The notes under the pieces are model-generated. The model was not told the origin of the DNA, searched no databases, and saw nothing but the letters and a program-made list of their open reading frames with translations. Positions 1 through 64,000 of a DNA stretch of 64,000 nucleotides are shown here, piece by piece (the stretch's first letter is position 1; each line of letters starts with the position of its first letter). A program made the position numbers and the translations under genes. Source of the DNA: Myxococcota bacterium (GTDB lineage Bacteria; Myxococcota_A; UBA9160; UBA6930); assembly GCA_965223705.1 (NCBI GenBank), contig OZ245015.1, positions 4,384,001 to 4,448,000 of the forward strand. Reading direction: 5' to 3'.

Positions 1-1
1 T

Positions 2-256
2 CTGGGTCGACGGCTTCCGATTGACCTCATCGATTTGCGTTTTGAAGACGGCGAGGATCAAGACAAGGAGCTCGCGGTAGGAGTCGGAAAGTACGTCGGT
101 GAGCGCACGTTCCTTCGCTATGACCGGCGCTTCGGTCGCGAGCCGGTCGATGAGATTCGCGCTGAGTATCGACTCACGCCGCGCTGGAGTGTCGAGAGCT
201 CCGCAGCGAGCGATGGCGAAGCCAGTGCAGATATTCTCTTTCACCTCGATTACTGA
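2..256 (+). CDS. tamB: Translocation/assembly module TamB, C-terminal part (5' truncated by window)
   Basis: Frame open from base 2; 'VGKYVGERTFLRY...AEYRLTPRWSVES...ADILFHLDY' resembles the TamB/DUF490 C-terminal beta-strands ending in an aromatic residue. Confidence 0.7.
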   Translation: MGRRLPIDLIDLRFEDGEDQDKELAVGVGKYVGERTFLRYDRRFGREPVDEIRAEYRLTPRWSVESSAASDGEASADILFHLDY

Positions 257-271
257 AGGAAGCCACGATCC

Positions 272-1561
272 ATGCGAGCGCGCGATCGTTTCCGGCTGTT
301 GACCAGCGGCGTTGTGATGCTACTCGCTGCGGTGACTCGCGGTGAAGTCGATTATCCGATCGACGACGCCTACCTCGCCACGGTCATCGGAACGCCGCGC
401 GACGCTCAAGCTTCCGTGCCCACGAAGGTCCCGCTCGAGGTTCACTCGATCGTGCGTTTCCCCGCTCGGACAGTGCCCCGGGTGTTCTGGGCGAAAGGTC
501 TTCGTGTCGGTGCATCAAAGCAAGAAGGCCCGGCGCCGCTGGCGTTTGTCGTGGCCGGGACCGGGGGAAACTGGCGCGACAGGAAGGTGAGTTTTCTTCG
601 GCAGGCGCTCTACGGAGCGGGATTTCACGTCGTGGCCTTGCCATCGCCGATGCACGATTCCTTCGTCACCGCGGCCTCCGAGAGCAGTACCCCCGGCTGG
701 CCCCCCGCGGATGCCGAGGATTTGGTCGCGACGATGGAACTCGCCCGAGGCGAGATCGAAAAGGATGTTCCCGTTCTCGGAACTGTACTGGTCGGCTACA
801 GCCTCGGCGCAACGCAGACGGCTTTTGTGGCTGCTCTCGACGCCCGCGAGAAACGATTGGGCCTCGAGCGGGCGTATCTCATCAACCCCTCGGTACGACT
901 CTTTTCCTCTGCCGTCGTGATCGACGGTCTCTTCGACCGCGCCTTCCCCGACGGCGAGGAGAGCGTGAGCGCGCTTGTCGCGCAGGGTCTGCGCGAAGTG
1001 GCGGCCTATATCCACGGCCCGGCACGGCGCGGTCACCTGGGCTCCGAGTTCGTCCTGGCAGGTGTCGCCGAGGCGGCTGCGCCCGGTGAAATCCGTGGGG
1101 CCATTGCGGCCGCTTTTCGTCTCATGGCGGCCAACCTGAGTTTTTCGGTTGACCTCGTTACCGCGAAAGGTCGGATCGTTCCTCCGGACAACCGTTTGAC
1201 CGTGGGAACGCCGCTCGCACCGTATTTCTCCGAATCGCTTACTTGGTCGTTCACGCGCTATCTCGACGAGGTTCTCGTTCCCTATTGGCGGGCGAAGGAC
1301 GGCCTTTCGCGGGACGACCTCATTCACGGGGCCGGGCTGTTGCCGCTTCGGAGTTGGCTCGAGCAGGCGGACCACGTGGCGGTCACAACGAACGAGGACG
1401 ACTGGATTCTCGAAACCGAAGACCTCGCCTTCTTGAGGGAAACGTTCAAAGATCGGATCACCGTCCGAGCCAACGGCGGTCACTGTGGGAACCTGACGTA
1501 CGCTCCCCTCATTGCGGAGATGCTTCGTTTCGTTTCAGAACCGTGGGCAGAGCGCCGGTGA
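272..1561 (+). CDS. Secreted alpha/beta-hydrolase-fold protein
   Basis: Signal peptide; nucleophile elbow GYSLG; C-terminal GGHCGN His; stop overlaps the mlaA start. Confidence 0.7.
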   Translation: MRARDRFRLLTSGVVMLLAAVTRGEVDYPIDDAYLATVIGTPRDAQASVPTKVPLEVHSIVRFPARTVPRVFWAKGLRVGASKQEGPAPLAFVVAGTGGNWRDRKVSFLRQALYGAGFHVVALPSPMHDSFVTAASESSTPGWPPADAEDLVATMELARGEIEKDVPVLGTVLVGYSLGATQTAFVAALDAREKRLGLERAYLINPSVRLFSSAVVIDGLFDRAFPDGEESVSALVAQGLREVAAYIHGPARRGHLGSEFVLAGVAEAAAPGEIRGAIAAAFRLMAANLSFSVDLVTAKGRIVPPDNRLTVGTPLAPYFSESLTWSFTRYLDEVLVPYWRAKDGLSRDDLIHGAGLLPLRSWLEQADHVAVTTNEDDWILETEDLAFLRETFKDRITVRANGGHCGNLTYAPLIAEMLRFVSEPWAERR

Positions 1562-2253
1562 GTCGTCGAAGGCGCGCACTTTGGCTGGTCGCTTTCTTCT
1601 GGGCGACGCTCGGAGCGGCGGCCGAGGCAAGCCCGTCGGCGAGGCGGCCTCTCGCGAAGTGGGATCCCATCGAGCCGGCGAACCGCCGGATCTACCACTT
1701 CAACGTGTGGCTCGATCGTCGGATCCTGCTACCCGCGCTCGATATCTACCAGCGAGTTCCGCAGCCGCCGCGTACCGGCGTGAAGAATTTCTTCGCCAAC
1801 TTGGAAGAGCTACCGACCTTGGTCAACAGCCTGTTGCAAGGTTCTCCTGAGAAAGTTGCGACGACGGCAGCCCGGTTTGCGGTGAACTCCACCGTCGGGG
1901 TTGGCGGACTCTTTGATGTCGCGACGCGCCTCGGCCTGCGCCGCTACTCCGAGGACTTGGGTCAAACACTGGGTCGCTACGGATTCGGCGCGGGACCGTA
2001 CTTGGTACTGCCCCTTTTTGGCCCATCTAGTTTGCGAGACAGTTTCGGTCTGGTGGGAGACAGAAGCCTCCGCTGGTTGGTCGGCGTGGTCACGGTCGAT
2101 GACCTGAATACGGCTTTCTCGGTTTCATCCCCTCTCGAGGCGGTTTCACGTCGAGACAGCACCGACTTCCGCTATGCGGAACTCGGCCCATTCGAATACG
2201 AGCTCGTTCGCTACACATTTCTTGAATATCGCGCGGCGCTCGTCGGGGAGTAG
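1558..2253 (+). CDS. mlaA: MlaA/VacJ family outer-membrane phospholipid asymmetry protein
   Basis: Motifs DPIEPANRRIYHFN, NFFANL, RFAVNSTVGVGGLFDVA, EDLGQTLGRYG, GPYLVLPLFGPSSLRD; GTG start in GTGA overlap. Confidence 0.88.
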   Translation: MSRRRRALWLVAFFWATLGAAAEASPSARRPLAKWDPIEPANRRIYHFNVWLDRRILLPALDIYQRVPQPPRTGVKNFFANLEELPTLVNSLLQGSPEKVATTAARFAVNSTVGVGGLFDVATRLGLRRYSEDLGQTLGRYGFGAGPYLVLPLFGPSSLRDSFGLVGDRSLRWLVGVVTVDDLNTAFSVSSPLEAVSRRDSTDFRYAELGPFEYELVRYTFLEYRAALVGE

Positions 2254-2366
2254 CCGCCGGCGAGTCAAATTGTCTCAACGTGAGGCGCGGCGGCGCAAGT
2301 CCGATCCGTGAAACGACCTCGAGCGGTCGCCGTGTTTTGGCACTTGTCTTGCGTTTTCTGCGGCGC

Positions 2367-3749
2367 ATGGCGAGACCGCATCCCCTCGAACTGATTCGTC
2401 TCACGTCGCTCCGTCGACTGAGCGGGTCACTCGAGCATTTGGTCGAAACCCACCTCTGGGCTCGGGTCCTTGTCGGCCTCGTCTGTGGGATCGTCGTGGG
2501 CGTCCTGTTGGGACCGACGACGGGCTTCGTTCCATCCTCGGTGGCTGTTCCCCTCGCGAGCTGGATCGCGCTTCCCGGCGCGCTCTTTCTCGCCTTGGTC
2601 CAGATGATCGTCGTGCCGCTCGTGTTTTCGTCCGTCGTCCGTGGGTTGGCAGCCGGCGAGAACGTCGAACAGCTTCGGGAACTCGGCGTCACCGGAGGTG
2701 CCTTCTTCGTCGTCACGACAGTCGTCGCTACGGCGCTAGGACTGGGGTTGGCGCTGCTGATTCGCCCGGGTGACTTTCTCGACGCCGCGCAGGTGCGTGC
2801 CGCCATGACGGCGGAGGTCGCGCTCCCGTCGGAAGTGCCGACACCGCCTGGAATCAACCAGCTCCCGGACGTCGTCGTCGATCTCCTTCCCACGAACCCA
2901 CTCGCCTCGATGGTCGGCGGCGAAATGCTGCAGGTGATTCTCTTCGCCGTCGTCGTCGGCGTCGCTCTCGTCAACCTCGTCCCGGAAAAGTCGGCTCCGC
3001 TTTTCGACCTCCTCGGCTCTCTTCAAGAGGTTTGCATGAAGGTCGTCGCCTGGGCGATGCGGCTGGCTCCCCTTGCGGTGTTCGGACTCGTCGCACGGTT
3101 GACCTCCACCGTGGGCATCGAGGTGTTGGGCGGAATGGCCGTGTATGTCTTGACCGTCTTGCTGGGCCTCGCGCTGATGATGGGGCTGTTCGTCGCCGTG
3201 TCGGCGTTGATCGGAGGGATGGGACCGAAGGCATTCCTCTCGGCGACGCGCGAGGTCGTTCTGCTCGCGTTCTCGACCTCGAGTTCTGCCGCGGTCATGC
3301 CGCTTTCGATCCAAACCGCGGAAGAAAAGCTCGGTGTCCGCGCTTCGATCGGCCGTTTTCTCATCCCGCTTGGCGCGACCGTCAATATGAATGGCACGGC
3401 CCTCTATCAGGGAGTCGCGACCGTCTTCCTGGCGCAAGTCTTCGATGTATCGCTCGGTATCTTTGGACTGCTGCTCGTGGTCGTCACCGCCGTCTCTGCT
3501 TCGATCGGATCACCTGCCACACCGGGGGCTGGAATCGTGATCCTTGCGATGGTCCTCGAGGGCGCGGGAATCCCCACCGCAGGCCTGGCACTGGTCCTGG
3601 GCGTCGACCGAATCCTCGACATGAGTCGAACGGCCGTGAATGTGACGGGGGACCTCGCAGCTTGTCTCGTCGTACAGAGGTGGACCCAAGACGAGAAGCC
3701 AAAAGCGGAAGGCCACTCAAACCAGCGGGTTGAGATCCTCGGCCCCTAG
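2367..3749 (+). CDS. Dicarboxylate/amino acid:cation symporter (DAACS, GltP-like)
   Basis: AFSTSSSAAVMP, GATVNMNGTALY and DRILDMSRTAVNVTGD motifs; multiple TM helices. Confidence 0.92.
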   Translation: MARPHPLELIRLTSLRRLSGSLEHLVETHLWARVLVGLVCGIVVGVLLGPTTGFVPSSVAVPLASWIALPGALFLALVQMIVVPLVFSSVVRGLAAGENVEQLRELGVTGGAFFVVTTVVATALGLGLALLIRPGDFLDAAQVRAAMTAEVALPSEVPTPPGINQLPDVVVDLLPTNPLASMVGGEMLQVILFAVVVGVALVNLVPEKSAPLFDLLGSLQEVCMKVVAWAMRLAPLAVFGLVARLTSTVGIEVLGGMAVYVLTVLLGLALMMGLFVAVSALIGGMGPKAFLSATREVVLLAFSTSSSAAVMPLSIQTAEEKLGVRASIGRFLIPLGATVNMNGTALYQGVATVFLAQVFDVSLGIFGLLLVVVTAVSASIGSPATPGAGIVILAMVLEGAGIPTAGLALVLGVDRILDMSRTAVNVTGDLAACLVVQRWTQDEKPKAEGHSNQRVEILGP

Positions 3750-3891
3750 GAGCGCCCGCCGGCTGGCTTCGACGACCGGTTGTATGCGCGCAACGGCCGC
3801 GGGCAACTCCTCGCGCTGCCGAATGCGATCTTCCCTGGCCACCGCCAAATTCATATCTCCTCATCGGGTCCGCGCGATCGAAGGAGCTCCC

Positions 3892-3968
3892 TGGCGCCCC
3901 GGGCAGGACTCGAACCTGCGACCCGCTGCTTAGAAGGCAGCCGCTCTATCCAGCTGAGCTACCGGGGC
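3892..3968 (-). tRNA. tRNA-Arg (anticodon UCU)
   Basis: Reverse complement GCCCCGGTAGCTCAGCTGGATAGAGCGGCTGCCTTCTAAGCAGCGGGTCGCAGGTTCGAGTCCTGCCCGGGGCGCCA forms a cloverleaf; TCT anticodon; encoded CCA. Confidence 0.97.
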
Positions 3969-3991
3969 ATACCGAGAGGCTAGCCGAATCG

Positions 3992-4105
3992 GGGTTTGAC
4001 ACGTCCCGGCGAAGGGCAGAGCCTGGGTTTGACACGTCCCGGTGAAGGGCAGAGCCTGGGTTTGACACGTCCCGGTGAAGGGCAGAGCCTGGGTTTGACA
4101 CGTCC
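3992..4105. repeat. 33-bp direct tandem repeat, about 3.5 copies (GGGTTTGACACGTCCCGGYGAAGGGCAGAGCCT)
   Basis: Copies start at 3992, 4025, 4058 and 4091 (last partial); only one C/T difference between full copies; no spacers. Confidence 0.97.
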
Positions 4106-4122
4106 GCGTCCTCGGGTAGTGT
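4095..4122 (+). promoter_or_regulatory. Sigma70-type promoter of tRNA-His (TTGACA-16 bp-TAGTGT)
   Basis: Perfect -35 at 4095-4100; -10-like TAGTGT at 4117-4122, 15 nt before the tRNA. Confidence 0.7.
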
Positions 4123-4137
4123 CGATTGCCTCTGTGC

Positions 4138-4215
4138 GGTGGGTGTAGCTCAGTTGGTTAGAGCGCCAGATTGTGGTTCTGGAAGTCGGGGGTTCGAATC
4201 CCCTCATCCACCCCA
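4138..4215 (+). tRNA. tRNA-His (anticodon GUG), with encoded G-1
   Basis: G-GTGGGTG...CCAGA TTGTGGT TCTGG...GGTTCGAATCC...CATCCAC-C-CCA; G-1:C73 identity pair. Confidence 0.97.
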
Positions 4216-4232
4216 CGGAGAGGCCGCACCGC

Positions 4233-6278
4233 TCACTCGACGCGACGTACCGCGGCCGCCTTCGCCACCATCTCGAGCAGCTCACTCGGCCGGAAGGGCT
4301 TGGGTAGGTAGCTGCAAGCGGGGATCGGCGTGGCGTCAGCTCCGCCGAGACGGTCCGGGTAGCCGGAGACCAGGACGACGGGCACGTCGGGTTGTTCCGC
4401 ACGCAGGCGCCGCGTGAGTTCCACTCCGTTCATGCGCGGCATCACGATGTCGCTCACCAGCAGATCGATCGGTCCGACTTCGGCGAGACGCTCGAGCGCC
4501 TCGACGCCGTCGCTCGCCTCGACGACGCGATAGCCCGCCGTGCGCAGCGCTTCGCCCGCGAGTTCGCGCACTCGGGTCTCGTCCTCGACCAGGAGAATCG
4601 TGAGTGTCGACACCGGCGAAGCGCGCGTCGGTACGCTTTCCGCCGGGGTCGACTGGGGTACCCGGTAGGGGAAATCGATCTCGAACGCGGTGCCGGCGCC
4701 CGGTGCGCTCTCCACCGTAATTTCCCCGCTCATCTGCCGCACAATGCCGAACACCGCGAACAAGCCGAGCCCACTTCCAGCGCCGGGGTCCTTGGTCGTG
4801 AAGAACGGGTCGAAGGTTCGGCGCCTCACTTCTTCGTCCATCCCGACTCCGTCATCGCGGATTGTCAGAGTGACGCGCGGAGAGCTGGGGACGGCGGTCG
4901 CTCCGCGTCGGATACGCACGTCGATCTCGACCCGCCCGCCGTTCGGCATCGCGTCCCGGGCATTGAAGATCAGATTGAGGATGAGTTGCTCGATCTGGCC
5001 GTGGTCTCCGAGGATCCAGGCCGCTTCGTCGGGAACCGAGATCGCGACCTCGTTCTCACCGCCCATCAAACGCCGGAGCACATTCGACATGTCGAGCACT
5101 TCGCGGCCGAGGTCGATGGCCTGGGGATGCCCGACATGCTGTGCGCGAAACGCCAACATTTGCCGGATCAGCGTGCTCGCTCGCTCGGTGGCGGTCTGAA
5201 TCTCCGCGGCTGCCCTTCGGGTCGACCCGACCTCGACGTCTCGGGTCCGCAACAGCTCGGCGTAGCCCGAAATCACGGTGAGGACGTTGTTGAAGTCATG
5301 AGCGACTCCGGCCGCCAGCGTGCCAACCGCTTCCATCTTTTGGGAGTGCAGCAGTCGGTCGTGAAGGCGGCGAACTTCCGTGATGTCTTCGAGAGAGCCT
5401 GCGATCCGAATGACTTCGCCGCGCTCGTCGCAAACCGGGAAGCTCCGAACGCGCACCACCTTCTCGCTGTCTGACGACGAGCAGATACGACACTCGAAAT
5501 CTCGCGACGCCTCTGCGAGCGGGTCTGCAATGCTTCGCTCGACCGACGCGCGATCGTCGGGATGGACTTTTTCAATGAAGCGTTCCGCCCGGTAGTCCGC
5601 TTCCGACGCGGTAATTCCCACAATCTGTTCGAGGGTGCGGTTCGCGTAGAGAAGCTTCTCGCCCGTGCCATCGGCGAGAAAAATTCCCGTGCTGAGATGG
5701 TCTGCGAGCTCGCGAAGCCGAGCATCATTCTCCTCGCGAAGCCGGCTCGCTTGGTTGCGTTCCGCGATGTCCTCGAAGACCGCCTGCCCGCCGACCAGTC
5801 GACCCCTCTTTCCGAGAGTCGGGGCGAGGTGCACCCGCATCTCTACGGGACGCCCCCAATACGTGGTCCACGCCGCCTCGAAACTCACGGGCCTGAGTTC
5901 TCTGCGCACGTAAAGAAGCGCTTCCCTCGCCGCCGGCTGCGAGAAAAGTTTCGAATCCTGGATGCCGACGCGAAGCGCGGCGCTGGCGCCCGGTGCGCCC
6001 ATCATCTCGAGCAGTGCGGGGTTCGCGTAGCAGGGGCGCAGCTCCTCATCGCAAAGTGCTACGCCGAGGGGCATCGCGTCGAGAACCTGGGGATCGACGA
6101 GTCCTCGGGTCGGACGGCTGTTGCTTCTGGAGGCGGCCACGACCGAAATCGCCGCCGCCGCGACAGCGGAGAAACTGAGCCAGAAAGCGCCCGCGACCGC
6201 CGCGACAACGGCGGTCACGGCCAGCCCCGCAGCGGCTGCGCCGAACGGCCATCGACCGTACTGGTGGTGTTTCTCCAC
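4233..6278 (-). CDS. Hybrid sensor histidine kinase (2 TM, 2 PAS, HisKA, HATPase, REC)
   Basis: H-box AHDFNNVL, NARDAM, DDGVGMD, FDPFFTTK, GSGLGL; receiver LLVEDE/SDIVMPRMNG; GTG start at 6278 inferred. Confidence 0.92.
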   Translation of the reverse strand: MEKHHQYGRWPFGAAAAGLAVTAVVAAVAGAFWLSFSAVAAAAISVVAASRSNSRPTRGLVDPQVLDAMPLGVALCDEELRPCYANPALLEMMGAPGASAALRVGIQDSKLFSQPAAREALLYVRRELRPVSFEAAWTTYWGRPVEMRVHLAPTLGKRGRLVGGQAVFEDIAERNQASRLREENDARLRELADHLSTGIFLADGTGEKLLYANRTLEQIVGITASEADYRAERFIEKVHPDDRASVERSIADPLAEASRDFECRICSSSDSEKVVRVRSFPVCDERGEVIRIAGSLEDITEVRRLHDRLLHSQKMEAVGTLAAGVAHDFNNVLTVISGYAELLRTRDVEVGSTRRAAAEIQTATERASTLIRQMLAFRAQHVGHPQAIDLGREVLDMSNVLRRLMGGENEVAISVPDEAAWILGDHGQIEQLILNLIFNARDAMPNGGRVEIDVRIRRGATAVPSSPRVTLTIRDDGVGMDEEVRRRTFDPFFTTKDPGAGSGLGLFAVFGIVRQMSGEITVESAPGAGTAFEIDFPYRVPQSTPAESVPTRASPVSTLTILLVEDETRVRELAGEALRTAGYRVVEASDGVEALERLAEVGPIDLLVSDIVMPRMNGVELTRRLRAEQPDVPVVLVSGYPDRLGGADATPIPACSYLPKPFRPSELLEMVAKAAAVRRVE

Positions 6279-6413
6279 GGCCCCCCCGCGTCGACGGGAG
6301 CATAGTGGTCGGTGATTCCGCCGGGTAGCGCCCCCCGGGGAAAAGAAATACTTCAGGAACCGAAATCCGGCGTCCGGCGCTACACTTCGCCGTCGAGTTG
6401 CAGGAGCCCCCAA

Positions 6414-6656
6414 GTGAATCGAATCCGCGCCGCACGGGAAGCCCGAGGCTGGAGCCAAGACCATTTGGCGCACCAAGCCGGTGTCGCGTCACGGACCATC
6501 CACTCGATCGAAAAGGGAAAGAACTGCCGCCAGGCGACCAAGCGGAAGATTCTCGCGGCGCTGGGCGTCGCCTGGGAGTTGCGAGACGAATACTTCCCCC
6601 GCCCGGTTCGCGTCGCCCCCCCGAGCGCTTCCGAGCGCACGGCGCGCTCGGCCTAA
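6414..6656 (+). CDS. Small XRE-family helix-turn-helix protein
   Basis: NRIRAAREARGWSQDHLAHQAGVASRTIHSIEKG; AGGAG RBS before GTG at 6414. Confidence 0.85.
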   Translation: MNRIRAAREARGWSQDHLAHQAGVASRTIHSIEKGKNCRQATKRKILAALGVAWELRDEYFPRPVRVAPPSASERTARSA

Positions 6657-6706
6657 GCGCTCCGCTGGCGACGACGGTCCGCCTCGGGTATCACCGCCCT
6701 ACTCGC

Positions 6707-6783
6707 GCGCCGGTAGCTCAGCTGGATAGAGCATCAGGCTTCGAACCTGAGGGTCGGGGGTTCGAATCCCTCCCGGCGTGCCA
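6707..6783 (+). tRNA. tRNA-Arg (anticodon UCG)
   Basis: GCGCCGGTAGCTCAGCTGGATAGAGCATCAGGCTTCGAACCTGAGGGTCGGGGGTTCGAATCCCTCCCGGCGTGCCA; anticodon arm TCAGG-CT TCG AA-CCTGA. Confidence 0.96.
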
Positions 6784-6812
6784 CGCAGATCCCACGTGAC
6801 AACGAACCCCCC

Positions 6813-7633
6813 TCACCGGAGGACCGATTTCTGGGTCCCGGCGCCCTTTGCGGCTTGCTTCCAAAAATCGAGCGAGCCGTGCTCGAGGAGCTCGCGACCG
6901 CACTCGGCGAGGGCTTCGTACGCGGCGAGGTAGAAGCCACTACCCACGGAAACCCGCGCGACTCCGAGGGCTGCGAGCTCTGGCACCTTCGGCGTGTTGG
7001 GAAGCACGAGGACATTGAGCGGCGCCCCCGCTTCGCCCGCCGCTCGCTCGATTTCGGCCGGATCCGAGAGACCCGGCGCATACACGACGTCGGCGCCGGC
7101 CTTCGCGTACGCAACCAATCGGGTCAGCGTGTCATCGAAGGACGTGCGCCCGTGCAGGTAGTTCTCGGTCCGGGCGGTCAAGATGATCCGGTGCTCGGCG
7201 TCCCGGGCCGTCGCCGCGGCGGCGGCAATGCGCTCCACCGCGAGATCGATCGGGTATCTCCAATCGGGTCGTCGGCTCGACCGGAATAGTCCTCGACCGA
7301 GCAACCGGCGAGGCCGGTCGCTGCAGCGAGGCGGACGTTCGCAGCCACTTCCTCCGGCGCGTCGGCGAAGCCATTCTCGAAATCCGCGTTGACAGGCAAC
7401 GGTGTCGCCTCCACCAGCTCCGCCGCGTGGGCGAGCACTTCGTCGCGGCTCAAGCCGTAGTCCGAACGGCCGAGGCTACCCGCGTAGCCCGCGCTGGTGG
7501 TCGCAAGAGCCCGATACCCGAGCGATGCCAAGAGTTTGGCACTTCCAGGATCCCAAGGATTCGGCATGAGTAGCGGATCGCCTGGGCGATGAAGTTCGAG
7601 AAAAGCCGCCGCGCGGTTCTTCGCTTCGGTCAT
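6813..7633 (-). pseudogene. Isocitrate lyase/PEP mutase family protein, frameshifted near 7257-7261
   Basis: N-half (PNPWDPGSA, ATTSAG, NADFENGF, SVEDY) and C-half (LTARTENY, AGADVVYAPG, GVARVSVGS) lie in different frames. Confidence 0.8.
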
Positions 7634-9714
7634 GGGTTGAGCTTCTCGGATGCGTCCTTCTCGTCGTGATCGGGGGCCGGGGATCCGGCCGTTCCATCGA
7701 GCAGCGCGCGGATTCGCTGCGCCAGCTCCGAGGCGGTAAATGGCTTTGCCAAGAACCCGGTGTCCGGACGGTCGATTGAGGTAGGCCAGAGAGCCTCTCC
7801 GTCGTGCCCCGAAACGAACAACACCGGGAGGTCATTCCGGATATCGCGAACCGCCGACGCCAGCTGAGGGCCCGACATCGCAGGGAGGGCGACGTCGGTG
7901 AGCAGAAGATCCACCGCGTCGGGCGCGTCGCTGAAGGATTCGAGAGCCGGCTCCGCGGCGTCTTCAAAAAGCGACTTGTATCCCAAGTCGGCCAGACGCT
8001 GGACCAGGAGATCGCGAACGGTGCGATCGTCTTCCACGAGCAAGATCGTCTCGCCGGAACCGCGCGGGACCGCGGTATCCACCGCTCGGACGACCGAGGT
8101 AGCGGCGTCGAGCTGCCTGGGAAGGTAAACCTCGACGACGGTGCCCTCGCCCTTTGCCGTTCGAAGCGCGACCGCCCCGTGGCTCTGCTCGACGATTCCG
8201 TACACCGACGCCAAGCCGAGACCGTTCCCACCCCGGTCGCGCTTGGTCGTGAAGAAGGGTTCGAAAGCTCGGGCTTTCGTAGTCTCGTCCATCCCGATTC
8301 CGTCGTCGGCGACCTCAAGGCAGACGTAGTCCCCAGGCGGGATCCCCAGACTGGCTCCCCGATCCGCGTCCACCGGTGCATTGCGACAAGACAGATGAAT
8401 CGAGCCGCCGGATTGGGTGGCGTCGCGGGCGTTGGCAACGAGGTTCAAGACAATTTGTTCGAGCTGACTGATATCGACCTCGATGGTTCCGAGCTCGTCT
8501 TCTGGCTGGGTGATGGTCAGGCGGCGGTTCCCGAGCGCCGCCAGCATCGACTCGCGTTCGGCGAGAAACACGTCGAGGCGTACCGGGGTGAGTTCTCGCG
8601 ACTGCTGCTGTCCGAACTCGAGGAGGCGATTGGTGAGATCCCGAGCGCTATCTACCGCACGCCGAATCTCGGCACTCGCCCGGGGATTCATCGGCGCCTC
8701 GGCGTAGCTGCCGATCACGGTCAGGAGGTTGTTGAAATCGTGGGCCATGCCCCCGGCGAGCGTCCCCAAGCTCTTGAGGCGCTGGGCGTCGATCAGCTGA
8801 TTGCGCTCGTTCTTCTCGCGCGTAATGTCGCGCAGCCCGACCGCCCGCCGGAATCCGCCGCTCGCACTCTCGTAGGCCCGAAACAAATTCGCTTCGACCC
8901 AAACCCAGTGGCCATTGCGATGGCGAATGCGAAATTCGGTGCGCGCGCTGTCCTCCGCTTCGTAGGCCGCGCGAACGAGGCGCCCGATAGAGGGAAGATC
9001 GTCCGGGTGCAGGAACTCGCGGGCTCGCCAGTTACGCTGGGCGAGTTCCTCGGGCGCGTAACCCGCCAGCTCACCGACGTTGGGGCTCGAGTGGGTCATC
9101 GCGTCCAACGGATCGCCCCGGGTGGCTTTGAACTCGAGAATGTGAAGCGGACCCTCGGCAATGCTCTGGAACCGCTTTCGGTGGTCCGCCAGTGCTTCGC
9201 GCTCGGCGAGCATAAACGTCTCGGCCGCGAGGAGAGCGATGCATTGGCACCCGACGATCGCGATGGGAGCCAAGTGCTCCGCGACCGACAGGTTCGCCAA
9301 CCCTTCAGATCCGGCGACGAGAGCGAGGGCGATCAGTGCCATGACGGTCCACCGAAGCACACCGCCCGGAGCCGACAGCAGGAGGGCCGCCACGGGAACC
9401 ATCACCAACACGTAAAGCGACGGCTGACCGGTGGCGACATTGTGACCGGTCACAATCACGGTAAATGCGGCCAGAAAGAGCGTCGTCGCGCGATCCAGCG
9501 GGAGGAACCAAAAGCAGACGACGAGCGGGACCAAGGCGAGCCGCATCAAGAAGCTGGGGAGAGCGTCTTCGGGCTGGACGATGAGCGGCGCGAGAAGCAC
9601 GGAGCTCAAGACCCAGACGCCGAATGCCACGAACAGCGTCCGTGCGCGCCGCTGCTCATCGGGGTCGGCGGTCCGATGAGCCCGCGGCAGGAGGCGATCA
9701 ATCCAGGCGACCAT
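7630..9714 (-). CDS. Membrane-anchored hybrid histidine kinase (multi-TM, PAS, HisKA, HATPase, REC)
   Basis: AHDFNNLL, NARDA, FEPFFTTK, receiver LLVEDD/TDVALPAMSG; hydrophobic N-terminus. Confidence 0.92.
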   Translation of the reverse strand: MVAWIDRLLPRAHRTADPDEQRRARTLFVAFGVWVLSSVLLAPLIVQPEDALPSFLMRLALVPLVVCFWFLPLDRATTLFLAAFTVIVTGHNVATGQPSLYVLVMVPVAALLLSAPGGVLRWTVMALIALALVAGSEGLANLSVAEHLAPIAIVGCQCIALLAAETFMLAEREALADHRKRFQSIAEGPLHILEFKATRGDPLDAMTHSSPNVGELAGYAPEELAQRNWRAREFLHPDDLPSIGRLVRAAYEAEDSARTEFRIRHRNGHWVWVEANLFRAYESASGGFRRAVGLRDITREKNERNQLIDAQRLKSLGTLAGGMAHDFNNLLTVIGSYAEAPMNPRASAEIRRAVDSARDLTNRLLEFGQQQSRELTPVRLDVFLAERESMLAALGNRRLTITQPEDELGTIEVDISQLEQIVLNLVANARDATQSGGSIHLSCRNAPVDADRGASLGIPPGDYVCLEVADDGIGMDETTKARAFEPFFTTKRDRGGNGLGLASVYGIVEQSHGAVALRTAKGEGTVVEVYLPRQLDAATSVVRAVDTAVPRGSGETILLVEDDRTVRDLLVQRLADLGYKSLFEDAAEPALESFSDAPDAVDLLLTDVALPAMSGPQLASAVRDIRNDLPVLFVSGHDGEALWPTSIDRPDTGFLAKPFTASELAQRIRALLDGTAGSPAPDHDEKDASEKLNP

Positions 9715-9718
9715 ACCG

Positions 9719-10528
9719 TTAGATTAGCTCGTCGCCGTGGCTGCCCGCGGTGCCGCGAAAGACACCCCGTGCGGGCAGGGCGAGGATCTCGAAGGTATTC
9801 AAGGAGCGACCAATGCCGGGAAGTCCCGTATCGATGCGAGAGACCGACGTGCTCTCGCCGAAAGAGCCAAGCCAGCGGTCCCAGATCGAGAAAATGGTGC
9901 CGTAGTTCGTATTCAGCAGCAGATTCTCACGGCTGTGGTGCCGACGGTGAAGCGCGGGCGTCACAATCATACGCGAGAGAATCCGTTCGAGCCTTGCGGG
10001 CAGGTTGATGTTTCCATGCTCCCAAAGGTTGGCCAGGCCGAAGAGCAACTCGAAGGCCAAGATTCCTGAAACGGGAGCGCCGAGGGCCGCGACGGCAAAG
10101 AGGCGCAGAGGAAGCGCAAGCAAGAGCTCGCCTGGGTGGAAGCGAAGGGCCGTCGTGACGGTGTAAGCCGGGTCCGAATGGTGCGCTTGGTGAAAGCGCC
10201 ACAACAACGTCACTTGGTGGTTGGCCCGATGCCAGGCGTACGAAACAAAGTCGATGCCGACGATTGTGACCACTACCCCGAGCCAGGAAGGCGCGGCGCC
10301 TTGATTGAGGAGACCGAAGCCCGCACGGCTTGCCCAGTCTGACGCGGCGCAGGCGCATCCCGCGCAAACGGCTCCAAGAATGATCGTGTTAAGGGCCCCC
10401 AATCCACCGTTTGCTCGCCAGCTGCCGAGGAGCACGCGGTGCGGTCGCATGTGTTGCAAGCCCACTGCCGACGCAAATGCGAACCCGAGACCAATCGACT
10501 TCGCGATCTGGTACTCCGCCTCGGTCAT
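9719..10528 (-). CDS. Sterol desaturase / fatty acid hydroxylase family protein
   Basis: His boxes HRANH, HQAHH, HRRHH; NYGTIFSIWDR; TM segments. Confidence 0.88.
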   Translation of the reverse strand: MTEAEYQIAKSIGLGFAFASAVGLQHMRPHRVLLGSWRANGGLGALNTIILGAVCAGCACAASDWASRAGFGLLNQGAAPSWLGVVVTIVGIDFVSYAWHRANHQVTLLWRFHQAHHSDPAYTVTTALRFHPGELLLALPLRLFAVAALGAPVSGILAFELLFGLANLWEHGNINLPARLERILSRMIVTPALHRRHHSRENLLLNTNYGTIFSIWDRWLGSFGESTSVSRIDTGLPGIGRSLNTFEILALPARGVFRGTAGSHGDELI

Positions 10529-10572
10529 AGGCGGCTTAGGGTACTCGATTTCGTGTAGGATCAATCAGCCGG

Positions 10573-12228
10573 CTAGCAGCACCCCGAGGAGCACGATGCC
10601 GCGCTCGGTCGGTACGAGCGCTCGGACACTCCGGAAGAGCCGCCCAACTCGCTCGCCGTCGGAGCGCTTGCTGTCGCAGTGCTCGCGCGCTTTCCGTGGC
10701 CCGCCGTCTCGACGCCTCGCGTCGCGATGTGGAAGTCACTGTCGCCGACCGAAAAGTCGATTTCGATAGCGTCATCGCCTACCGAACGCCAACGGGGGTA
10801 GGGTTCATCCTCACAGAAAACCCGAACGTTACGAGCCGACGCCAGCTGAGTCACGCGGAACGAGGAATCGCTTCCGCGTTTTGAAGGCGTCGCCGCATAC
10901 GTGGTCACGTGAAGCTCGCCAGTCTCGTGTTCGTTCCACGCGCGAGAAATACCGACGGTCGGATAGTCGACTCCCTCGAGCGTGGGCTCCTGGAACCGAC
11001 GCGCATGGTCTGGATTGTTGAAGACCCGCCGCCAGGAGCCCGGTTCGCCCGCTTCACTGAGCATCAGAAGAGAAGCGAGCTGTCCGCGGGGCCAGTCTTC
11101 TCCCGTTCCGAACCAGTACCCGAAGCGGGAATTGTCCTCCCCGAACTGACGCGGTTCCGAAATTCGATCGATGCACTCGGCCAAGCGTTTCTCAGTGGTG
11201 TCGTCGCCCACTTCTCGTGCGACAAGATGGCCGATTACCAGCAAGCGCGGGTCGAGCGATGCGAGCACCGGCTTGGCCGGATCACTCCAACCCACCAAGC
11301 GCGCGCCTTCTCGGTACAGAAACTCACCGAACTCCGGGTGTTGCGGCAACACGTAGGGTGTGATCAGCAAAGCGGCGAGCCCGGAGGCCTGCCCTGGGAA
11401 CTGGCAGAGAACTTCTTCGAGGGGGTCGTAGTAGAGCGGAAAAGAAGCGAGCCCACCCTTCGAATCGAGCTTCAGGTAATGCGCCTTTGCGAACTCGACC
11501 CAATCGTCGTAGACACCGTGGAAAGCATTGCCCGAAACCTGATCGTAGAGTTTGAGACCCAACCCGGCCGACGAGACACAGGCGGGCCAGATCTTCGTGT
11601 TCTCGCAGTGCGGCCCCTGCGGTCGATCCTTCCACTGCGCGTTCAAGAACTCGGCGATCCGATAGTGCGTCCACTCGAAGGTCTGCTCGCGATAACCGGC
11701 GACCCGAAACGGCGCTTCCCATTTTTCATCGCCCGCGACGTAGCGGTAGATCGACAACAGCAGGTTGAACCAACCGCGAAAGAACAGGTTTCCGTCGGAG
11801 CCGATGGGGTCGGGCTGAAGCCCCCACGGTTCGACGCCGTTGCCCGTCCAGCCGGGCGGGTCGTACCGGCCCTGCAAGTGCGGGGGTAGGTACGCCAACC
11901 ACTCCGGCGGGTAGTCGGCTTGATGCGGGTCGTGACCGATCAACGTGAGCCAATCAACGGCGGCCCAGAAACTCGTGTGCCGGCCGACCAGCTCGTCGGC
12001 GATTCGGGTGTACACCTCGCGCCACGCGGGCGTTCGATCGGCGAGGACGGGAAGGATGTAGCTCGTCTCCGCGAGATCGAAGCGCGGGAAGCTGCACATC
12101 GGCGCCGTGCTCGTCTGATCCCACCAAGGATGAGGCGAACCCTCGGTCGACCAATCGTCTTCCGTTGTCGCTTTGTCCCATAGAAAGCGGAGCCAGCCCT
12201 GAACGCGAGGCGCGATCGCTTCGACCAT
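10573..12228 (-). CDS. Linalool dehydratase/isomerase-like protein with C-terminal extension
   Basis: DPIGSDGNLFFRGWFNLLLSIYRYVAG and CENTKIWPAC align with the LinD motifs [26 protein letters not shown] and CEPDNYFVQC (recalled from memory); ATG overlaps the upstream TGA. Confidence 0.72.
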   Translation of the reverse strand: MVEAIAPRVQGWLRFLWDKATTEDDWSTEGSPHPWWDQTSTAPMCSFPRFDLAETSYILPVLADRTPAWREVYTRIADELVGRHTSFWAAVDWLTLIGHDPHQADYPPEWLAYLPPHLQGRYDPPGWTGNGVEPWGLQPDPIGSDGNLFFRGWFNLLLSIYRYVAGDEKWEAPFRVAGYREQTFEWTHYRIAEFLNAQWKDRPQGPHCENTKIWPACVSSAGLGLKLYDQVSGNAFHGVYDDWVEFAKAHYLKLDSKGGLASFPLYYDPLEEVLCQFPGQASGLAALLITPYVLPQHPEFGEFLYREGARLVGWSDPAKPVLASLDPRLLVIGHLVAREVGDDTTEKRLAECIDRISEPRQFGEDNSRFGYWFGTGEDWPRGQLASLLMLSEAGEPGSWRRVFNNPDHARRFQEPTLEGVDYPTVGISRAWNEHETGELHVTTYAATPSKRGSDSSFRVTQLASARNVRVFCEDEPYPRWRSVGDDAIEIDFSVGDSDFHIATRGVETAGHGKRASTATASAPTASELGGSSGVSERSYRPSAASCSSGCC

Positions 12229-12788
12229 CAATACTCCGGTGCCCGCTGACCCGCGGCGACCCGAATCAACAAGAGCTTCGCTCGTTGCCGAGCCGCCGCC
12301 GACCAATTCGGATCGAGATCCGCCGCTGCCGCTTCTCGCGTGATCGACCGCGCAGCTTCGATGTCGTCACGCGGCCGGACGTACGCGCCGGGAAAGCGAT
12401 CCGGCTGCCGACGAAGCCGGGCCAACGGATTGGCCGCATCGATTCTCCCGAGGAACCACACGAAGAGCATCAGGTTGCCGTCGAGCCGGGCTGCTTTTCG
12501 CGACATCCCGTCGAGCAAGCGCTCGATGCCCTTCGAGGAGAGAAGAACCGCGAGCGCGTCGGAAGACGTTTTGAACCAGAGCCGCAAATCGGAATCGGAA
12601 GCGGCCCCCGACTCCGACACCATGGCCCGCGACACACTGCGGAACTGGCGAGCCACGCCGTCGTCTGTCTCGATCGTCACAGTCCGATCGGCGGAGAGCG
12701 CCGCGCGAAACGCGGGGCGGCTGCGACTCGCGTGCGTCAACAGCGCCCCGAGGGCGAAGAGCAGCGATCTGAGGACGAGACGGGCCAT
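12228..12788 (-). CDS. SCP2/sterol-carrier-like domain protein
   Basis: 'VTIETDDGVARQF...SDLRLWFK...ARLDGNLMLFVWF' pattern typical of SCP2-like folds. Confidence 0.5.
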   Translation of the reverse strand: MARLVLRSLLFALGALLTHASRSRPAFRAALSADRTVTIETDDGVARQFRSVSRAMVSESGAASDSDLRLWFKTSSDALAVLLSSKGIERLLDGMSRKAARLDGNLMLFVWFLGRIDAANPLARLRRQPDRFPGAYVRPRDDIEAARSITREAAAADLDPNWSAAARQRAKLLLIRVAAGQRAPEY

Positions 12789-12821
12789 ACCGTATGTTGA
12801 CAGAGGCGCCGTCGGTGCGCC

Positions 12822-13604
12822 TCACCCCATCAACCCGGGGTTCGCGCCACCGTCGATGGTGATGTTGGCGCCGTGGATAAAAGCGGCTCGAGGCGAAGCG
12901 AGAAACAGGGCGAGATCCGCCACTTCTTTCGGTTCGCCCGCGCGCCCGAGTGGTGTCATATTGCGGAGCGTTTCTTCGCGTGAGCCCCCGCCCGGCGCCA
13001 ACGTGTCGAGAAACAGCAGAAGCCGCTCGGTCAAGATCGGCCCGGGATTGATCCCCACCACGCGGACCGACGCTTCTGCCCCCTCGTCCGCCAGCGCTTT
13101 CGTAAAGTGATTGAGGGCAGCGTTCGCGGCGCCTCCCACCATGTACCCGGCAACCGGCCGCAATCCGCCGGTTCCGATCACATTCACGATCACGCCCCCT
13201 CCCTGTGTCTTCATGATGGGGAGCACGGCTCGCGCCATCCGCATGTAGCCGAAGAACTTGAGCGTCCAATCTTCGAGCCACGCTTCATCGGTAATCTCGA
13301 GAAAGCTTCCAGGTCGTGCGCTGCCGGCGTTGTTAATCAGAATGTCGATGCTACCGAAGCGGTCCCGAACGCTTTCGGCGACCCGGAGAATGTCGGCACC
13401 TTGTGTGAGATCCGCCGCGATACCCAACATGTTGTCGCGACCGCGGCCCGGTGCAGCGGCGATCGTTTCGTCGATCCCCTCCTGCCCGCGGGCGCAAATC
13501 GCGACCGACGCGCCTTCTTCGACGAATCCCCATGCCGTAGCGCGTCCTATTCCTTGACTCCCGCCGGTGACGAGCACCACTTTGCCTTCGAGACCGAGTT
13601 GCAT
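12822..13604 (-). CDS. Short-chain dehydrogenase/reductase
   Basis: TGGSQGIG, NNAG, GINPGPILT, IDGG; AGGAGG RBS. Confidence 0.93.
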   Translation of the reverse strand: MQLGLEGKVVLVTGGSQGIGRATAWGFVEEGASVAICARGQEGIDETIAAAPGRGRDNMLGIAADLTQGADILRVAESVRDRFGSIDILINNAGSARPGSFLEITDEAWLEDWTLKFFGYMRMARAVLPIMKTQGGGVIVNVIGTGGLRPVAGYMVGGAANAALNHFTKALADEGAEASVRVVGINPGPILTERLLLFLDTLAPGGGSREETLRNMTPLGRAGEPKEVADLALFLASPRAAFIHGANITIDGGANPGLMG

Positions 13605-13670
13605 ACGTCCTCCTAAACGCTCGCGCCCCACCGCGCGCTATGCTTTAACGCAGCGACCAGGGAGATCACA

Positions 13671-14183
13671 ATGCCGCTCCGATTCGCCGAAGGCGACGTT
13701 TTTCCCGAATTCGAACTCGAGGATCACCGAGGTCAAAAGATCACGTGCGATTCCCTGATGGATGGCAAGCCGACGATCCTCGTTTTCTTCCGCGGCCCTT
13801 GGTGACCCAAGTGACAGGTCCAACTGCAGGAACTGGTCGAGTTCCACCGTCGCACCGCTGTCGCCTACTGCCAAATCGCCGCTATCTCGGTCGATCCGCC
13901 CCGAGTTTTAGAAGCGTTTCGCGCCGGCCTGGGCGCGCCTTTCACGTTCCTGTCGGATCAAGAGCTCACGCTTACCGACGCCCTCGGGATTCGCGAAACC
14001 ACGGATCAACGCCACGGGCCTCTGCCCGTCCCGATGACCTTTGCCCTGCTGCCAGACCGACAAATTCATCGGGTCTTCAACGGTTGGTATTTCGTCGGGC
14101 GCCCGACTCCTGAGGAACTCCGCCAGACGATTCGTCAGCTGGTGGATGCAACGGTTTCTGATCTGGATTTTCGAGGCGACTAG
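13671..14183 (+). CDS. Peroxiredoxin-like (AhpC/TSA/redoxin) selenoprotein with UxxU motif (Sec at codons 45 and 48)
   Basis: GGAG RBS and ATG at 13671; MPLRFAEGDVFPEFELEDHRG...TILVFFRGPW*PK*QVQLQEL...AISVD...FTFLSD...PMTFAL...NGWYFVGRPTPEELR; both TGA (13803, 13812) sit at the CxxC positions; hairpin GGAACT-GGTCG-AGTTCC downstream. Confidence 0.85.
13829..13845 (+). promoter_or_regulatory. Candidate bacterial SECIS hairpin
   Basis: 6-bp stem GGAACT/AGTTCC; loop GGTCG begins with G, 20 nt after the second UGA and 29 nt after the first. Confidence 0.6.
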
Positions 14184-14215
14184 TTCGCCCGTTCCGAACG
14201 CAACGAGGAGCTCTC

Positions 14216-14632
14216 ATGGCGAATCGATCGATGACGGGGAGATGTCTATGCGGCGCTGTGACGTTCTCAGCCGAAGACGTCGAGCCGCATATTCACGCGT
14301 GCCACTGTGGCATGTGCCGACGCTGGTCCGGCGGTCCGGGCATGGCCGTCTCGGTGGGTTCGATCTCCTTCACCGGCGCAGACGAGCTCAGAACCTACGA
14401 CTCGTCGGAATGGGCGGAGCGCGGATTCTGCGGCGTGTGTGGCAGCAACCTCTTCTACAGGCTGAAAGAACAGGATCGGTACGTGGTTTGGAACGGCGCG
14501 CTGGATGATCCGACAGACTTTGAGCTCACCGGCGAGATCTACATCGATGAAAAACCGAGCTCCTACGATTTCGCCGGAGACCACCCGCGTCTCACCGGGC
14601 AAGAATTCTTGAAATCGGTGGGCATGGCCTGA
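14216..14632 (+). CDS. GFA family (Mss4-like, Zn-binding) protein
   Basis: GRCLCGAV, HACHCGMCRR, RGFCGVCGSNLF. Confidence 0.9.
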   Translation: MANRSMTGRCLCGAVTFSAEDVEPHIHACHCGMCRRWSGGPGMAVSVGSISFTGADELRTYDSSEWAERGFCGVCGSNLFYRLKEQDRYVVWNGALDDPTDFELTGEIYIDEKPSSYDFAGDHPRLTGQEFLKSVGMA

Positions 14633-14680
14633 CTCGACGCTGGTAGCACCCAGTAGCAGACTCCGAGTACCTTCCTCGCC

Positions 14681-16981
14681 ATGAAAAGCAGCGCCCTCGT
14701 CACGCACTGGGGTCCGTTCGTCGTGGAAGCCGACGGAGACCGCGTCGTCTCGGTCCGCGGGCACGCTTCGGATCCCGACCCGTCGCCGATCGGTCAGTCT
14801 CTTCAACAAGCGACGGATTGCCGCGTCGAACGGCCGTCGATCCGACGCTCTTGGCTCGAAGACGGGCCCGGCGCGCGCACGGAACTACGCGGACGCGAGC
14901 CCTTTGTCGAGGTCAGCTGGAACGAGGCACTCGATCTCGTCGCGGGCGAGCTCGCGAGAGTTCGCGACGTCTACGGCCATACGTCGATCTACGGGGGGTC
15001 CTACGGCTGGTCGTCCGCGGGCCGCTTCCACATGTCCTCGGGCCAGATCACGCGTTTCTTCCGCATGTTCGGTGGCTGCACCGATGCGTGGGGGACGTAC
15101 TCTTCGTCCGCCGCGTCGGGGATCATTCCGTATGTCTTGGGGATCTCGTACCTGCAGGGCGTCGCCCAGCAGAGCTCGTGGTCGACGATTGCGGAGCACA
15201 CGGATCTCTTCGTGAGCTTCGGTGGATTGCGACTCACGAACACGCACGTGACGTACGGTGGCCAGGGACCCCATCACACGCGTGAATGGCTCATGCGTGC
15301 GCGCGATTCCGGTGTTTCGTTTCTCAACATCGGCCCGTTGCGGGACGATTTCGAGCCCGACCTCGGCGCGCGGTGGGTCCATCCGATCCCCGGCACGGAC
15401 GTCGCACTCATGGCGGCGCTTATTCACGCGTTGGTCGACGAGGGTCTCGCCGACCGCGCGTTTCTTCTCCGCCATTGCGTCGGCTGGGAACGTCTCGAGG
15501 CCTACATCCTGGGCACAACCGATGGAACGGCGAAAACCGCCGAATGGGCAGCAGCGATTACGGGGCTCGAAGCCGACGCGATTCGCGAGCTCGCACACGA
15601 AATGGCGAGCCGTCGGACGCTGATCAACCTCACCCTCGCCGTGCAGCGACAGGACCACGGGGAACAGAGCTATTGGATGGGCATCGCACTGGCCGCGGCT
15701 CTCGGCCAGGTCGGGCTCTCGGGCGGTGGGGTTGCGTTCACTTTCGGCGCCGCTGGCAATGTCGGAGCGGGTCAGACCCGCGCACGCGTGCCGGGGCTCC
15801 CGGTGCCCAAACCGGTTCCCGACATGACGACGATTTCGGTATCGCGCGTGGCGGAACTTCTGGAAGCGAATGGTGAGACCTTCCGCTGGAACGGTCGAGA
15901 AGACGTCTACCCGGACACCCGCCTCGTGTACTGGTGCGGCGGAAACGTGTTCCATCACCACCAAGATCTGAACCGCCTCCTTCGAGCGTGGCAACGCCCC
16001 GAGACGATCGTCGTTCACGAACCGTTCTGGACGCCCACCGCGAAACGCGCCGACGTCGTCTTCCCTGCGACGACGCCGCTCGAGCGCAGTGACCTCGGAG
16101 GTGGCGAAACCTTGCTGGCGCTGTCGCAACCCGTGCTCGAGCCGTATGGCGAAGCGCGTGACGACTACGCGATTTTTCACGGCCTCGCCGACCGGCTGGG
16201 TTTCGGAGAAACGTTCTCCGAAGGGCGGACCGCCGAAGAGTGGGTACGCCACCTCTACGAAGAATTTCGCAGCAACAACGAAGCCGCTCCGCCTCTCGAG
16301 CTGGCGCGCGAACAAGGCACGTTGCAGCACCGACATATGGCGCGGATGGGGGAGCCCTCACAGACCTTCCTCTCCGCCTTCCGCGCCGACCCGATCGCGA
16401 ACCCGCTCCCCACGCCGTCGGGTCGGATCGAGCTCTATTCCGAGACGATCGCCGGCTTCGGTTACGCCGATTGTCCCGGGCACCCCATCTGGCTTGAACC
16501 CTACGAACGGTTGGGTACGCCCGCCGCGGAACGTTTCCCGCTCCACCTGATCTCCAACCAACCAGCCGGGAGGTTGCACGGCCAGTACGACCACGGCGAG
16601 GTCAGCCAAGCGACGAAGGTCGCGGGCCGCGAGCCATGCCGCCTCCACCCGGATGACGCCGGTGCCCGCGGCATTCGAGACGGCGACGTCGTTCGTCTGT
16701 GGAACGACCGCGGCGCCTGCCTTGCCGGAGCGGTGCTGTCCGATGCTTTGATGCCAGGCGTTGTGCAGCTCAGTACCGGCGCGTGGTTTGACCCCGATGA
16801 GACAGGGCTTTGCAAACACGGAAACCCCAACGTTCTGACGCGCGACAAGGGCACCTCAAAGCTTTCTGAAGGCCCGAGCGCGCACACGTGCCTTGTGGAG
16901 GTCGAGCGTTTCGACGGCGACGTCCCGGCTGTGACGGCGTTCGATCCGCCCGCGTTTGCGAAGCGTTCCGCCCGACCGTGA
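14681..16981 (+). CDS. Cytoplasmic molybdopterin S/N-oxide reductase (BisC/DMSO reductase family)
   Basis: THWGPF, GGSYGWSSAGRFH, GTYS (Ser ligand), YWCGGNVFHHHQDLN, GAWFDP, HGNPNVLT; no Tat signal. Confidence 0.9.
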   Translation: MKSSALVTHWGPFVVEADGDRVVSVRGHASDPDPSPIGQSLQQATDCRVERPSIRRSWLEDGPGARTELRGREPFVEVSWNEALDLVAGELARVRDVYGHTSIYGGSYGWSSAGRFHMSSGQITRFFRMFGGCTDAWGTYSSSAASGIIPYVLGISYLQGVAQQSSWSTIAEHTDLFVSFGGLRLTNTHVTYGGQGPHHTREWLMRARDSGVSFLNIGPLRDDFEPDLGARWVHPIPGTDVALMAALIHALVDEGLADRAFLLRHCVGWERLEAYILGTTDGTAKTAEWAAAITGLEADAIRELAHEMASRRTLINLTLAVQRQDHGEQSYWMGIALAAALGQVGLSGGGVAFTFGAAGNVGAGQTRARVPGLPVPKPVPDMTTISVSRVAELLEANGETFRWNGREDVYPDTRLVYWCGGNVFHHHQDLNRLLRAWQRPETIVVHEPFWTPTAKRADVVFPATTPLERSDLGGGETLLALSQPVLEPYGEARDDYAIFHGLADRLGFGETFSEGRTAEEWVRHLYEEFRSNNEAAPPLELAREQGTLQHRHMARMGEPSQTFLSAFRADPIANPLPTPSGRIELYSETIAGFGYADCPGHPIWLEPYERLGTPAAERFPLHLISNQPAGRLHGQYDHGEVSQATKVAGREPCRLHPDDAGARGIRDGDVVRLWNDRGACLAGAVLSDALMPGVVQLSTGAWFDPDETGLCKHGNPNVLTRDKGTSKLSEGPSAHTCLVEVERFDGDVPAVTAFDPPAFAKRSARP

Positions 16982-18060
16982 CACGCGTCGTCGGATTCTT
17001 TTCGAAGCTGCTGCTGCTGGCCTTTTCGCTGGCCGTCGCCCTCGGCGCCACCGAGCTTCTTCTCCGAGCGGCGTGGCGTGGCTACTACGACAAGAACGTG
17101 CCCATCCCCCGTTTCGAGCCGCACGAAACGCGCGGCTACGAGAACGCCCGAGATGCGGAATACCGCCAAGGGAAACCCGAATGGGTGATGCACGTGCGCA
17201 CGAATTCACTGGGGTTCCGCGGTGGAGAGCCGCGAGACGAGAAGCTACGCATCCTCGCCGTGGGCGACTCGTTTACTTTTGGCTACGGCGTCTCCGAAGA
17301 CGAGACATGGACCACGCTTCTCGACAGGGCGCACGAGGAGGTCGAGGTCATCAACGCGGGCGTACCGGGTTACGGGACGGCGCACGAGCTGCTTCTTCTC
17401 GAAGAGCACGGTCCCACGCTCCGCCCGGACATTGTTCTTCTCGCGTTCTTTTGGAACGACGTTCTCGACAGCTACCACGCAGAGATTCCGCGCTTCCGGA
17501 CGGAAGGGGGGGAGCTCATTCGAGAAGTGCCCGCGCCCGACGCGGTAGCGAGCAAGCTCAGAACACGTCGCAGCAAGGAGCGTCTCCTCGCGAGGAGTTA
17601 CGCGTATCGCTTCTTTTCCGACCGCGCGAAAATCGCGCGCTTTCGATTGCGTCAGTGGTTTGGAATGGGCGATATCCACTCGTTCGGTACCGATCGCAAG
17701 GTCTTCGAGGAAGCCTGGGCGCTACAGGAAGCGCTGCTTCGAGCGTTCGCCTCCGCTTCCCGCGAGATCGGGGCGAAGCTTCTACTGATCGTCATCCCCG
17801 ACCAGGTTCAAGTACACACGGAGTGGCGCGTCGCCGGCGCCGGTGGGCTCGATCTCGACATCCAAGATCGCCTGGGAGAGATCGCGTCAAGCCTCGAGAT
17901 CGAAACGCTCGATCTACTTCCCGGGCTCAACGCCGCACGAGGCGATTCACCGCTCTATTTTCGCCAGGATCGACACTTGACAGCGTTGGGAAATCGCATC
18001 GTGGCGGAGCTGGTTCGCTCTCGACTCGAAGACGAGGCCTGGTGGCCGGTGTCTCGTTAA
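16978..18060 (+). CDS. SGNH/GDSL hydrolase family protein (membrane-anchored, AlgX-like)
   Basis: AVGDSFTFG, INAGVPGY, FFWND, DRHLTALGN; N-terminal TM. Confidence 0.85.
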   Translation: MTRVVGFFSKLLLLAFSLAVALGATELLLRAAWRGYYDKNVPIPRFEPHETRGYENARDAEYRQGKPEWVMHVRTNSLGFRGGEPRDEKLRILAVGDSFTFGYGVSEDETWTTLLDRAHEEVEVINAGVPGYGTAHELLLLEEHGPTLRPDIVLLAFFWNDVLDSYHAEIPRFRTEGGELIREVPAPDAVASKLRTRRSKERLLARSYAYRFFSDRAKIARFRLRQWFGMGDIHSFGTDRKVFEEAWALQEALLRAFASASREIGAKLLLIVIPDQVQVHTEWRVAGAGGLDLDIQDRLGEIASSLEIETLDLLPGLNAARGDSPLYFRQDRHLTALGNRIVAELVRSRLEDEAWWPVSR

Positions 18061-18114
18061 CGCTCCCGAATTTCCGTACCCGAGCCGGCGGTGAAAAAGA
18101 GCGCCGACGCTCGA

Positions 18115-19584
18115 CTAATCGAGGGGTTTGGTTTCGAACGCGTCGTCATCGGACGCCGTCGTGGCTTCGGTAAACGCATCCATCGAATCCGGCCACTGCG
18201 TTACGAGTCGTCCGGAAGAGCCGGCTCGATAGTAGAAGTCATTACCGCAGTCGAACTGCCAGACGTCGATGGCGTTGATGTCCGCCTGCAGTTTTTCGTT
18301 GAAAGCCGCGAGAAACTCCGGCCGGAGATCCATCCAGGCCAGCCGTTCGTTCTCCAAGCGCTCGAGCTTGCGAACGATGTATTCGCACTGCCTCTCGAGC
18401 ATGAACAGAATGCAGCCCTGATTGGTATTCGGCCCGTAGAGCATGAACAGGTTCGGGAAACCCGACGTCGTCATCCCCAGATAGGCTTGGGGGCCGTCGT
18501 TCCAAGCTTCGCGAAGGGGTTGGCCACCGCGGCCCGTCACGTCAAGCGCTTGCAAGTAGGTCGTCGTCTCGAAGCCCGTCGAGTAGATGATCACGTCGAC
18601 GTCGCGACTTTCATCACCCTCGACCGTCTCGATGCCCGTCGGGGTGATGCGCTGGATCTTGTCGGTCAGAAGCTCGACGTTGTCTCGATTGAACACGGGG
18701 TAGTAGAGGTCGGAGAAAAGCGGGCGCTTACAGCCGAACGGATGATCCGGGGTGAGCTTGCGACGAACTTCGGGATCGCGCACTTCTTGTAGCCGCTCCA
18801 TTCCCGCGGCTTCGATCTCGCCCAACGTCTTCTTGTCCTTGAACGTGGCCAGCGTGTTCCACACATCGTAAATCTGCTGCCTGCTCTCTTGCAGCGCGTC
18901 GGGATCGGCGCGGAACTTCTCGAGCTCCTCTTCCGTGTAGGGCGTGTTCGGCTTGGGAACGACCCAGTTGGCCGTCCGTTGGTACAAGTGAAGTTGGCCG
19001 ACGTCCTTGGCGATTTCGGGGACAAACTGGATCGCGCTTGCGGCAATACCGATCACGCCGACGCGCTTGCCGCGCAGATCGACGTCGTGGTTCCAACGCG
19101 CGGAATGAAACCATTCGCCGCGAAAATCCTCGATCCCCGGGATGTCGGGCATCACGAGGTTGTTGAACATTCCGAGGGCACTTACAGCGATGCGAGATTC
19201 GTAGCGGTCGCCGCTCTCGGTGGTCACCGTCCAGCGCGCTTGTTCGTCGCTCCACGAAGCCGCCTGCACACGTGTTTCAAAGCGGATGTGGTCACGGATT
19301 CCGTACTTGTCGGCGATGTGATTCAGGTACGCGAGAATCTCCTCCTGGCCTGAGAACGGCCGCGACCAGTTGGGATTCGGCTCGAAAGAAAACGAATACA
19401 GGTGGGACTGCACGTCGCACTCGGCACCCGGATACCGGTTCCAGAACCACGTTCCACCGACGCCGGTGCCTTTCTCCAAAATGACGAAATCGTCGATACC
19501 GGCTTTCTTGAGCTGCACCCCCATACAAAGGCCGGCCGATCCGGCTCCGATGATGACGACGTGGTGGGCGTGCTTCTGTGTCAT
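18115..19584 (-). CDS. Baeyer-Villiger-type flavin monooxygenase
   Basis: GAGSAG, GGTWFWNRYPGAECDV, FRGEWFHSARWNHD fingerprint, STGF, GPNT. Confidence 0.92.
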   Translation of the reverse strand: MTQKHAHHVVIIGAGSAGLCMGVQLKKAGIDDFVILEKGTGVGGTWFWNRYPGAECDVQSHLYSFSFEPNPNWSRPFSGQEEILAYLNHIADKYGIRDHIRFETRVQAASWSDEQARWTVTTESGDRYESRIAVSALGMFNNLVMPDIPGIEDFRGEWFHSARWNHDVDLRGKRVGVIGIAASAIQFVPEIAKDVGQLHLYQRTANWVVPKPNTPYTEEELEKFRADPDALQESRQQIYDVWNTLATFKDKKTLGEIEAAGMERLQEVRDPEVRRKLTPDHPFGCKRPLFSDLYYPVFNRDNVELLTDKIQRITPTGIETVEGDESRDVDVIIYSTGFETTTYLQALDVTGRGGQPLREAWNDGPQAYLGMTTSGFPNLFMLYGPNTNQGCILFMLERQCEYIVRKLERLENERLAWMDLRPEFLAAFNEKLQADINAIDVWQFDCGNDFYYRAGSSGRLVTQWPDSMDAFTEATTASDDDAFETKPLD

Positions 19585-19695
19585 GATGATCTCCTCGCTC
19601 GACGGCCGTCTAGCCTATCAGATCCGTCCTCGCGGGGCTGAAACCGGAGAGCGAAGTCGGGCATAAGGTCCCCAGACGTTCGCCGGAACGAGCCG

Positions 19696-20505
19696 ATGGA
19701 ACGAACCAAAGAGCTCCCGTTAACCGCACACACCGGATTTTGGCTGACCTTGGCCGTCGCCGCGGCTGGGGCGGCGGTCATCTGGTCGATGTGGGAGTCG
19801 CTCACGCTACTCCTGGCGCGCGTCGAGTTCGCGCTCGCTTCTACGGTCCCCGAACACTGGATCGGCAATGCGGCTTGGTACAGCCTCCCCGTGTTGGGCT
19901 TCTTCGCGGGGCTGCTCGCGAGTATCTCCCCCTGCATTCTTCCCCTCGTGCCGCTCAACGCGGCATTTATCGGAGCCGCAGAAGCGACGGGACTGCGGGC
20001 GGTGCTGATCTCCGCGCGGTTCGTGCTGGGCGCGGCTCTCGCGCTGGCGATCCTCGGGCTTTTGACCGACCTCGCGGGGACGCTCCTGGTCGAGCAACGC
20101 GGCTTCGTTCTCCTCGCGGCGGGACTCGCGCTGCTCCTCTTTGCAGCGGCTCTGCTCGAGCTCGTGTCCTTGCCTTTCTCCGGGGCCTCCCTGTTCGCCG
20201 ATCGTCCACTCGGCCCGGTCGCGGCCGGTGCGGCATTCGCCCTGGTGACGACGCCGTGTGCCAGCCCACTTCTCGGAGGTCTCTTGACCGCGGCTGCGGC
20301 GAGCGGCGCTGCGGGGCTGACCTCGCTTGCGATGCTCTCCTTTGCCGTGGGCTACACCGCGCTGGTGTTCGTCGCTGGAGTATTCGGTGGGCAAGCCATC
20401 GAACGGTTGCGCCGTCGGTCGTACGTCGGCGCGCGCGCCTTGGGAGCCGCCGTGCTCGGCTTCACGGGCCTGGCCTTCCTCGTTTCCGGGATTCGTTGGT
20501 TCTAA
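19696..20505 (+). CDS. ccdA: CcdA/DsbD-beta family transmembrane electron transporter
   Basis: SISPCILP and TTPCASP Cys-Pro motifs; 6+ TM helices. Confidence 0.85.
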   Translation: MERTKELPLTAHTGFWLTLAVAAAGAAVIWSMWESLTLLLARVEFALASTVPEHWIGNAAWYSLPVLGFFAGLLASISPCILPLVPLNAAFIGAAEATGLRAVLISARFVLGAALALAILGLLTDLAGTLLVEQRGFVLLAAGLALLLFAAALLELVSLPFSGASLFADRPLGPVAAGAAFALVTTPCASPLLGGLLTAAAASGAAGLTSLAMLSFAVGYTALVFVAGVFGGQAIERLRRRSYVGARALGAAVLGFTGLAFLVSGIRWF

Positions 20506-20517
20506 GGACGGGGCGCT

Positions 20518-20737
20518 ATGAAGTCATTCGAATCGCTTTTTCTCATGAGCCTCTTCCTCCTTTTGCTGATCTCGTCGAGCGCACAGGCCGTCGACCCGGT
20601 CTACTCCAACTGGCGCGGTCCGGCCATCACCGGCGCCGACCCGGTCGCCTACTCCACCGAAGGGGAAAGCCGCAGACATTCCCGGTCACATCAACAAAGC
20701 GGATCGGAACTGGTCCGCGAACCTCAGAGGGGATTGA
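20518..20737 (+). pseudogene. YHS-domain (seleno)protein family remnant with internal deletion
   Basis: Signal peptide and AITGADPVAY (family N-terminal motif), then in another frame DIPGHINKADRNWS (family C-terminal motif); central domain absent. Confidence 0.7.
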
Positions 20738-21467
20738 ACCGAGCGTGCATCCAGTTCGCTCGTCGCGGCGTGAATCGACACTGGACGTCTCGCACCGCGA
20801 GTGCGATCCGTGCGAGCAGCCGATCTCGGACCGTCGGTGCTCTCGGACGGGTCACTGCCTCGCCGCAGGCGGTACACGGCTCGTCCTGCTCGTAGGTCCC
20901 GTAGGGATTCCCGGCCCGCTCCATCAGCCACGCCGACAAAGCGTTGGTTCCCAACTCGGATTTGCCGACGAAAGCGACCTCCGACGCCCGCATCGACCCG
21001 AAAAGATCGCGCAGACGCGCCTCATCAAAGCTATTCACGTGGCCCCAAGGTGGGTTTGTCGCTCCACAAGCGGCGCAGGTGGTGCAACCGTGGCGGATAT
21101 CCTGACGAAACGGAACGCCGACCAGTAGTTCTCCACGCGTCACGCGCGCCAATTCGCTGCAGGCGTCGTAAAGACCGGGCTCGGGAACGTGTTCGAGCAC
21201 CTCAGCGCACAGGACGAAGTCGAATGTCCGGTCGGGGAACGTCAGGTTTGTGACATCGCCCGCGACACAGCGGATCTTATCGCCGTCGATCTCGGGCTCT
21301 ACGAGATCAAGCGCCCACACTTCTTCGAAGCGCTCTGCCAGAATCTTGGCGAAAAAACCATCCCGCGCCCCGACGTCGAGAGCGACGCGGCCGGTGGGAA
21401 AACGTTCCGATAGGTGCGCTGCTCGCTCGCGCTCGGTCGCTGATGCCCGGTACTTGTCGGCGTCCAT
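20724..21467 (-). CDS. Class I SAM-dependent methyltransferase with Cys pairs
   Basis: ALDVGARDG, FDFVLCAEVLEHV; CAAC and CTAC pairs. Confidence 0.85.
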   Translation of the reverse strand: MDADKYRASATERERAAHLSERFPTGRVALDVGARDGFFAKILAERFEEVWALDLVEPEIDGDKIRCVAGDVTNLTFPDRTFDFVLCAEVLEHVPEPGLYDACSELARVTRGELLVGVPFRQDIRHGCTTCAACGATNPPWGHVNSFDEARLRDLFGSMRASEVAFVGKSELGTNALSAWLMERAGNPYGTYEQDEPCTACGEAVTRPRAPTVRDRLLARIALAVRDVQCRFTPRRANWMHARFNPL

Positions 21468-21543
21468 AGCAGTCCTACACCTGTGATAGCTTCCGGGCTC
21501 GCCTGAGCCAACCTCCAAAGTTTTTCTCGGAGACACCATCAAA

Positions 21544-23070
21544 GTGGCAGCGGCACGTAGCGGGCACGCCTGGCAAACCGCGAAGAACATTGTTTCGAGC
21601 TGGGGCGCCATGTTCGCCGTTGCCATGATCAGCTTCTTCCTGTCTCCGTTCATTGTGCACCGCCTGGGAAACGAAGCTTACGGTGTCTGGATTCTTCTCT
21701 ACTCAATCGTCGGCTACTTGGGGTTGCTCGACCTCGGCGTTCGCAGCGCGGTCACGAAATACCTCGCCACGTTGTACGCGACCGAGCAGCACGAGGAGGC
21801 GAACCACATCGCTTCGGCGGCCTTGGCGCTCTTCGCCGCGGCCGGTTTCTTCGCCGTCCTTTCGACGTTCGCGCTCGCCCAGGTCGGCCTCGGGTGGTTT
21901 GACGTCTCACCTGAGCTCCTAGGCGCCGCCCGCCTCGTGCTTCAGCTGGGTGGCTTGACCGTGGCGAGCGCGATCATCGGCGGTGTGTTCGGTGGCATTG
22001 TCGTCGCCCGTCAACGCCTCGATCTGCTGAACCTCGTGAGCCTGATCCATGAGATTGTTCGCGCGGCTGCCATCGTCTTCGCGCTCTCCGATGGAGGCGG
22101 CATCGTCGCGCTCGCCGTCATCCAGCTCCTGACCTCTCTCTCGCTGGGATTGGTGACGTTCGCCCTGAGCCGACGGGTCTATCCCGAAGTGAAACCATGG
22201 CGTTTCCAGTTTCGTCGCGACCACCTTCAAACGGTGTTGTCCTTCGGCTTTTTCGCGACGCTGCTCCACGCTTCGACGATGATCGTGAACTACACCGACT
22301 CCCTCGTAATCGGCGCGTTCCTGCCCATCAGTATGATCACGTTCTTCGCGATCAGCGCGAACCTCGTCGAACAAGCGCGCAACCTGTCGGCCGGTATCTC
22401 GCGATCCGTGTCGCCGGTCGCGAGTGCCCTCGACGTCGAACGAGATCGCTCTCGTGTGGGACAGGTGCTTCTCTCGGGAGCTCGCCTCTCGAGCCTCGTC
22501 TGCTTTCCGATCGTCGTGACGTTTCTATTGCGTGGCCACTCGTTCATCGGACTGTGGATGGGGGAGGAATTCGCGAAACCGGCGGGCGATGTGCTGTTCG
22601 TCCTCGCCCTGGGGCTGTGGGTGTATGCGGGCTTCCACGTCTGTGTCGCCATCATCATCGGGATCGATGAGCACCGGGGGTTGGTGCCGGCGTTCATCGC
22701 CGAGGCAATCTGTAACGCGGTGCTGAGCATTTTGCTGGTCGAGCACTACGGCCTGCTCGGGGTCGCTTTCGGGACCCTGATACCTCGCGCGGTGATGTCT
22801 TTAGCGTTCGGCCCGCTGTACACCCGCCGCGTCGTCGGCGTTCCCGTTCGTCGCTATCTGGGCGACGTCGTGCTTCGGCCCACACTCTCGATGGCGTTCT
22901 TCGCGGCGGCCACGTGGGCGACCGAGCGATACTTCCCGGCGGCGAACCTCGCCGTCTACTTCGCGCAAGTCGCCGTCGCCTGCCCACTCGCGCTCGTGGG
23001 CGCCTGGGCGATGTGCTTGACGGCCGAAGAGCGCGCCCAATTGCGCGGGCTCGTCCGACGCAGCGCCTAG
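21544..23070 (+). CDS. Wzx-like polysaccharide flippase (MOP superfamily)
   Basis: 'HRLGNEAYGVW...LLDLGV' start motif; about 12-14 TM helices. Confidence 0.85.
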   Translation: MAAARSGHAWQTAKNIVSSWGAMFAVAMISFFLSPFIVHRLGNEAYGVWILLYSIVGYLGLLDLGVRSAVTKYLATLYATEQHEEANHIASAALALFAAAGFFAVLSTFALAQVGLGWFDVSPELLGAARLVLQLGGLTVASAIIGGVFGGIVVARQRLDLLNLVSLIHEIVRAAAIVFALSDGGGIVALAVIQLLTSLSLGLVTFALSRRVYPEVKPWRFQFRRDHLQTVLSFGFFATLLHASTMIVNYTDSLVIGAFLPISMITFFAISANLVEQARNLSAGISRSVSPVASALDVERDRSRVGQVLLSGARLSSLVCFPIVVTFLLRGHSFIGLWMGEEFAKPAGDVLFVLALGLWVYAGFHVCVAIIIGIDEHRGLVPAFIAEAICNAVLSILLVEHYGLLGVAFGTLIPRAVMSLAFGPLYTRRVVGVPVRRYLGDVVLRPTLSMAFFAAATWATERYFPAANLAVYFAQVAVACPLALVGAWAMCLTAEERAQLRGLVRRSA

Positions 23071-24794
23071 CGGGACAGCGCGAAAGCGATCACGGTGTCC
23101 CCCTGCGGAGAACCCAGGTAGGGGTGGCCCGAAGCGGCGACGGCGACGAACTGGCGTCCTTCGATGGCGTAGCTCACCGGCGGAGCGTGGATTCCGGCCC
23201 CGCACGAGAAACTCCACAAGCGGTCGCCGTCCTCGGCGTCGAAGGCATTGAACGTTCCGTCCGATTCTCCCATGAAGACGAGGTTCCCAGCCGTCGCCAG
23301 CACGCCGCCGATGAGCGGCTCTTCCGTCTTCACTTGCCAGCGGATCCGCCCATTCCCACGTGTGTCCACCGCGCTCAGGGTCCCCCAGCTCGGGGCGTCG
23401 ACATCGGGTTCCGTCAGAATGAATTCCCGACGCGGACCGCCGCCTTCCCAGACGCGTTTCACGAAGCGGGTCGGCTTGTGTACAGCCGGGATGTAGAGCC
23501 ACCCATTCTTCGTGTTGTAGGAGACCGGTGACCAGGACGCCCCGCCGAACGATCCCGGCGAAATGGTGATCCCATCGATGGTGGGCTCGGAAAACATCAA
23601 CTTTTGCGGAACCAGGGGATCGGACTTCCAGAGGAGCTCGCCCGTCTCTCGGTGATGGGCGTAGAACCATCCCGTCTTTCCCGCGACGCCCACCGCGGGA
23701 ATGGACGCCTCACCACGGTTCCAATCGAAGAGAACGGGTGTGCTGGCTACGTCGTAGCCCCAAACGTCGCGCGGCACTTGCTGGTAGTGCCAACGGACTT
23801 CTCCGGTCGCTGCGTCGAGTGCCACGAGAGAGCTCGCGTAGAGGTTGTCTCCGGGTCGGAGGTCGGGAACGTCGTTGGGCGAGGCATTGCCGGTCCCGAC
23901 AAACAGCAACCCGCGCTCGGCATCAAACGCCGGGGTTCCCCAGGTGGAGCTGCCGCCCCGGAGATACGCCTGCCCAAGGGTCGGCGCGCTCTCCCGTTCG
24001 GCTTCGGTGTTTCGCGGGAGCGTAAAACCGTCGGGTGTCGTCGAGCTGAACGCTCCTTCCCAACCTTCGTTTTTCGTCGTGTAAAACCGCCACCGCTCTT
24101 CGCCCGTAGCTGCATCGAACGCGGCGACGAATCCTCGGCGGCCTCCAAACGAATCGAGTTCCGGTGGGCGATCCGAGCGCACGCCGGTTCCGAGGTTGTA
24201 ATAGAGGCCGTAACCCGCCAAGGTCGTTCCGACGATGACGGAGTCGCCGACGACCGTCGGCGCCATCTTCGCCGAAAGGCGGTCGAGGTTCGCGGCGATG
24301 GTTTCCGCTTGGGCCGGCGGCACTTCTGCGAGCTCGCCGGGACCGGGGGCCGCGATCACGCGATCCCAGAGGATTTCTCCCGTTTCAAAGTCGAGGGCGA
24401 TCAGACGACCATCGTTCGTCGCCTGATAGACCCGCTCCCCTTGTCTCGCCGCACCCCGATTCGTTCCGCGATTTCGCGGATGGTCGCTGCGCGGTATGTG
24501 GTTGTAGCGCCAGAGGGGGTTCCCCGTGGCCGCATCGAGTTTGACGACGTCGTTGCCCGGCAGGGTCAAGATCATGGCCGCGTCTGTGACGATGGGCTGC
24601 GCTTGGATCGGACCGATGCTTCCGGATTGGTAGACCCACGCGGGAACCAGGCCGCGGACGGAATCGCGGTCGATCTGGGTAAGCCCTGAAAACCGATGGT
24701 TCGCGTGCCCGTTCCCGAAACTCGCCCACTCTTCGGCGGCGACCCGGGCCGACAACGCGAGGGCCAGCAGCCCGATGACCCCGTACTTCGTCAT
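23067..24794 (-). CDS. Periplasmic PQQ-binding beta-propeller dehydrogenase-like protein
   Basis: Signal peptide; Trp-docking repeats (LDAATGNPLW, FDAATGEERW); GTGNASP, RPGDNLYASS, AGKTGW, GRQFVAVAAS. Confidence 0.88.
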   Translation of the reverse strand: MTKYGVIGLLALALSARVAAEEWASFGNGHANHRFSGLTQIDRDSVRGLVPAWVYQSGSIGPIQAQPIVTDAAMILTLPGNDVVKLDAATGNPLWRYNHIPRSDHPRNRGTNRGAARQGERVYQATNDGRLIALDFETGEILWDRVIAAPGPGELAEVPPAQAETIAANLDRLSAKMAPTVVGDSVIVGTTLAGYGLYYNLGTGVRSDRPPELDSFGGRRGFVAAFDAATGEERWRFYTTKNEGWEGAFSSTTPDGFTLPRNTEAERESAPTLGQAYLRGGSSTWGTPAFDAERGLLFVGTGNASPNDVPDLRPGDNLYASSLVALDAATGEVRWHYQQVPRDVWGYDVASTPVLFDWNRGEASIPAVGVAGKTGWFYAHHRETGELLWKSDPLVPQKLMFSEPTIDGITISPGSFGGASWSPVSYNTKNGWLYIPAVHKPTRFVKRVWEGGGPRREFILTEPDVDAPSWGTLSAVDTRGNGRIRWQVKTEEPLIGGVLATAGNLVFMGESDGTFNAFDAEDGDRLWSFSCGAGIHAPPVSYAIEGRQFVAVAASGHPYLGSPQGDTVIAFALSR

Positions 24795-24864
24795 ACATCC
24801 TCCCACGCAATCGATACACCGAGCCTTCTAGCGCGTTCTACGGCCAGGTGCGAAGGTTCGGGCG

Positions 24865-25458
24865 TTGGACGACTACTACGCCCCGCACCCGACGCGTCGA
24901 CTCGACGAACCCCTGGTACTCGCCGGCCAGGTCGGTTCGGGTGTCGCGCAGATCGGCCGGGCGATGGCCGCCCGCACGGGGATCCCGTTTTCCGACGTCG
25001 ACCGGATGGTCGAGAACGCCGTCGGCCACTCCCTGCCCCACCTGCTCTCAAAGCGCGGCCTCGGAGTTCTCGTTCACGAGAGTCTCTACGCACTCGATCG
25101 CGCGCTGACGCGACGCCCGCCTGGGATCGTCATTCTGGGCAGCGCGGCCGTGACACAGGAACAGTTGCAACCGTTTCTCGATCGGGCCCGCTTTGTCTTC
25201 GTGACGCGCCCGAAGGAAGTGCTCTTTCGACGTGTGCGAGCGCAGCTCGAGGCCAACCCGGGCAGTCTGTTTCAATTTCAGCTGGCCGAACCGCGCGCTG
25301 TCTCGGATCTCGAGCCACTCCTCGCTGCCCGCGATTCCACCCTGCGGCACGCCCACGCAGTCGTCGAGGCTGGAGACCGACACGCCAATGAGATCGCGAC
25401 CGAGCTCCTCGGCGCTCTCGATCGCTTCTTGGGTGTGGTATCGCTCGCCGACCCCTAG
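24865..25458 (+). CDS. Shikimate-kinase-like protein with degenerate P-loop
   Basis: LVLAGQVGSGVAQIGRAMAARTGIPFSDVDRMVE...IVILGSAAV matches the AroK layout; TTG start. Confidence 0.6.
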   Translation: MDDYYAPHPTRRLDEPLVLAGQVGSGVAQIGRAMAARTGIPFSDVDRMVENAVGHSLPHLLSKRGLGVLVHESLYALDRALTRRPPGIVILGSAAVTQEQLQPFLDRARFVFVTRPKEVLFRRVRAQLEANPGSLFQFQLAEPRAVSDLEPLLAARDSTLRHAHAVVEAGDRHANEIATELLGALDRFLGVVSLADP

Positions 25459-25625
25459 GCCTTGCTCCTACGCGGACAGGCCTTTTGCTCGCTTTCAGAA
25501 CAAGGGCAGTTGGCGCCGACGCCGCCGCATGAGCCTTTGAGACTCCGACCGGTGAGCAGCACGCCGCCAGACATGGCGAAAACGGTGATCGCGAAGACGA
25601 CCAGGGTGGCGATGAGGAGTTCCAT
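25455..25625 (-). CDS. nqrM: Na+-NQR maturation factor NqrM
   Basis: TM helix followed by LKGSCGG and further Cys residues; GGAGG RBS; downstream of apbE. Confidence 0.85.
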   Translation of the reverse strand: MELLIATLVVFAITVFAMSGGVLLTGRSLKGSCGGVGANCPCSESEQKACPRRSKA

Positions 25626-25638
25626 GTGAGCCTCCGAA

Positions 25639-26751
25639 CTATTCGGGCAGCAGGTGCGGTGCGAAGGCTTCGGTGAACTGCACCTCGAAGCCATCCGACG
25701 CGCGGGTCATCAAGTACGCCGCGAGCCCCAGACGTGAAGCCAAAGCGTAGCCCTCATCCGGCCCCAAGACCGACAGTGCCGTAGCCCACGCATCGGCCCA
25801 CATGGCCTCGGCGTGTAGCACTGTCACGGAGGCCAAGGCGTGCGTGACCGGGGCCCCGACCCGGGGGTCGATGGTGTGGGAATAGCGCTGACCGTCTCGC
25901 TCGTAGAAGTTCCGATAGTCCCCTGAGGTAGCCATGGCCATGTCGCGCAGCACCACGACGCGATGGATGCTGAAACCCGCCGCCTCGGGAGTTTCGATCG
26001 CCACCCGCCAGTCGCGTCCGTTTCTGTGCTGCCCCTCCGCCCGCAGCTCGCCGCCGATTTCCACGAGGAAAGCGGTGTGACCGAGGTCGGCCAACCCGCG
26101 CGCCACTTCGTCGACGGCGAACCCCTTGGCCAGCGCCGAGAGATCGCAGGACAGCTCCGGAACCGTCTTCCGGACCGTCCCGGCGCTTCCGTCGATTTCG
26201 AGTTTCTGGTAGCCGGTTCGCTCGCGCAGGCGCGTGCGTTCGAGCGGGTCGGGGACGCGGGGCGAAGCCGACGGACCAAAACCCCAGGCCTCGACCAGAG
26301 GGCCAACGGTGACATCGAAGGCGCCCCCCGAAGCGTCGCTCACGACGCGCGCCGCCTCGAAAACGCGCAAGGTCGCGGGCGTAGCGGCAAAGGGCTCTGT
26401 CGAACGAGAAGCGTTGAAGCGCGACAGCTCGGAATCGTCTCGCCACGTCGACATCGCGGCGTCCACCGCCGCGATGCGAGCCTCGATGGATTCCTGCGCT
26501 TGCGCGACCGCGCTCTCATCGAGCTCTCCAGCGATCTTGACACTCCACGTCGTGCCGAGCGCGGCGCCGCGAAGCTCTTCGACCGGACGCTCTGGACGAG
26601 CGCCGTACAAGCGAATCGTGGCCGCGGCGAGCACCAGGAGCAGCACACCGAGAACGATCCGCGCGCGAAGCGGGAGTGGCGTGTGGCGAGGAGACGACCC
26701 CGGATTGTCCGTGCTCAGATGAAGAGGAGACTTCGGACTACCCGAAGTCAT
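25639..26751 (-). CDS. apbE: FAD:protein FMN transferase ApbE (start uncertain)
   Basis: [56 protein letters not shown]. Confidence 0.93.
26729..26749 (-). terminator. Stem-loop containing the nqrF stop codon (possible attenuator or stability hairpin)
   Basis: GACTTCGG-GTAGT-CCGAAGTC perfect 8-bp stem followed by a pyrimidine run TCCTCTTC. Confidence 0.45.
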
Positions 26752-27961
26752 CGAAGGCGATGTTCTCCGGCTCGACACCCAAGTCATCGAGCATGTTCTG
26801 CACCGCTTCGTTCATCATCGGCGGACCGCACAAGTAGTACTCGCAATCTTCGGGAGCGGGATGATCTTTCAGATAGTTGTCGAGGAGGACTTGATGGATG
26901 AAACCGGTGTAGCCCTCCCAGTTGTCTTCCGGAAGCGGCTCGGAGAGGGCCAAGTGCCACTTGAAGTTGTCGTTCTCTGCCTGGATCGTGTCGAAATCCT
27001 CGACGTAGAAGGCCTCTCGGAGACTCCTGGCTCCGTACCAGAAGCTCACCTTGCGATCCGTCTTGATTCTCCGGAACTGATCGAAGATGTGGGAACGCAT
27101 CGGTGCCATCCCGGCGCCACCACCGACGAAGATCATCTCTTTGTCGGTGTCCTTTGCGAAGAACTCTCCGTAGGGGCCCGAAATGGTGACTTCGTCGCCG
27201 GGCTTCAGGTTGAAAATGTAGGAGGACATGATTCCGGGAGGCACGTCCGGTTGCCGCGGCGGCGGCGATGCGATCCGGACGTTGAGCATGATGATGCCCT
27301 TCTCCTCGGGGTAGTTCGCCATGGAATACGCGCGTTCTTCGGCTTCATCGACCTTGGACACGTAGCGCCAGAGATCGAAGGTGTCCCAATCCGGGCGATA
27401 CTCCTCGGGAATATCGAAGGTCTTGTAGCTGACTTCATGAGGCGGGCATTCGATCTGGATGTATCCGCCGGCTCGGAAGGGAACTTCTTCGCCCGGAGGA
27501 AGCTCCAGGATGAGCTCTTTGATGAACGTCGCCACGTTGTCGTTCGAGCGCACCTTGCAGACCCACTTCTTGACGTCGAGGACCTCGGGCTCGACCTCGA
27601 TCCGCATGTCCTGCTTGACCTTGACCTGACACGAAAGCCGGACACCTTCCCGCGCTTCGCCCCGTGAGATGTGAGAAAGCTCCGTCGGGAGAATCGAGCC
27701 GCCGCCCTCGATCACTTTCAGGGTGCAGACGCCGCAGCTGCCTTTTCCGCCGCACGCCGAGGGCACGAAGATCTGACTCGCCGCGAGGGTTCCGAGCAGT
27801 GTGCTCCCACTTCGGGTCGTGATCGTCTTGTCGGGGTCTCCGTTGATCTCGATCTTCACCTCGCCGCTCGGCACGAGCTTCGCCTTGGCCGCCATCAGGA
27901 CCAATACGAGAACCAAGATGACGACCACAAAGCCGACGACGCCAAAAAGAACGGTGGTCAT
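26738..27961 (-). CDS. nqrF: Na+-translocating NADH:quinone reductase subunit F
   Basis: [12 protein letters not shown] 2Fe-2S motif, [37 protein letters not shown]-terminus. Confidence 0.98.
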
Positions 27962-27976
27962 TGTTATCTCCGCCTT

Positions 27977-28588
27977 CTAGAGCTGGATTCCGGAGAAGGC
28001 CATAAAGCCGATCGACATCAATCCGACGACTAAGAACGTGATGCCGAGACCGCGGAGCGGTTCGGGAACATCGCTGTACTTGAGCTTCTCGCGGATCGCC
28101 GCGAGCGCCATGATGGCGAGCGCCCAGCCGATACCCGAGCCCAGTCCGAAGACGGTCGATTCACCCAAGGTGTAATCGCGCTCGACCATGAAGAGCGACG
28201 CTCCCAAGATCGCGCAGTTGACGGCGATCAGCGGCAAGAAGACGCCCAGCGCGTTGTAGAGCGCAGGCACGTAGCGGTCGAGGGTCATCTCGACGATTTG
28301 CACCGTCGCCGCAATCGTCCCGATCAACGTGAGGAACGACAGAAACGAAAGATCGAGATCCGGCAGACCCGCCCAGGCGAGCGAACCCGGCCGGAGCAGC
28401 TTCTCGGTGAGGAACTGGTTCAGTGGCGTCGTCACCGCCAGCACGAAGATGACGGCGGCGCCGAGCCCGATTGCGGTTTCGACCTTTCTCGAGACGGCTA
28501 GGAAGGAGCACATCCCGAGAAAGAAGGCCAAGGCCATGTTCTCAACGAATATGGCCTTCGTGGCTAGGCTCAAGTAGTGCTCCAACAT
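27977..28588 (-). CDS. nqrE: Na+-NQR subunit E
   Basis: [31 protein letters not shown]. Confidence 0.97.
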
Positions 28589-29216
28589 GGAACTCCTCCT
28601 CGACTTGATCGGTCTTCCAGCTGCGCACCGCCCAGATGAAGCAGCCGATTAAAAAGAACGCCGCGGGCGCCAACACCATCAATCCGTTCGGTTCGTACCA
28701 ACCGCCTTCGGTCACGGGCTTGAGCACCGTCATGCCGAACACCTTGCCCGAACCGAATAGCTCGCGAAGGAAGGCGACAACCATGAGGATCAGGCCATAG
28801 CCCAGGCCATTGCCCAGGCCGTCGATGAGCGAAATCCGCGGCGCGTTTTGCATGGCAAAGGCTTCCGCGCGACCCATGATGATGCAGTTCGTGATGATCA
28901 ATCCGACAAACACCGAGAGTTGCTTGCTGACGTCATAGACGTAGGCCTTGAGCACCTGGTCGGTGATGATCACCAGCGAAGCGATGATCGTGAGCTGCAC
29001 GATGATGCGGATGCTCGACGGGATGTAGTTCCGGATCGCACTTACAGCGACGTTCGACGCGCACAACACGAAGATCACCGCGAGGGTCATCACGAACGCG
29101 GTTTCCATCTTCGTCGTGACGGCCAGCGCGGAACAGATGCCCAGCACTTGGAGCGCGATGGGATTGTTGTTGAAGAGCGGATCGAGCAGCGCGTCCCGAT
29201 CTTTCACGGCAGCCAT
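28542..29216 (-). CDS. nqrD: Na+-NQR subunit D
   Basis: [35 protein letters not shown]. Confidence 0.97.
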
Positions 29217-29999
29217 CTAGATTCCCCTCTCGGCGCGGAACTGATCGAGGTATGCACCGAAACCATTGTCGCCGAGCCAAAACGCCAACGTGTGGCTGAC
29301 CCCGCGACTCGTGATCGTCGCGCCCGACAAACCGTCGACATAGAACGGATCGGCATCGGGCGGCCCCGCTCGGCCCTTCTTTACGCGGATCGCGACGTCA
29401 CCGTTCTGGTCGAAGGCCTTGCGCCCTTTCCAGAGCGCCTTCCAGCGCGGATTGTCGACCTCGCCACCCAAGCCAGGTGTCTCGCCGTGCTCGTAGAACG
29501 TGATCCCTTGGATCGTCTGCACATCAGCGCCGAGGGAAATGAAGCCGTAGAGCGTCGACCACAGGCCTTTGCCGTGGATCGGCAGAATCAGGGCCTCGAC
29601 TTCGCCGTCCGAACCTTTGACGTGGTACACCGACGCCTTGTTGGGAACCCGCCTGACCTTGGCGAGATTCTCCGGTGCCTCGCGGCTCTGATCCGGATCC
29701 GCAGCTGCGGCGCGCTGGTCGAACTTGGTCTTGTCGACCGTCTCGTCGTAGTTGCCGGTCGCCAGATCGACGATGTGCTGCTCGATGTTGCGCTCGAACC
29801 GGCCCGAGATTTCGGCGTCGGGCAAGCGCTCGCCGTCGCCCATCAATCCCGCGAGGGCGAGGACCTTCTTCTGGACGTCGAGCAGCTTGTTGCGCTCTTG
29901 ACGCTCTTTCAGCGATACGGCCGAGGTGGCGACGAAAACCGAGCAGACGCCGCACACGGCGAGTGCGAAAAGGACGATATAACGCGAACTATGCTCCAC
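29217..29999 (-). CDS. nqrC: Na+-NQR subunit C
   Basis: GKGLWSTLYG, ETPGLGGEV, DGLSGATITS (FMN-Thr). Confidence 0.97.
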   Translation of the reverse strand: MEHSSRYIVLFALAVCGVCSVFVATSAVSLKERQERNKLLDVQKKVLALAGLMGDGERLPDAEISGRFERNIEQHIVDLATGNYDETVDKTKFDQRAAAADPDQSREAPENLAKVRRVPNKASVYHVKGSDGEVEALILPIHGKGLWSTLYGFISLGADVQTIQGITFYEHGETPGLGGEVDNPRWKALWKGRKAFDQNGDVAIRVKKGRAGPPDADPFYVDGLSGATITSRGVSHTLAFWLGDNGFGAYLDQFRAERGI

Positions 30000-31206
30000 T
30001 GCGCGCCAACCTCCGATTGATGTTCGCGCTCACGATGAAGTGATCGATCAACGGCGCGAACATGTTCATGAACAGGATCGCCAACATCATGCCTTCCGGG
30101 TACGCCGGGTTGATGACGCGGATGAGAACCACGAGGACGCCGATACCGAGCCCGTAATAGAACCGGCCCGCGGGTGTGTAGGCCGACGAGACCGGATCGG
30201 TGGCCATGAACGCCATACCAAAGGCCCAGCCGCCGAGCACCATGTGCCACCAGAAGGGAATCGCGAACATCGGGTTGCTCGCCGAACCCAAGGCGTTGAG
30301 CAGCCCTGAAAGGAGGATCGTCCCGAGCGTCACGCCGGCGACGGTTTGCCAGGACCCGACCCGCGTCAGCAACAAGATGCCCAGGCCGAGGAACGCACAC
30401 AGGGCGGAGGTCTCCCCCATCGAGCCGGGGATGAAACCGAAGAACGCGTCGCTAAAGCGTGCGCCTTCGAGCGCCCCTTCGGTCACTGCGGCCTGCGCGA
30501 GCAATGTGGCACCGCTGAACGAATCGACGCCGAGGAAATCCGCGGCGATCCACGGCTGATCGCCGCTCATGTACGCCGGGTACGCGAAGAACAGGAAGGC
30601 GCGTGCCGTCAGGGCCGGGTTGAGGAAGTTCATGCCCGTGCCGCCAAACACTTCTTTGCCGAAGACCAACCCGAAGGCCATACCGAGCGCGACCATCCAG
30701 AGCGGGATCGTCGGCGGCAGCGTCAGGGGCAACAAGAAGCCGGTCACGAGGAAGCCCTCGTTCACTTCGTGCCCGCGGATCATCGCGCTCCCGATTTCGA
30801 CGATGGACCCGACGATGAAACCGACGGTCAGTATCGGCACGAAATAGAGCGCGCCGAAAATCGCGCACAAGACGACGTTGCTCGGGTTGTACCAGAGGCC
30901 GAGCCCTTCGTAGAGCGACGTCTGCCACGTGTCGAGCGGCGCGGCACCCATGGCCATCGCGTTCATCGCTTGAAAGCCGGTGTTGTACAGGGCGAAGATC
31001 ACGCACGGTTGAAGCGCGATCACCACCGTGATCATCATCCGCTTGAGATCCATGCCGTCGCGAACGTGTGGCGCGGTGCGCGTCACATGTCCAGGCGTGA
31101 ACATCGCCGTGTCGTGGGCTTCCCAGAGCGGATAGAACTTCTCAAGCGGCCCGCCCTTCTGGAAGAGCGGATCGGCCTTGTCGTGCAGGTCGCGGAGAAA
31201 CTGCAT
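29989..31206 (-). CDS. nqrB: Na+-NQR subunit B
   Basis: HVRDGMDLKRMMITV, KEVFGGTGMNFLNPAL, SGAT, GSMGETS, YPEGMMLAILF. Confidence 0.97.
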   Translation of the reverse strand: MQFLRDLHDKADPLFQKGGPLEKFYPLWEAHDTAMFTPGHVTRTAPHVRDGMDLKRMMITVVIALQPCVIFALYNTGFQAMNAMAMGAAPLDTWQTSLYEGLGLWYNPSNVVLCAIFGALYFVPILTVGFIVGSIVEIGSAMIRGHEVNEGFLVTGFLLPLTLPPTIPLWMVALGMAFGLVFGKEVFGGTGMNFLNPALTARAFLFFAYPAYMSGDQPWIAADFLGVDSFSGATLLAQAAVTEGALEGARFSDAFFGFIPGSMGETSALCAFLGLGILLLTRVGSWQTVAGVTLGTILLSGLLNALGSASNPMFAIPFWWHMVLGGWAFGMAFMATDPVSSAYTPAGRFYYGLGIGVLVVLIRVINPAYPEGMMLAILFMNMFAPLIDHFIVSANINRRLARSGA

Positions 31207-32588
31207 CAGCCTTCTTTCTCAATCATCTCGAGGTTCTTGCGCAGGAGCGGCCCGTAGTCGGTCTTTCCCGGACAGACGAACGAGCAAAGCGCCAAGTCTT
31301 CCTCTTGGAGCTCGAGCGCTCCGAGTTTCTCCGCCTGTTCGACATCGCCCACGACGAGCGCCCGCAGGAGATACGTCGGCTGGATGTCGAGAGGCATCAC
31401 GCGCTCGTACATGCCGATCGGCACCATCGCGCGCGGCGACCCGTTGGTCGTCGTCGTCATCGGGAAGCGTTTGCCCCGGAAGAGCCGCGACAAATAGATC
31501 GGTGCGGACGAGAAAGCGTTCCACCCCGGTGTCAGCCAGCCGAGGAACACCCGCTCGCGACCTTCTCGCAGAACAGAGAGTTGGTTGTGGAACCGGCCCA
31601 GGTAGCCGAACACGTCGCCTTGCGCGGCCTTGCCGGAAAGAACGGAGCCGGCGATCAGGCGAACGTCGGCGCCGTCGGGGACACCGCCGGCGAGCTCCGC
31701 GATGTCGGCCCCGAGCCGGGTGTGCACCAGCATCGGATCCGTGACGGCGGGCCCGCCGATCGAAACGACACGCGAGACGTCGAGGACGCCGGTCCGGAAC
31801 AGACTTCCGGTCGCCATGACGTCCTGGTAGCCAATCGCCCAAACCGTCTTGCTGCGGCTCACGGGATCGACTTTGTGAATGTGGTAGCCCGCGGTCCCGG
31901 CGGGGTGCGGGCCCTTGAAATGCTCGACGGTGACATCGGCGGTGACGTGCTCCGGAATCTCGGAATCCGCGTGGACACACAAGTACGTCGCCCCGTCGGT
32001 CAACTTGCGCAGCACCTGCAGACCGAGATTGAAATCCTCCCGGCGGCGTTCGACGACGACCTCCGGGAGCGGAGCCAAAGGCTCCGAATCCATCGCCGTC
32101 ACAAAGAGAGAGTGGGGCTTGTCCGTCACTTCGGGCGTCCGACCGAACGGGCGCGCGCGGAGCGCCGTCCACTGTCCGGACTCGACGAGCAGCGCCACGA
32201 TTTGATCGCGACTGAGAGAGCCCGGTGCGTCGCCGGTATACGCCGCGAACGAGCGCAGTTCGGCGTCGACCGTCTCATCGCCGCCGCGCTCCGCCTCTGA
32301 CAGCTCGATCACGACCGATTGCAGCGCGCGCTTCGCTCCGCGGTTCACGCCGATGACGCGCCCGGCGCCCGGCGCCGTGTGGAGCACGCCGGGGCGCTTG
32401 CGGTCCTCGAACAACACGTCGCCGCGCTTCACCGTGTCGCCTTCGGCGACTTGCATCGCCGGTCGCATACCCGGGAAGTCGTCCGCCATCACGGCCACCC
32501 GTGTGGGGAAACGTTCCCCTCGGATCGCGTGAATCGGCGCTCCCTCGATGGGGAGGTCCAAACCTTTGGTGCTTTCGTGCAATGCCAT
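31206..32588 (-). CDS. nqrA: Na+-NQR subunit A
   Basis: KGLDLPIEGAP, GPHPAG, MVPIGMYERVMPLDI, EEDLALCSFVCPGK. Confidence 0.97.
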   Translation of the reverse strand: MALHESTKGLDLPIEGAPIHAIRGERFPTRVAVMADDFPGMRPAMQVAEGDTVKRGDVLFEDRKRPGVLHTAPGAGRVIGVNRGAKRALQSVVIELSEAERGGDETVDAELRSFAAYTGDAPGSLSRDQIVALLVESGQWTALRARPFGRTPEVTDKPHSLFVTAMDSEPLAPLPEVVVERRREDFNLGLQVLRKLTDGATYLCVHADSEIPEHVTADVTVEHFKGPHPAGTAGYHIHKVDPVSRSKTVWAIGYQDVMATGSLFRTGVLDVSRVVSIGGPAVTDPMLVHTRLGADIAELAGGVPDGADVRLIAGSVLSGKAAQGDVFGYLGRFHNQLSVLREGRERVFLGWLTPGWNAFSSAPIYLSRLFRGKRFPMTTTTNGSPRAMVPIGMYERVMPLDIQPTYLLRALVVGDVEQAEKLGALELQEEDLALCSFVCPGKTDYGPLLRKNLEMIEKEG

Positions 32589-32928
32589 GCTTCAGCCAGT
32601 CCTAGCCGTCTCAGGCGGAGTGAGCCACAACGAGGGTGTCGAGGTGTCCCGACATCTGCGGGATGGAGCGGTCGCTGCGGAAATTAGTCCGCAACTTCGC
32701 ACGGTTCCACCCTGCTCTGCCGACCTCGTGCGACTTCTTTAGCGGGCGCTCGGAGCGCGGGCGGGAACCTCGCCCGGGCGGGTGGGGTCTCTCTCAGCAC
32801 TCCTTCAGCGCGGCCTTGTACCGGCCCCGGCGGGCTTCGGCCCCCGGGGCCGGAGCCGTTTCCGGCCGAACCCGAAATAGCCAAATTCTTAATAAAGTCG
32901 CTACGTTACGGTCAGGAGGTGCCTGCCC

Positions 32929-33948
32929 GTGGCTCTGCGAATGATCGAAGTCCAAGTGCCTGACGACCGCGCGGAACAAGCTTCTCAATCCCTCGAGGAG
33001 GTCGGGGCGGAGCAGGTTTGGACCGAGCAGCGCGGTGCCCCCGAACGATCGACCGTGGTGGCCATCCTCGCTGCGGGCAAGACCGGCCGTGCGCTCGATC
33101 TCCTCTACGAGCGCATCGCGGGGGCGAAGGACTTTCGGGCGTTCGTGCATCCGCTGGATGCCGTGCTCCCACGGCCTTACGCGAGTAGTGATTCGAAGAA
33201 CCGCCGAGGGCGGGCTCGTTCGTCCGAAGGCGTCTCCCGCGAGGAGGTCTACGCCAACGTGAGCGATGGCGCGGAGCTCGGCGTCCCGTATCTGGCGTTC
33301 ACGCTGCTCGCGGCGATCGTCGCGGCCATCGGGATGACCACCGACAACACCGCGGCCGTGATCGGGGCGATGGTGGTGGCGCCGCTCCTCGGCCCCAACA
33401 TGGGCCTCGCCCTGGGCCTGACGCTGGGCGATCGCAAACTGATCGGCGAGTCGGCGCGCAGCGGGCTCGCAGGGCTGGTGCTCGCCTACGCCGCGGCCCT
33501 CATTCTCGGCCTGTTCCTCGAGGTCGATATGTCGATCGCAGAGGTCGCGGCCCGGACGCGGGTCACACCGTGGGACATCCTGCTGGGCTTGGCCGCGGGA
33601 GCTGCGGGTACGCTCGCGGTGACGACTGGGGCGCCGTCCTCTCTCGTCGGCGTCATGGTCGCGGTTGCGTTGATGCCGCCAGCTGTCGCCAGTGGACTGC
33701 TCCTCAGCGAGGGCTATTTCCGGGGTGCCGGTGCCGCCATGGTGCTCACGGTGGTGAACGTCACGTCGATCCTGCTCGCGGCGATGGCGACGTTTATCTG
33801 GCGGGGGATGCGCCCTCGGCACTGGTGGGAAGCCGGCGCCGCTGCGGAAAGCTCTCGGCGCGGCCTGATGGCCGCCGCAGCACTGCTCGTCATGCTCGCG
33901 GTCGCGCTGATGGTCGCGCAGCGGCTCGCCGAGCTTCGCGCGGGATAA
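32929..33948 (+). CDS. TIGR00341/DUF389 family membrane protein
   Basis: AAVIGAMVVAPLLGP, LVGVMVAVALMPPAV; AGGAGG RBS. Confidence 0.88.
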   Translation: MALRMIEVQVPDDRAEQASQSLEEVGAEQVWTEQRGAPERSTVVAILAAGKTGRALDLLYERIAGAKDFRAFVHPLDAVLPRPYASSDSKNRRGRARSSEGVSREEVYANVSDGAELGVPYLAFTLLAAIVAAIGMTTDNTAAVIGAMVVAPLLGPNMGLALGLTLGDRKLIGESARSGLAGLVLAYAAALILGLFLEVDMSIAEVAARTRVTPWDILLGLAAGAAGTLAVTTGAPSSLVGVMVAVALMPPAVASGLLLSEGYFRGAGAAMVLTVVNVTSILLAAMATFIWRGMRPRHWWEAGAAAESSRRGLMAAAALLVMLAVALMVAQRLAELRAG

Positions 33949-33988
33949 CGCGCCGGTTCAAGCGCCGCGCGCGGGTTGACGCGCCGGT

Positions 33989-35110
33989 TCAAGCGCGCGC
34001 GCAGGCCGCCGCCAGCGTACCGAGCGCCGTGCCGCGACGGGGTTGCCGGACCTCGTGTCGATCGAGGCCGTTGGTCACATAGCCGAAGGAAAGGCCGGTT
34101 TCGGGATCGCCCCAGGCGAGCTGTCCACCGGCCCCGTTGTGTCCGACCGCGCGCGGGGAGACGCCGCGTCCGAGACCGCGGACATGGGAGAAACCGTCGT
34201 CGCCGGCCTGAAAAAGGCCCAACGTCCGGTTCGCCGGCGCGCCGGTCACCGGATCCGGCAATCGATTGCGCACGTTCCCGACGGCATCCGCCAAGATGTC
34301 CGCGCGCCATATCGAGCCGGGATTGCGGAGCACCGCTTGGTAGAACAGTGCGAGATCCTCGGCGCGGCCGACGCCGCCTCCGCCGGGTACGCCGACCGCG
34401 CGCACCTCGGGGTCGTTAAAGAGCAGCAGCATGTCTTCGGTCGTCGCCGGATCGCCGGGGAGTTCGCGAACCCCGAACGTCGCCTCGAGTTCGTCAGGCG
34501 TCGCGTGATCGCCGACCGGCGTGAGCGTCGCGAATTCCCCGGTTTCGGCGCCCGTCACGCCGAGTAGCTTCGGCAGGCCGGCGGGCTCCGTCACGCGCGT
34601 GGCGACGACGTCGCGAAAATCTCGGCCGGCAACCACTTCGAGGATCTCGGCCAGGACCCAGTGTGCCGAGGTCGGGTGATAGACGTAACGCGTCCCCGGC
34701 TCCCACTCGAGGCGCCAGCGAGCGAACGCGCCGAGCCGGCCCTCGCGAGTCGCCCACACCGGTGGGCCGAGCGGTGCACCGGGGAAGCCGGCGGTGTGAA
34801 GCATCACTTGCTCGACCGTCACCCGATCCTTGTCGTGCGTGTCGAACGCCGGGACGTACTCGACGACCCGTTTCGCCGGATCGATCTCGCCGTCTCCGAT
34901 CAAGGCCCACACGGCTCCCGCGACGAGCGGCTTCGTCGCTGAAAAGAGCGCGAAGCGCGACTGCCCGGTCGCGGCTCCGAAGCAAGCCGACGCGACGATT
35001 TCGCCGTCGAGCGCCAGGGCGACCTGGCAACCCGGGAGCAGGCCTTCGTCGATTTCCCGACGGGCGCGGGCGAGCAATGCGTTGACGGCGGACGAATCGA
35101 GTTTTCCCAT
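33989..35110 (-). CDS. Beta-lactamase-family serine hydrolase/esterase
   Basis: FSATK (SxxK), WEPGTRYVYH, GHNGAGGQLAWGDP. Confidence 0.88.
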   Translation of the reverse strand: MGKLDSSAVNALLARARREIDEGLLPGCQVALALDGEIVASACFGAATGQSRFALFSATKPLVAGAVWALIGDGEIDPAKRVVEYVPAFDTHDKDRVTVEQVMLHTAGFPGAPLGPPVWATREGRLGAFARWRLEWEPGTRYVYHPTSAHWVLAEILEVVAGRDFRDVVATRVTEPAGLPKLLGVTGAETGEFATLTPVGDHATPDELEATFGVRELPGDPATTEDMLLLFNDPEVRAVGVPGGGGVGRAEDLALFYQAVLRNPGSIWRADILADAVGNVRNRLPDPVTGAPANRTLGLFQAGDDGFSHVRGLGRGVSPRAVGHNGAGGQLAWGDPETGLSFGYVTNGLDRHEVRQPRRGTALGTLAAACARA

Positions 35111-35147
35111 GCCGCGGAGTATGGAGGCGATGGCGTATGCTCGCACG

Positions 35148-36272
35148 ATGTCCTCGGACACACCGCGAAGCGCGTTCGAACCGCCGCTCTTGCGAACCCA
35201 GGCGTTCTGCCGAGTCCTGAAAGACGCGGACTTCGCCGTCACCCACACGCGGTTTGTCGATGCTTGCCGAGCCATTGGCGAAATCGAGTGGAACAACGAG
35301 GAAGATTTCCGCGTTGCCCTGCGCACGAACCTCGTCAACAGCCGCGAACAAGAAATCGTGTTCGACCGCCTCTTCGATGCGTTTTGGCGCGAACAACCCG
35401 AGGACGAAACGCCGGAACGCGCGCTCCCCCTGCGCCCCGAGCCCGTCCAGGGACGGCTCCAAGACGGTTGGAAAGAAACGCACCGCGACTTGCTCTCGGA
35501 CACGGATCATTTCAGTCCTGACGAGATGATGCGCGATCTGAACCTGGCGCTTCGTTGGGACGAGCAAGGCATGCCGCTCGAAGCGATCGTCCGGGCGCTC
35601 GCGAAGAAGCTCTCGACCCGACCGAGCCGGCGACGCGTGCCGGCGACGGGCGGCGAACGCATCGACTTGCGCCGTACCTTGCGTCACTTCGCCCGAACCG
35701 GCGCCGAATGGGCGCCCCTCTGTCGCTCCGATCGCCGCGTACGCAAGACGCGTCTCGTGCTCTTGTGCGACGTCAGTGGATCGATGGACGCGTACAACCC
35801 GTTTCTCTTGCGGTTGATGCTGTCTCTCCAAAAAGAGTTGCCCGGGTCGCGGACGGTCGTGTTCAGCACTCGGGTCACCGAGATCACACAGCTCCTACGG
35901 CGGCGAAGTGCGGTCGACACACTGCGAGAGGTCTCTCGTTCCGTGCGTCACTGGTCGGGTGGAACCGACATCGGAAAGGGCCTCGCCATGTTGAACCGGG
36001 GGATCCTCCGGGAAGGAAAGGCGCGGTCGACGGTCGCCATCGTCATCAGCGACGGCTACGACCAGGGCGACCCGGACGTGATCCGCGAGGAGTTACAGAC
36101 GTTGAAACGGCGCGTTCGAAGCCTTGTCTGGATCAACCCCATGTACGGAAGCATGAGTTACGAACCGACGGCGACCGGCATGCGCGCGGCGATGCCCTTC
36201 GTCGACCATTTCCTGCCCGCATGGGACGCCGCCTCGCTTCGAACTCTCGTGCGCGAGCTCGGAACGGTCTAG
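35148..36272 (+). CDS. VWA-domain CoxE-like protein
   Basis: LCDVSGSMDAY (MIDAS), FSTRVT, WSGGTDIG, ISDGYDQGD, WINP. Confidence 0.88.
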   Translation: MSSDTPRSAFEPPLLRTQAFCRVLKDADFAVTHTRFVDACRAIGEIEWNNEEDFRVALRTNLVNSREQEIVFDRLFDAFWREQPEDETPERALPLRPEPVQGRLQDGWKETHRDLLSDTDHFSPDEMMRDLNLALRWDEQGMPLEAIVRALAKKLSTRPSRRRVPATGGERIDLRRTLRHFARTGAEWAPLCRSDRRVRKTRLVLLCDVSGSMDAYNPFLLRLMLSLQKELPGSRTVVFSTRVTEITQLLRRRSAVDTLREVSRSVRHWSGGTDIGKGLAMLNRGILREGKARSTVAIVISDGYDQGDPDVIREELQTLKRRVRSLVWINPMYGSMSYEPTATGMRAAMPFVDHFLPAWDAASLRTLVRELGTV

Positions 36273-36300
36273 CCCGCTGCAACAGCGGTCTTCGTCGCGA

Positions 36301-37092
36301 CTACCAGGCCGTCCAGCCGCCGTCGACGGGAACGACCGAACCGGTGACGTACGTCGACATCGGAGAAGCCAAGAAGACGATGGCGGGTTCGATCTCTTCG
36401 AGCTTTCCGGTGCGGCCCATGGGGGTCATCAGTTCCATGCGCTCCCGCATCTCCGTCGGGATGTCGCCCGTCCGCGGATCGACCGTCATCTCCGTCGGGA
36501 AGTAGGAAGGGGCGACGGCGTTGACCGTGATCCCGTGTCGCGCCCACTCGATCGCGAGTTGTCGCGTCAACCCGTGCACGCCGTGCTTCGCCGCCTGGTA
36601 GCTGACGCAACGGTGAACGGAATTCGCGACGAGGCCCATCACCGAAGAGAGGTAAATGATCCGCCCCGCGGAATCGCCGCGATCGATCATGCGGTTTGCG
36701 AAAATCTGCGACAGCTCGAACGCCGCCGTCAGATCGATCGCCATCACCTGATCCCATTCGTCCCGGGTGTGGCGCTCCGCGCGGCGCAACTTCGCAACGC
36801 CCGCTCCGTGGAGCAGCACCGAGACGGGACCCAACTGCCGCTCGGTCTCGTCGAAGGCGGCCTCGATTTGCCCTCGATCCGTGACGTCGGCGGGAATGGC
36901 AGCCGCCTTGACACCGAGGGGTTCGAGCTCGGACGCCAGAGCTTTGAGGCGATCTTCCCGACGCGCCACCAACGCGACATCCGCTCCAGCCTTGGCCAAC
37001 GCGCGGGCCGCGTGTGTTCCCAAGCCACTCGACGCACCGGTGACCAGCGCAACTTGGCCCTTCAATCCGAACATGGATTCCAAATGGGTCAA
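36301..37092 (-). CDS. Short-chain dehydrogenase/reductase
   Basis: TGASSGLG, SYQAAK (YxxxK), VDGGWTA; start TTG 37092 or ATG 37074. Confidence 0.92.
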   Translation of the reverse strand: MTHLESMFGLKGQVALVTGASSGLGTHAARALAKAGADVALVARREDRLKALASELEPLGVKAAAIPADVTDRGQIEAAFDETERQLGPVSVLLHGAGVAKLRRAERHTRDEWDQVMAIDLTAAFELSQIFANRMIDRGDSAGRIIYLSSVMGLVANSVHRCVSYQAAKHGVHGLTRQLAIEWARHGITVNAVAPSYFPTEMTVDPRTGDIPTEMRERMELMTPMGRTGKLEEIEPAIVFLASPMSTYVTGSVVPVDGGWTAW

Positions 37093-38213
37093 GACTGACC
37101 TCCTACCGGCTTTCGCAGACCGGCTTGCTCGAGTAGCGGAATGACTTCGGCGGCAAACCGCGCGAGCCCTTCTCGGTAGTTCACCCAGGAAAGCGTGACG
37201 CCGTCGATCCCCGTCTCCTTGAAAGCGACCAACTGATCGGCGACTTGCTGCGCGTCGCCGATCACGGGAAGCGCGGCGTAGCCTTCGACGAGATGGCGCA
37301 GCATTTCTTGATCGCGAGCGGGGTCGAAACTCCCGGATTCGGGCTGCACGCCGCCGAGCAGGTTGCGAGCGGCTTCCCAGTCGCCCTCCTCCTCGACGTA
37401 GTAGCGGTAGAAATCGCGTGCGTCTCTTTCCGAATCGCCCAGAACGATCGCGGTCATGCCCCAAATCGAGACCTCGCGGTCGTTTTCGGCCGCGAGCTTG
37501 CGGACATCGGCCACGATCTCGCGAACGGCATCGAGATCGGGGGCGAGTAGAAAGTTCAAGTCCGCGTGCTTTGCCGCAAACGCGCGGCCGGCCGGGCTCA
37601 CGCCCGCGCTCATCACCATCGGGTAGGGCTTTTGCACGGGCTTCGGCTCCGCATACGCGGCGGGACAATCGAAGTACTTGCCATCGAAGTCGAAATCTCC
37701 CGGTTCCGTCCACAGGCGTTTGATGAGCTCGATCCACTCTTCGGCAACCTGGTAGCGCTCTTCGTGAGGGAGTTGCGATTTGCCGAACATTTCGAATTCC
37801 GGTGCGTTCCATCCCGCCACGATGTTCAAACCGAAGCGACCATTCGAGATGTGGTCGATCGTGGTCGCCTGTTTCGCAGCGAGGACCGGATGAATGGTCG
37901 GAACGTGGCTCGTCGCAAAGATGGCGATCCGTTCGGTCGCCTGAGCCAAGCCCGCCGCCCAGGTATACGTTTCGAAAGTTCGGTGGTTGAAATTCGTATC
38001 GCCGCCAAAGCCTTTCCAACGGGCGACGGGCACCATGGCCTCAATTCCCGCTCGATCGGCGGCCACGGCGAGCTCAACGCTCTCCGGCCAATTGACCTCG
38101 ATATTCCCGGGAGCCTTCGTGATGGAGCAGCCGTGACTCACATTGACCCCGAAAACGCCCAATTTGAGCGAATTCTCTCCAAGCACGGCGGTTCGGTCGT
38201 TCGGGTCGGACAT
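37089..38213 (-). CDS. LLM-class flavin-dependent monooxygenase
   Basis: VPVARWKGFGG, TIDHISNGRFGLNIVAGWN, MSAGVSPAGRAFAAKHAD. Confidence 0.9.
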   Translation of the reverse strand: MSDPNDRTAVLGENSLKLGVFGVNVSHGCSITKAPGNIEVNWPESVELAVAADRAGIEAMVPVARWKGFGGDTNFNHRTFETYTWAAGLAQATERIAIFATSHVPTIHPVLAAKQATTIDHISNGRFGLNIVAGWNAPEFEMFGKSQLPHEERYQVAEEWIELIKRLWTEPGDFDFDGKYFDCPAAYAEPKPVQKPYPMVMSAGVSPAGRAFAAKHADLNFLLAPDLDAVREIVADVRKLAAENDREVSIWGMTAIVLGDSERDARDFYRYYVEEEGDWEAARNLLGGVQPESGSFDPARDQEMLRHLVEGYAALPVIGDAQQVADQLVAFKETGIDGVTLSWVNYREGLARFAAEVIPLLEQAGLRKPVGGQS

Positions 38214-38269
38214 GGCGGTTCTCCGTAGTGCGGGCGTAGACTATAGATCGACTCCGACCCGAGGTGCCC

Positions 38270-38899
38270 ATGACAGACCTGCGCCGAGAGCCCGTGCGCG
38301 ACCTTTCGACCCTGCAAGCCCTGGTCGGGGGGGAGCCCCATCCGATCGTTCCGAAGAAGATCTTCGAGCGCGCCGAAGAGAGCGCGGCGCGTTTCATTGA
38401 GCAGTCTCCGTTCCTGCTCTTGTCGACCAGCGATCGCCAAGGGCGCCAGGACGTCTCGCCGAAGGGCGACGCCGCGGGGTTCGCGTGGCTCGAGGACGAC
38501 CACACCTTGTGGATTCCCGATCGGCCGGGGAACAAACTCGCTTTCGGCCTGAAAAACATTCTCGAGAACCCGCAGGTCGGCGTGCTGTTTCTCCTGCCCG
38601 GGACCGAGGAGACTTTGCGCATCAACGGGAGCGCCGAAATTCACGCCGCGCCGGAGATCCTCGATCGGCTCGCCGCGCGCGGCAAGCCGGCGATCGTCGC
38701 GATTCGCGTCGACATCAAAGAATGTTTTTTCCACTGCGCAAAAGCGTTCAAACGATCGAACCTCTGGAAACAAGAGACCTGGCCCGAGCGGTTCCGCATT
38801 TCGTTCGGGCAAATGCTCGCGCCGCGCGTCGGCGGCGGAGAAAAAGAAGCCGCACAGATCGACGCGATCGTGGAAGAGGATTACCGCCACGGCCTGTAG
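38270..38899 (+). CDS. Pyridoxamine 5'-phosphate oxidase-like FMN-binding protein (MSMEG_1061 type)
   Basis: DVSPKGD, IPDRPGNK, NILENPQVGVLFLLPG, ETLRING, FFHCAKAFKRS. Confidence 0.85.
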   Translation: MTDLRREPVRDLSTLQALVGGEPHPIVPKKIFERAEESAARFIEQSPFLLLSTSDRQGRQDVSPKGDAAGFAWLEDDHTLWIPDRPGNKLAFGLKNILENPQVGVLFLLPGTEETLRINGSAEIHAAPEILDRLAARGKPAIVAIRVDIKECFFHCAKAFKRSNLWKQETWPERFRISFGQMLAPRVGGGEKEAAQIDAIVEEDYRHGL

Positions 38900-38919
38900 G
38901 CCTAGCCAAGGAGCAAGTT

Positions 38920-40413
38920 ATGCCGCTCAAGAGCCCCGAAGAATATCTCGAAAGCCTCGCCGCCATGAAGATCCGCGCCTACGTGGGAGGCGAGCGCGTC
39001 GAAAGCATCGTCGACCACCCGGCGATCGCGCCCCACATCAACACGGTCGCAAAGACGTACGAGCTCGCGCACGACCCGGAGCACGCCGAGGTCATGACGG
39101 CGGAGAGTCATCTCTCGGGTGAGCGCATCCATCGCTACACCCACATCTTCCAGAACGCCGACGACCTGGTGAAGAAGATCCAGATGCTTCGGCTGCTCGG
39201 TCAGAAGACCGGGACCTGCTTCCAGCGCTGCGTAGGCCTCGATGCGTTGAACGCGACGTACGCGGTGTCCTACGAGATCGACCAAGCGGCCGGCACCGAC
39301 TATCACGAACGATTCAAGCGCTACCTCCGCAAAGTACAGGACGCGGATCTCATGGTCGCCGGCGCGATGACGGATCCGAAGGGTCACCGTTCGAAGTCGC
39401 CGTCTCAGCAGGATGACCCCGACGCCTTCGTCCGCGTGGTCGAGCGGCGCGAAGACGGTGTCGTCATCCGCGGTGCCAAGCTCCACAACACAGGCGGAAT
39501 CAATTCCCACGAGATCTTGGTGCTACCGGGAACGGGCCTCAGAGAAGGCGAAGAAGACTACGCCATCGCTTGTGGAGTCCCCGCCGACGCCGATGGCGTG
39601 CTCTTTATCTTCGGGCGCCAGTCGAACGACGGACGAAAACTCGAGCGGGGTTGCGCGGACTATGGCAATCCGCGCTTTGGTGTTGTCGGCGGCGAGGCGA
39701 TGGTCGTTTTCGACGACGTCTTCATCCCCAACGATCGCATCTTCATGAACGGAGAAACCGCGCACTGCGGAACGCTCGTCAACTACTTCGCCACTTGGCA
39801 CCGAGCGAATTACGGCGGCTGCAAGGGCGGCAATGCTGACGTGTTGATCGGCGCGACGGCGAAGACGACGAAAATTCTGGGGACGGATCGCAACGGCATC
39901 GTTCGCGACAAGCTGACCGAGATGGTTCACTTGAACGAGACGACGTACGCGTCCGCTATCGGCGCAAGCGCGATGGGCTACGAACTTCCTTGCGGCTCGT
40001 TCATGGTCGACCCCATGATGGCGAACACGGTCAAACAGAACATCACGCGCAACGTCTATCAAATCGGGCGCTTGAGCCACGATCTCGCCGGCGGTTTCCT
40101 CGCGACCATGCCCGACAACACGGCTTTCGAGAACCCGGAGATCGGAGGCTACGTCCGGAAATACCACACGGCGAACCCGGAATACGACGTGATGGAGCGG
40201 GTGCGCATGGGCCGCTACATCGAGGGAATGACCTCGGTCACCACCATGGTCGAAGCGATGCACGGCGCGGGCTCCCCCCAGGCGCAACGCATCGTAATGA
40301 TGGGGCAGGCGAAGATCGACGATAAGATCCGGATGGCCGAAGAAGTCATCAACGGGGACGACGATCTCGAAGGCCTACCCCTGCGCGGCATCACGGAATC
40401 GAGCGAAGACTGA
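38920..40413 (+). CDS. abfD: 4-hydroxybutyryl-CoA dehydratase (AbfD-like; FAD, [4Fe-4S])
   Basis: TGTCFQRCVGLD, GAMTDPKG, WHRANYGGCK, AMHGAGSPQAQ; AAGGAG RBS. Confidence 0.85.
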   Translation: MPLKSPEEYLESLAAMKIRAYVGGERVESIVDHPAIAPHINTVAKTYELAHDPEHAEVMTAESHLSGERIHRYTHIFQNADDLVKKIQMLRLLGQKTGTCFQRCVGLDALNATYAVSYEIDQAAGTDYHERFKRYLRKVQDADLMVAGAMTDPKGHRSKSPSQQDDPDAFVRVVERREDGVVIRGAKLHNTGGINSHEILVLPGTGLREGEEDYAIACGVPADADGVLFIFGRQSNDGRKLERGCADYGNPRFGVVGGEAMVVFDDVFIPNDRIFMNGETAHCGTLVNYFATWHRANYGGCKGGNADVLIGATAKTTKILGTDRNGIVRDKLTEMVHLNETTYASAIGASAMGYELPCGSFMVDPMMANTVKQNITRNVYQIGRLSHDLAGGFLATMPDNTAFENPEIGGYVRKYHTANPEYDVMERVRMGRYIEGMTSVTTMVEAMHGAGSPQAQRIVMMGQAKIDDKIRMAEEVINGDDDLEGLPLRGITESSED

Positions 40414-40417
40414 CCGC

Positions 40418-41104
40418 CTAGGGTCGGGTCTGGTTGCCCTGTAGCGTCCAGCCGATGTCGTCTCCGCCGGGGCCGTCCAGTGCGGTCCCGTCGTTGAAGC
40501 TCGTCTCGAACAGACCATTGGGTCCGGCTGACAGGCAGAGGACGGCGTGCTCGTCCTCTTCCGCGGGCGTCACTCCGGCGACGTTCGCGCCGTCCAAGTA
40601 GCGCACGTTGCACACGTACGGGCGGTTCCACGGATCCATGGGAATCGACTGGAGGTACGGCCCGTTCCAGCCCGGCGGCTGAGGCGGAGAAGCGCTCGCT
40701 GTGTAGAGCGGATCGACCGTATCGGTTCTGTTGAAGATCAAGTGATCTTCCAAGGCACCCGCATTGCCGAGGTTCCGCCAGCGATTGTCTCCGGGCGCAG
40801 CTCCCGCTCCGCCCGGGATGGCTGCCGGCGCGATATCCGCCTGGGAGAGGCTGACCAAGCGGGAGAGCTCTCCCCGGTCGAGCATATTCGCGTCGTTGTT
40901 CACCGGCCAGAAACCGCTGTCCAAGTTGAACGCGAGAATCGCTTGACCGAGCGTCTGCGAATCCGACAACGCGCGCGCGCGTCGACCGTCGTTGACGTAT
41001 TTGATGACGAGAGGCGTTAGGGCTGCCGATAGAATGGCCAAGATCGCGACAGCAACCAGGATCTCGACGAGCGTGAAACCCTGACGTCGATGGTTCAATT
41101 CCAT
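40418..41104 (-). CDS. GspG-like type IV (pseudo)pilin
   Basis: Class III signal RRQG|FTLVE; WNGPYL, DPWNRPY, SAGPNG, GDDIG. Confidence 0.85.
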   Translation of the reverse strand: MELNHRRQGFTLVEILVAVAILAILSAALTPLVIKYVNDGRRARALSDSQTLGQAILAFNLDSGFWPVNNDANMLDRGELSRLVSLSQADIAPAAIPGGAGAAPGDNRWRNLGNAGALEDHLIFNRTDTVDPLYTASASPPQPPGWNGPYLQSIPMDPWNRPYVCNVRYLDGANVAGVTPAEEDEHAVLCLSAGPNGLFETSFNDGTALDGPGGDDIGWTLQGNQTRP

Positions 41105-41826
41105 TTCGGAATCTCCTTTGCGGGGGAAAGCTTGCGTGGGGGCGTTGTGACGGACGGCGCGGTGGCGCCTAACTGAGTCAACCGCTGCACTCGGGCGCGT
41201 ACGGCCGGACGGTCCCTGTCGCCGGTTTCCGAGAGCGCGAGAAAATCGCGGTAGTGGTGAATGGCTTCGGGGGTGCGGCCCGCCCGATCAAAGGCCAGGG
41301 CTAGATTGAAGACGGCGTTCGCGTCGCGCGGCGTGGACTCGATCGCTTCCGCGAGAACCGCGATCGCCTCGGCATGTGCGCCGGTTTCGCTCAGCGCGGC
41401 GCCGAGATTGATCAACACCTCGAGCTCGTCACCGCCATGGTGCCGCGCCCGAACCAGTGAAGCGACGGCCTCACGCGGTCGACCCGCGCGCAGCGCTTGT
41501 GTGCCCCGAACGCTCGAGATATCCGGGTAGTCGGGCCGCAGTGCTTCGGCCTTGTCGAGCCACGAAAGCGCTTCATCGATTTCTTCGAGCTCGATCAAGA
41601 CGCGCGCGAGATTTACCATCGCCTCGACGTAATGCGGTTCGCGTTCGATCGCCTTGTGGTAGAGCTCGGACGCCTGGACGTAGTCCCCCCGTCGATGCGC
41701 CGCGATCGCGGTTGTGAACTCCGTCTCGCTCGCCCGGATCTCCGCGTATCGCTCTTCTTCTTCCGTCGCCGCATGCGCCGCGGATGCCACCGCGACCGCG
41801 AAGAGCAGCGTGCTGAAACGTTTCAT
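41095..41826 (-). CDS. Secreted TPR protein (MshN-like position)
   Basis: Signal peptide AHA|A; repeated TPR helices (AMVNLA, LINLGA, VFNLAL). Confidence 0.75.
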   Translation of the reverse strand: MKRFSTLLFAVAVASAAHAATEEEERYAEIRASETEFTTAIAAHRRGDYVQASELYHKAIEREPHYVEAMVNLARVLIELEEIDEALSWLDKAEALRPDYPDISSVRGTQALRAGRPREAVASLVRARHHGGDELEVLINLGAALSETGAHAEAIAVLAEAIESTPRDANAVFNLALAFDRAGRTPEAIHHYRDFLALSETGDRDRPAVRARVQRLTQLGATAPSVTTPPRKLSPAKEIPKWN

Positions 41827-43532
41827 CGCACCCCCAGTGATTCGCCGCGCGGTTGTCGCCACCACGGGTTGCCAAGCGAGCGCTCTTTCCGAATGGCGTC
41901 CAGATCGGCCAAGCGGCGATCGATGTCGTCTCGAATCTCCGTGATTTGCGGCGGATCGAGGATCCGCGGCGTCAGGAAGATCACGAGCTCCGTGCGACGC
42001 TCCTCGGTGTTCTGGCCCTTGAACAAGTTGCCGACGACCGGCAGATCTCCCACAAAGGGGACACGGCGCTCCTGTTCGAATTCTTTGCTCTGCACCAGGC
42101 CGCCCAGAACGACCGTCCCTCCGTTGCGAACTCGGAGAACGGTGTCGACCTCTCGGAGGTCGATCACGGGCAAGCTGCCCACCTGAGGAAGGGAAGGATC
42201 GCTCGTCGGTTGGAGCTCGACCGAAACGATCTCGGAAAAGCTCGGGTGGATGTGCAGTGTGATCTCTTCGTCTTCGGCGACTTGTGGCGTGACGTCGAGC
42301 GTCACGCCGACGGGAACGATGGTCGGTACGAACTCCACGGTCTGCGTAGTACCTACGGCTTCGACGACCTCGGTCTCGACTTCCGCGACGAAGAACACCT
42401 CGTTCCTCACGACCTTGATGAGCGCTTTGTGGTTGTTGAGTGTCGTCACCCTCGGTGTGGAGACGATCCGCACGTCGGTCTGCAAGGCGATCGCTTGGAG
42501 TACCACCCCCAGGTCGTCTCGTGCGACGCCGAACGAAATCCCGCCCTGGGTCAATACCGGAGCGAAGGCCTGGGTGATGGTCGCTTCGCGCAGTCCGGTG
42601 GTGATGCCCCTCGCGAAGACGCCGTTCGTACTGCTGCCGTAGTTCGGAGAAACCTCGAAGTCCGTGCCCAGATCGAGCTCATCCTCGAGCGTAATCTCGA
42701 TGATCTGCGCGTCGATCAGCACTTGTTGACGCTGGGAGTCGACGACTTGCCGGAGGTATCGATGGACATCGTCGAGCATTTCGCTTGCTGCCGTGACAAC
42801 CACCAAGCCCGACTGCCGCGCGACGACGACCCGACGCGGCTGCGCGCCGTCCTCTTCGTCACCGGCTGCAGGATCCGTCGTGGCTTCAGGATCGCCAAAC
42901 ACGAGCGCGCGGAGGCTCGTTTCAATCTCGTTCCACAGATCGACGGTCTGCGTCGTGGAAAGCGCCAGCGCACTCGAGTCGTCCTCGGATCCCGAGGAGT
43001 TCTCCTGACCGATGTCGACGGCCGCGCCGATGAAGCCCGAAAGCGTTAAGTCCGAGGTGCCCGTACGGGCGTGGTTCGGATAGTCGATGCGCCAGGTCCG
43101 CGTCTCGCGCCGGGGTCGGAAGACCCGCAGGACGTTGTCCTTCACGCGGTAGCGATATCCCATCGGAGTGACCACTTCGTCGAGGATCTGAAGTAGGGAG
43201 ACCTCATCGAGATCTGCAGTAACCGTTCCCGTCACGTCCGGGTCGACGACGAGGTTGAGCGGGCTCTGCTTGCCGAGTCCGATCAACAACGAGCGAACTT
43301 CAGCCGCTTCGAGATCCAGGGTGAAGCGAGAAGATTCGAGGAACCGCACCACCGCGGGCCGCGGGGCATCGTCCGGAATGGACACGCTCCGAGCTTCGAG
43401 ATCGGGAGCCGGTAGCTTCGCCTGTGGGGTATCGCTCCTCGGCGCCGGAAGCGGCGCGGGGGAACCGGCGCATCCGAACGCGAGAGCGGTGACGAGGACG
43501 AGCCCCCTCGCTCTAGTCAAGTGATGAATCAT
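41823..43532 (-). CDS. Lipoprotein secretin (MshL/GspD-like)
   Basis: Lipobox LAFG|C; QVLIDAQIIEI, STPRVTTLNN, GVTLDVTPQ, VPFVGDLPVVGNLF, TELVIFLTPRI. Confidence 0.92.
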   Translation of the reverse strand: MIHHLTRARGLVLVTALAFGCAGSPAPLPAPRSDTPQAKLPAPDLEARSVSIPDDAPRPAVVRFLESSRFTLDLEAAEVRSLLIGLGKQSPLNLVVDPDVTGTVTADLDEVSLLQILDEVVTPMGYRYRVKDNVLRVFRPRRETRTWRIDYPNHARTGTSDLTLSGFIGAAVDIGQENSSGSEDDSSALALSTTQTVDLWNEIETSLRALVFGDPEATTDPAAGDEEDGAQPRRVVVARQSGLVVVTAASEMLDDVHRYLRQVVDSQRQQVLIDAQIIEITLEDELDLGTDFEVSPNYGSSTNGVFARGITTGLREATITQAFAPVLTQGGISFGVARDDLGVVLQAIALQTDVRIVSTPRVTTLNNHKALIKVVRNEVFFVAEVETEVVEAVGTTQTVEFVPTIVPVGVTLDVTPQVAEDEEITLHIHPSFSEIVSVELQPTSDPSLPQVGSLPVIDLREVDTVLRVRNGGTVVLGGLVQSKEFEQERRVPFVGDLPVVGNLFKGQNTEERRTELVIFLTPRILDPPQITEIRDDIDRRLADLDAIRKERSLGNPWWRQPRGESLGVR

Positions 43533-44049
43533 TCCGTTCCTCCGAACCCTCGCTCGGCTCGTTCGCCAGGCTTCCTACGGTCTCCACGGATTCGCCGAGT
43601 TCGACCCGGAACGTGGGGATTCCGGGGGCCTCGAGGTCAATCCATGCCGGCCCGATGGCCGAAATCCGGTAGCCCCCGATCGGACTTCCTTCGGTCCTGC
43701 TCACGCCGTCGAGCCAAGCGATGCGGCGCTCCCTCCCGACCAACGTGCCGTCGAGGATCAAAGCCTGGTTCGCGTCCACCACCCCGGGGAGCGGCGCGTC
43801 GACCGCGACCATGCCGAAGGGATTCCGGTCGACGACTCCCAGACCCGCGAGGTATCGATCGAGGTTCTCGGGGAGAACCGCTCGCATCTCCCCGTCTGAG
43901 ACGTCTTCGTCGTACGGCTCGCCGCCGTCGCCCTCATCGAAGTACGCGACTGCGGGAGAGAGAGCGTTCTCGCGAAAGAAGCGCCAGTTCTGGTAGCCGA
44001 CCGCGACGACAGCGACCGCCAGGATCGGGACGACGACGCGAAGGTTCAT
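43513..44049 (-). CDS. Pilus/T2SS accessory protein (MshK/PilP/GspC-like)
   Basis: N-terminal TM; RNPF motif followed by LDGTLVG..RIAWLDG beta-region; coupled within the operon. Confidence 0.5.
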   Translation of the reverse strand: MNLRVVVPILAVAVVAVGYQNWRFFRENALSPAVAYFDEGDGGEPYDEDVSDGEMRAVLPENLDRYLAGLGVVDRNPFGMVAVDAPLPGVVDANQALILDGTLVGRERRIAWLDGVSRTEGSPIGGYRISAIGPAWIDLEAPGIPTFRVELGESVETVGSLANEPSEGSEERNDSSLD

Positions 44050-44645
44050 GACGGCGGCGCTCCCCGGATGAACCAAGCGAGCTCGAGCAACACCGCGAGT
44101 CCGGTGTTTGTTCGCTTGACTTCAAAGCGATCGATTCGAGCCGGGGTTCCCTCGTCGACGATTCGCGACAGCATTCGGTGGACCCCGTGGTACGTCGTTT
44201 CAAACCGCGCGCGAAGGTGGGTCTCGACAACCTCGAGCTGCTCTTCGCCGGATGGCGACTCAAACGTCGTCCGCGACGGTTCGCGTCCGGCGGGCGCCGC
44301 GATCGGTTCCACGACCAGGCCCTCGACTTCCGGTGCAGAGAGGTGCTTCGCAACCAACACGATCTGTTCCGGTTCGTTGTCGGCGCGTATGAAACGTCGA
44401 GAGAAAGCGGCCCATCGCCGGTGGAGCTCCTGTGCCTCCTCGCGAACAAGAGGTGCGTTGGCGCGTTGAACTTCGGACCAGCGGGCTTCTCGGCGTTCGA
44501 CTTCTGCCAGCGAGCCGCGCAGGGCCCGAACGCGTTCTCGACCGGTGCCGAGAACGACGGCCACAAGGAGAGCCGCCATTCCGACGACGGCGAGGGACAA
44601 CACGAGGTTCCATCCGGTGAGGTACGTCGAGCGAAGCTCACTCAT
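44046..44645 (-). CDS. PilO/MshJ-like inner-membrane platform protein
   Basis: TM, coiled coil and ferredoxin-like 'FETTYHGVHRML' segment; operon position. Confidence 0.55.
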   Translation of the reverse strand: MSELRSTYLTGWNLVLSLAVVGMAALLVAVVLGTGRERVRALRGSLAEVERREARWSEVQRANAPLVREEAQELHRRWAAFSRRFIRADNEPEQIVLVAKHLSAPEVEGLVVEPIAAPAGREPSRTTFESPSGEEQLEVVETHLRARFETTYHGVHRMLSRIVDEGTPARIDRFEVKRTNTGLAVLLELAWFIRGAPPS

Positions 44646-46269
44646 GACCGACCTCCGCTACGGGTGCGAGCCTCGCGCTCACCATAAACAGCGTGCTCAC
44701 GACGTCGGAGTCACCCTCCGAGCTCTGTTCCTGGCGAACGTCGTCGACGGCGACAAAGGGCGCTGCGCGAAGATCTTCGATGAACCGCGACACCTGCCCG
44801 GCGGCTTCCGAGATGTTCGGTGCTTCGGAGCGAAGCGAGAGAACCGCGCGAAACCCCCCGTCGCGCTGGACGATCTCGAGGCGTCTCACTTCGGCGCGCT
44901 CGGGAAGAAGCGCCGCGACGGTGTGCAGCAACCCGCGGAAAGGCGGAGCCTCTCGGCGCAACCGTTCGAGCCCGCGAGAGACGATTTCTGCGCGGCTCCG
45001 AGTCGCGAGCCCCTCCTCGATCGCGCGCCTCGATCCCGCACCGGCCATCCACGAGTCTTCGGCGATCGCGATCTTCCGGTTCAGGCCGTGTTCCTGGCCG
45101 ACTCGAACCCCGACACCGATGACGAGCACCGCGAGGAGAGACGCGGCGAGCCGCAATAGGCGCTTCCGCGCGTCGCCGCTTCGGACGCGCAACGCGCGGT
45201 ATTCGGGCAACAACTGCGTGCCCGGGTCTCGGACAAGCAGCGCTCCGAGGGCGACGCCCGTCTCATTCGGAATCTCGTGCCCCAGTGTTTCGCGAAGGAC
45301 GCTGCGAAGGTCGAGCGCGGCATGTCCGAGCCGCTCGGCGAGTGCGTGAAGCGAGTTCCCGAGGCGATCGACGTCGCCGCACAGTACGGTCCGCTGAATC
45401 TGACCCAGAGACAGCTCCGTTTCGACGTAGCGGATCGTGCGTTGAATCTCCGTCGCGAGCCGCTCGATCTCGAGTGCTTCCCGCTCGAGCGGATCGAGCT
45501 CTTCTGAAGGCTCGCCCGCATCGGCGTCCGAAAAGAGGGCGTTGGGCTCGTCGTATACGGGCGTGGAGGTCTGCTGCGCTTCGGGCGATCGCACCATCCG
45601 GTCGCCCATGAACTTGTGCTTCACTTCGCGGCTGAACAGCCACCCATGGTTGTCGACGACCACGCACGTTCCGACGTCGCGTTCGAGATCGAAGATCGCG
45701 GTCAACGCACCTTCCGGTGAGGCTGGCAAAAGCCGGGTCAGATTGGCGATCGCGAGGTGGCGACTGCCGATGGTCACCAGCGGGAGGCCACTCTCCGCGA
45801 ACTCTTCCGCGAGCTCCTCGGCGAGTTCTTTCGGCGCTGTGGCGAGCCACGCGTGTCCGCCCTTGCGACGCACCTCGAGGTCGATGGCCCCGAGGCGATC
45901 GTCGCTCTCGGCGGCGATCATCCCCCGCAACTTGCGGGCCGCGATGCCCGCCGCCGCACGTTTCGCTGTTGCCGGAGGCAGATCGACCCGCTGATGCTGC
46001 ACCGATGGCGAGCGCAGTGTCGCTCCCAAGCGCCGACCGGACGCGACGCGCGACGCTTCGAACCGTGCGAGCGCCTCTCGGCCGGAAAGCTCCTCGACGG
46101 TTTCGCAGCAACCCCACGCGACCGGGCGCGATCCCGACCGCGTCCTCACACCCTCGACCCAGAAAACGCCGCGTTCGCGTACGTCGACGTGCAGTTCCCG
46201 GCGGATTCCGAAGAGCGCCCACAAGTTTCGTCCGGCGACGCGAAGGTGTCGTTCGATTCGCGTCGTCAT
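44638..46269 (-). CDS. PilM-PilN fusion (GspL/MshI-like) platform protein
   Basis: Actin-like cytoplasmic region (ERLATEIQRTIRY, VLCGD), TM, then PilN-like periplasmic domain. Confidence 0.6.
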   Translation of the reverse strand: MTTRIERHLRVAGRNLWALFGIRRELHVDVRERGVFWVEGVRTRSGSRPVAWGCCETVEELSGREALARFEASRVASGRRLGATLRSPSVQHQRVDLPPATAKRAAAGIAARKLRGMIAAESDDRLGAIDLEVRRKGGHAWLATAPKELAEELAEEFAESGLPLVTIGSRHLAIANLTRLLPASPEGALTAIFDLERDVGTCVVVDNHGWLFSREVKHKFMGDRMVRSPEAQQTSTPVYDEPNALFSDADAGEPSEELDPLEREALEIERLATEIQRTIRYVETELSLGQIQRTVLCGDVDRLGNSLHALAERLGHAALDLRSVLRETLGHEIPNETGVALGALLVRDPGTQLLPEYRALRVRSGDARKRLLRLAASLLAVLVIGVGVRVGQEHGLNRKIAIAEDSWMAGAGSRRAIEEGLATRSRAEIVSRGLERLRREAPPFRGLLHTVAALLPERAEVRRLEIVQRDGGFRAVLSLRSEAPNISEAAGQVSRFIEDLRAAPFVAVDDVRQEQSSEGDSDVVSTLFMVSARLAPVAEVGHE

Positions 46270-47024
46270 GGCTGCACCAAGGTGATGGCGTGCGCCACCT
46301 GACGACCGCGGAGGGTCAGGACATCGCGCGACTCGGCTCCCGCGTAGCTGCCGATACCGAGGGCACGGACGCCGTGCGCACCGAGGTGGACTCCGGTCGC
46401 GGTGAATGGCCCATTTCCGGCGAGCGCTGCTTCTGAACGCACTCCGTTCACGGCCGATGTGAGAAATACCGTGACGCGAGTGCTGTCGAGCAGCTCCGGA
46501 GGACCGCCGCTGTTCGGGATGCCGGTGACGGTGACGGCCACGTCGCCTTGGGTCGCCGGGGCGTTCGCCGGAAAGATCAAGTCGTCGCCCGTCCCGAACG
46601 TTCGGTCACGCCCGGCGCTCGAGACCTGCGCGATGCCCGTGTATCGATAGGGCGTACTCCAAGCGTCGACGTACACGCCGGCTTGGTCCCGCAGGAGCGG
46701 CGCGTATGGGCCGCCCCAGCCGTAGCCGACGCCATCCGCAGCGTTCCAAGTGAATGCCGGGAGACCCGCGAGCTGATTGAGGTCGGCGAGCGCTGTCGGC
46801 AAGCGGCCGACGTCCGCCACGTAACCGAATGAGCTTTCCGCCGGATCTCCGCGCATGGCGTGCACGAACTGTCGAAGCTCGGCGACGGTCCGCCGCTCGT
46901 GTTGTCTTGCGATATCGCGAAGCACCATGGGCGCAGCAGCGCCCGCAAGCAGTGAGACGAGCGTCAACACGACGATGATCTCGATCAACGAGAAGCCCGC
47001 GTCTCTTCGCCTACTGAGACGCAT
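46266..47024 (-). CDS. Second GspG-like pilin with C-terminal beta extension
   Basis: RRDAG|FSLIE; WGGPY, DAWSTPY, SAGRDRTFGTGDD. Confidence 0.8.
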   Translation of the reverse strand: MRLSRRRDAGFSLIEIIVVLTLVSLLAGAAAPMVLRDIARQHERRTVAELRQFVHAMRGDPAESSFGYVADVGRLPTALADLNQLAGLPAFTWNAADGVGYGWGGPYAPLLRDQAGVYVDAWSTPYRYTGIAQVSSAGRDRTFGTGDDLIFPANAPATQGDVAVTVTGIPNSGGPPELLDSTRVTVFLTSAVNGVRSEAALAGNGPFTATGVHLGAHGVRALGIGSYAGAESRDVLTLRGRQVAHAITLVQP

Positions 47025-48207
47025 GGTTGAGACTCCCCATCATGCGGTAGAGGGGTACGAAGACCGCGAGCGCGATGCTTCCCAGCGTGGTTCCCAATAG
47101 AACGATCACTGCGGTGTTGACCACCGCGATCATGCGGTCGATGACGGTGGGCACCTCGCGGTCGTAGTAGTCCGCGACGTGGTCGAGGGATTCGCGAAGC
47201 TTCCCGGTGGTTTCTCCGACGGAGACCATGCGGACGACCATGCGCGGGAGCAGGGCATCGCGGCGCAAGGCGTCCGCCAAGGTGGCGCCTCGCGCGACGT
47301 CCTCCCGCGCCGCCGTGACCGACTGCCGGATGATTCGGTTTTGCACCGACGGCTCGATCAGCTCGAAACAGCGCACGATCTGGATGCCCGAGGCATAGAG
47401 CAGCCCCAAGTTATGCGAGAGTCGGGCGATCTCGATCATGAACAACAGCTGTCCGACAACGGGAATTCGCAGGAGTGTCCGGTGAAAGACGAGACGCCCC
47501 TGGTTGGTTCGCGTGTAGAGGAAGGCGCAAGCGACGAGAGAGGCGAGCAAGACAAGGCCGTGGAGCCACCAGTCCTGGGTCAGTTGCTGTCCGGCAAGAA
47601 GAGCTCTCGTTGCGGCGGGAAGCTCGACGCCGAGCTCGACGAAAATCGCCAAGAATTTCGGGAGAACGACCGTCGCCAAAAGAACGATCAGTCCGATCAA
47701 GCCGGCGACGACCAGGCACGGGTACGCTGCAGCGCTGACGATTTTTCGACGCAGGTCTTCGCGCCACTGGAAGTACTGGGTCAGGTCGCGAAACACCTCG
47801 GCGAGGCGGCCCGTCTCCTCGCCGGCCGCGACCAGCGAGCGCATCAGGTCGGGAAAGATCGCCGGGTATTCCCCCAGTGCGACGGATAGCGACGCGCCTC
47901 CCTCGACACGCGCGGCGATGTTCTCGAGCGCGTGCGCCAGGGGGCTCTGCCCTTCATCTTGCAGATCGCGCAGTCCCGCCAGGATCGGGACTCCGGCCTC
48001 GACGATCGTCGCCATGTGAAAGCAGAAGTCGACGAGGCCCCGCGCTCTCAAGCTCCGACCTTTGCGCACAGCGACCTGGGACGAGCGAACCAAGAACAGC
48101 TCTCGGTCGGCGAGCAGCCGGTCGAGCACGAACTCGTCCGCGGCGACCTCCGTGCCTCGCACGAGCGCTCCGTCTCCCGTGCGCGCTTGATACGCAAAGC
48201 GCGGCAT
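47011..48207 (-). CDS. GspF/PilC/MshG platform protein
   Basis: AGEETGRL, AAAYP, GETTGKL, VFVPLY. Confidence 0.92.
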   Translation of the reverse strand: MPRFAYQARTGDGALVRGTEVAADEFVLDRLLADRELFLVRSSQVAVRKGRSLRARGLVDFCFHMATIVEAGVPILAGLRDLQDEGQSPLAHALENIAARVEGGASLSVALGEYPAIFPDLMRSLVAAGEETGRLAEVFRDLTQYFQWREDLRRKIVSAAAYPCLVVAGLIGLIVLLATVVLPKFLAIFVELGVELPAATRALLAGQQLTQDWWLHGLVLLASLVACAFLYTRTNQGRLVFHRTLLRIPVVGQLLFMIEIARLSHNLGLLYASGIQIVRCFELIEPSVQNRIIRQSVTAAREDVARGATLADALRRDALLPRMVVRMVSVGETTGKLRESLDHVADYYDREVPTVIDRMIAVVNTAVIVLLGTTLGSIALAVFVPLYRMMGSLNHASQ

Positions 48208-49877
48208 CAGAATTCCGCCGTGACCCGGGCGACTTCGGCGAGACTGATCTCACCCGATCGCGCCCGTTCGATCGCCGCTTCGCGAAAACTCGTCATGCCC
48301 TCTTCGCGGGCGAGCTCTTCGATTTCGTCGACCGGCGCTCTCCGACCGATCATGCTCGAGACCGCCGGGGTGACTTCGAGCACTTCGAAGAGCGCTTCGC
48401 GACCTCGCATCCCCGTGCCGTGACAACGATCGCACCCCTTGCCGCGGCTAAACGGCCCAGCCGTTCCCGGCCGAAGGCCCACCGACGCGATCTCTTCGGG
48501 CGTCGGCTCGTAGGTGTCTCGACAGTGACTGCAGTTCTTCCGCACGAGGCGCTGAGCCGCGACAACGGACAAACAGCTCGCCACGAGGAACGGATCGATC
48601 CCCATGTCGAGGAGCCTCGAGATCGTGCGAATGGCGTCGTTGGTGTGAATGCTCGAAAAAACCAGGTGACCGGTGAGGGCGGCGCGAACGGCCATCGTTG
48701 CGGTTTCGGTGTCGCGCATCTCGCCGACCAACACGACGTCCGGGTCGTGTCGGAGAATGGACCGCAGACCCGACGCGAAGGTGAGACCCGCCTTCGTGTT
48801 GATCTGGCACTGCGTCACCATGGGAAGGTCGTACTCGGCGGGGTCTTCGAGCGTGATGATCTTGCGGCGGGTCGCGTCGACTTCTCGGATCGTCGCGAAA
48901 AGAGTCGTGGTCTTTCCAGAGCCGGTCGGCCCGGCGGCGAGAACGAGCCCGTTGGGGCGTCCCGCGGCTCTTCGCAGAATCTCCCGCTCGCGCTCGGCGA
49001 GCCCGATCGCTTCGAGGGAAAACACCTGGCGATTCTTGTCGAGGATCCGAATGACGACGCTCTCACCGTCGACGGAAGGAAAGGTCGACACGCGGAGGTC
49101 GACGACTCGTTGATCGATCTCGAAGCGAATCTTCCCGTCTTGGGGAACGCGCGTCTCTGAAATGTCGAGGCCGGCGATGACCTTCGCGCGGGCGACGACT
49201 GAGCCGTGCAAGCTCTTCCGGAGACTCGCGCCCTGGGTCAGCTCACCGTCGATACGGAAACGCACGCGCACCACACGGCGGTCGGGTTCGAGATGCAGAT
49301 CGGTCGCGTCTCGTCGGACCGCGGCCGCGATGAGTGCCTCGACGAGGGCGATGACCCCGCCTCGATTCTCCGGATTCTCGTGTTGCTCGACTTCCGCCAA
49401 GGCGCGCTGAATGACTTCGTCGAACGCCGACTCGCGACGCGCCGGGTCGCCGTAAGCGGTGTCGATCGCCGTCAGGAGTTGGCGATGACTCGCCGAGATC
49501 ACGCGGACGAAGAGGTGGGTTTGGTTCTGGACCTCGTCGATCGCGACGATATCGGTGGGGTTCGACATCGCGATCACGAGGTTGTCGCCTTCGACGCGGA
49601 GGGGCAGAACGTGAAGCCGCCGCGCCATGCGCTCTTCGACGAGTTCGAGCGCGCGGCTGTCCATTTCCTCTCGGTCGAGATCGGTGTGGTCGACGCCCGA
49701 TTGGGAGGCCAGCGATCGGCTGATCTCCTCCTCCGTGGTAAAGCCCAACTCGGCGAGAATCTCGCCGAGGCGACCGCCGACCTTGCGCTGCTCCGCTAGG
49801 GCAATCGAGAGCTGTTGCTCGTCGACGACACCGGCGTCGACGAGGATTTCACCGAGTTTGCGGGCCACCCTGGGCAA
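48207..49877 (-). CDS. GspE/PilB/MshE assembly ATPase with N-terminal MshEN domain
   Basis: GPTGSGKTTTL, LRHDPDVVLVGEMRD, TGHLVFSSIHTN, Zn CxxC pairs; tandem (R/K)LGEIL..G......L...L..Q motifs. Confidence 0.95.
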   Translation of the reverse strand: MPRVARKLGEILVDAGVVDEQQLSIALAEQRKVGGRLGEILAELGFTTEEEISRSLASQSGVDHTDLDREEMDSRALELVEERMARRLHVLPLRVEGDNLVIAMSNPTDIVAIDEVQNQTHLFVRVISASHRQLLTAIDTAYGDPARRESAFDEVIQRALAEVEQHENPENRGGVIALVEALIAAAVRRDATDLHLEPDRRVVRVRFRIDGELTQGASLRKSLHGSVVARAKVIAGLDISETRVPQDGKIRFEIDQRVVDLRVSTFPSVDGESVVIRILDKNRQVFSLEAIGLAEREREILRRAAGRPNGLVLAAGPTGSGKTTTLFATIREVDATRRKIITLEDPAEYDLPMVTQCQINTKAGLTFASGLRSILRHDPDVVLVGEMRDTETATMAVRAALTGHLVFSSIHTNDAIRTISRLLDMGIDPFLVASCLSVVAAQRLVRKNCSHCRDTYEPTPEEIASVGLRPGTAGPFSRGKGCDRCHGTGMRGREALFEVLEVTPAVSSMIGRRAPVDEIEELAREEGMTSFREAAIERARSGEISLAEVARVTAEF

Positions 49878-50095
49878 ATCGGAGGATCGCGAGTTCCGCT
49901 AAAGGTGAAACTTTCTGGTAGGTTACGGACTGGGATGTGTGTTTTTTGCCTCGCCACGGAGCACGATCTGCCGGTGCGTGAGTCAAGTCACCGACGATGC
50001 CCACACCCAGGCTCGAATCTTTAGGGACCCGGGCGCGTCAGACGACCCATAGGCCAGATCCCCCATCTGACCGCGACTCGAAGGAGGCTTCCGAA

Positions 50096-50521
50096 ATGAA
50101 ACAACGGAACGGAACCAACCGAATCAGGGATCTGTGGATTGGTTTGTTTGCCGGAGCGCTCGCGCTCCTATGGGGAGGACCCGCTCTTGCGGGCGAGCGC
50201 GACCGGGGCCACGAGCGAACCTCGATCTACCTCGGGCAGGGTGGCGTCCACTTCGAGCATGCCGGCTACCTGGGTCGTTACCGGGACTACGGTCATCGGC
50301 ATCACTACCGGCGGCACGGACACCACGGGCACCACTACAAGAAACACGCTTATCGCGGACACCGCGGCTGGAAGCACCGGCACCACCGCAGCAGCTACCG
50401 CAATCACCACTACGACGACTACAGCTACCGGAAACATCGCCGCGATCATCGACGCTATCGGGGCTACGACTCGTGCCGCGAAGATCACGATCACCGCAGC
50501 CACCGGCGGCATCGCCACTAG
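50096..50521 (+). CDS. Secreted His/Arg/Tyr-rich low-complexity protein
   Basis: AAGGAGG RBS; Sec signal ending ALA|G; about 25 His in the mature part. Confidence 0.7.
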   Translation: MKQRNGTNRIRDLWIGLFAGALALLWGGPALAGERDRGHERTSIYLGQGGVHFEHAGYLGRYRDYGHRHHYRRHGHHGHHYKKHAYRGHRGWKHRHHRSSYRNHHYDDYSYRKHRRDHRRYRGYDSCREDHDHRSHRRHRH

Positions 50522-50590
50522 CGAGCCGGTTTTCGCATGAGGCGGCGGTCCCTTCGAGGGGCCGCCGCCGGCTTGCTAGCATCCTCTCGT

Positions 50591-51460
50591 ATGAGACGAT
50601 TTCGAGAGCGACTCGACGCTGGCAATTTCCTCATCACGTGTGAGTTCACACCGCCCAAAGGCACGGACCTCCGCGGGGTCTCGGAAAAGGCCTCGCTGCT
50701 CCGGGATCACGTCGACGCCGTCAATCTCACGGACTCGCATCGGGCCCTGATGACGATGGCTCCCGTCGGTGCCGCGCGCGCCCTTCTCGACCAAGGGGTC
50801 GCGCCCATCGTGCAGGTGACCGGACGCGATCGCAATCGGATCGCCATTCAGGCAGAGCTCCTGGCCGCGGCGAGCCTCGGCGTCGAGAACCTGCTTTGCA
50901 TGTCGGGAGACAATCCGGCGGCGGGCGACCACCCCGACGCGAAACCGGTCTTCGATCTCGAGGCGATCGGCTTGTTGCGCGCCATCGAAGCGCTGAACCA
51001 AGGTCGCGATCTCGGCGGCAAGGAATTGTCGGGAACGCCTTCTTTCTGCGCCGGTGCGGTCGCGAACCCCGGCGCCGACGATCTCGAGGGCGAACTCAAC
51101 CGTCTCGAGCAAAAACTAGCGGCGGGCGCGCGTTTCTTTCAGACGCAACCGGTCTTTGACATCGATCGCTACGAGGCCTTCGCCGCCCGGGCGGAAACTC
51201 TCGGTGCCGCGGTCATCCCGGGTGTGCTGCTGCTCAAGTCCGCGAAGATGGGACGCATGCTCAACGAGAATGTTCCGGGAATCTCCATCCCCGAAGCGAC
51301 TCTCAAGCGGCTCGAAACGACTTCGGATCGGCGCGCGACGAGTGTCGAGATCGCGGCGGAAGTCGTTGCCGCGCTGCGCCCGGTCGCGCGAGGCGTTCAC
51401 TTCATGGCCATCGGTTGGGAAAAGGAAATCCCGCGTGTGCTCGAAACGGCCGGCCTCTAG
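50591..51460 (+). CDS. metF: Methylenetetrahydrofolate reductase
   Basis: CEFTPPKG, DAVNLTD, RDRNRIA, SGD, GARFFQTQPVFD. Confidence 0.88.
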   Translation: MRRFRERLDAGNFLITCEFTPPKGTDLRGVSEKASLLRDHVDAVNLTDSHRALMTMAPVGAARALLDQGVAPIVQVTGRDRNRIAIQAELLAAASLGVENLLCMSGDNPAAGDHPDAKPVFDLEAIGLLRAIEALNQGRDLGGKELSGTPSFCAGAVANPGADDLEGELNRLEQKLAAGARFFQTQPVFDIDRYEAFAARAETLGAAVIPGVLLLKSAKMGRMLNENVPGISIPEATLKRLETTSDRRATSVEIAAEVVAALRPVARGVHFMAIGWEKEIPRVLETAGL

Positions 51461-51463
51461 CGC

Positions 51464-52267
51464 ATGACGCGTCCGTTCGTTCCGAGCGGAGTGATCACGA
51501 TCACGACGGATTTCGGTCACCGCGGCCCGTTCGTCGGCGTGATGAAGGGCGTCGTCCTGCGCCGTTTTCCGCAGGGACGCATCGTCGACCTGACGCACGA
51601 AACGCACGTGCACTGGCCGGCCGAAGCGGGGTTCTGGCTCGAGAGGGCTTTCCCGTACTTTCCGGAGGGAACGGTCCATCTCGCCGTCGTCGACCCCGGC
51701 GTCGGCACCGAGCGGGCCGTGCTCCTCGTCTTGGCTGGCGGCCACCTGTTTGTCGCTCCCGACAACGGTCTGCTCGCGGGGATCGTCGAACGCCTGGGAG
51801 GTCAAGCACTCCGCGTCGACCACGACCGACTCGATAACCTCGGGTTGGGCCCCTTGAGCGCGACCTTCCACGGCCGCGATCTTTTCGCACCCCTCGCGGC
51901 GGAACTCGCGGCGGGAAACATCGCGCCCGCCGACATCGCCGCGCCGTGCGAAGTGTTCGTTCCCTCGCTGATCGACCCCCCGGATCTCCGGGGAGACGAA
52001 GTGCGCGGTGTCGTTGTCACGACAGATCACTTCGGCAACTTGATTACGAACATCGACAGTCAGCTTCTCGATCGTTTTTCGTTTCCCGCGGCCGTCGTCG
52101 CTGGGCGGCGGATCCCGGTGCGTCGGACATACGCCGAAGTCTCGCCCGGCGATCTCCTCGCACTGATCAATTCCTTCGACGTACTCGAGATCGCACGCGC
52201 CGAGCAAAGCGCTGCCGAAGCACTCGGCATCGGCTGGGGAGCGCCGGTCTCGGTCGTGGAAGACTAG
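51464..52267 (+). CDS. SAM hydroxide adenosyltransferase (DUF62, fluorinase/chlorinase family)
   Basis: TTDFG, VVDPGVGTER, APDNGLL, SATFHGRDLFAP, DHFGNLITN. Confidence 0.9.
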   Translation: MTRPFVPSGVITITTDFGHRGPFVGVMKGVVLRRFPQGRIVDLTHETHVHWPAEAGFWLERAFPYFPEGTVHLAVVDPGVGTERAVLLVLAGGHLFVAPDNGLLAGIVERLGGQALRVDHDRLDNLGLGPLSATFHGRDLFAPLAAELAAGNIAPADIAAPCEVFVPSLIDPPDLRGDEVRGVVVTTDHFGNLITNIDSQLLDRFSFPAAVVAGRRIPVRRTYAEVSPGDLLALINSFDVLEIARAEQSAAEALGIGWGAPVSVVED

Positions 52268-52792
52268 ATGGACCATGCGCACGGTCCGGCCGCGATTCGT
52301 TATTGCTCGAATTGCGGGGGCGAGGTCGCGGAACGATCCGTCGAAGGAAAAACGCGACCGGTCTGTACGCGGTGCGACCGCGTGCACTATCGCGAAGCGA
52401 AGGTCGCTGTCGCCGCAGCCGTCGTGTCCGGGGGAAAGCTCCTGTTGGTGAAGCGGCGCTACCCGCCCGAGCAGGGCAAGTGGGGACTGCCGGGCGGCTA
52501 CCTCGATCCCGGAGAAGACCCAGCCGTTGCGGCGGCCCGGGAAACCCGCGAAGAAACGGGTGTGATTCTCGAGCGTTGCGAGCTTCTCGACGTCTTGTTC
52601 AACGCGGAACCCGGCGGCGCCGATATTTCCGTCGTGTATGAGGCGGTCTCGCGGAGTGCGACGCCGGTCGCGGGCGATGACGCGGAGCACGCCGTGTTCT
52701 TCGACCTCGACGAGCTGCCGGAGCTCGCGTTCAAAAGCACGTCCCGTGCAGTCGAGCGGCTCCGAGCCATCCTCGCGCGGACATCCCGTTGA
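52268..52792 (+). CDS. NUDIX hydrolase with N-terminal zinc ribbon
   Basis: YCSNCG, CTRCD; Nudix box GGYLDPGEDPAVAAARETREETG. Confidence 0.92.
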   Translation: MDHAHGPAAIRYCSNCGGEVAERSVEGKTRPVCTRCDRVHYREAKVAVAAAVVSGGKLLLVKRRYPPEQGKWGLPGGYLDPGEDPAVAAARETREETGVILERCELLDVLFNAEPGGADISVVYEAVSRSATPVAGDDAEHAVFFDLDELPELAFKSTSRAVERLRAILARTSR

Positions 52793-53766
52793 GCGACGTC
52801 GGCGTACTCCTGGTCAACCTCGGCACGCCCGATGCGCCGACGGCGTCCGCACTGCGGCGCTATCTGCGGGAGTTCCTCTCGGACCCGAGAGTCGTCGAGG
52901 TCCCCCGCCCGGTCTGGTGGTTCGTGCTTCGCGCTTTCATCCTCCCCTTTCGTCCGCGGAAGAGCGCGGAAGCCTACGCGGCCATCTGGGACATCGAACG
53001 CGACGCTTCCCCGCTGCGCGTGGCTACCGAGTCACTGGCGCAAGCGCTCGCCCCGCGGCTCGACGGCATCGAAGTCGAATGGGCGATGCGGTACGGGAAC
53101 CCGTCCCTCGCGCGTCGCATCGAACAGCTGATGGAACGCGGGGTACGACGCCTCCTCGTGTGGCCGCTTTATCCGCAATACAGCGCGAGCACGACGGGCA
53201 GTGTCGTCGACGGCGTGGGACACGTACTGGCATCCCTGCGGGATCAGCCGGCCGTTCGTTTCGTCCCGCCCTACTTCGCTGAGCCCGCTTACGTGTCGGG
53301 CGTGGCGTCGCAGACGAAGCGGGCGCTTTCCGCGCTCGATTGGGAGCCAGACGCCGTGCTCGCGTCGTTCCACGGTATTCCGGTCGCCTACGCCGAGCGC
53401 GGCGATCCCTATCCGAACCATTGTGAAGCGACCGCCGCCGCGCTTCGCCGGGCCCTCGAACTTCCGGAAGAGCGTTTCCTCGTCGCGTTTCAATCCCGTT
53501 TCGGACCTTCGGAATGGCTCACCCCGGCCACGGACAAGACGCTCGCGGAACTGCCGAGTCGCGGCGTCCGACACGTCGCCGTGGTGGCACCGGGCTTCGC
53601 TGCGGATTGCGTCGAAACGCTCGAGGAGCTCGGCCTGCGGGGCCGGGACACCTTTCGAGCCGCCGGCGGGGAGAATTTCGCGCTGCTTCCGTGCTTGAAC
53701 GCCGAGCCCGAAGCGATCGCCCTCGGCGAAACCATCCTGCGCCGTGAACTCGCGGGCTGGATCTAA
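52789..53766 (+). CDS. hemH: Ferrochelatase
   Basis: LVNLGTPDAP, MRYGNPS, PLYPQYS, SFHGIP, FQSRFGP, DCVETLEE. Confidence 0.96.
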   Translation: MSDVGVLLVNLGTPDAPTASALRRYLREFLSDPRVVEVPRPVWWFVLRAFILPFRPRKSAEAYAAIWDIERDASPLRVATESLAQALAPRLDGIEVEWAMRYGNPSLARRIEQLMERGVRRLLVWPLYPQYSASTTGSVVDGVGHVLASLRDQPAVRFVPPYFAEPAYVSGVASQTKRALSALDWEPDAVLASFHGIPVAYAERGDPYPNHCEATAAALRRALELPEERFLVAFQSRFGPSEWLTPATDKTLAELPSRGVRHVAVVAPGFAADCVETLEELGLRGRDTFRAAGGENFALLPCLNAEPEAIALGETILRRELAGWI

Positions 53767-53771
53767 CTTTT

Positions 53772-53800
53772 CCCCACGAGGATCGATTCCCCGTGGGGTT
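53772..53800 (+). terminator. Putative intrinsic terminator after hemH
   Basis: CCCCACG..GGA-TCGAT-TCC..CGTGGGG-TT hairpin. Confidence 0.55.
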
Positions 53801-53874
53801 CTGTATGATAGAAGTCAGCTCGAAACGGACTATCCGCTGTCCCCACGACGATGGCGAAACCAGAAGGACACCCC

Positions 53875-54954
53875 ATGAAGTTTGGCATCCAGCAAGTGAT
53901 CCCGGCTCACAAGGACTTAGACGATCGCGCGATGTTCCGTGAGGAGGTCGAATCGATCATCGAGTCCGAGCAAATGGGCTTCGACATCGTATGGACGGTG
54001 GAGCACCACTTTACCGACTACTCGATCTGCCCCGACAACATGCAGTACTTGACCTACATCGCGGCACGCACCAAGCGGCTGCTCCTCGCGACGGGCGCGA
54101 TCATCGTGCCCTGGAACGACCCGCTCCGCTGCGTCGAGAAGATGACGATGCTCGACCACCTGTCGGACGGCCGCGCGGTCTTGGGCCTCGGCCGCGGCCT
54201 CGCCCGGCGCGAGTACATCGGTTTCCGGCAGGACATGGGTGAAGCGCGTGAACGCTTCAACGAAGCTGCCGAAATGATCGTGCGCGGCCTGGAAGAGGGC
54301 TTCGTCGAGGGCAACGGGAAGTTCTACCCGCAGCCGCGTGTCGAAGTCCGGCCCCGCCCGATCTCGACCTTCAAGGGACGCCGCTATCAGGTCTGCATGT
54401 CGCCCGATTCGTTCGAGATCGCGGCGGAGCTCGGTCTCGGTGCGATGATGTTCTCTCAGTTCCCGTACGAGACGGTGGTCGATCAGATCAACGCCTACCG
54501 CCAGGACTTCCGCGCGAAGCACGGCGAAGAGCCGCCGCCCATCGTGACCGCGGATTTCGTGTCGATCGACAAGGACGCGAAGAAGGCGCTCGATATCGGC
54601 GGCGAGAAGATCATCCAGTACTTGATGACGGTGATGGATCACTACGAGATGCTCGACAAGAGCCATTTCGCCGAAACCGGAAGCTCGTACCAGCACTACG
54701 CGAACGCGGCGGAAGCGATGAAGGAGATGGGGCACGAAGCGCTGTGCGCCGGCTTCCTCGAGGCAAATCTCGCCGGGGACCCGTCGATGATTCGCGAGAA
54801 GCTCGAGAAGCGACGCGAGCTGATCGGCGACTTCGAGACGAGCGGCTGCTTCAGCTACTCGAGCATGCCCTACGACCGGGTACGCTCGTCGATGAAGCTC
54901 TTCGCGGAAGAAGTCGGCCCGATGCTCCACGGCTGGGAGCGCCAGGTCCGCTAG
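53875..54954 (+). CDS. LLM-class flavin-dependent oxidoreductase (luciferase-like)
   Basis: WTVEHHFTDY, MLDHLSDGRAVLGLGRG. Confidence 0.9.
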   Translation: MKFGIQQVIPAHKDLDDRAMFREEVESIIESEQMGFDIVWTVEHHFTDYSICPDNMQYLTYIAARTKRLLLATGAIIVPWNDPLRCVEKMTMLDHLSDGRAVLGLGRGLARREYIGFRQDMGEARERFNEAAEMIVRGLEEGFVEGNGKFYPQPRVEVRPRPISTFKGRRYQVCMSPDSFEIAAELGLGAMMFSQFPYETVVDQINAYRQDFRAKHGEEPPPIVTADFVSIDKDAKKALDIGGEKIIQYLMTVMDHYEMLDKSHFAETGSSYQHYANAAEAMKEMGHEALCAGFLEANLAGDPSMIREKLEKRRELIGDFETSGCFSYSSMPYDRVRSSMKLFAEEVGPMLHGWERQVR

Positions 54955-54958
54955 CGAG

Positions 54959-55822
54959 CTAACGGCGAAGCGACAGCTGGCTCATGCCGATTCCGGCGAG
55001 AATCAGCAGCAAGGCGAACAGTGCGCGGTGCTCCACGGTTTCTCCGAGGAGTACCGCGCCGCTCGTCAGGGCGACGCACGGAATCAAGTAGTTCATCAAC
55101 GAAGCGAACGTTGCGCCGGCCCGCAGGATCAAGCGGTAGACCACCCAAGTCGCAAACGCGGTGCCCCCTGCGCCGAGCCAGATCACGGACGCAATCGCTC
55201 CCAACGGGGCATTCGCGTACGGCGAAGCATCCCGTAGCCCGAGCGGAAGCATGATCAGCGCGGCGAGCGTAATCACCGCCGCCGAGGAAACGAGCGGCGG
55301 TGTCTCGGGCAAGCGGCGGATCAAGATCGCGTTGACGGCGTAGCAGAGCGCTCCGAGCAAGATCGAAGATTGGCGGAGCACGACGCTCCGACGCCCCCCG
55401 AGCCCTTCGATCGCGCCGGGCCCCATCAGCAGCACGATCCCCGCGAAACCGATGATAAAACCCAAGACGTGGTTCGGTCGCATCCGTTCGCCCGGCGAAT
55501 AGAAGTGGGCGAGGACCAGGGTGAGGAGCGGAATGACGCCCATCAACAGGCCGGCGGTCCCGCTCGAGACTTCTTCCTGCCCCCAACTGATCGCGGTGAA
55601 GGGAAGCGCGCTGCCGACGACGGCGAGGCACGCGAACCGCCACCAACGACCGACGTCTCGGGGATAGCGCTCTCCGGCGATCCAAAGCCAGACGTTGAGT
55701 ACGACCGCGGCGACGACGAGCCGGCCCGAAGTAAGTGCGACCGGGGGGATCTCGGTGACGGCGATCCCGATGAACATGAACGCCGTTCCCCACAAGAGGA
55801 CGAGCGTGAGCAGCAGGGTCAC
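54959..55822 (-). CDS. DMT/EamA family transporter
   Basis: LWGTAF start; 10 TM in two EamA repeats. Confidence 0.9.
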   Translation of the reverse strand: MTLLLTLVLLWGTAFMFIGIAVTEIPPVALTSGRLVVAAVVLNVWLWIAGERYPRDVGRWWRFACLAVVGSALPFTAISWGQEEVSSGTAGLLMGVIPLLTLVLAHFYSPGERMRPNHVLGFIIGFAGIVLLMGPGAIEGLGGRRSVVLRQSSILLGALCYAVNAILIRRLPETPPLVSSAAVITLAALIMLPLGLRDASPYANAPLGAIASVIWLGAGGTAFATWVVYRLILRAGATFASLMNYLIPCVALTSGAVLLGETVEHRALFALLLILAGIGMSQLSLRR

Positions 55823-55938
55823 ACTTCGAAAATCGGCCCGGTCTAGAATGTAGGCTCCCTTCCGTCGTCGTCCCGGCGGTGAAATCTAGCTCCGACGACG
55901 CCAAGCTGGGATAGAGTGATCATCGAAGGAGAACCCCC

Positions 55939-57018
55939 GTGAAATTCAGCGCACACGTTCAGACCCGAATCGGCGATTGGCAGATCATCAAGGAGCTCGA
56001 GGATCTCGGGTACGACGCCGCGTGGGTCCCCGACACGCAAATGCAGTGGTCGGACTGCTACTCCGTGATGTCCCTCGCCGCGGCGAACACCTCGCGAATC
56101 AAGATCGGGACCGGCGTGCTGATCCCGGGTTGCCGCATCGCGCCGACCACCGCCGCGGCGCTCGCGTCCGTCAACGAACTCGCTCCGGGTCGTGTGTTTG
56201 CGGGGATCGGCACAGGGCACACGGCGATGCGGATCATGGGCCAAAAGCCGATGACGATTAAGAACTTCCGCGAGTATCTCCGCGTACTGCGCGCGCTGCT
56301 CTCGGGCGACGATGTCGATTTCACGTTCGAAGGGCGGACGCAGAACATAAGGTTCATGGACCACGGTCCTGGGTTCCGCAACTTGACGAATCCGATTCCT
56401 ATCTACGTAGCGGGCAACGGCCCCCTCGCGCTCAAGACCGCAGGCCAATACGGAGACGGCCTGGTCTCTCTCTTCAACGAACAGCCCGAGACGCTCCGGT
56501 ACCACATGGGCATGGTTCGCGAGGGCGCTGAGGAAGCGGGTCGGACACTGCCAGACGATTTCTACACGACCGCGCTCACCTCGACGGTGATCCTCAATCC
56601 CGGGGAGAGCTTGCGATCGGACCGTGCCATCGAAATCGCGGGCTCGTGGGTCGTTTGCTGCATTCACTTCGTCTACGAAGTGTGGCAGTACACGAAAAAC
56701 GACGAGGTCGTTCCGGAGTATCTATCGGGGATCTGGGAAGAATACGTCGACTACGTGAACAACATGGAGACGCCGGTCGAGAAGCGTTACCAACAGGTCC
56801 ACGAGGGTCACTGCAGCTTCCACCCACAAGCCGAGCGGCGTTTTATTACGCCGGAAGCGATCGAAGGCACGTGCATCACGGGCGATCCCAACGAAGTCGC
56901 CGAGAAAATTCGCAAGGCAGAAGCGGCCGGGCTCTCGGAAGTGAGCTTGCTGCCCCCGCTCGCCTACGCCCGCGAAGTGGTGCGCGACTTCGCCCAGAAA
57001 GTCATGCCCTTGATCTGA
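55939..57018 (+). CDS. LLM-class flavin/F420-dependent oxidoreductase
   Basis: GYDAAWVPD, TSRIKIGTGV, LAPGRVFAGIGTG, IPIYVAGNGP. Confidence 0.88.
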   Translation: MKFSAHVQTRIGDWQIIKELEDLGYDAAWVPDTQMQWSDCYSVMSLAAANTSRIKIGTGVLIPGCRIAPTTAAALASVNELAPGRVFAGIGTGHTAMRIMGQKPMTIKNFREYLRVLRALLSGDDVDFTFEGRTQNIRFMDHGPGFRNLTNPIPIYVAGNGPLALKTAGQYGDGLVSLFNEQPETLRYHMGMVREGAEEAGRTLPDDFYTTALTSTVILNPGESLRSDRAIEIAGSWVVCCIHFVYEVWQYTKNDEVVPEYLSGIWEEYVDYVNNMETPVEKRYQQVHEGHCSFHPQAERRFITPEAIEGTCITGDPNEVAEKIRKAEAAGLSEVSLLPPLAYAREVVRDFAQKVMPLI

Positions 57019-57030
57019 TACGCGTTCCCG

Positions 57031-58107
57031 CTAGCGAGAGAGCATGCCGTCGGTGAGGGTCGCACGCGCTTCGTCGACCAGGCGCCGCACGATCTCACTC
57101 GCCGGCAGGATCCCCTCGATCGCGGCAGCTCCCTGTCCGCAGGGCATCGATCCCCAGTCCGTGTCACCGTCCCGCCGAGCGACCACGTAGACGTCCTTCG
57201 AGTGCTTCCATTGGTGCGGGAAGGGAAGGATGTCCTGAGGACGTGATTCCCAGTCCGCCGTCCACCGGTTCTTGATCGTGCGCAGGGTCTTGCCCGAATA
57301 GCATCGCGTAATCACCGTGGCGTCCTCGTCCGCCTCGACGATTTTCTGTTTGTAGTTCGGATGCCCATGGGCTTCTTCGCTCGCGACGAAGCGAGTGCCG
57401 ACCCAAACGCCCGACGCGCCGAGCGCCAGAGCGGCAGCGACTCCGGCACCGGTGGTGATCCCACCCGCGGCCAGGACAGGCTTGCCGTCGCTTGCCGCCA
57501 CGACGGCGGGAACGAGGGCGGAGGTCGCGACACGACCGGTGTGACCGCCACCTTCGGTGCCTTGCGCGATGACGATGTCCGCGCCCGCCGCGCTCACTTT
57601 GCGGGCGGCACGCGCCGTACCCACCAACGCCATGACGGTGGTTCCGCGGTCGTGGAGGTCGTCCACCCAAGGGCCGGGGTTGCCGAGTCCGGAAGCGAAT
57701 ACGGGGGGCGCTTCCTCGACTACGACTTGCATCAGCTCTTGCGGCGTGACCCGTCTCCCGTCGCGATGGATGGCGAACTCGCCATGGCCGTCCTCGTAAT
57801 CCTCGGCCGTCATCGTGGGACGCTCTCCCAGCGGCCGCGGCGGCAGCACGCCGCCGGTGATTTGAATCGGAAGGATGAGATCCACTCCGAACGGTCGATC
57901 CGTCAGGCTGCGACACTTTTCAATCTCGAAGCGCAGGCGCTCCGGCGCGAAGCCTGCGCCACCGATCACGCCGAGGCCTCCGGCGTTCGAGACCGCCGCC
58001 GCGAGCTCGGCTCGTGCGACGTAACCCATGCCAGCGGAAACGATCGGGACCTCGATTCCCAAGATGTCGCAGGCCCGAGTATGCAGTGGGTTCTCCGATG
58101 ATTTCAC
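57031..58107 (-). CDS. Nitronate monooxygenase / FabK family FMN enzyme
   Basis: AAVSNAGGLG, AQGTEGGGHTG, AAGGI, GVWVGTRF. Confidence 0.9.
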   Translation of the reverse strand: MKSSENPLHTRACDILGIEVPIVSAGMGYVARAELAAAVSNAGGLGVIGGAGFAPERLRFEIEKCRSLTDRPFGVDLILPIQITGGVLPPRPLGERPTMTAEDYEDGHGEFAIHRDGRRVTPQELMQVVVEEAPPVFASGLGNPGPWVDDLHDRGTTVMALVGTARAARKVSAAGADIVIAQGTEGGGHTGRVATSALVPAVVAASDGKPVLAAGGITTGAGVAAALALGASGVWVGTRFVASEEAHGHPNYKQKIVEADEDATVITRCYSGKTLRTIKNRWTADWESRPQDILPFPHQWKHSKDVYVVARRDGDTDWGSMPCGQGAAAIEGILPASEIVRRLVDEARATLTDGMLSR

Positions 58108-58187
58108 AGTGGCGCCCTCACGATCGCTTCAAAGCTCGCGTAAAACGAGCACACTCCTATACTCGCACGGATCGGATGGGGGATTCG

Positions 58188-58670
58188 ATGAAGACCTTTC
58201 GGAGGTCCGCGCCGCGCTGGCTCGCGGCGGTGGCACTGGCTTGCACGGTCGCCGGAGGTGGGTCCGGCTGCGTCGCCGCCGGCGCTTCGGTCGGTGCTGC
58301 GACCGCTGTCGGTACGGCGTATTTCCGCGGCGAGCATAAGTCCATTGAAGCGGCGCCCGTCTACCGGGTCTGGCTCGCGACCCTGGTCGCGCTCGACGAG
58401 CTCGGTTTGACGATCGAGCGGGAGAGTTTCCTGACCCATCGCGGCTACGCCACGGCTCGGCGCGAGGATGGCAAGGCCATCAAGATCGAAGTGCGCCGGC
58501 AAACGTCGCGGCTCACTCAGCTCCGCATCCGGGTGGGTACGTTTGGAGAAGAATCGCTCTCGCGGCTCATCGCCGATCGCGTTCATCGCGAAGTGATCGA
58601 CGCGGTTGCCGTCAGCGCCCCACCCCGTGGCGGCCGAGAAAATCTCGAATCAGCCATTGAGAGATACTGA
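58188..58670 (+). CDS. DUF3568 family lipoprotein
   Basis: Signal ending GSG|C; 'LRIRVGTFGEESLSRLI' family motif. Confidence 0.7.
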   Translation: MKTFRRSAPRWLAAVALACTVAGGGSGCVAAGASVGAATAVGTAYFRGEHKSIEAAPVYRVWLATLVALDELGLTIERESFLTHRGYATARREDGKAIKIEVRRQTSRLTQLRIRVGTFGEESLSRLIADRVHREVIDAVAVSAPPRGGRENLESAIERY

Positions 58671-59445
58671 TGTCCCCCTCGAACGTCCTCGGCATGGCGC
58701 GCGCGGAGTACCAATCTGCTTCCTCGATCTCCTCACCGTCGACCTGAATCTCACCGCCTCGATACGTCGCGCGGAAACCGAGCATCAGGCTGTTCGGGTA
58801 AGGCCAGGGCTGGCTCCCGAAGTACGTGACTTCTCCGAGAAGCACGCCCGTTTCCTCGAGCACCTCTCGATGCACGGCTTCCTCTAGGCTCTCGCCGGGT
58901 TCGACGAACCCAGCGAGGACCGACAGGATGCCCGGCGGAAAATGCGGCGACCTCGCGAGGAGGATTTCATCGTCCCGTTCGACCGCGACGATGATCGCTG
59001 GAGCTAAACGCGGGAACTGTTGGAGTCCGCAGCCTCCGCAGACCCGTGCCCGCTCCTTCGTCGCCAGGTGTGTCGCTTCGCCGCACGCCCCGCAGTGCTG
59101 GTGGTTGCGATCCCAGTCGACGACTTGAACCGCGCGGCCGGCGACGTCGTAGAGCGGACTCTGCAGGCGTTTGTATAGCGCCTGAAGGGGACGGAAGGCC
59201 ATGCCGGTCGGCGGATCGCAAGCGGGATCGAGCTCGGCGGAAAAGCAGTGGCGATCGCCGAGCATTCCCAAGTATTGAGAGCGCACCGGGGTCACACCGA
59301 ACGGTCGCGGCCCGCTCGTTTCTTCGAGGGAGTCGTCGCTCCGAACGAGCAGCTGGCGCTCGCGAAACACGAACCAATAGCCGCGACCTTCCGCTTCTCC
59401 GGGCTCGATAGCCGCAGGGATGAATGCCGAATCCTCTCCGCTCAC
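58612..59445 (-). CDS. nudC: NAD(H) diphosphatase NudC
   Basis: Zn finger CGACG/CGGCG; AGFVEPGESLEEAVHREVLEETG; SQPWPYPNSLM. Confidence 0.95.
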   Translation of the reverse strand: MSGEDSAFIPAAIEPGEAEGRGYWFVFRERQLLVRSDDSLEETSGPRPFGVTPVRSQYLGMLGDRHCFSAELDPACDPPTGMAFRPLQALYKRLQSPLYDVAGRAVQVVDWDRNHQHCGACGEATHLATKERARVCGGCGLQQFPRLAPAIIVAVERDDEILLARSPHFPPGILSVLAGFVEPGESLEEAVHREVLEETGVLLGEVTYFGSQPWPYPNSLMLGFRATYRGGEIQVDGEEIEEADWYSARAMPRTFEGDISISQWLIRDFLGRHGVGR

Positions 59446-60332
59446 GTTGTCTCCGAGATGTATTCGTGAAAGCGATCGTAACGCACCAGGGTCTCGCCCC
59501 GGTCTCCGCGCTCGAGGACGTCGACGAACCGCGCGTTCCAGACAATCGAGTGGGCCATATAGACGTGCTGCGCGTGGACGCTGGTCGCGAGCTCGTCGTC
59601 CACGCCGGTGACGCTCACGATGAGGGAGCCGTCTTCCGCTTCGATGTCCTCGGAACTCTTGCCGAAGAACGGGCTGTCGCGATCGATGTCGTGAAACGTG
59701 CTCCAGGTGTGCACGAGTAGGGGCGCGACGCTGCGGCGCAATGGGAGATCCACCAAGGTTCTTCGGGTCGCCCCCGTTTCGTCGGTCTCGCTTCGACCGT
59801 AGGTGACGCGCAGTTCGGCGTTCATGATCCGATTGGCGCGTTCGTTACCCATACGGAAGCTCAGCACGTGACCGCCCGGGTTCTTGGAAATCAGCGCCAC
59901 GTCGCTGAAGAGGATCTTCGCGGTGGGTCGCGCAAACTTCGCGAACACCAACCCGGTGGCGACCGCCGTCAAGAGGAGCGAGAGCAACATCTCCGCCGTC
60001 ACGAGAACGTGGGCGTAGGTCGTCTTGGGCGCCATGGTCCCGTAGCCGAGTGTGGAAAGCGTCTGGACGCTGAAGTTGAAGGCATCCCAGAACACGTCCG
60101 GCCGACTGCGTTCGATCGAACCCGGCTTCAGGTAGAACGCCACCGCGAAGAGCAGCGCGACCGCGATAAAGGTCGCGCTGACGACCCCGAGGAGTCTCCA
60201 CCAACTCCCGCTCACGAGCGCGTGATAGAGATCGAGCCAGAAGGGTCTTTTCAGCCCGATGCGTTGGGCGACGAAATCGCCGGTGACGGATACCGGTGCC
60301 GGATGTCGGCGGGTCTCCGGCTCTGTTCCCAA
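59442..60332 (-). CDS. Inward-rectifier K+ channel (KirBac)
   Basis: DLYHALV, FSVQTLSTLGYG filter, FAKFARP, FRMGNER, HDIDRDSP. Confidence 0.9.
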   Translation of the reverse strand: MGTEPETRRHPAPVSVTGDFVAQRIGLKRPFWLDLYHALVSGSWWRLLGVVSATFIAVALLFAVAFYLKPGSIERSRPDVFWDAFNFSVQTLSTLGYGTMAPKTTYAHVLVTAEMLLSLLLTAVATGLVFAKFARPTAKILFSDVALISKNPGGHVLSFRMGNERANRIMNAELRVTYGRSETDETGATRRTLVDLPLRRSVAPLLVHTWSTFHDIDRDSPFFGKSSEDIEAEDGSLIVSVTGVDDELATSVHAQHVYMAHSIVWNARFVDVLERGDRGETLVRYDRFHEYISETT

Positions 60333-60471
60333 AACGCCTACTCCCGAAAAACTCTTGTGAGTCTTGAGGTTACTCGAGTTTTTACGCCCCGAAGATCGCC
60401 TGACGCGAGGTTTCTGCGCTCAGGATGCACAGGCACCAGTCCGAAGAAACCCGTCGGGAGGGTACGGGAAA

Positions 60472-63400
60472 ATGGGGACTTCCGGTGGTTCGCTGCGCGC
60501 GGCGTGCGGGACAGCTGCGGCCTGGGTGCTGCGCGCGGCGTGCGCGACGGTTGCGACCTTGACGCTGCTCGCTGTGGCTCCGGCGCGTGGCGCCGTGCCC
60601 GAAACCGAGTTCTGTGCCGTGGGCGCCGGGGACTCTTTCGCCGCTGCAACCGACGGGTGGGTCGCGACGGTTTCTCGCGCTGGCGTCGTCACGACCCACG
60701 CGGTCAGCGGCCTCATCAATCCCTACGACTGCGCCGTCGACCCGTCGAACGGCGACATCATCTTCGTCGACCAAGGAGCCGGCGGTGGGGGTACGAACGG
60801 CGTCCTCTATCGACTCGACACCGCCACCACGACGCTCACCGCGCTGAGCACGAACCTCGTCAATCCGCGGGGCGTGACCGTGGTGGCCGATGGCACGATC
60901 TACGTGGCCGACGTCGGGGCGACAACGGGAGGCGCCCCGGACGGGGCGGCGTATTCGTTTTCCGGTGGCACGCTGACGCGACTCGACACGGGCGGCGTGA
61001 GGCTTCGAAACCCCGTCGATCTCGACATCGATCCCCACCCTTTCACCGCGGGGACGACCGGCATCCATGTCGTTGTCCTGGACGGCGGCGGGCGGATCGA
61101 CCGGGTACCGATCGGCGGTGGAAACGTGACGACCGTGGCTACAGCGCCCGGCGGCGGCTCCTGGCAGGGACTCGAAGTCGGGCCCTACGGCAAGTACTTC
61201 CTGTCGGATTCCAGCACGGAAGGCATGGTCCGATTCGATCGCGATACGGGGCTGCGCACGACCATCGGCCCGGGTGGTGGCGCCGCCGGTACGGCCCACT
61301 TTGCCATCGACTACGACACCGGCGACCTCTTCTATGCCGATTTCACAACCGACGATCTCGCTCGAATTTCCCCGAGCGCGAACAACGGTGGGCCGGGTGT
61401 CTCGATCTTCGCCGCCGACGCGACGTTCCCGAACAACCCCCTCGGTATGGGCTACGCACCGCGCAGAAGCGACGGTCCGAGCGCCAACTTGGGCGTTCCG
61501 ACCCGTCGCGCGCCGGCCCCGGGAACCCACTTATCGATCACGGGCCCGACCCTGTCGTCGGCGAACGGTTCGGTCGAGCACGAGCTCGACGTTTTCATCG
61601 AAGTGACCGACGCATCGAGTCCCTTGCGAATTCGCATCTTCGACGCGGACAACGGCAACGGCTACGACGCCTCGTCCGCTGGCGGGTTCAACTCTTCCTA
61701 TACGTATGAACTGACCGATCCTTCCGGGGCCGCCCTCAGCACCGTCACGCTTGCGGGAGGTACGCGACCCGACCTCGACCAGCGCATCGCCATCCTGAAC
61801 GCGGGAAACACACTCACCGTCGAAGGGCCCGGCGTGCCGATTACAGACCCGGGCTTGTATCGCCTGCGCATCACCGCCGACGCCAATGACGACTTCAACG
61901 GACTGGGCGTCTGGGTCGAGACGTTTCAGGCGTACACGTTCAACGTTCCGTTCGGCCCTCTTGAAAACTTCGCCTCGGGCGTCGCTCCGTTCCCCACGTC
62001 ACTCGATCCAGCTCGCGTCTACCCCTATTTCGATCGCGGTTGCGAATACACGACCAGCAACTTCGACATGGACCTGCGCGCCAACGCGTCGGTCGACATC
62101 ACCACGAGGCTCGGCGAGAACATAGGCCTCACGCTCTCCGGCTTTACCGTCCACGCCGAAGATACCGTCGACCCGAGCCCGGGAGCGGGTGCGCTCTCAT
62201 CGATCGAAGCGGACTACGGCCTGCATCGTCTCGAGACCACGATCTCGCCGACGGTCTTCGGAGACACGAACATCGCATCGGTCCGCGTCGCCGACTACAA
62301 CGGCTGGGTCGACGGCGGCGGTACGTCCCCTCCGTTGATCGTGCCTCCGGGCAACGCCGCGGCGAACCCGACGCCCGCGCTTCGCCAGAGCCCCGGACCG
62401 GCGTATCCCCAGGCGCCGTTCGCGGTCGGTGACAACACGTTCCTGCGGATGTATTTCCCGCGCTACACGGACGTCGTAGGGACCGTTCCGTGGGCCACCG
62501 CGGCACCGCCGCTCGCGCCCTACATGAGTCACGCGGTGACGCCGATTTCCGGCGATCCACCGACCGTCGGCATCCCTTCGTACTACCTCGTGCAAGTGAC
62601 GGTCGTAAACCCGGACCCGCAGAACGCGACCGGTGCGTTCGTACTGACGGCTCCAGTGCCCGCCCCGGCGCGGTATGTCGACAGCGGGCCGTCCATCGGC
62701 GGTGGTGCAACCGCGACGGGCGGTGCGACGGTGACGACTTGCGGCGCGCCGTGCTCCGGGAATGTCGTCGCGAACTGGGCGTCAGGCATTGCGGCTGGCA
62801 GCGCCGAAGTACTGAGTTACGTCGTCGAGATCACGCCGGGAGCTGTGGGACAGCGGGTCTATCTCACGGGTGGCCCCGAATTCCGCGGCGGTGGCGCCAC
62901 ACCCGCCGCGAACCCCGCATCTCTCGGTGGCGCCGCGCCCGGAACGGTCGCAGCGTTTCGCCCCGCGTGGAGCAGCGCCGCGTTTCCCCGAAGCGAGAGC
63001 CTCGGGCCGCTCTGCGACCTCTCGGTGGTCGAGGGAACCGTCACTCCCGTCGCGGTCGATCTCGCTTCGTTGAGCGCGACGGCCGGCGACGGCGAAGTCC
63101 TTCTCGAATGGGAAACCGCTTCGGAGTTCGAGAATCTGGGCTTTCGAATCCTGCGGCGCCTCGAAGGAGAAGGCGACTACACGCTCGTCACCGATGGGCT
63201 CATCCTCGGCCGTGGAACCACGGACCTGCGGGCGCGCTACGCCTTTCTCGATCGCACGGCCCCGAATGGCGTAGCGGCGACGTACCTACTCGAAGACATC
63301 GAACTCGACGGAGACTCGACGCCTCACGGTCCGGTCACTGCCACTCCGAACGCCGACGCGGAGACGATCGGCTTCATCTCCTCCGACTACGCCGCATCTG

Positions 63401-64000
63401 CCACCCGCACACCGGAGGATGCCGCTGGCACCAACGCGACGTCGGCTGACGGTGCCTCGTCGGCGGGTATTCGCGCGGAGTCATCGGCGGTACCCCGCTT
63501 CGTCATCACGAGCGAAACCCCGAGTGAGATCCGCGCCCGACTCACGTTGCCGGAACCCTCCGTCGAGGAGGTCACGCGGGACGGTGATCTCTACAGTGAA
63601 GTGTCCCTCGATGGGTTCGATGCCACCCTACTTCCCGGAGCGCCCGCGCTCCCGGCTCGAACGTACTGGTTGGAGACCGCGGAAGCGGCGTTTGTCGACC
63701 TGTCCTACGACGGTCTGTCCGGCGAAAGCATGGTCCTTTCGGAACCGCTGCTGCCCACACCCATTACCGCCAACGACGACGGGCGGCTGGCCTACCGATA
63801 CGAAGCGACGCACGCGGCTTACCGGGCGGAAGGCGTGTTCCCGGAAACGCCGGTGTCCATTGTCGGCACGGTGCGGCTCGCGGACGGACGGCAACTCGTC
63901 GGCGTCCGCGTCCAACCGGTGATCGCCGGATTCGAGATGGACGCGGTCACGTGGTATCGCGAAATCGATATCACGCTCGGGCTGCGTGCCGTGCAGGTGG
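60472..64000 (+). CDS. Large secreted multidomain protein (NHL-like propeller, Ig/DUF11-like, FN3-like, C25 propeptide-like); 3' truncated by window
   Basis: GGGAGG RBS and ATG at 60472; frame open to the window end (>1170 aa); NPYDCAVD and NPRGVTV repeats; PVAVDLASLSA..VLLEWETASEFENLGF; PGAPALP..YRAEGVFP..VRVQPV. Confidence 0.8.
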   Translation, partial: MGTSGGSLRAACGTAAAWVLRAACATVATLTLLAVAPARGAVPETEFCAVGAGDSFAAATDGWVATVSRAGVVTTHAVSGLINPYDCAVDPSNGDIIFVDQGAGGGGTNGVLYRLDTATTTLTALSTNLVNPRGVTVVADGTIYVADVGATTGGAPDGAAYSFSGGTLTRLDTGGVRLRNPVDLDIDPHPFTAGTTGIHVVVLDGGGRIDRVPIGGGNVTTVATAPGGGSWQGLEVGPYGKYFLSDSSTEGMVRFDRDTGLRTTIGPGGGAAGTAHFAIDYDTGDLFYADFTTDDLARISPSANNGGPGVSIFAADATFPNNPLGMGYAPRRSDGPSANLGVPTRRAPAPGTHLSITGPTLSSANGSVEHELDVFIEVTDASSPLRIRIFDADNGNGYDASSAGGFNSSYTYELTDPSGAALSTVTLAGGTRPDLDQRIAILNAGNTLTVEGPGVPITDPGLYRLRITADANDDFNGLGVWVETFQAYTFNVPFGPLENFASGVAPFPTSLDPARVYPYFDRGCEYTTSNFDMDLRANASVDITTRLGENIGLTLSGFTVHAEDTVDPSPGAGALSSIEADYGLHRLETTISPTVFGDTNIASVRVADYNGWVDGGGTSPPLIVPPGNAAANPTPALRQSPGPAYPQAPFAVGDNTFLRMYFPRYTDVVGTVPWATAAPPLAPYMSHAVTPISGDPPTVGIPSYYLVQVTVVNPDPQNATGAFVLTAPVPAPARYVDSGPSIGGGATATGGATVTTCGAPCSGNVVANWASGIAAGSAEVLSYVVEITPGAVGQRVYLTGGPEFRGGGATPAANPASLGGAAPGTVAAFRPAWSSAAFPRSESLGPLCDLSVVEGTVTPVAVDLASLSATAGDGEVLLEWETASEFENLGFRILRRLEGEGDYTLVTDGLILGRGTTDLRARYAFLDRTAPNGVAATYLLEDIELDGDSTPHGPVTATPNADAETIGFISSDYAASATRTPEDAAGTNATSADGASSAGIRAESSAVPRFVITSETPSEIRARLTLPEPSVEEVTRDGDLYSEVSLDGFDATLLPGAPALPARTYWLETAEAAFVDLSYDGLSGESMVLSEPLLPTPITANDDGRLAYRYEATHAAYRAEGVFPETPVSIVGTVRLADGRQLVGVRVQPVIAGFEMDAVTWYREIDITLGLRAVQV

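Follow-up and report, generated by a model that had tools for sequence, protein, structure and literature searches.

The window analysed here is a stretch of 64,000 nucleotides from a bacterium of the Myxococcota (contig OZ245015.1). At positions 13671-14183 of its forward strand, ORF calling leaves a gap for which an earlier note had described a continuous redoxin reading frame with a ribosome binding site, interrupted solely by two in-frame TGA codons. This description was borne out. When TGA was translated as selenocysteine (Sec, U), a frame of 170 codons was obtained, which ends with a TAG stop codon at 14181-14183 and is preceded by the Shine-Dalgarno-like sequence GGGAG at 13660-13664, ending 6 nt upstream of the ATG; GGAG- or GGAGG-like words are found upstream of most relatives as well. 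According to Pfam and structure prediction the product is a thioredoxin-fold protein of the AhpC/TSA and redoxin type, and its match to Pfam AhpC-TSA (76.5 bits against a PF00578 cut-off of 26) extends over residues 8-132 and spans both TGA codons.

The first of these codons (UGA 1, 13803-13805) encodes the putative Sec45 at the first, nucleophilic position of a CxxC-type motif, at which nearly every relative read has TGA or Cys. The second (UGA 2, 13812-13814) encodes the putative Sec48 at the second motif position, where Cys is present in UxxC sisters and Asp or Glu across the wider family. With TGA read as Sec, the motif context is F-F-R-G-P-W-U-P-K-U-Q-V-Q. Under genetic code table 11 only pieces of 44 and 49 amino acids are called from the frame, because the first in-frame start codon downstream of both TGA codons is M122 and there is none between codons 49 and 121; the gene had thus been missed by ORF calling, as the earlier note had stated. 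The sequence was identical in the contigs of two public runs, which probably derive from the same source DNA, and a 281-nt contig from a separate study, covering both TGA codons, differed at 17 positions in all, none of them listed at the TGA codons. No RNA data set was listed among the public holders of the sequence. The locus is almost certainly a real gene.

A divergently oriented short-chain dehydrogenase gene is located upstream and a gene of the GFA family downstream, with the next gene starting 32 nt past the stop codon. A promoter scan of positions 13300-14800 returned no sites. Elsewhere in the window, a distant linalool dehydratase/isomerase-like gene (Pfam Ldi) with a Cys-rich tail was seen at 10573-12788 on the reverse strand, adjoining a small unannotated gene.

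Selenocysteine machinery and the reading of TGA in the host genome

The presence of selABCD had been named as a check, and it was answered positively: in the genome of the organism itself (95% complete), selA, selB and selD were detected above curated cut-offs together with a tRNA-Sec(UCA). Among other genomes carrying the gene, selB was found in five of five and selA in five of five tested (one genome being common to both sets). A strong tRNA-Sec match was obtained in three of five other carriers and two such matches in none, the remaining two genomes being 87% and 73% complete. With ARAGORN at its normal threshold, one tRNA-Sec, one tRNA-Cys and one tRNA-Trp (CCA) were called in the host genome, and one copy of cysS scored above its cut-off. 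A genetic code in which TGA specifies Trp was ruled out, since 718 of 1861 long coding-like ORFs terminate at TGA and the tRNA-Trp has the anticodon CCA.

Due to the warning in the accessible part of PMC13582414 that SelC*/tRNA-ReC may read such UGA codons as Cys, these tRNAs were sought in the host genome. With relaxed ARAGORN settings, all 11 re-examined UCA or GCA calls were flagged as possible pseudogenes, by models which could miss an unusual tRNA. An odd call in the window with the 4-base anticodon ttca (35161-35253, reverse strand) is probably false in view of its pseudogene flag, a stop-free frame and no Rfam match. A reading in which Cys is inserted at one UGA, with the distant UGA 1 as the likeliest candidate, by SelC*/tRNA-ReC or by near-cognate readthrough would yield a CxxU or UxxC protein and no diselenide. 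It draws on the report, in the same accessible text of PMC13582414, that about 56% of the genomes encoding UXXU hydrogenases have tRNA-ReC, on the warning given there that Cys may be inserted at either UGA, and on the atypical spacing of UGA 1 described below. Against it stand the single tRNA-Sec, tRNA-Cys and cysS of the host, where a tRNA-ReC could be missed in a genome of 95% completeness, and the lack of a second strong tRNA-Sec match in each of the five other carriers. Furthermore, TGA is kept in 17 of 17 sequence contexts instead of reverting to TGY, which argues for Sec. Decoding of one codon as Cys is consequently regarded as improbable, and both in-frame TGA codons very probably encode Sec.

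The host genome is rich in selenoprotein genes. At least 25 further single-Sec candidates were seen (loci L090-L113 and L115), 23 of which have a Pfam family; they comprise nine CMD/AhpD-like proteins with CxxU, three TxxU peroxiredoxins, three UGSC proteins, three PrdB/GrdB-like proteins and five redoxins. One of the loci, L113 (G000:C1:1887151-1887840, reverse strand), encodes a rhodanese domain in which an in-frame TGA occupies the column of the active-site Cys, with a G-loop hairpin at a distance of 24 nt. The frame continues into a stretch resembling a class III nucleotide cyclase (no Pfam match on the partial sequence), and the locus may possibly represent a Sec-rhodanese sensor fusion. 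In a genome-wide search for further UxxU genes, no candidate other than 13671-14183 passed the coding-score filter, which can miss short or atypical genes.

Relatives, motif variation and selection

A protein search returned 261 matches, and in all 120 of the 120 matches listed the alignment starts no earlier than query position 50, past the second TGA; 44-aa N-terminal pieces also exist in public records. At the DNA level, W-TGA-P-K-TGA was present in six of six genome loci and ten of ten metagenome loci with at least 60% identity and coverage of the motif, two more close loci being left out of this count of 16 for absence of the motif region. At E 1e-35 the family profile matched 12 of 225 genomes of the same class: eight with two TGA codons (that of the window included), two with C-P-K-D, one with a stop-free frame and unread motif, and one truncated at the end of its contig. 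Neither TAA nor TAG is ever present at the two motif codons of the close relatives read.

Relatives of 42-52% identity have UxxC forms (W-U-P-K-C, W-U-G-K-C and W-U-A-K-C) and CxxE forms, and a pattern census of 149 further cluster representatives gave 58 CxxE, 42 CxxD, six CxxC and 11 other motifs, with 32 motifs unreadable. No CxxU form was seen among the relatives read. Homologues had been expected to carry Cys or Sec at codons 45 and 48, and the outcome of this check speaks for the gene: position 45 is nearly always Cys or Sec where readable, and position 48 ranges over Sec, Cys, Asp and Glu. In a tree of 47 rows, the UxxU proteins were split from the UxxC sisters and the CxxD/CxxE proteins with a support of 96 out of 100. 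Long outgroup branches left the root unplaced, and for this reason no order of evolutionary events is claimed.

No conserved gene neighbourhood emerged from a set of 33 flanking ORFs chosen at 14 loci. Neighbours are common to close relatives only, and the downstream gene is different in nearly every relative examined, so that gene context lends no support to any particular substrate.

Several groups of relatives were observed in the course of the comparison. A large single-Cys CxxD/CxxE redoxin family has a conserved C-terminal aromatic GRPT motif (P0122-P0270; L063, L064, L067, L069, L070, L120 and L121). In five CxxD relatives (P0123, P0126, P0141, P0146 and P0152) a cold-shock domain is fused to the C-terminus, which may point to a connection with RNA binding or redox regulation. 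In the UxxC redoxins L027 and L072-L077 the reading frame stays open into a longer C-terminal region that may be a sensory domain, and in L030 (4001-4451), a redoxin homologue of the W-U-P-F-C type, the frame is apparently shifted near the motif in that assembly.

For the selection test, which had been proposed for the part downstream of the TGA codons, 13 gap-free full-length UxxU genes with 60-97% amino-acid identity were used and all pairs were pooled, these being non-independent. The pooled pN/pS was 0.46 before UGA 1 and 0.27 after UGA 2, at a pooled pS of 0.68 upstream and 0.71 downstream of the motif region, i.e. near saturation. In six close pairs, the downstream pS was 0.04-0.44 versus a pN of 0.01-0.09. 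These values indicate purifying selection on both sides of the TGA codons, including the downstream part for which it had been expected. Across codons 49-60, which bear the hairpin described below, pS drops to 0.43, and, apart from the codons for Met, Trp and Sec, the third base is invariant in just three codons, two of which (53 and 58) are located within the hairpin stem.

These data bear on the reading implied by the public gene calls, in which the TGA codons are true stops of a pseudogene or split gene from which a 44-aa peptide and/or a C-terminal fragment is made. TGA is indeed a common stop codon in this genome (718 of the 1861 ORFs), and the public records hold 44-aa pieces and, in 120 of the 120 homologues listed, proteins beginning at position 50 or later. 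This reading is nevertheless hardly credible: no in-frame start codon is present in codons 49-121, TAA and TAG do not appear at the motif codons of the close relatives read, selection is purifying on both sides, the hairpin covaries, and a split would cut the active-site helix.

The candidate SECIS hairpin and its spacing to the two UGA codons

A G-initiated hairpin loop at 20 and 29 nt from the two UGA codons had been noted, and it was located at 13829-13845 as described. The candidate SECIS consists of a 6-bp stem (GGAACU pairing with AGUUCC) and the 5-nt loop GGUCG at 13835-13839 with G in its first position. The loop is located 20 nt downstream of UGA 2 and 29 nt downstream of UGA 1 (20-21 and 29-30 nt across the clade). 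The SECIS model given in the accessible part of PMC13188914, with a loop of 3-9 nt, a stem of 4-16 bp, G in the first two loop positions and a distance of 16-37 nt from the UGA, accommodates the hairpin in these respects at both distances. In E. coli fdhF the upper stem is 11 nt from the UGA, according to the review PMC8659212, in comparison to 23 nt for the hairpin described here, a difference which counts against its use for both UGA codons.

Support for the hairpin comes from conservation and covariation and not from the fold of the single sequence. In single-sequence folding, the stretches had z values of -0.6 to +1.2 versus shuffles. The isolated hairpin was calculated at -6.7 kcal/mol (-3.0 kcal/mol in the relative L026) in comparison to a SECIS criterion of -7.5 kcal/mol or lower, and the region 13815-13870 reached -11.2 kcal/mol, yet was no better than shuffles. 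A G-loop hairpin of equal quality was present at 16-26 nt from 125 of 2000 random genomic TGA trinucleotides. In an alignment of 14 sequences, on the other hand, 84 of 84 cells were paired, with five two-sided changes in two of the six pairs. This pairing was matched by none of 500 shuffles, a control which overstates covariation because the sequences are related, and slid controls were 23-54% paired. All six pairs were held in 17 of 17 distinct contexts, which remained from 26 loci after removal of duplicates and were chosen by motif pattern. The compensatory changes cross codon positions, since a silent change in a Glu codon is paired with a Phe/Leu change.

In order to obtain a set for comparison of the spacing, the host genome was mined for single-Sec genes. 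From 30 hand-picked candidates 25 were kept, while L114 and L116-L119 were left out of the spacing count, being either adjacent genes or frames without coding character; the Pfam families of 23 of the 25 include CMD/AhpD, AhpC-TSA, UGSC and GRDB. With distances of 8-40 nt searched, the best G-loop hairpin was at 16-26 nt in 23 of the 25 (median 20), while of the remaining two one had its hairpin at 11 nt (with a near-equal alternative at 19) and one was without a hairpin. The loop GGUCG is common to four single-Sec candidates and the gene at 13671-14183. The spacing to UGA 2 is therefore typical for the genome, whereas that to UGA 1, at 29-30 nt, exceeds the maximum of 26 nt observed for the 24 single-Sec hairpins, which speaks against the shared hairpin insofar as the distance would be an unusual one for decoding UGA 1.

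A related comparison is provided by the family itself. In the UxxC sisters a different hairpin is present, with its loop 16 nt past the single UGA (three of three examined), and in distant W-U-P-F-C redoxins a near-identical stem word lies 20-21 nt past the UGA (six of six examined). The distance from the motif to the SVDPP sequence is equal in UxxU, UxxC and W-U-P-F-C proteins, and the stem word of the UxxU genes therefore apparently arose at a site shifted by three codons along the helix.

No second conserved hairpin for UGA 1 was found in the 17 contexts or in a scan for lower helices, and in place of a conserved lower stem only stacks of 3-4 bp without consistent compensatory change were detected. 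An upstream helix enclosing both UGA codons, proposed by RNAalifold, was rejected: it has broken pairs, is explained by conserved Trp and Gln codons and would be inside the ribosome while decoding takes place. The use of one hairpin twice is the simplest reading, and the proposal of the earlier note that one SECIS may serve both UGA codons is considered likely. A single SECIS has also been proposed, without experiment, for UXXU hydrogenases in the accessible part of PMC13582414 (2026). The accessible part of PMC1976440 contains nothing on the decoding of two Sec codons.

It is also conceivable that both codons are Sec and that UGA 1 depends on an additional factor or on a second structure of a transient nature, such as a hairpin which buries UGA 2 and has its loop 12 nt past UGA 1, or a longer lower stem by which the loop would come nearer. 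Such a 6-bp hairpin with its loop at 12 nt does form in L021, L022 and L048 (-6.5 to -6.8 kcal/mol), the three innermost of its pairs can form in 15 to 17 of the 17 contexts, and a variable lower stem folds in many sequences. Two of its six pairs, however, hold in just six of the 17 contexts, and the conserved inner pairs are set by conserved Gln and Leu codons and show no two-sided change. A distance of 12 nt is moreover shorter than that of 23 of the 24 best hairpins of the host genome, and the lower-helix scan yielded only the short stacks mentioned above. A separate signal for UGA 1 is rated unlikely, though slightly less so than decoding of one UGA as Cys.

With one shared hairpin, decoding might proceed as follows. 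SelB.GTP.Sec-tRNA would bind the single in-frame hairpin and deliver Sec once UGA 1 has entered the A site, the loop then being at a distance of 29 nt. Three codons later the hairpin would still be outside the ribosome, could be reloaded and would allow delivery of Sec at UGA 2, with the loop at the usual spacing of 20 nt.

Fold, proposed chemistry and kinship of the product

The AlphaFold model, calculated with Cys in place of Sec, shows a thioredoxin fold (pLDDT 90, pTM 0.87) in which the motif follows strand 35-39 and lies where the predicted helix 46-62 begins. The best Foldseek matches were BCP-type peroxiredoxins, ResA and AhpE with 18-23% identity, the top structural matches BcpB and Bcp4 having TM values of 0.78-0.82. 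Alignment to the TxxU peroxiredoxins of the host and to solved BCP structures placed U48 on the column of the peroxidatic Cys and U45 on that of Thr, such that R41-G-P-W-U45-P-K-U48 aligns to P-K-A-D-T-P-G-C; the PxxxT/SxxC motif is absent and Arg41 replaces Pro. Pro121 (14031-14033), invariant in an alignment of 66 rows, occupies the column in which peroxiredoxins have their catalytic Arg and ResA-type proteins a Pro, which we take to be the cis-Pro of the thioredoxin fold.

The protein thus shares its scaffold with the true peroxiredoxins (BCP/PrxQ and AhpE, with TxxU as the Sec form) and is not one of them, because it has no PxxxT and has Pro121 in place of the catalytic Arg. The label "peroxiredoxin-like" given earlier applies to the fold alone. 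From these sequence features the protein is classed as a thiol:disulfide oxidoreductase type on a Prx-like (TlpA/Prx-like) scaffold. The sequence opens directly with the fold and no leader was seen, which suggests a cytoplasmic location.

In thioredoxin chemistry the first motif residue attacks and the second resolves, and diselenides have lower potentials than disulfides. By analogy, Sec45 at the start of helix 1, a position kept as Cys or Sec throughout the family, would be the attacking nucleophile, Sec48 would resolve the mixed intermediate to an intramolecular diselenide, and a low-potential reductant would recycle it. Reduction or exchange of disulfide or selenylsulfide bonds of proteins or small molecules is slightly favoured as the activity. 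Peroxide reduction appears less likely by far, and metal(loid) binding somewhat less likely again.

A regulatory role would also be imaginable, in which two UGA codons tie full-length synthesis steeply to the supply of Sec-tRNA and the protein functions in selenium storage, selenium sensing or metal(loid) binding and not in catalysis. The selenoprotein-rich genome with its 25 single-Sec candidates, the distance of just 32 nt to the next gene and the existence of a catalogued UxxU metal-binding family (NF041115) would suit such a device. Since almost every relative examined has another gene downstream, and the modelled fold, the position of the motif and the invariant Pro would fit a catalytic oxidoreductase, this role is deemed very unlikely.

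With respect to known selenoproteins, the gene belongs to a kind that is rare and has been catalogued before. In their accessible parts, PMC13188914 and PMC9312934 tabulate a Prx-like thiol:disulfide oxidoreductase (PF00578) with UxxC and UxxU motifs, one of them giving 1-2 Sec, and WP_010940744.1 is tabulated as its representative. The gene described here agrees with these entries, as far as they are accessible, in its PF00578 match above the cut-off, Sec at the CxxC positions, an in-frame SECIS and the listed UxxU form, its placement resting on domain and motif. It differs from them in that the W-U-P-K-U proteins have a C-terminal GW-x-x-x-GRPT motif and reach no NCBIfam cut-off, and their nearest non-Sec kin are CxxD/CxxE redoxins and not CxxC proteins. 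The W-U-P-K-U proteins are an unannotated subfamily of this known kind.

SelL contains a UxxU motif and forms a diselenide. The thioredoxin-like fold with two Sec is common to SelL, as described in the accessible part of PMC3473315, and to the present protein, which by sequence comparison is not SelL: the SelL-related model NF040769 gave 41.1 bits against a cut-off of 120 and covered residues 10-111 only. The statement of the earlier note that UxxU is best known from SelL has to be corrected insofar as the motif is not confined there, being tabulated for the PF00578 Prx-like family in the accessible parts of PMC13188914 and PMC9312934. Several UxxU sequences are also reported for the marine bacterial "Prx-like 2" family in the accessible part of PMC2398784 (GOS). 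This family resembles the present one in being Prx-like with some UxxU members; it is, however, defined there by weak likeness to pfam04592, whereas the protein of 13671-14183 is a strong match for PF00578 and PF08534 and PF04592 is absent from its matches at E 0.01. W-U-P-K-U and two C-terminal words of the clade were absent from four GOS supplementary files (PMC2398784), in which 14 W-U-P-K-C sequences occur, and the two of these shown are without the features of the W-U-P-K-U clade.

The closest parallel in decoding is found in the Group 4 [NiFeSe] hydrogenases with UXXU, for which the accessible part of PMC13582414 likewise describes two UGA codons three codons apart and one downstream SECIS proposed for both. 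The hydrogenases are unrelated proteins, and there UXXU and CXXU share one SECIS; the single-Sec sisters of the gene at 13671-14183, in contrast, are UxxC proteins that use another hairpin, located at 16 nt, and CxxU forms were not encountered. In literature on UxxU selenoproteins, on SECIS elements for two UGA codons and on selenoproteomes of Myxococcota, subscription papers being outside the scope, the W-U-P-K-U subfamily was not described.

Taken together, 13671-14183 is likely to be a stand-alone gene for a cytoplasmic thioredoxin-fold oxidoreductase with two Sec residues in a CxxC-type motif and one shared SECIS. For the full model the balance is even: SelB would make successive use of one SECIS at two spacings, 29-30 and 20-21 nt; the hairpin would have been rebuilt three codons downstream in comparison to single-Sec relatives so that it is in register with UGA 2 and leaves UGA 1 beyond the normal reach; and the encoded protein, a cytoplasmic diselenide oxidoreductase, would represent one extreme of a family with Asp, Glu, Cys or Sec as the second motif residue.

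The analysis exposes an annotation error across a whole subfamily, whose database homologues all start past the second TGA in the 120 of 120 cases listed. The gene offers a small soluble test case for the question, raised in 2026 in the accessible part of PMC13582414, whether one bacterial SECIS can direct two UGA codons three codons apart, and a hairpin installing two Sec at once would help the engineering of diselenide proteins. Natural controls exist within the family: the UxxC sisters with the hairpin at 16 nt, the single-Sec redoxins with the near-identical word at 20-21 nt, and the CxxD/CxxE relatives. Proteins of this kind were already known, as was the machinery for recoding. It is the register of the hairpin with UGA 2 and the natural U/C/D/E series which are of interest.
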